Positions 1-64,000 of a stretch of 64,000 nucleotides of DNA are shown here, piece after piece (position 1 is the stretch's first letter; the number at the start of each line of letters is the position of its first letter). The DNA comes from Podarcis erhardii (Eukaryota). The notes under the pieces are model-generated. The model was not told the DNA's origin. It ran no database searches and worked only from the letters and a program-made list of their open reading frames with translations. The stretch lies in assembly GCA_964252035.1 (NCBI GenBank), contig OZ176204.1. The stretch is one strand, 5' to 3'. A program made the translations under genes and the position numbers.

Positions 1-185
1 GAAAGTCTGAGACCTAGCTCAGACTTCTTTTCTCTACAACTGTAACTGTGACTACAAAATAAAGCCTGCCTTCAGGACAATACTGTGAACTGAATGTAAG
101 TAAACTTTATCATTACTTTTAAAAGAAGACTGTCATGTCATTATTCTTTTTAAGAGGGAACTAAAGGGGAAATTTACCAGGAACA
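1..185 (+). mobile_element. Possible 3' end of an LTR (truncated by the window edge)
   Basis: AATAAA at 58-63 followed by a U5-like stretch ending ...TTTACCAGGAACA at 185 (LTRs end in CA). No 5' end or TSD is visible. Confidence 0.3.
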
Positions 186-299
186 ATCCAATCTGGACAA
201 GCCAGACTGGATTGCTCAATTCAAATGATTCTAACAAATCCATCAACTAGCTTCCAGCAATGTGCAAGGGAATGTGCTCTGCTACTACTACTACTACTA

Positions 300-580
300 A
301 TAATAATAATTTATTATTTCTACCCGCCCATCTGGCTGGGTTTCCCCACCCACTCTGGGTGGCTTTCAACAGAACATTAAAAACAGAATAAAACTTCAGA
401 CATTAAAAACTTCCCTAAACAGGGCTGCCTTCAGATGTTAAGGTGTTCCACAGGGTGGGCACCACTACCGAGAAGGCCCTCTTCCTGGTTCCCTGTAACC
501 TCACTTCTTGCAGTGAGGGAACTGCCGGAAAGCCCTCGGCGCTGGACCTCAGTGTCCGGGCTGAACGATGGGGGTGGAGA
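300..580 (-). mobile_element. L2-type LINE 3' fragment
   Basis: Reverse complement of ~440-480 reads RAFSVVVPTLWNTL, resembling the L2 ORF2 C-terminal motif; A/T-rich simple-repeat tail at ~283-315. Confidence 0.7.
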
Positions 581-949
581 CTAGCTCACTAACGTGAGTG
601 AGGAAGGATAATATTTAATCAATATATCTTCTCCTACTATCCACAACATTCCCACACAGGGTTCCCTAACTTGATAGTGAGCAATGGGTCATCTCCACCC
701 CAGGTGGACTAAAAATTAAGTCCTGCTTATGAAGTTGTTGTGGGTGTTTGCAAATTCGTGGCTGGAAAGAGACCAAGTGAGAAGGGTGACTTGCACAGGG
801 GGACAAAAGGACGGGATTTTGAAATGAGGTCGAGTCTGCTGTTTAGACATCTTGACCATTCGGCAAAGGAGCAGTGGAGAGGGGGGTCATTATATTTCAG
901 TACAAAGAAATGGGAGTTGCTCAGTTTGTCTGCTTGTGGATCTTCACAG

Positions 950-3900
950 GCAGCAGACGGCCATCCTGGCAGACCTGGTGAAGGATGTGCCCTTGGAATT
1001 TGATTTCCTCTTCTCAGAATCACAGGCAGAAGTGATCTCTGGGAAGCAAGAAGGTAGGTGTTGGGCCAGAAAGGCTCGCTCACTCCATCATCACTGTGAT
1101 GAGGCTGCATTTTAATATTTTAATGTTTCAATATTTTAATGTTGTATTTTAATCTTTTTTTAAGTTGTATTCATTCAACTTGTTTTTATTATTGCTTGTT
1201 AGCTGCTCTGAGCCCGGCCTTGGCTGGGGCGGGCAGGGTATAAATAAATAAATAAATAAATAAGTTGTATTCATTCAACTTGTTTTTATTATTGCTTGTT
1301 AGCTGCTCTGAGCCCGGCCTTGGCTGGGGCGGGCAGGGTATAAATAAATAAATAATCATCATCTTAGGGAGTTTGGCAAAGGGTGAAGGGAGAGAGGGGG
1401 GAAGTTAGGTAGTGAGGCAGCACTGCGCAGGATCTGGGGGCTTAGCTAGCTGTTACACCAGCTTAACTTGCTGTTGGCGGTGCCTGCCCCTTGGGGCTGT
1501 TCCCTCCCCTCAAACTTCACAGGGTGCTACTCAAGTCCTGTACCTTCAAGGAACCCAACACTGCTTTTGATTCTCTTTCTTCCCCCACCCCCAATTTCCC
1601 AGGAGTCTATTCTTGGATAGGCATCAACTTTGTATTGGGAAGATTTGACCACGAAGAAGGTGAGACTGCGGGAAAGGGACAGTGGAGTTGAATGGGTAGG
1701 TAGAAGTTTTCTCTTTTGGCTCAGTTCCCTCTTGAGGGAGGGAATCTCCAGCACAGTTTGCTCGATTCCCAGCAGGAATGGAGATTTGGCTTTCCCACAT
1801 GACCTGAACTAAGGCCCCTTCCCATTCTGCAGTTTAGCAGGAGTGAAGGTGAGCAAGAGAGACGAGAACGGATCCCCACTTCTTCCCTAACTTCTGCCCC
1901 CCCCCGCCCCCCCAAACCCTAGACATTTCTAGTGTTCAGCCCAAGAGGTATGGGGATGTGCCATCTTCCATCTCCATCTTCCATTGCTTTGGAAACTCTC
2001 TCTTTCTCTTTCTCTTTCTCTCCCTCCCTCTGGGATTGTAGAGGAAGATGCAGTGATTTCTGTGACCCTGGCTGGCCAGGAAGAAACCCTGGTGCGAAAG
2101 AGGACTGTTGGGATCCTTGACATGGGAGGTGCCTCTCTGCAAATCGCCTATGAGGTGCCAACTTCCACGTCCTTCTCTTCCCCGCAGGAGGTGTGTAGTT
2201 TGGGAAGGAAATATGTGCTATGGTCCAGGTTGGGCACTGTTTCTTACTCCTGCTCTCCCTCCCCCGCCACTCTCCCCTCTGCTACCAACAGGAGGAAGCT
2301 GCCAAGAGCCTGCTTGCTGATTTCAACCTTGGCTGTGACATGCAACACACGAAGCACGTGTACCGAGTCTACGTCAGCACCTTCCTGGGCTTTGGGGGCA
2401 ACTACGCCCGACAGCGCTACGAAGAGCTGATGCTGAATCAGACCACCACCCGCAACAGGTGATGTCCTCATGCTGCCAGGTTTCAAAAGGTCTGGCTAAA
2501 GGCAGCTCTGGATTCCACTGCCCCCAGGAGTTCAGGGTGTGGCATCCTGGGAGAGAGTGTGTGTTTATTTGTAGGAGGCAGGCTCCCTGAGTGATGAGAT
2601 CAATGGGAGAAGTTTTTGATGGTCCGCATGCATACCTCTAGCCTGTTTCGGGTTGGCACAGAAGAACTCACCAATCATAACTTGCCGCTGGGGGTGTCTG
2701 TGTTTTCCCAACCCTGAAGTTTAGGCTCTTGTTGCAGGTTGCAGGGTGAGCAGCTTGGCGCAAATGCTGGGGTGCCCGTCTTGGACCCCTGCCTGCCTGT
2801 GGGACTGGAGGATGTTGTGGAGCATGGCGGACAGACCCTGCACATCAAGGGCCAGGGGGACTGGCAGTCGTGCGCGAAGCAAGTGCGCCTCCTGCTGGCG
2901 GGAGACAACAGAACCACGGTCTCTCTGCGCAACACCTATCAGGCACCAATTGACTTTGTTAACAGCGAATTCTATGGGTTCTCTGAATTCTACTACTGCA
3001 CCGAAGATGTGCTGCGCCTGGGAGGACTGTACCACATGCCCACGTTCACACGCGCTGCCCAGGTGACTCTAGAATATGTGATCACTTTGCCAGGATAAGG
3101 GGGTGTTGTTTCTGTGCCCACTCATGTCTTTTGCCTCCTTCCAGGATTTTTGCAGCCTGAGCTGGTCCTTATTGACCCAGAGGTTCCGAGACCACCTATA
3201 CTCAGCACATGCAGATCTGCACCGTGTCAAGTAAGAATCCATTCTTTCTTTTCACAGAGAATGTGCTTGGTCCTTAACTCTTCTTCCATGGGCGGTGAAG
3301 GGGTGGGGGTAAGATTGCCCCCCAGCAGACTTCTCAACTGATGAGCCTCAGTCCAGCGTATTTGTGATGGAGTCTCTATGCTCTGCTTGCAGGTACCAGT
3401 GCTTCAAATCAGCATGGATGCACCAAGTGCTACACGAAGGCTTTCATTTCCCCATGGATTATTCTGGTCTGCGCACAGCCCAGTTGGTGTATGATCGTGA
3501 GGTACAATGGACACTGGGAGCCATTCTCTATAAAACTCGCTTTCTGCCACTCAGGTAACCTAAATTGCTGCCCACTACATGTTTTCTCATCTTAAGAGTG
3601 GTAGAGTTCTTTTGGTTACTTCAGAATCAGTCTTTCAAACAAGGTCTTCAGTAAAGAACTGGACCATGGCACTTGACTAGGAGTAAAATGCCGGTTTTCT
3701 AGCCCCAATTAGAGTGTTCAGTCATATTAATATGTGAACTTGGGAGTAAGCCTCACAGAGTTCAAGATGAGGAGGGCTTACTCTCAATAAGTATGCATAG
3801 AATTGAGCTTGAAACATGGAGGAGTTCAGTACTCTGTGTTTAGTCTGAAGTTGCATTTTTTAAACTTGAGAAAGCAAGTGATCTGCCAGCAGAGCTTTTC

Positions 3901-4498
3901 TGAAAGAAAAACAAAACAACAGAAAAGGAGAAAGCAGAGGCATGCAGAGACCTGGTTTGTTTTTAAGAGGTACGTAAGGGAGAGACATCAAAAGCACCCT
4001 CAATGAAGCACAGAGCCTGCGTGAAAAGGAAGGATCCTTTATCAGTAGGCAACATGGTGTCTTAAACCATTAAACTAAACCTATGTTTTCGACATCTCTC
4101 ATCTATTTACAAATGGACTGTACAAATGGACTGGCCTGAGAAAAGCCAGGTATTTGGAAATCATACTTAATTGCAGTATCTGGAATGCTTCTGTCTGCTA
4201 GTTGCAAGAGATTCAAGCTTAGCGCAGCTTCACATTTTAACTTCAGACTGATTTTTCTTTGTTTTTCAGGGATCTCCGCCAGGAGAGCATCCACCAACCT
4301 CGCAGCCCTTGGCTCCGTCTCTCCTTTGTTTATAACCACTACCTTTTTTTTGTGTGCATTCTTGTGGTGATGCTTGCAATTGGACTCTACCTCTTCCGTC
4401 TGCGCCGCATCCACCAGAAGCAGTTGCACGTGGCACAGCTGGACCTGCTGTGGCTAGCAGAAGTGGTGCCGCTGCCAGCACAGGAGGCAGCCTCCTGA
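950..4498 (+). CDS. ENTPD7: Ectonucleoside triphosphate diphosphohydrolase 7, 5'-partial (last 8 coding exons, ~425 aa)
   Basis: Exons 950-1053, 1603-1659, 2042-2190, 2292-2458, 2738-3062, 3145-3230, 3393-3554, 4270-4498 (TGA); all GT-AG and phase-consistent. Apyrase motifs GKQEGVYSWIGINF and DMGGASLQI. C-terminal TM followed by RLRRIH..LDLLWLAEVVP, which matches ENTPD7 rather than ENTPD4. Confidence 0.96.
1161..1355 (+). repeat. Exact 100-bp-period tandem duplication of a LINE-like 3' tail
   Basis: 1161-1255 is identical to 1261-1355; each copy ends in (TAAA)n. Confidence 0.9.
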
Positions 4499-5562
4499 CA
4501 AAAGAACTACCTCTCAGTGAACTCTCTCCATGTCTGCCCTATTGGCAGTGGCTTTTAATGGGCCAGAAGCTGTGATTCTCTTGCGGGCTAGTCCAGAATT
4601 CTGCAGGACTCCAGTCCAACCCCAGAGCCTAAACAGTGTCTGCTCCGACTTGCCCCTAACCCAAGCCGCTCAACCCTAATGGACTCTAGATTTTCCTCCG
4701 TGGCTGAAATCCCCAGCCACTGTGGGAGAATCACGCTGCAGGTGTTGTGAGGCAAGGGAAGCTGATCTCTGTTACCCTTGACAGTGGGCAAAAGGCAGCA
4801 TAGCTGAAAGTGACCAAAGAAACTTGATTTACTCAGGAAGGGAGGGAGAAGGACCTTGTGTGGCCAAGAACTGGACAGCTCTCCCGCAAAAGGAAAGAAA
4901 GTGGTTCTTTCTGGTGCTTTACTATGAGCACGCCCCCCCCTACTTCTGTTGATGTCTGTGATAGGACCAAAAAAGGAGTCGTGCAAACAGGATTCCTTGA
5001 GGGTAAGAAATAACCTTTTAAAAAAACCAAGGCAGATATTTTGCTGCCTTCCTTCACACTCCTCCCCACAAATACATTTTGCACAAACTCCTTTCAAATC
5101 CCACATTTACCCATCATTCAGTGTGTCTCAGTGCTGTTGTCCCAGCACTGGGGCTTCCAGCAGTTCCAAGTTTCACAGAAGACCACCTTGAACTGTGGAA
5201 CGCTGTCTCTGGTACTTGTTTTAACAACACCTAGCCCATAAACTCAATCAACTATGGGCTAAGTTAAATTATGAATTTGTTTTCATACTTGAACTCCAGT
5301 TACTGTAGCAATAAATTATGCTGAACTGTGTAAGCAGAGTTTCTTGATGCTAGTTGTGCTGGAAGCTTGTTGGTTGGTGTAGCTGGTTGGTTTTACTAGC
5401 TGTAAAAACCATAATTTCTCACCTGTGCTCAAGAATGAGAACCAATCTACAATTGTAGGCCAAAGGAAAAGAACTTGCTTTATTGCTGTATCATCCTGAA
5501 CACAATAGGGTTACTATCATAAATCCTAGTCTGGAAATTTGCAGTGGCTTAGTTGCTTACAC

Positions 5563-5888
5563 CAGTGTTTTTCAACCTTTTTTGGGCAAAGGCACACTTG
5601 TTTCATGAAAAAAATCACGAGGCACACCACCATTAGAAAATGTTAAAAAATTTAACTCTGTGCCTATATTGACTATATATAAAGTAATTCTCTTGAATAG
5701 GAATCAAATAAACACAAAGAAAGTATTTTATAATTACTTTATTATGAAATAGTAAGTAAACAGAAATATGAAAAATTATAAAATACTTTATTTTTAAATC
5801 TTTCGAATTTTTCAATTTTTCCCACGGCACACCAGGCAACATCTCGCGGCACACTAGTGTGCCGCGGAACAGTGGTTGAAAAACACTG
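5563..5888. mobile_element. Non-autonomous hAT (Charlie-like) MITE, 326 bp
   Basis: Perfect 15-bp TIRs CAGTGTTTTTCAACC / GGTTGAAAAACACTG; perfect 8-bp TSD GCTTACAC at 5555-5562 and 5889-5896; repeated subterminal GGCACAC; 22-bp palindrome at 5845-5866. Confidence 0.92.
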
Positions 5889-6080
5889 GCTTACACCACC
5901 TGGAGAGTTTACTGAAGTGCTCCTTGTCAGGAAACACAGACCACTTTTGATTTCAGCCCAATACCAATTAGATGCTATGGATAGAGGCTGGAGTATTACC
6001 CTGGCTGAATTTCAAGCACTTCTGGGCCCCATATCAGATGCCTTTAACAAAAGACAAAGAAAGCTCACATACTAAAAAAA

Positions 6081-6086
6081 TTTATT
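6081..6086 (-). terminator. Candidate polyadenylation signal for ATP6V0E2
   Basis: TTTATT on + (AATAAA on -), downstream of the putative 3'UTR exon that starts at 6561. Other candidates lie near 6221 and 5478. Confidence 0.4.
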
Positions 6087-6957
6087 TTCACGATACCAGT
6101 TTACACTCAATAAATACAAATACACAACATTATAAATAATAGTGGAAGGGGGAATTCTAGGCAAATGCATCCTAGTGCAGCAGCCTCAGTGCTAATGGAC
6201 AAAAATAGGGAGAGAACAGATTTATTGGGTGAGCATCACCATGTAAAAGTGAGGAAGGTGTCCAGAGTTCCATCAGCAATTATTCAATCTTAGCGCTCAT
6301 TACAGGACTTTCAAAATGCAAACATTTTCCCTAACTGCCAAGAGAGGAATATTTAGTTACAACATCAAACCCAAGAGCAGATGCCACCAAGATGCATCAA
6401 TTAAAACAGGTGGGAGATGGTTAAACAAGTGAAATGGTCCCTTCATATGTTTGGGTCTTAGCCCTATGCTGTGGGGAAATTTAGAGTGCAAACAAAAGAT
6501 CCATTGAGTTAGTACTGGAAAGGACAAGGGGTGGAGCTGTTATCTAGCATCAGAAGGAAGCCTAGGAAAAAGAGAAAAAGATTTCTTAGTATTGACCTTA
6601 CCCCAGCAGGATAGAAGATATCTGGGAACAATCAACCTGTTGCCCTTTCAGTGAGATTTACCATAGCTACCTTTTACATACAATGAGAAAGTGACCTGTC
6701 CTATAGAACCACAGAGTGGCAACACTATTGGAGACAGATTACAGGTACCTTTCTGGTTCTATTGGTTAAGCCAGGGATGGGACCTGTGATTCTCATGTGG
6801 CTGGACTATGATCCCTGACTGGCTATACTGGCTTGGGCTAATAGGAGTCAGAATCTAATAATATCTAGAGAACCATAAGTTCCCCATCCCTGGGCTATGC
6901 CGTTGGCAGGTGAGTCGGGCAAGGAACCCAGGATGGGAATCTTTGTAAACTGGAAGC

Positions 6958-7382
6958 CAGCGGCGTAGTGTGGGTTCGGGGCAAGGCAAGTAATTTGCGC
7001 CCCCTAACCCGGGGCAAGGCAAGTAATTTGCGCCCCTAACCCCTAACCTGCCGCCGCTGCCAGCTTCTTCTTGCTGCTGCCTGGGCTGGTCGGGTGTGGT
7101 TCTCTCCCGCGCTGAGCGCTGTGCTGGGCGGCCGCTGCACTGTTCCTCCCCCAGATAGTCCCTCCCTCGCTCTCCACTCCGCACCGCAACGCACGCCCGG
7201 CACCCTCCCCCTCCACAGTGGGCGGCGACCCGGCAGCTCGGATCGGATTCGGACAGCCAGCACTGCAGTGAGAGAGAGTGAGCCAGGTAGGGGCAGAGAG
7301 CTGCGAGTGCGAGCGCGCCCCCCCCCCAAAATATTGCGCCCGGTGCGGCTGGCCCCCCTGCACCCCCCACGCTACGCCACTG
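6958..7382. mobile_element. Non-autonomous hAT-type element with GC-rich interior, 425 bp
   Basis: Imperfect 17-bp TIRs CAGCGGCGTAGTGTGGG / CCCACGCTACGCCACTG; perfect 8-bp TSD CTGGAAGC at 6950-6957 and 7383-7390; subterminal direct repeat GGGGCAAGGCAAGTAATTTGCGCCCC x2. Confidence 0.88.
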
Positions 7383-7515
7383 CTGGAAGCAAGTAGATTC
7401 CTTGTTCTTACAAGCTATTAATGAGTTGCATCTAATGTATTTGTGTGTTAGTAAGGTAGGTTAGGTAGCGCTGGATAGAGAAAGTACCTGTTGAATTGGT
7501 TGATAGTGGTGCAGT

Positions 7516-9270
7516 TCACTCCCACAGGAAGCGCACATACCAGATGGTCTCATTCTTCAGCTGGGGTCCAAACAGCGGGTTGGCCTGGGCCAGGAGTGCT
7601 ATAAGCCAGCTGCAAGGGAAAGATAGGAAGGAGACATATAAACTGGATCACAACTCCTTTTGTACTAGTGCTGAAATACAAAAAGTCATATTTTGCCACT
7701 AACTGCTAGGTCATTTTTGCAAGTAACAGTTATTCTTATAAAGAGGACAGTGTCACTGTAGGAGGGATATACAATCTAGGGAGCAAGGTCTTCTAGTTCT
7801 TTAAATGTACTACAAGGAGATAAGATCTGCCCTGGTGCATTATGCCTGAGAGTGTGTAGCTTAGCATAACAGCTGAGCCAGACAGGATGTTAGGGCAGCT
7901 AGAACAGTCTAGTGCTTTGGTGTATGATCAGAGATGGTCTAAGGCTTGTTATGGGATGCAAAATCCACTCCTTGTTCATATGTGGGGTCCTGGGAGCATC
8001 ATGCATGAATGATGCTAGGACATATTGGAAGAGACAGTGTACCATGATCCAAGATTACCCAAAAGCTTATTTTATGAAAGAGATGCAGGCTGTTTATGCA
8101 CCTATGTGTAGAATAAGGACCTGGCAACTGTGAAGCAACTTGAGCATCTCTAAGGTGGTGTATACAGGAGAGCTTCTTCTATTTGGGATTCCTTCCTAGA
8201 TTCCCAATATTCATGAAGCAGCCACTTAGATAAAGTTATGAGGGTGGTTGGTTTCCTGCTGGGTACAACCCAGCCCTACACCCACAACCCATCTCCCCTA
8301 TGCAATACTCACAAGAGATAGCAGGAAATGGCTGTAGTCACCAACATGGTAATAATTACTCTGTGAAGTGAAAAAATGAAAAAGAAAAAAGATTGAGTAA
8401 AGCTGCAAGCCTAACCCTACTTACCTGAGAGTAAACCCCACTGAATATATTAGGAATTACTTCTGAGTAGACATGGATAGGATTGTGCTGTTACTGAAAC
8501 AGTCAAGCAGGTCACACAGGAGAAAGGATTCCCAGATCAGGCACTCCTCAACGCTCTTCCTCCCTGCTCCCACACCCGGACTCCTATATACCATGTTCAT
8601 AAGAGAAAAATACCCTAGCCCAGCCCTTTGGCTGCTATACTAGTTTGCTATTTGCAGGGTCGCTGGTGTTTCCAACGTGAGGTAGCACTCATAAATGTGA
8701 TCCCCCCCCCCCCGACATGGCAGTCTGAAGCGATGCAGAGTCCCCTGTTCATAGCATCCGTGGATCAGGCCTCCTTCAAGGCCAAAGGCGGCTGCAGAGA
8801 AGGAAAGCCTGCGAGTGTCGCACTTGCGGGGGAAGCGGGTGCAGGTCCCTGCTAAAGATTTTGTGTGTGTCATGTCATCTCCCAATATATCAATATCTCT
8901 ATACAGTGATCTTTTTGGATATATAGGTCATTCTCACATATCTATCTATCTATCTATCTGTCTGTCTGTCTGTCAATCAATCAATCAATCAATCATCTAC
9001 AGTATCTAGATCTAGATCTAGATATTCTCAAAGCCTTTAGCAGGGACCACCATCACCCTTCCCTCGCAATTATAGATCACAATGCATATATTGATCTATC
9101 TGGCGATGACCGAGAGACCTGGCGACGGATCGGGCGGGCGGAGGCTGCGCGGACGGGGAGCCTCACCCGCGGTTGGGCCCCTTGGGCACGAGCCACGGCC
9201 CGGCGATTCCCACGAGCCCCCAGAAGACGGAGAAGAGGATGATCGGCAGCGCGAAGCTGTGCGCCGTCAT
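7516..9270 (-). CDS. ATP6V0E2: V-type proton ATPase subunit e2, complete, 81 aa
   Basis: Minus-strand exons 9270-9167 (104 bp), 8360-8313 (48 bp), 7609-7516 (94 bp incl. TGA), all GT-AG. Spliced product: [81 protein letters not shown]. The MTAHSFALP start and YVRFLWE end are e2-type (e1 has MAYHGLTVP and YLKYHWP). Confidence 0.97.
8941..9022. repeat. Compound microsatellite (TCTA)n(TCTG)n(TCAA)n plus (TCTAGA)n
   Basis: Read directly from the sequence; lies in ATP6V0E2 intron 1. Confidence 0.9.
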
Positions 9271-9560
9271 AGCGAGGCGGGTTGGGAGCGACCGACGGGA
9301 TGAAGGACAGGAGGCCGCCGCCGAAACCGCAAGAGTGAGTCTCCGCTCCTCCGCCTGTCTCTTCCTTCGCTTCTGGTCCGGTCCGCAACCAATCAGAACT
9401 CCGTGCGCCCCCTCCGGTGTTTTCCCCCCTTCGCCACCCCGTATTTTGGAGCCTCGGTTCCGAATGGAGCTGCCTGTGTCATACCGCCCCCTGCTGCCTC
9501 GGAGGGTGTATTGCGAGGAGCGGAGAAGGCAGGTCGAATCCTACTAGAGCTGTTGCAGGC
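9090..9560 (-). promoter_or_regulatory. CpG island / ATP6V0E2 promoter with CCAAT box
   Basis: High GC and CpG density around exon 1; AACCAATCAG with CCAAT at 9389-9393, about 120 bp upstream of the ATG. Confidence 0.75.
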
Positions 9561-10596
9561 ATGGGCATCGTATAGGCGTCCACTGGGGTTGGGGGTAGTT
9601 GCTCCCTCTAATGAGCCATGATCACCAGATTTACAGGTTTCTACTCCCCACCCCCTTGCTCTACAGAAAGGTTATAAAATTTGTAGACCCAGATATGAAC
9701 AAAAATCTGCAGGCACCAATCTTCACTTCTATTTTTTGAGAAAACTTACCCCTCCAACCTTTCAGGGTTTCTATCCATTTTAGACCATTTCTATACTACT
9801 TAAAATATACAAAAAATCCTCTAAGTGGTGTACAGAAAACAAGCTGATCAGAAAATTTTATGAATATGATGTTATGTATAAAAATGTTGCATTAGTGCAA
9901 CTTTACTAATACATAGAAACCAGTATCAGTTCCTTCTCCTTCTGACACCCATCCCCTCTCAGTATCCTGGCTCTCACTAAGCTCATTCATTGGTTTCTAG
10001 CTAATGAATGAAGCAATGGATGACATTAAAGAAACTAGATCTAGCCAATTTAATACTTGAGTGAAACACCTGTGTCTCCGCTCTTGGTTTGGTTTAAAGC
10101 ATCTTATGCCGGTCTTCACTGCTGGTGAAGTGAATGCTACCCCACTGAAAACAAGTCGGGTATCCAATACTGACAAGTAATGTATAAAAGAAAAATGTAG
10201 CAGCAAAGACAGTAAGTAGTCCATCATCTTTCAGAGTCACATTTTATAGCAAAAAATGTCCCCACCCCACCCCCCGCATCAGCAAACACTTTAAAAGATA
10301 CTCTGCTGACAACCTGCCATAATTATACCAATATTGAAGCAGGCTGGGCTGGGGCTGATTTCATGTTAGCCTCATTTTGCCGAGAAGCAGCGGTAGGGAT
10401 CTGCAGTAGTGTAGTACAACTCTGAATTGTAGGGTACATGATAGGGCTTTTTAGGGAAATGAAGCAAAGTGGGAGACTGTGATGTTGAGTGCAGCAGCAC
10501 TGCCCAGGAAAGAATTAAGGGCTTCAGCAATGAGTGAAAAGCCATCTACCCATTGTAGCAGGTCAACCCACTGAGAAGGAAAGGGATAGATGTGTA

Positions 10597-10779
10597 ATAC
10601 GGGGTTAAGCACTTAATTCGTTTCGGAGGCCTGTTCTTAACCTGAAGCACCACTTTAGCTAATGGGGCCTCCTGCTGCTGCCGCGCCGCTGGAACACGAT
10701 TTCTGTTCTTATCACGAAGCACTATTTTTGGCTTAGTGGAGTGTGTAACCTGAAGCGTATGTAACCCGAGGTACCACTG
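10597..10779. mobile_element. Tc1/mariner-type MITE, degenerate copy (family also at 28619 and 61493)
   Basis: Right end ...AACCCGAGGTACCACTG+TA; shares the core GAAGCACCACTTTAGCTAATGGGGCCTCCTGCTGC with the other two copies; has internal deletions. Confidence 0.8.
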
Positions 10780-11128
10780 TACAAGTTTCTCAGGGGTCTA
10801 CCCAAGTTTAGGAAGTCACCTGATCCACCAGAATTGTTATATATGTTCTCTGCTGCTAGTTATGCTTATTTACTCATTTGCAACATTTACTCTCCCCCTC
10901 CCCTCCCCAGAAAAAGTCCTTTGTGGATGGTGGTGTTAATGAAACGTGTTCCAAATCAACCCACTCATGTGCCTGCTTGAAAGCTGCCACAGGCAACCGG
11001 TTGACCACTGAGAACAAGATGATGGACTCGATGGGGCCTTTGGTTTGCTGCAGCAGCTTCTTATAAAGGTACACTGCATAGGGACATTGTAAGAACAGTC
11101 AATTTTAAAATACTTATTGAGAAACTTT

Positions 11129-11134
11129 TTTATT
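11129..11134 (-). terminator. Candidate COX15 polyadenylation signal
   Basis: TTTATT on + (AATAAA on -), about 530 bp after the COX15 stop, in a U-rich context. Confidence 0.5.
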
Positions 11135-11665
11135 AAATAAGGAAAGGACTGTGGGTCTTCTGCATGGTTAAATTACAGTGCACATTTCAATATTCTAATG
11201 CAAAAAATTGCACTCAAACCCCATTCTGCTAAAGAAAATCCACAAACTATGCCACCCATCACCCTTATAATACGGTTTTGAAATGCCTTCATTTGCTGTT
11301 CATCCAAATTTCTAGGCCCACTCACCCCATAATCCATTGTCTATAGCGAGCCTACACAAAATGTAAAAGGCTCATGGCTGTAGCCTCATACAGACAGCTC
11401 AGCAGGAAGCAAGACACACCTCAAACGACCATCATTCTTGCCAGAGCCCACCTTGTCAACATCACACCTTAAGCAAAGAATGGTGATTCATGTTCACCAA
11501 GTTTTGCAGCAAAGCACTTCAACTCATGATGTCAAGGTGCTGCTCAGCCTCACCTTCTGTTTAAATTAAGGCTTTCAGGAAGAGGAGCATATAACACATG
11601 GGGCAAAGGCAGCAACCGTGAACCTTCAGCACTAGCAAAGAGGCTGGCTAAATAGGGAAGCAGGG

Positions 11666-17316
<5,651 letters not shown>

Positions 17317-17565
17317 CGCTCCTTAAAGCTGCAACCCGGAAGCGACTCGCTCTTGACACGGAAAGGAATCCGAGCTATTTCCGGAAACGCCGCGACCGCG
17401 CACTCGGTGACCGCGACGCCACGTGACAGGTAGGACGGCGCCGCCTCTCGCGTGTGCGCCGCCGCCGAGGCCTCAGGGGTGGGCGGGGCTTCCTCCTCAG
17501 CTCAGGGGTGGTTTGGCGCAGAACTGCCGACATCCGCCGCGCCTCCGGAGCGGCCCCGAGGCGGA
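17317..17565. promoter_or_regulatory. Bidirectional CpG-island promoter shared by COX15 and CUTC
   Basis: Divergent start codons 250 bp apart; ETS/GABP-like CCGGAAG (~17336) and TTTCCGGAAA (~17378-17387); E-box CACGTGAC at 17420-17427; GC-rich from ~17070 to ~17790. Confidence 0.85.
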
Positions 17566-20500
17566 ATGAGGAGATGGGACCGGAAGCAGGGCCTGGCAGA
17601 AGGGTGTGAGGGTGAGTGGGCGGAGGGACGGCCGGAAGGAAGGAAGCGCCAGGGATCCCGAGGAATCCCGAGGGCGGGGCCGGGGCCGGAAATCCGGGCG
17701 GCTTCAAGGCCTCCCTTTCCCCCTCCCCAGAAGCAAGAGGAGCCAGAAATTTTAATACTGTTGTTCGGGGGGGGGGTGCCCTGAGCACACTCACGGCCGC
17801 TATGTGCATTCAGCAAAACCAAGTGGGATAGATTTTATTGGCATTTTTACATATCAGTCCTTTGTGATTAAAACGTAAAACCCAATTGAGTCCAAAGGGG
17901 TCCTTATTCTCAGGTGAGCGTCTGCAGGGTTGTAGCTATAGGCCTGAGGCCTGCAATCTTGCCTGCACTCAGTTGGGCTTGCTTGCTCGTTTGCGTATTT
18001 ATTTATTTAATTTCTATATTTTTAAGGGGGGAGTTGAAGCGCTTTACAAGCTACATTGAAGCATCAATTAAAGCAATCCTGAATAAAATATAATGGAATA
18101 AAAACAAATATAAAGTGTACCTTCAAAGCGACAGAGTTAATAGGAAACTGAAACATTACCTTAAAAGATTTCAAAACAAAACATAACAAAGGAGGTCAAC
18201 TACAGAATGCACATTTAATGCACTATGTTACTGGCCAAAGTTCCATCTGTTAGAGTTTCTAGAGTAAGTTCTGCATTTGCCTAAGGGAGACGCAGCAGGT
18301 TACAGGCTGGCCTTGCTGTCAGCTGTTCCCACGCATCTCAACTTCATCTTCCTGCTGGAGAACCTGAATCCTCTGAAATATCTGGAGAAAGGTGGAAGGG
18401 AAGTCAGCCCTGCTCAATTTAGTATTCTGAAAGGAGGAAAAATCTGAATCACCAGCACAGACTTTTTATTCAGAATGTAGAATGCTACTTTAAAGTGAGT
18501 CAGACCATAGAGCCATCTAGTTCAGTATTGTTTGCACTGACTTGACAGCAGTTCTCCAGGGTTTCAAACGGAGCAACCTAGCCCTACTTGGACTTACTGG
18601 GAATTGAACCTGCAGCCTTCTGAATACAAGGCACTACCGCTGAGCTGTGACCCATCCTTGAATCCTTCAAATTGGAGGCCCCCCCCCTTCAAACAAACAA
18701 ACATATAAACACACAGACAGACAGATCTGTTCAGACAATGCAACACAGAGAACAAGATCCAGGGAGAGCAAGAAGGCAAGGGGATCAGGAGTTACAGCAA
18801 AAGTAGCGTTCAACTTCCCATGTGTTTTTTCTGTACCTGTTTTGAGCTGATACAGATCAAGCTTGATTTCTTCTTTAAATTCACATGGTGATACAAGTTT
18901 TCTGTTCTTATTGTGTGTACCCTTTAAAGCAGCTGCTGACAGGTTAAGGCTTTGTAAGGTTACTGGTGATGGGGAATCTATGAAGCTTCTATTTCTGAGA
19001 GCTGGATGTGCTTGGGTGAGCAAGATGAAAGAAGCCAGTTAAAAGACAAAACAAGTGCTGGAGCTTGAGGTGGAAGGAATCGCCTCTCTCAATCACTGTC
19101 TCACTTTTCTCTGAGACAGAGCCTGATTGGCCCATAACCTCTGGTTGTGTTTCTCTTCTAGGAATGGCCAATGGCTTTCTCATGGAAGTATGTGTTGATT
19201 CTGTGGAGTCTGCTGTGAATGCAGAGAGAGGAGGTAATCCCATAAAAAAGATGGAAGATGAAATACTTAAGGATCACTGAGGGGTCTTTCTAGGCCAGGA
19301 CACCTCCGGGTACACATGCTATATGTATTGAAAAGAGAGGCACACTTACTTCCCCAAGCAGTGTGAAACTGTTTTATGAACCCTTTTAGGCTTGAAAGGT
19401 AGGATATTAAATGTTATAAACTGTTCAGTAAGTAAAGACTTCCAAAGTTCTGATCTAGGTTAGTGACACATAGATTCAGGATATGCATTTATATATTTTA
19501 ATTGCCTGCAACCCAATTACTCTAGCCTTTGAGAGTAGGGCAAACTGCAAATTTAAATGAATAAATGTTAATTGCCTTGTCTTCAGCTGCTTTAACTAAA
19601 GTTGTCCTGCTCTGTTTTGCTGCAGTGCATTATAAAACATGGGCTGAGATACTCAAATCACCTATTAATTGATTTTCTTTCTTAGTTACTGCCTGAGTAG
19701 GGGTTGAAGTCTATGTGGTGACCAATCTCACTCTTGGCTCGAAAATTTCCAGCACTCCTACCCATTGGTTTATTTTATTTATTACTTAAATTTGTTAGTT
19801 GCTACTTAACAAACAAACAGCATCCCCATACAGTGGTGCCCCGCAAGACGAACGCCTCGCAAGACGGAAAACCCGCTAGATGAAAGGGTTTTCCATTTTG
19901 GAGGCGCTTCGCAAAACGAATTTCCCTATGGGCTTGCTTCGCAAGACGAAAATGTCTTGCGAGTTCCTGCGGGGTTTCCCCCCCCCCCTTTTCCTAAGCC
20001 CTAAGCCGCTTATCAGCTGATCCGCTAAAAGCCGCTAAACCGCTAATAGCACTAATCCGCTAAGCTGTCAATGGGCTTGCTTCACAAGACGAAAAAAACG
20101 CTATACGAAGAGCCTCACGGAACGGATTAATTTCGTCTTGCGAGGCACCACTGTACCTTAACACACCCAACATAGATACATTAAAACCAAGGAGGGGGAG
20201 GGAGGGAATACTTTAAAAAACACTTCTAAGTGGCCACAGATAGTTAAAGGCCAAAGGCCTGCTTATAGAGGAAGGTTTTTGCCTGGCAGCTAAAGACATA
20301 TAATGATGGAGCCGGGTGAACTTCCCTTGTTGGATTATAGCAAGGACCACATGGTTTCTTCATTATGTAGATCTCTGTTAAAATCTTGCAAACCACTTAT
20401 ATTCAGAGGTTTGATGTGTGACCCTGTTGCAGGTGCTGGCCGCCTTGAACTGTGTGCCAACCTCATGGAAGGAGGAACAACACCTACTATAGGTGAGTTG

Positions 20501-23500
20501 GCACATACAAGCCAAGATCTAATCCACCATTTCCCTGCAAGATGTAGCACTACTGAGCAGCCAAGCAATGTGGAGAAATGTTTGGACCTCTGCCCTCTAG
20601 GCCCTCTGCTCCTGGAACAGAAAGAAAATACCTGTTGTTCTGCTTGCTCTTTTTGTGTTCTTCTGTGTCATCAGCACCTCCTGGTCTTTTTGCAAGACAG
20701 GCTGTTATTTAATCACCCTATTTCACCTTCCCTTCTTCAGCAGCCCCTTCTCCTAAATTTTGCAAAAAGCGTTTGACATCTGTCCTGTTCTCTTCTCACT
20801 TGCTTCTCTTAGACCCAGTGCTGATGGTCTAGCTCTGGGATGGGGAACGTGTAGCTCTCCAGGTGTTGTTGGACTCCCAACTCGCCTCAGCCTAAACGGT
20901 CAGTGGTCAGTTGATTGGAGTTGTAGTTCACCAACATCTGGAGGGCATCTTCTTGGCTACTCCAGACATAGGCAGAACTGACCTAGATGGCTCAGTGGTC
21001 TCCCTTTGTATAAGGCATCATGCTATGTTCCTAAGTTCCTCCGTACCATGTTCTAGGTTTCACTTCTTGTCCATCTCATAGAACAATCCAGTACATAACT
21101 GACACCATGTCCTAAACCTGTTTGACTGCAGGCCTTTTGCAAGTGGTGAAGCAGTGTATAAGGGTGCCTGTATTTGTGATGATCCGCCCCCGTGGGGGGG
21201 ATTTCCTCTATTCTGACCGAGAAGTGGAGGTGATGAAGGCAGACATCCGACTTGCCAAGCAACATGGGGCTGATGGGTTGGTGTTTGGAGCCTTGACTGA
21301 GGATGGACGTGTGGATACAGAGCTCTGCACAGCACTGCTGGGTGAGCAGGCTTTACTTTTCATAGGGCTTATTTGGTGCTTGAGTAGTGATTGTTGTACA
21401 GTGCCACCAGCTAATAATTCCTTGGTTCAAATTAAGAAATATTTCCTACAGGCAAGAGGCAAGATCCATGAGATACTAGGGCCTGCCTCACTATATTGAG
21501 CTATTCATTTACAGTATAAGAAAACATCTAATCCACCCTTCATCATGTGAAGGGTGGGTTACAGTGGAATAAAAACAATGCAGCACTATTTATAAAAACA
21601 TATATAAATGGAGCTTATTGGGGGGAAATGGCCATGGTGCGGAACTTCTGACTCCCCACTCCAAAAAAAAGAGGCTGGGGAAATATTGAAGTTTCACCTG
21701 ATGCCAAAATGACAACAGCGCTTTAGCACCAGTCGTGCTCCTAGGGCAGTCTTCACCAAGCTGGTATCCTCCAGGTGTTTGGGGCTATAACTCCCATTAG
21801 CCCCAGCTAATTTGACAAAGGCTGCTCTAGAGGGAGGACATTTCATAGGTCATTCCGTAAATGAATGGATTATTCAGATAAAGCAGGAGCCAAATGCTGT
21901 GATGGTTGGGATGAGTGACCTTTGTTTGTAAGAAGGGGCTCTGTGCAGATCTGATGGAGAGAGTGATAGGTAGCCATAAATTCTGCACAGAAGGAAGAAT
22001 TATCCAGAAGAATAGGAAACTTTATTGAAAGAATGATAATTGTATGGTTTTTCTGGACCCTCAAAAATGCAAAAAAAAATAATTACTAGCTATTTTCTCT
22101 ATTTAACTGAAACTGACAGTATATCTTCTGATGAAGAATTAGTCTTGCTAGGGGAAGCCTGTCCTCTCCCTGCATGCCCCCCAAAATTGGCTCTAGCTAG
22201 GGGAAGCCTGTCCTCTTCCTATATGTCGCCCCCCCCCCCCGGAACAGCACACAGGAGGAGGAAAGGTGGGGAAAGTTCTGTGAGGCAAGCTGAAATACTG
22301 CAGCTAAACTATTTTAACCAGAAGCCAATATCCATTCACTCCATGGTTGATTATTCCACAGGCTACCTAGGGAAGAGTGGATACATCTTCAGTCTACTCC
22401 AGGATTGCTTTTTTAAATAAGTACATAAGCCCAACATGTGTGAGGGGTTTGATACACAAAATGTGAAAAGAAATGCCATTCAAAGAGCTAGCTAGTGGGC
22501 AGTCTTAGTGGAAATGAGAAAGGATTATGAATCCATATTGCAGAAATGGTGTCAGATGACTACAGCCACCTTGGTTGAACCATCTGGAGAACTTTCCTTT
22601 CTTTCCAGGGCCAGTAGCAGAAGCATTGCCTTCACAAAGACAACCCCTAAGCAAAGGTATACTAACCATCTGGGATCTGTTCTTTTTGCAGCTGCTTCCC
22701 GCCCTCTGCCAGTCACCTTCCACAGAGGTGAGTTTCTGCTTGCTGGTTTCCCATAGACATCTGCTTGGCCACTGAGAACATGATGCTGGACTGGATAGGC
22801 CATTGGACAGGTCCAGCAGACTCTTCTTACAGAGCTTGGAGTGGGGAATGAAAGCCTGACTGCCTAATTGCAGGATGTAGGCTCAGGCACAATGGCCTTA
22901 CCTTGGTGAGGTGGGGGGACTATGAGAATGTACTCTGGGAATTGCACATATTAGAACTGTCCACCAGGGATTTGGGACTAGGCTAAAGCCTGGAATATGC
23001 CAGACTGACGTGCTCCATTTTTATCAGCAGCTTTTGACATGGTCTATGACCCTTTGGCAGCCTTGGAAACGCTAATATCGATGGGCTTTGAACGGGTCCT
23101 GACTAGTGGCTGTGACAGCTCTGTTCTAGAGGGGCTGCCCTTGATAAAACGACTGACAGAACAGGTGAGGTGTCATCTCTACCAAATTTGTAACTCTGAT
23201 ACACTTTTCTTGCCTACTTAAGAGTGGGCTATCCAAGGAACTGGACAGAGTGTGGTGGGGCAGAGAAATGCCAGCTAGCAGTCTTTCATGGTCTTCAGAT
23301 GGGTGAGGGTTTCTCAACGATTAAGGGTAAAAACTGGCCTCCCCATTGAATATACAGAAACTGTGCCTTGCACCTTCTGATACAATAGCTTCTTTCAGTA
23401 TTGCATGAATTCCCATAGGCTACCGCAATAAATTAGCTCCCATCTTCTCTTTTAAGTATACAATATGCGCATGGCACACCCATATCTCACACCTGTCCAG

Positions 23501-25226
23501 CAGAATGCACAACAGTCAAAAAAGTCTACGAAGGAGTCACTCGGTTATTTTAAAGTTGCTTCCAGTCTCTAACACTGGGGTGAAGTTGAAGCAGTACCTG
23601 ACAGCATATAGTTTCTGAAGTTCAACCATCCCAGGATGGGGGTGAAACTTGGTAGATCCTCAGTTGTTTGACTTTGCAGAGGTGAAATATACACAATGAT
23701 AGACGGAGTGTGGGAGCATACTTTCCTAGAGGAGCATGTAAGAAACTCAACATGACCGTATTACTTGGAGCAAACCCTTTGAAAAGCAGCATTAAAAAAA
23801 TGAAATTAAATATTGCAAATAAATACATTCTACATCTTCCTTAACAGAATATTTGTGCTACCCATTTGGTGTGTTTTCTCCTATAAGCAAGACCACTAAA
23901 CCTATTTTCTCTTCCTTTTCAGGCTAAGGGCAGGATTGTTGTAGTGCCAGGTAAGACTCTGCAGTGAGTACCACTTGTTGGCATAGATCAGAACTCTAGC
24001 ACCAACCAAGCATGTTGTTAGGCAGCCCCACTTGCCCAAGTGGCAAGAAGTCCAGGAACAGAGCTTTAGGGTGCAATTCCCTTTGGATGAGAGTGCACGA
24101 AAGACTTAATCTTCATAATATTTACTTATTTGCAGATATAAAAACAGACAGAGCGTAGTAGAAATAGATGGATGTCACAACTGCATTAGGTTAAAGGAAT
24201 AGTGTGGACACCCACGCACAACCCCTACCTGCTTAACTTGCTGCTGTAGACTCTCTGCCTCTGTCAATCCAAAATCAATTTGCTTCTAGCTATCTGTCCC
24301 TTCCTTAAACTCTTATAGGTATGGCATTATGAAGGCAAAGATTTCCAGGCATCAAGGAACATTAACTAATGTTCCCTTATCGTGTTCCTGAGTGATCACT
24401 AACTGTCAGGCAAAACAAAAGCAGTGGGCCATTTGCTAATCAGCAGCTAAACTGATAAGATAATACCTGATGGGCATCTGCTCCCTTCCAGAGGCATATT
24501 TAGGAGCTCTGCCTGCTTCAGAGCTGTGAGTGCAGCCTGCATTGACCCTAAAGATTAGCCCCTGGTTCAGAGCAAAGGGATTTCCCCCATCTATTTAATG
24601 ACCCAGAATGTAGCTCTGTCTATTCCTGCTTAACTTCATGTTTGTGACTGAGTGATGGGTTCTCTCCACCAGGGGGAGGCATAACCGAGAGAAACCTGCA
24701 GAGAATCTTAGAAGGCTCTGGCGCCTCTGAGTTTCACTGCTCGGCGCGCTCACTCAAAGACTCAGGAATGAAGTTCAGGTAACTGAGCAAGTTTCTATCC
24801 TGACTTACTGAGGGGCCCAAGCCTTGCTTCCATCTCCCGATGCAGCTCCACCGTTTGGGGTAGTAACTTGACTAAGAACATCTGGGGCACTGGAACCTGA
24901 CAGGTGCATTTAGCTGGGAGCAAGGCATCGTTGCATTAGGGATGGATTTGTGTCTGTAGCTCATAGTTGCAGATGCAATGGGTTACGGTAGCACCCAAAA
25001 GGCAACATGACAGCAGATTATGGCCCAGTGGGTAGGACTTAGGATGGTTCTTTTTCCGGCTCTTCTAGGTCCAGGTTCCAGACAGTAACCAAAGACTTGT
25101 TGGTATTCTTTTAGAAACCCTTACATTACCATGGGGGCCTACCTCTCCACACCTGAATATTCCATCAAGGTGGCCGATGTGGCTAAAGTGAGGACCCTGA
25201 ATGCAATTGCAAAGAATATCCTGTAG
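17566..25226 (+). CDS. CUTC: Copper homeostasis protein CutC homolog, complete, 267 aa
   Basis: Exons 17566-17611, 19162-19233, 20433-20492, 21132-21341, 22692-22727, 23031-23164, 23923-23950, 24673-24778, 25115-25226 (TAG); total 804 bp. Motifs LMEVCVDS, RLELC..L.EGGTTP, MIRPRGGDF, TFHRAFD, LTSG, PGGGI, EFHCSA. Exon 1 is less certain than exons 2-9. Confidence 0.95.
18493..18653 (-). mobile_element. tRNA-derived squamate SINE
   Basis: On the minus strand: A-box AGCTCAGCGGTAG and B-box GGTTCAATTCCC, followed by a body similar to the copy at 63546. Confidence 0.7.
19831..20153. mobile_element. Tc1/mariner-type MITE, 323 bp
   Basis: 22-bp TIRs CAGTGGTGCC(C/T)CGCAAGACGAA with 1 mismatch; TA TSD at 19829-19830 and 20154-20155; internal GCAAGACG and CCGCTAA repeats; in CUTC intron 2. 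Confidence 0.9.
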
Positions 25227-25879
25227 AACAAGCTACTGTGGGCCAGGAAGACCCAGAGCCCTGTGACCTGCGCAATCCATAGACTTAGACATTTCAACTG
25301 CATCCTTGCCAGCGCTTAAAGGACATGGGTCAATCAAATGAAGAAGCCTCTGCTTGTTTTTCTCCTATTCCCACTTGCTCCACAGCGTTTTTTCCTCAGA
25401 TGTCGTAATGCCGTTTTGTCTGTGGGGAGCAAATGACGGGGAGGGGCTTAATTAAAGGGGTACTCGCCATCGGGCAACACTCTCCCTGTTAAGGTCTCTT
25501 CTCAAATAAACCCTGAAGCCACTCCGTATCACTGTGGCTTTTCTTCCTGTAGAGGCCATGGCAAGACTTTGAACTGCTCCCAAAGGAAATGGGCCGGGGG
25601 GGGGGTGGAAAGCACATTGGGTGTTGCAGGCTTCCTTCATCCCACCTCAGTTTGATTGGAGTGGAAGACGACTTCTTTGAAGTACATAGAGGAAAGTGGT
25701 AAAGCAATATTGCAATTGCAGGAGGAGGAATCTCTCTGAGAGGGTTAGAGAGCAATCACAAGGTGACCAAGCACTGCAGTTCCGTACACCTGACAGCAAA
25801 ATTTCATTGTTGTCTGGTTCTGGATTCTGTCCTACAGAAGTCATTAGAGAGGGTGAAGTTTCTATGTAATTTATATAAA

Positions 25880-26340
25880 AAAATTATATACCACTATTCA
25901 TAAAAATGCCAGAGTAGTTTGCAACAATTATACATAAAACCACACAACAAAAACCATATTGAAAAGTTAAAATCAGAAATGAGGTAGCTTTTACAGAAAG
26001 ATGTATTCTTGATTTCCTGCATGAACCTGTTAATCCTTATTGGCAGAACATTCCACAGTGCTGGACTGATGATGCTAAAGGCTTGGACTCTTATTGTCAG
26101 ATCTCCACCAATTTGGGGAATGACCAACGACGCTCCTGCAAATGATCTTAGTGACTGAGCTGGGCTATAAGGGTTCAGGCGGAATGAGGCCAAGGGAAGC
26201 CCCACACAGAGCATATTGCAGTAATCCAACCTCACATTTATCAACACCTGGACTACAGTGGCCAGGCTGCAAGGTTGCCCTAAGGGCTTCATTTTCTTGC
26301 CCTTATGGCACTTGCCTCCATTTGCATAGCTTCATGACAA
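25880..26340 (-). mobile_element. L2 LINE 3' relic
   Basis: ORF 25894..26292 contains LATVVQVLINVRLDYCNMLCVGLP and QAFSIISPALWNVLP, degenerate L2 ORF2 C-terminal motifs. Confidence 0.8.
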
Positions 26341-27893
26341 GCAGGGCAGCTCCTCAGGTAAGTTAACCTTCCAGAATAATCAGTATCTTGAGGAGGAGCA
26401 GAAGTTCAGAGAAGTTCAGAAAACGTTTGAGGTTTTATCTGACTCTGGTAAGGGGAGTTTAGAGATTCATAGATTGTGTAAGATAGAGTCATGTGGTTTC
26501 TGCTGCTAAAGGCCGTTGTGGATCTCACACAATGACTCACAAGTAAAGCTAAGCCAAATCATGACTTGGCACAAATTCTCTGGCATACAGAAGAGGAGAG
26601 ATTGTGATTGCTCCTCTGGGCCTGCCGCTTCAAGCTAAGCCTGGGCCCATGCCTGAAGCAAGACAAACCATGGTCTTGGGCTTACTTTACAACAGCAGGA
26701 CTAGAGAAGGAGCAAAGCAGATGTGAATTTTGAGAACCTGTGTGTCTCATCTATGAAATTCAGCTCCTCTGCCCCCCTCCACCTTTACAAATAAAAGTAC
26801 CCTGAGAAAGGGGAACACCGTTGCAACAGCCTGCCATTAACACCAATTTGTAGGAAAGGAATTATTTCACCCTGTGGTAGAACCACACATTGGCCCTTCC
26901 CTGTGTCTCAGCTTAAGGCAGAATTGGGAGTTAGAAAGTTGTCCATTATGGAAAGGTGGTCTTCACTTCCCATTTCCTAAGGTTGTGTTGTGTGCTCCTG
27001 AATTTTAACAGACTGCTGCCATACAGATAGGGACACTGTTTATAATATGATGAGATTTGATTAACTATCTAATAATTAACCATGAGGGATTTAAATTGCT
27101 TGTTCCATGGACATTGGACCCTTTAGTCAGGACTATGAATCACAGTCGGTTCTGGGTTTATTGATTGTATAAAGAATGAGACAGCAGAATCTCTCTTGGC
27201 TTTTTTCAGTTCGTTTCAGGAACACTTTGGGCAAGGGGGGGGCGGAGACACAAAATGAGGTCAGTATTACTGCTGGTGGTTTTTGTCTTTTATCCTGAGT
27301 AGTATTTTCATAGTTCCTGGCCCCCCACCCCCCTCCAACCTGGTTTGCTCACTCTCAGACCACTTTTTGTGATTCAGTACTTCCCAGTTGAGATCTATGG
27401 ATCCCCCAGTGTGGTACCAATCTAATGGGACACTAGAACACTCCGTGACGCTTGACTGGCTGTGTAGGATTACACAATGGGGATACCTAGCTGCTGGAAT
27501 GGGGAAGACTCTGCTGCATACTTTCAGAAACTCCTTGCCCACAGAAATCATGATGCAGAAGAACAATGGGGCAGAATCAGACCGAGACAGTCCTGGAAAT
27601 CTGCGGAGGTGGAGAGTAGCATAGGAAATTCCCTAGTGTGGAAAAGGGGTCATGGTTGTCTTCCCACGCTTTCTTCCCAGGTATTATTCAACTTTATCAC
27701 CACTGGGGAAGGGGGTCTTAGACTAGCGGTGAGTCAACTTGAGGGATCTCATCCAAGACAGCACACGTTGCTGCCCACCAGAATCCACGCCGCCACCTCT
27801 CCTGCAGTGTCTCTGGCCATACCCAGGCAGCGCCTCTGCCTATGCCATCCAAGGTTCATGAATTTGATCCATGGGGCTGACTGCACACCAGGA

Positions 27894-27906
27894 GTTAACG
27901 ATTAAT
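27894..27906 (+). promoter_or_regulatory. HNF1-like site in the ABCC2 proximal promoter
   Basis: GTTAACGATTAAT vs consensus GTTAATNATTAAC (2 mismatches), about 120 bp upstream of the ATG. Confidence 0.55.
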
Positions 27907-28027
27907 GATTTGTTGTTGAGAGGCTGTGCCCAACGCCCCTCGGTTGAACCTGTGAGACTTTCATCCTGCTCAGCCTCTCTGGCTGATAGATAGGTCGGAC
28001 AAAGGCAGGAGGAAGAAGTGCCTTGCC

Positions 28028-58904
<30,877 letters not shown>

Positions 58905-59679
58905 AGGCAAGGGCAGCAAGACCAAGGCCAGCTTCACGCATCCCTGTGGTAGCTTTTCCTGGACTTTTACCTTTGACTGGGTGCCAACACTGTCTGTACC
59001 AGCAGTGATATTATGCCTGAAGCACAGATTGTATCATCATACAGTTTCTGGGCACACTGCACTCAACCAGCTTGTATCTTCAGACAGCTACTTGATATTT
59101 TCTTTGGCCCTGAACTCAAGCACCGCCTATAAGCCAGCCATGGTTCTGCAGAAGGGGTGCACTTTTACTATCGCCCTCCAAGATAGAAAAGATCAACGGA
59201 AGCTCTACCACTCCTCCTTTGTTTCAAGACACAGTGTAGAAGTTCCCATACAATTCTCCGTGCTATGAAGTAGGCAAAAACAAGCCGGTGGTGTTTAGTC
59301 TTAACTGGTTCCGTTTATCGCCCCCCTGCCCCCCAAAATGCATCACCTTCCAGATTCATGTTTCTTTGGGGATACCGGCAGCTTTTGTTTCCTCCTCCTT
59401 GCATGGGGTTTCACACCTTCATCTGGAGGTGGGGTGGAGAGGATTTAGGTGACAAATTAGAACTTCACAACACTTAGTACATGGAGAAGTGCTGGAAGGT
59501 GCTGACTAATAACTATTTGGGAATCTTGTCCCAAACAGTCCAGTCTCTGTACCCTTCTTTTAAATTTGCTGTCACAAGGTGTTTCAAATGTGGGGTGCAC
59601 TGGGTTTTTTTAAAAAAAGTTTTCATACCCTGTCTACTGACCAAAGTTCCTGAGGCATCTTACGCTGTATTTAAAATAC

Positions 59680-59685
59680 AATAAA
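59680..59685 (+). terminator. Candidate ABCC2 polyadenylation signal
   Basis: AATAAA about 780 bp after the ABCC2 stop codon. Confidence 0.55.
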
Positions 59686-60080
59686 ATGGACAATAATTAC
59701 TGAAGCGGGACAAACATTTCTTGCATGTTCCTGGCCCTAGACTTCCCCTAGGTGCAGCAGGCACTGGGGAAGCAAAGTATGAAAATACAAGTTTGCTTTT
59801 CTTGCTATTGGGTGTTCCCACCCTTCCCAATATTCCAGAAGGATTTTCCTTGGCACAAAGAAAAGTTAGGCATAAGTGGCTCTTACTCTTATAGGTCAAT
59901 CTCCCATTTTTGCCAGTACTGTTACCATTCATCCCTGGACCATCATAATATTTAATTGTTCCTGACAATCTTGGTGTTTGTGTGCTCAAGTTGAGGCATG
60001 CTGCTTGCTGTCATAAGGAGAAGGGGTAACGCAAACGGGGGGACTGTCCATGAATCATTCAAGATATGTCATAAAAAGTT

Positions 60081-60086
60081 TTTATT
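60081..60086 (-). terminator. Candidate DNMBP polyadenylation signal
   Basis: TTTATT on + (AATAAA on -), about 960 bp after the DNMBP stop codon. Confidence 0.55.
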
Positions 60087-60208
60087 TACAAAACAGCAGC
60101 TCAGGAGGCACAATGCAGCTGTTATTCTCTGCTCTTTTATCTTGGAGCAGGAATACCCCCCCCCCAAAAAAAAACCTCTGACTTGGGGCAAGGTGGTCCT
60201 AGCAGTAT

Positions 60209-60210
<2 letters not shown>

Positions 60211-60253
<43 letters not shown>
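60211..60253. repeat. (AC)n microsatellite in the putative DNMBP 3'UTR
   Basis: Read directly from the sequence. Confidence 0.95.
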
Positions 60254-60254
<1 letters not shown>

Positions 60255-61048
60255 CAGCATTCAAGGTGTGCCACCAGACCCCACCTGAAGCTGCGTGAAG
60301 GAGCCCTTATGCACTTTGCAACAGCCAATGCCAAGTAACACTGAGAGAAAGGAAGCACTCTTGTTTTCAGTAGCTAATCTCCAGCACCCTTGCATACAAC
60401 ATTACAGTCTGTAGGAAAACAAAATTGCAACCTGTCTTTGTATTAGATCCACTACTGAACAAGAGGCCAGCCTGCAGTGGATCTTCAGTCTTGCAACTGT
60501 TTCATGCCATGATAGCTACATGGAACATCTAAGTTCAGAGACAGCGCAGACTTTTGCATACCATTTGCTGGGGGGGCAGATGAGGGGCCATTGCCTGCAG
60601 GCTCTGCTAGTGGGCTCCTAGAAGGATGGTTACGGGGAAGCAGGTAAGATGGATCCTTAGACTGATCTGACAGGGCACACCCAGCCCCCTGGGTTACCAT
60701 TTGCCAGATGCCTTACAGTTGCATAACCGGCAGCTAGTCTGAAACTTGTTAGTCAAAGGAGACTAAACACCTACTTCAAGGGGGAATAAACTCCACACGG
60801 CAATGCTTGAGGCGAGGGGCACTGCCCCTCAGGACCAGGCACAGAGAGGTTCAGTCTCATTAGGGTAAAACAGCAGAACCCCCTGGAAGCACTTCATTCA
60901 ACTTCACGGGAAACCTGGTTTGGCTCCCCCAAAATGTATCCAATTGAAACCATAGGGGAAGGGGATGGAGAGCACAAGGCCTCCCTCTTCAGCCTGGCTC
61001 CAACAGCGATTAAGGCAGCAGTTTCTGGCAACTCCAGACAAACATCCT

Positions 61049-63306
61049 TCACGTGTACTCAGTCTTCCGAATGTAGCTGGACGGCACGTAGCCCCTCTTC
61101 CCGTGTGCCTCTGCCAACCACCACTCCTGGTTCCCTGCGATGTCTTCGAACTGCAGAATCCTTAGTCTCTGATTGGCGGTGACGCTCAGTTCATTTGAGT
61201 TCCGTCCCGTAAAAGTGTAAACAGCATAGTAGACCTCAAAGTAGAAAGAACAGGGAAGAGATCAGTGGAAAAGTAGGAAGAAAGATGCTACACCATTCAA
61301 AGCCCCACAGAACAAGTCCCAGGCTGTCCCCCCCCTTTTTTTTTTACACTGTAAGCACCTGCTTTGGGAATTTTGTTGTCAAATTGAAAAGCGGGCTAAA
61401 AATATCTTAGCCCATACAATATGAATATATAAAGTCCCAAGAATTAGCTGTACTGAATTAGATGGAACAGAACTCACTCTGGGCTTCCAATACAGTGGTA
61501 CTTCAGGTTACATACGTTTCAGGTTACAGACTTGGCTAACCCAGAAATAGTACCTCAGGTTAAGAACTTTGCTTCAGAATGAGAACAGAAATTGTGCAGC
61601 AGTGGCGCAGCGGCAGCAGGAGGCCCCATTAGCTAAAGTGGTGCTTCAGGTTAAGAACAGTTTCAGGTTAAGAACGGACCTCCAGAACGAATTAAGTTCT
61701 TAACCTGAGGTACCACTGTATGCTCATTTTCAGAGGAAGCCTTGGTTGTGCCAGCTAGCCAGTCGAATTAGAAATGGCCCATTAACAGAGACAGAAATAT
61801 GCCTCTTCCCCACTCACCTGGTTCCCCTTAGACTCGCTGGTCCTCGGCCTCAAGTTGCCATTCTCCAGCAAAGGTGTCGCCCTGGCCTTGGGCCGGGCCG
61901 GAAGCCCATTGCGTGGGTCAGGGTTACTGTATCGGCGGGATGCCGGAATGGCGCGGGGGGGCTGAGCAGAGTCTACAGGACCTGTCTTAGGTTGGTCAGC
62001 AGCATCCACCTCTGAAAGGGCCTGCAGGGAGCTCATTAAATCCCCTTGGAAGCCAGAGTCCTGCGGAGGTTTCTGAGGGCTGTTCGCAGATGCGTTGCTC
62101 ACTATGCTGTTTGGCGTGCTGCTGCCACGAGATGAGGAGCCGCTGTGCTCGGATTCACTTGAGGAATGGCTGCCCACAGAAACATTTGAGTGGCTGCATC
62201 GTGGGTTGTATGGCTTCAGGAAGGAGCTGTACACAAAGCCCTTGGTCACTGTAGAGGGAAGGTCAGAAATCAGAAGCACAGACAGGGCATGGCCAGTGCG
62301 CTGGGAAACAGCTGCATCAGGTGTCTCCCAACACCAGATTTCGGTATCATTGTGGACACTGGACCAACACTGAACTGGGGAGGTGGAGAATGTGCACTGC
62401 TGCTGTGCGCGCATAAAAAGGAAAATACTTGTGGCATTTTTAAAGCCATGTGAAAGGAAAAGAACTGGGGCCTGTAGGGACTCAGCAGCCTGCTTAGCAG
62501 TAAATATAGCTCCTGAGACCACTAGGGAGAGTGATAAGCAGCTGTCATTAAAAGAGGAATTTGAAGCTCTACCAGAGTGACTTTGATTGATATCTGGAAA
62601 GAACAGGTGGTTCCTTTAGAAATTAAAATAAGTGCACTTAGCGCCAGATTGGGCGGGAGTGTGGAACCCGCACAAATTAAAGAATAGATACAGAACAAGC
62701 TCCTCCGGACAGGAGGTGTCTCACGGTTTGCCTGGAGCCCGAGAGAGGCCTCCACTCACCTCCATTGTCAATGAGCCAGCGGTTCTGACTGCCCATGGGG
62801 TCCTTCTTCTTAAGCACCCCCACCAGGTCACCCTCCAGCAATGAAATGTCCAACTCTTGAGCGGCGTTGACGTTGCGCTCAGCCTGGAAGAGCTTGTCGG
62901 GGGGGTACCGAGACAGCAAGGCGGCGCGGAGGTCGTCCGACTGCAGCATGTAGCTGGGCTGCGAGGGAAGCGAAAGCACCAAACAGTGATGGGGAAGGCG
63001 ATGCAGTGACACACAGTGCTCTATGCCTGGCCCTGGTTCCTCAAGCCAAGGCCGCCCACCACAGGACAGTGCCCATGTTGAATGAGGAGTCCCCCGCCCA
63101 TCGTTGCCCCCACAGTTGCTCACCATTCCCAGAAGCGGCTGCCTCCGTGCTGACTGGCGCTCCAGGCTTTTCCTCTCAAAGGGCTTTTTGGCAGCGGGGG
63201 TGCTCTCGGGGAAGAAAGTGAAGACCTGCAGCTGCTGGAGGACGCGGCTATGCTCTTCCTGGAAGATCGCAACCAGATTGCCCTCTTTGCCAACCACCTG
63301 CAGCAG
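61049..63306 (-). CDS. DNMBP: Dynamin-binding protein (Tuba), 5'-partial: last 4 exons encoding the end of the BAR domain and two C-terminal SH3 domains
   Basis: Minus-strand exons 63306-63124, 62958-62760, 62248-61818, 61234-61049 (TGA), phase-consistent. SH3 motifs [32 protein letters not shown] and [25 protein letters not shown]. Confidence 0.95.
61493..61718. mobile_element. Tc1/mariner-type MITE, intact ends, 226 bp
   Basis: TA+CAGTGGTAC...GTACCACTG+TA; internal CAGGTTAAGAAC repeats; in the last DNMBP intron. Confidence 0.9.
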
Positions 63307-63545
63307 CTAGGAGAGAGGAGGGAGGCAGGGCCATCAGAACAGTGGAAACGGGGAGCCCGGCTAGGCACAAGAGACAGGCCACTATGAAGCCGTGCTCCAG
63401 GAAGGGAAGACCCAGAGACAGCTCTAGAAACCCAGGACCTGGTGCCTTCTTTTCCTTACTAATAGAGCCCATTATCAAGAGTTATGTCCTGTGTCAAGAT
63501 CCTCATCCCAAGGAGCCTTCCATTTCAGAGGGCCTGTAAGGGAAG

Positions 63546-63730
63546 GGCTATAGCTCAGGGGCAGAGTACATGCTTCGGATACAAAGGGTCACAGGTTCAA
63601 TCCCTAACATCTCCAGGTAGTGCTGAGAAGGGCTCCAGCCTAAAACCCTTGAGGGCCACTGCCAGTCAACGTAGATAATACTGAGCTAGATGGACCGATG
63701 GGTCTGACTCAGTATAAAAGGCAGCTTCCT
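63546..63730 (+). mobile_element. tRNA-derived squamate SINE
   Basis: A-box TAGCTCAGGGGCAG at 63551 and B-box GGTTCAATCCC at 63594; 3' region CTAGATGGACC...CTGACTCAGTATA. Confidence 0.7.
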
Positions 63731-64000
63731 TTGCTCAGCAGTGCCTTCCTGTTGCCATTTCCCCCAGTGGCATTTACAGCCTGGGGCAAAGAATAAACTC
63801 ATGGGAATTCAGAGATTGTTTAAGGCACAACGGTCACTCACAACCATCGGACTAGCGGAGGGGATTTGAGGATAGAAGGTCCAAAGGCACTAGAGAGAGA
63901 AAGCAACAGCCAATATGAAATCCCAGCACAGAAGGCAACTTTTAAAGAGCACTGTGCTGACCTAGTGTGTGCCTTTTCTTCTCCCCTGCCCCCAACTGGA

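What the first reader, a model, noticed from the sequence alone, without database searches (positions are those of the whole stretch)
7516..9270. Hidden intact ATP6V0E2 gene between ENTPD7 and COX15, probably its ancestral location
The three exons (104/48/94 bp) are too short to appear in the ORF track but splice into an intact 81-aa V-ATPase subunit e2. As I recall, human ENTPD7 and COX15 are directly adjacent at 10q24 and ATP6V0E2 is at 7q36. Paralogon logic favours the lizard arrangement as ancestral: ENTPD7/SLC25A28/NKX2-3 (10q24), ENTPD4/SLC25A37/NKX2-6/STC1 (8p21) and ATP6V0E1/NKX2-5/STC2 (5q35) belong to related whole-genome-duplication blocks, so e2 beside ENTPD7 mirrors e1 beside NKX2-5. 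That would imply an intron-preserving relocation in the mammalian lineage (inference).
Basis: partly seen in the sequence, partly recalled or inferred. Interest (0 to 1): 0.8.

Follow-up and report, generated by a model that had tools for sequence, protein, structure and literature searches.

The report
Annotated V-ATPase e2 gene, lizard
This is an ordinary, intact, already annotated lizard gene for the small V-ATPase subunit e2; it lies beside ENTPD7, as it does in birds and a frog, and it is mammals that moved it elsewhere.

Summary
Three minus-strand exons (9270-9167, 8360-8313, 7609-7516; 104/48/94 nt) have canonical GT..AG borders. They splice to an 81-aa protein that matches Pfam ATP_synt_H over its full length.

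The gene is not hidden from public annotation. The protein is 81/81 identical to the RefSeq "V-type proton ATPase subunit e 2" of Lacerta agilis and Podarcis muralis. Those records are annotated in the same CUTC-COX15-e2-ENTPD7 order.

A tree splits e1 from e2 at 100/98 support and places the window protein among squamate e2.

Synteny:
- Lacertids, a skink and a guineafowl share COX15-e2-ENTPD7.
- A frog has e2 tail-to-tail with a 605-aa GDA1_CD39 gene, as in lizards.
- Sturgeons and a shark have e2 between PYROXD2 (human 10q24.2) and a CREBRF-like gene.
- Echidna and marsupial e2 keep both introns but lie elsewhere; the echidna copy is beside a KRAB zinc-finger gene, like human 7q36.1.

So the ENTPD7-side position is ancestral for tetrapods, the 10q24-like block is ancestral for jawed vertebrates, and mammals relocated the gene at the DNA level.

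A 2025 paper already lists atp6v0e1/2 in this paralogon. The scan also holds a duplicate first-reader note on this same stretch.

Verdict: known gene, modest evolutionary footnote.

The parts
9167..9270 (-). ATP6V0E2 coding exon 1 (104 nt; Met1 to the first two bases of codon 35; first transmembrane segment and the PKGPNRG loop)
   Evidence: ATG at 9270, GT donor at 9166-9165; the same exon end (…PKGPNRG) in skink, bird, echidna, marsupials, sturgeon and teleost; hydrophobic segment at about residues 3-28.
8313..8360 (-). ATP6V0E2 coding exon 2 (48 nt; start of the second transmembrane segment)
   Evidence: AG acceptor at 8362-8361, GT donor at 8312-8311; the 15-residue exon is 100% identical in three lacertid loci and conserved in all e2 loci fetched.
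7516..7609 (-). ATP6V0E2 coding exon 3 (94 nt, includes the TGA at 7518-7516; rest of the second transmembrane segment, the NET sequon and the C-terminus)
   Evidence: AG acceptor at 7611-7610; conserved in all e2 loci.
8361..9166 (-). Intron 1 (806 nt), containing tetranucleotide microsatellites (GATT/CAGA/GATA runs at about 8930-9010) and a G run near 8700
   Evidence: sequence read directly.
7610..8312 (-). Intron 2 (703 nt)
9100..9600 (-). CpG-island-like 5' end and likely promoter of ATP6V0E2 (GC 0.66, CpG observed/expected 0.95)
   Evidence: The intron stretch 8400-9000 has GC 0.47 and CpG o/e 0.36. The promoter role is inferred, not shown.
5743..7515 (-). Probable 3' UTR of ATP6V0E2. 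The first AATAAA signals on this strand are at 6226, 6086, 5792 and 5743. There is a conserved block near 6360-6539.
   Evidence: signals. (6360-6539 matches the skink locus downstream of its e2 stop). The true extent is not shown because no reads could be laid.
828..4495 (+). 3' part of the ENTPD7-position gene (GDA1_CD39 family), convergent with ATP6V0E2
   Evidence: collinear with the 607-aa GDA1_CD39 gene of skink and guineafowl. PF01150 on 1933-2427 and 2718-3095.
11669..17322 (-). COX15 (haem A synthase), directly upstream of ATP6V0E2 on the same strand
   Evidence: exon-by-exon collinearity with skink and guineafowl COX15. PF02628 on 11669-11881, 12909-13130 and 14863-15138.
17434..25232 (+). 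CUTC, head-to-head with COX15
   Evidence: matches to the CutC genes of L001 and L002. PF03932 on 21116-21496 and 23009-23218.
39843..44268 (+). Exons of an ABC transporter in the position that ABCC2 holds in human 10q24
   Evidence: PF00664 on 39843-40241 and PF00005 on 43936-44268. Human order SLC25A28, ENTPD7, COX15, CUTC, ABCC2 from PMC8522836. The name ABCC2 is inferred from position only.

Best explanation
The stretch is the functional lacertid orthologue of ATP6V0E2. It encodes the 81-residue, two-helix membrane subunit e2 of the V0 sector of the vacuolar H+-ATPase. It is transcribed from a CpG-rich promoter about 2 kb downstream of COX15 and ends tail-to-tail with ENTPD7. The position is inherited, not new. 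The e2/ENTPD7 pair goes back at least to the tetrapod ancestor. COX15-e2-ENTPD7 goes back at least to the sauropsid ancestor. In the jawed-vertebrate ancestor e2 already lay in the same 10q24-like (NKX2-3) block, there next to PYROXD2 and a CREBRF-like gene, mirroring e1 beside CREBRF in the NKX2-5 block. In the mammalian stem lineage the whole gene, introns included, was moved by a DNA-level rearrangement into what is now the 7q36.1 KRAB zinc-finger neighbourhood. Shown here: gene structure, family, orthology, purifying selection and the neighbours in each lineage. Inferred: expression in this lizard, promoter and UTR limits, the direction and timing of the move, and its mechanism.
For: Structure and family. 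Identity to annotated e2. The protein is 81/81 identical to the RefSeq e2 of Lacerta agilis and Podarcis muralis. Those genes are annotated between COX15 and a 607-aa GDA1_CD39 gene in three lacertid assemblies. Orthology: the e1|e2 split has 100/98 support, both clades include cartilaginous fishes, and the window protein sits inside squamates (99/82) and sauropsids (98/95). Solved structures: e2 chains of rat and bovine brain V-ATPase score E=1e-32 against 7e-25 for human e1. There are two hydrophobic segments. Synteny: skink, guineafowl including a downstream Mito_carr gene, frog Pelobates with a convergent 605-aa GDA1_CD39 gene 8.7 kb downstream. Sturgeons and shark have e2 head-to-head with a 571-579-aa Amino_oxidase gene, identified as PYROXD2 (nine collinear exons). 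The sturgeon downstream gene is 'CREB3 regulatory factor-like'. PYROXD2 lies on the contig of the same length as e2 in eight sauropsids, and 11 locus tags away on a 2.1-Mb quail scaffold. Human positions: PYROXD2 at 10q24.2 (PMC3169529); SLC25A28-ENTPD7-COX15-CUTC-ABCC2 with no e2 named (PMC8522836); ATP6V0E2 between ZNF862 and ACTR3C in a zinc-finger cluster at 7q36.1 (PMC8606216). Echidna e2 has a KRAB-C2H2 gene 8.5 kb upstream. Marsupial e2 has no called gene within 10 kb. Of all window ORFs, only the e2 exons match these mammalian loci. Intron positions are identical in all lineages. The published paralogon lists atp6v0e1/2, crebrf/rfl, entpd4/7 and slc25a28/37 around NK4 genes (PMC12019251).
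Against: The only hint is that RNA-labelled runs hold 12-28% of the sampled words of 7400-9400. The frog neighbour is known only by Pfam family, length and orientation because no DNA was served. It could be ENTPD4 rather than ENTPD7, and COX15 was not seen within 10 kb upstream in the frog. A second frog showed nothing within 10 kb. Shark and sturgeon do not have COX15 or ENTPD7 beside e2, so the exact slot is not ancestral for jawed vertebrates. Linkage of fish PYROXD2-e2 to fish ENTPD7/COX15/NKX2-3 was not measured here. Flanks were limited to 10 kb, so 'not beside' in mammals means 'not within 10 kb'. The e1-CREBRF adjacency was not seen within 10 kb in duck and rests on gene lists in papers and on memory.
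Confidence: 0.85

Rival explanations
1. The mammalian (7q36-like) position is the ancestral one, and e2 was inserted next to ENTPD7 in non-mammalian tetrapods.
For: Only 10-kb flanks were seen. One frog and the teleost gave no informative neighbours.
Against: Frog and sauropsids share the ENTPD7-side position. Shark and sturgeon have e2 beside PYROXD2, a 10q24.2 gene in human. No non-mammal showed a zinc-finger neighbour. The e1 paralogue lies in the sister NKX2-5 block (PMC12019251). This rival would need at least two independent moves into the same block.
Confidence: 0.04
2. Both the tetrapod slot and the mammalian slot are derived. The ancestral arrangement is PYROXD2-e2-CREBRF-like as in shark and sturgeon. 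The frog neighbour is a coincidence or is ENTPD4, so COX15-e2-ENTPD7 is a sauropsid novelty and mammals moved e2 from a fish-like state.
For: Two deep lineages share PYROXD2-e2. The e2/CREBRF-like pair mirrors e1/CREBRF (PMC12019251). The frog gene was identified only by family, length and strand.
Against: The frog gene has the same family, nearly the same length (605 vs 607 aa) and the same convergent orientation directly downstream of e2 as in lizards and birds. A chance repeat of that is unlikely. PYROXD2 is on the same chromosome as e2 in eight sauropsids, so both arrangements lie in one block.
Confidence: 0.1
3. The lizard copy is a silent relic or pseudogene that merely looks intact.
For: No reads could be laid.
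Against: Over the 64 tested codons there are 0 non-synonymous against 3 synonymous changes to each of three lacertids whose introns differ by 5-7%. Splice sites are canonical and the frame is intact. There is a CpG island at the 5' end. RNA-labelled runs hold a share of the words that matches the size of the mRNA. The gene is called in all squamate RefSeq annotations listed.
Confidence: 0.01

Closest known systems
RefSeq 'V-type proton ATPase subunit e 2' of Lacerta agilis, Podarcis muralis and relatives (protein P0122; XP_033005811.1, XP_028586442.1 and others)
   Same: 81/81 identical protein. Same three-exon structure and the same neighbours CUTC-COX15-e2-ENTPD7.
   Different: The window comes from another lacertid genome: 93-95% identity in the introns and flanks, and three synonymous differences in the 64 codons compared.
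Mammalian ATP6V0E2 as seen in solved brain V-ATPase structures (6vq6 chain e from rat, 6xbw chain e from cattle)
   Same: Same length, E=1e-32 over residues 1-62. Both intron positions are the same in echidna and marsupial genes. 85-88% identity.
   Different: Chromosomal neighbourhood. Human e2 lies between ZNF862 and ACTR3C at 7q36.1 (PMC8606216), and echidna e2 lies beside a KRAB zinc-finger gene. Neither lies between COX15 and ENTPD7.
ATP6V0E1 (subunit e1), the ubiquitous paralogue
   Same: Same Pfam family, 81 aa, two transmembrane segments.
   Different: Only 60-70% identical. It forms a separate clade at 100/98 support. In duck it lies after ERGIC1 and RPL26L1, that is, in the NKX2-5 block.
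NK4 (NKX2-3 / 2-5 / 2-6) paralogon described in PMC12019251, Fig. 1A
   Same: It lists atp6v0e1/2, crebrf/rfl, entpd4/7 and slc25a28/37 as paralogous families kept around NK4 genes after the two genome duplications.
   Different: In the text available to me the paper does not discuss the mammalian relocation of ATP6V0E2 or the exact COX15-e2-ENTPD7 slot. The figure itself could not be read.

Membership tests
V-ATPase subunit e (Pfam PF05493, ATP_synt_H) | Full-length match to the family profile above the curated cut-off | tested here: met
   84.7 bits against a cut-off of 25, profile positions 1-62 of 62.
V-ATPase subunit e (Pfam PF05493, ATP_synt_H) | Small (about 81 aa) hairpin of two transmembrane helices joined by a short basic loop | tested here: met
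   (81 aa); hydrophobic windows at residues 3-28 and 35-60 flanking PKGPNRG.
V-ATPase subunit e (Pfam PF05493, ATP_synt_H) | Physical assembly into the V0 sector | not testable with these tools
   Inferred only from E=1e-32 similarity to chain e of solved V-ATPases.
ATP6V0E2 orthology group (e2, not e1) | Groups with e2 and not e1 in a phylogeny that includes cartilaginous and ray-finned fishes | tested here: met
   the e2 side holds all 21 e2 rows at 100/98. The window protein sits in the squamate set at 99/82.
ATP6V0E2 orthology group (e2, not e1) | Conserved intron positions (after the second base of codon 35 and after the second base of codon 51) | tested here: met
   the same exon ends in lizards, bird, echidna, marsupials, sturgeon and teleost.
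ATP6V0E2 orthology group (e2, not e1) | Shared neighbourhood with e2 of related species | tested here: met
   CUTC-COX15-e2-ENTPD7 in lacertids, skink and guineafowl.
Functional (expressed, spliced) gene | Transcripts spanning junctions 9167/8360 and 8313/7609 | not testable with these tools
The only indirect sign is a 12-28% word share in RNA-labelled runs.
Functional (expressed, spliced) gene | Purifying selection on the coding sequence | tested here: met

The most novel reading that the evidence does not exclude
ATP6V0E2 was cut out of the NKX2-3/ENTPD7/COX15 block and moved, introns and CpG promoter included, into the KRAB zinc-finger region (7q36.1-like). This happened once, in the mammalian stem before monotremes split off. 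The move has not been explicitly described, and it may have changed the gene's regulation in mammals.
Probability: 0.4. Interest if true: 0.3.

Novelty: already known. Interest (0 to 1): 0.15.

Why it matters
It matters little for the gene itself, which is a routine, already annotated housekeeping-type gene. The useful by-product is a tidy synteny series: shark and sturgeon have PYROXD2-e2-CREBRF-like; frog has e2 convergent with ENTPD7; sauropsids have COX15-e2-ENTPD7; mammals have the 7q36-like position. This series dates a small single-gene, intron-preserving relocation to the mammalian stem. It also adds the e/CREBRF gene pair as a marker of the NK4 paralogon. That could serve as a worked example of single-gene transposition within otherwise conserved vertebrate synteny. 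It also flags that mammalian e2 regulation evolved in a new chromosomal context.

Tried and rejected
1. The protein-atlas search on a 33-residue PYROXD2 exon piece gave only meaningless short 'hypothetical' clusters. The gene was identified instead by an exhaustive HMMER search plus cluster names.
2. Looking up Podarcis muralis PYROXD2 isoform X5 to measure its distance from e2 failed, because that product is not on record. I fell back on equal contig lengths and on the quail locus tags. These show the same chromosome or scaffold but give no distance in lizards.
3. I tried to test e1-CREBRF adjacency in duck. ERGIC1 and RPL26L1 lie upstream of e1, but no CREBRF exon lies within 10 kb downstream. 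This is inconclusive.
No other route to reads was tried.
5. Pfam on the ten longest stop-free stretches of 25.9-63.3 kb gave nothing. Ten plus-strand stretches gave two ABC-transporter exons.
6. PMC12019251 has no supplementary text held.
7. I considered and rejected three readings. A retrocopy is ruled out because introns are present in every lineage. An e1 paralogue is ruled out by the tree. A squamate-specific insertion is ruled out because birds and a frog share the position.

Full report
OBSERVATION

On the minus strand, an ATG at 9270 opens a 104-nt exon that ends at 9167 before GTGAGG. A 48-nt exon (8360-8313) follows a pyrimidine-rich tract ending in CAG and is followed by GTGAGT. A 94-nt exon (7609-7516) follows ...CCCTTGCAG and ends in TGA. 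Spliced, these give 246 nt, that is 81 codons plus a stop.

The protein matches Pfam PF05493 (ATP_synt_H, V-ATPase subunit e) from end to end of the model (E=6.4e-24, 84.7 bits, cut-off 25). It has two hydrophobic segments (about residues 3-28 and 35-60) around a PKGPNRG loop. The translation also shows an N-E-T sequon near the C-terminus.

None of the exons reaches the 60-aa ORF list.

WHAT IT IS

The best database matches are all annotated 'V-type proton ATPase subunit e 2'. The skink is 91% identical, birds 88-90%, mammals 85-88%. e1 proteins are only 60-70% identical.

One member of the skink cluster, P0122, is 81/81 identical to the window protein. P0122 is the RefSeq e2 of Lacerta agilis, Podarcis muralis and relatives.

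Non-coding DNA of the window is 93-95% identical to the three public lacertid loci and identical to none. The window is therefore from a further lacertid. The gene is already in public annotation for this family and for some fifteen other squamates.

A maximum-likelihood tree of 41 e1 and e2 proteins splits e1 from e2 at 100/98. Both sides contain cartilaginous fishes, so the duplication predates jawed vertebrates. The window protein sits in a squamate set (99/82) inside a sauropsid set (98/95).

Residues 1-62 hit chain e ('subunit e 2') of the solved rat and bovine brain V-ATPases at E=1e-32. Human e1 scores 7e-25.

- From each of three lacertids: 3 synonymous and 0 non-synonymous changes.
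- From the skink: 14 and 6.
- From a marsupial: 27 and 11.

The 5' end is CpG-island-like (GC 0.66, CpG o/e 0.95). All of this indicates a gene under purifying selection.

The only hint of expression is that RNA-labelled runs hold 12-28% of the sampled words of 7400-9400. That is about the share the exons and UTRs occupy.

SURROUNDINGS IN THE WINDOW

The window is exon-by-exon collinear, in inverted orientation, with the skink and guineafowl loci. Pfam confirms the families. The order is:
- GDA1_CD39 gene in the ENTPD7 position: 828-4495, plus strand, convergent with e2.
- e2: 7516-9270, minus strand.
- COX15: 11669-17322, minus strand.
- CUTC: about 17434-25232, plus strand, head-to-head with COX15.
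- ABC-transporter exons: 39843-44268, plus strand.

This is the human 10q24 order SLC25A28-ENTPD7-COX15-CUTC-ABCC2 (PMC8522836) with e2 added.

SYNTENY ELSEWHERE

All flanks seen were 10 kb.

- Three lacertid assemblies, a skink and a guineafowl have CutC(-), COX15(+), e2(+), GDA1_CD39(-). In the guineafowl a Mito_carr gene follows, in the SLC25A28 position.
- In the frog Pelobates fuscus a 605-aa GDA1_CD39 gene lies 8.7 kb downstream of e2 on the opposite strand. Family, size and orientation are the same as in lizards (607 aa). Nothing is called within 10 kb upstream. A second frog showed nothing within 10 kb.
- In three sturgeon genomes and a shark, e2 is head-to-head with a 571-579-aa Amino_oxidase/NAD_binding_8 gene. 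An exhaustive HMMER search with one of its exons, followed by cluster names, identifies it as PYROXD2. Nine exons are collinear with fish and turtle PYROXD2.
- The sturgeon gene downstream of e2 is 'CREB3 regulatory factor-like'. All 30 hits to it are from fishes and none from tetrapods, within the limits of a word-based search. In a sawfish and a clingfish the CREBRF-like gene sits on a contig of exactly the length of the one that carries e2.
- A tongue sole has an Ig-domain neighbour, which is uninformative.

PYROXD2 is at human 10q24.2 (PMC3169529). In eight sauropsids (skink, two Podarcis, Varanus, Rhineura, Hemicordylus, Sceloporus, a sea turtle) PYROXD2 lies on a contig of exactly the same length as the one carrying e2. 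In the bobwhite quail both are on one 2.13-Mb scaffold, eleven locus tags apart. So the fish neighbour and the sauropsid neighbours belong to one block.

MAMMALS

- Echidna e2 has a KRAB-C2H2 gene 8.5 kb upstream and no COX15 or ENTPD7.
- Three marsupials have no called gene within 10 kb.
- Of all window ORFs, only the e2 exons match these loci.
- Human e2 lies between ZNF862 and ACTR3C in the 7q36.1 zinc-finger cluster (PMC8606216).
- A dunnart PYROXD2 cluster is on a 684.6-Mb contig, while dunnart e2 is on a 316.8-Mb chromosome. This is a weak indication only, because the contig length is reported per cluster.
- Both intron positions are the same in echidna, marsupials, birds, lizards, sturgeon and teleost. 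The mammalian gene is therefore not a retrocopy.

INTERPRETATION

The simplest history has four steps.
1. Before the vertebrate genome duplications, an e-subunit gene lay beside a CREBRF-type gene in the NK4 block.
2. After duplication, e1 stayed with CREBRF in the NKX2-5 block. Duck e1 follows ERGIC1 and RPL26L1. e2 stayed with CREBRF-like and PYROXD2 in the NKX2-3 (10q24-like) block, the state kept in shark and sturgeon.
3. By the tetrapod ancestor, e2 lay tail-to-tail with ENTPD7. By the sauropsid ancestor at the latest, it lay between COX15 and ENTPD7.
4. In the mammalian stem the gene moved, introns included, to the 7q36-like region.

They stand with the limits that the exact slot is not shared by shark or sturgeon and that the COX15 side is not shown in amphibians.

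The paralogon itself is published. Fig. 1A of PMC12019251 lists atp6v0e1/2, crebrf/rfl, entpd4/7 and slc25a28/37 among the families conserved around NK4 genes.

RIVALS

- The mammalian position is ancestral. This would need repeated moves into one block and is contradicted by three outgroup lineages. Confidence 0.04.
- COX15-e2-ENTPD7 is only a sauropsid novelty and the frog match is a coincidence. This is possible because the frog gene is known only by family, length and strand. Confidence 0.10.
- The gene is a silent relic. This is contradicted by the substitution pattern. Confidence 0.01.

VERDICT

This is a real, correctly delimited gene, but it is ordinary and already annotated. The evolutionary reading is sound and largely anticipated in the literature. 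What may be new is only the explicit dating of a single-gene relocation to the mammalian stem.

Interest is low (0.15). Novelty class: already known.

Noticed in passing
L004:1-22580, L005, L006 (sturgeons); shark locus: In sturgeons and a shark, e2 sits head-to-head with PYROXD2. In sturgeons a 'CREB3 regulatory factor-like' gene follows it. The e2/CREBRF-like pair mirrors e1/CREBRF. All 30 database hits to CREBRF-like were from fishes, which suggests loss in tetrapods.
   Followed up: partly
L007:10001-21750 versus L004 (both Huso huso): Huso huso carries two e2 + CREBRF-like loci on different chromosomes. Only one has PYROXD2 within 10 kb upstream. They are probably the two copies left by the sturgeon genome duplication, with differential loss.
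   Followed up: no
L002:10001-10668 (guineafowl) and the bird entries: Bird e2 proteins are annotated as 113-121 aa because an in-frame ATG 120 nt upstream of the conserved Met is used. The conserved 81-aa reading starts at L002:10121. The extension may be an annotation artefact.
   Followed up: no
window:8690-9060: Intron 1 of e2 carries runs of tetranucleotide microsatellites (GATT, CAGA, GATA; about 8930-9010), short TAGATC repeats near 9010-9030, and an 11-G run near 8700.
   Followed up: no
window:17322-17434: COX15 (-) and CUTC (+) start within about 100-450 bp of each other. This is a head-to-head pair that probably shares a bidirectional promoter, as in skink and guineafowl.
   Followed up: no
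window:39843-44268: ABC_membrane and ABC_tran exons lie on the plus strand downstream of CUTC, in the position ABCC2 holds in human 10q24. The long stop-free stretches elsewhere in 25.9-63.3 kb had no Pfam match.
   Followed up: partly
window:34131-35020: Other first-reader notes on this window describe a hairpin-rich transposon-like element here (s1-224485, s1-224513). It lies in the CUTC-ABC transporter interval and is unrelated to e2.
   Followed up: no
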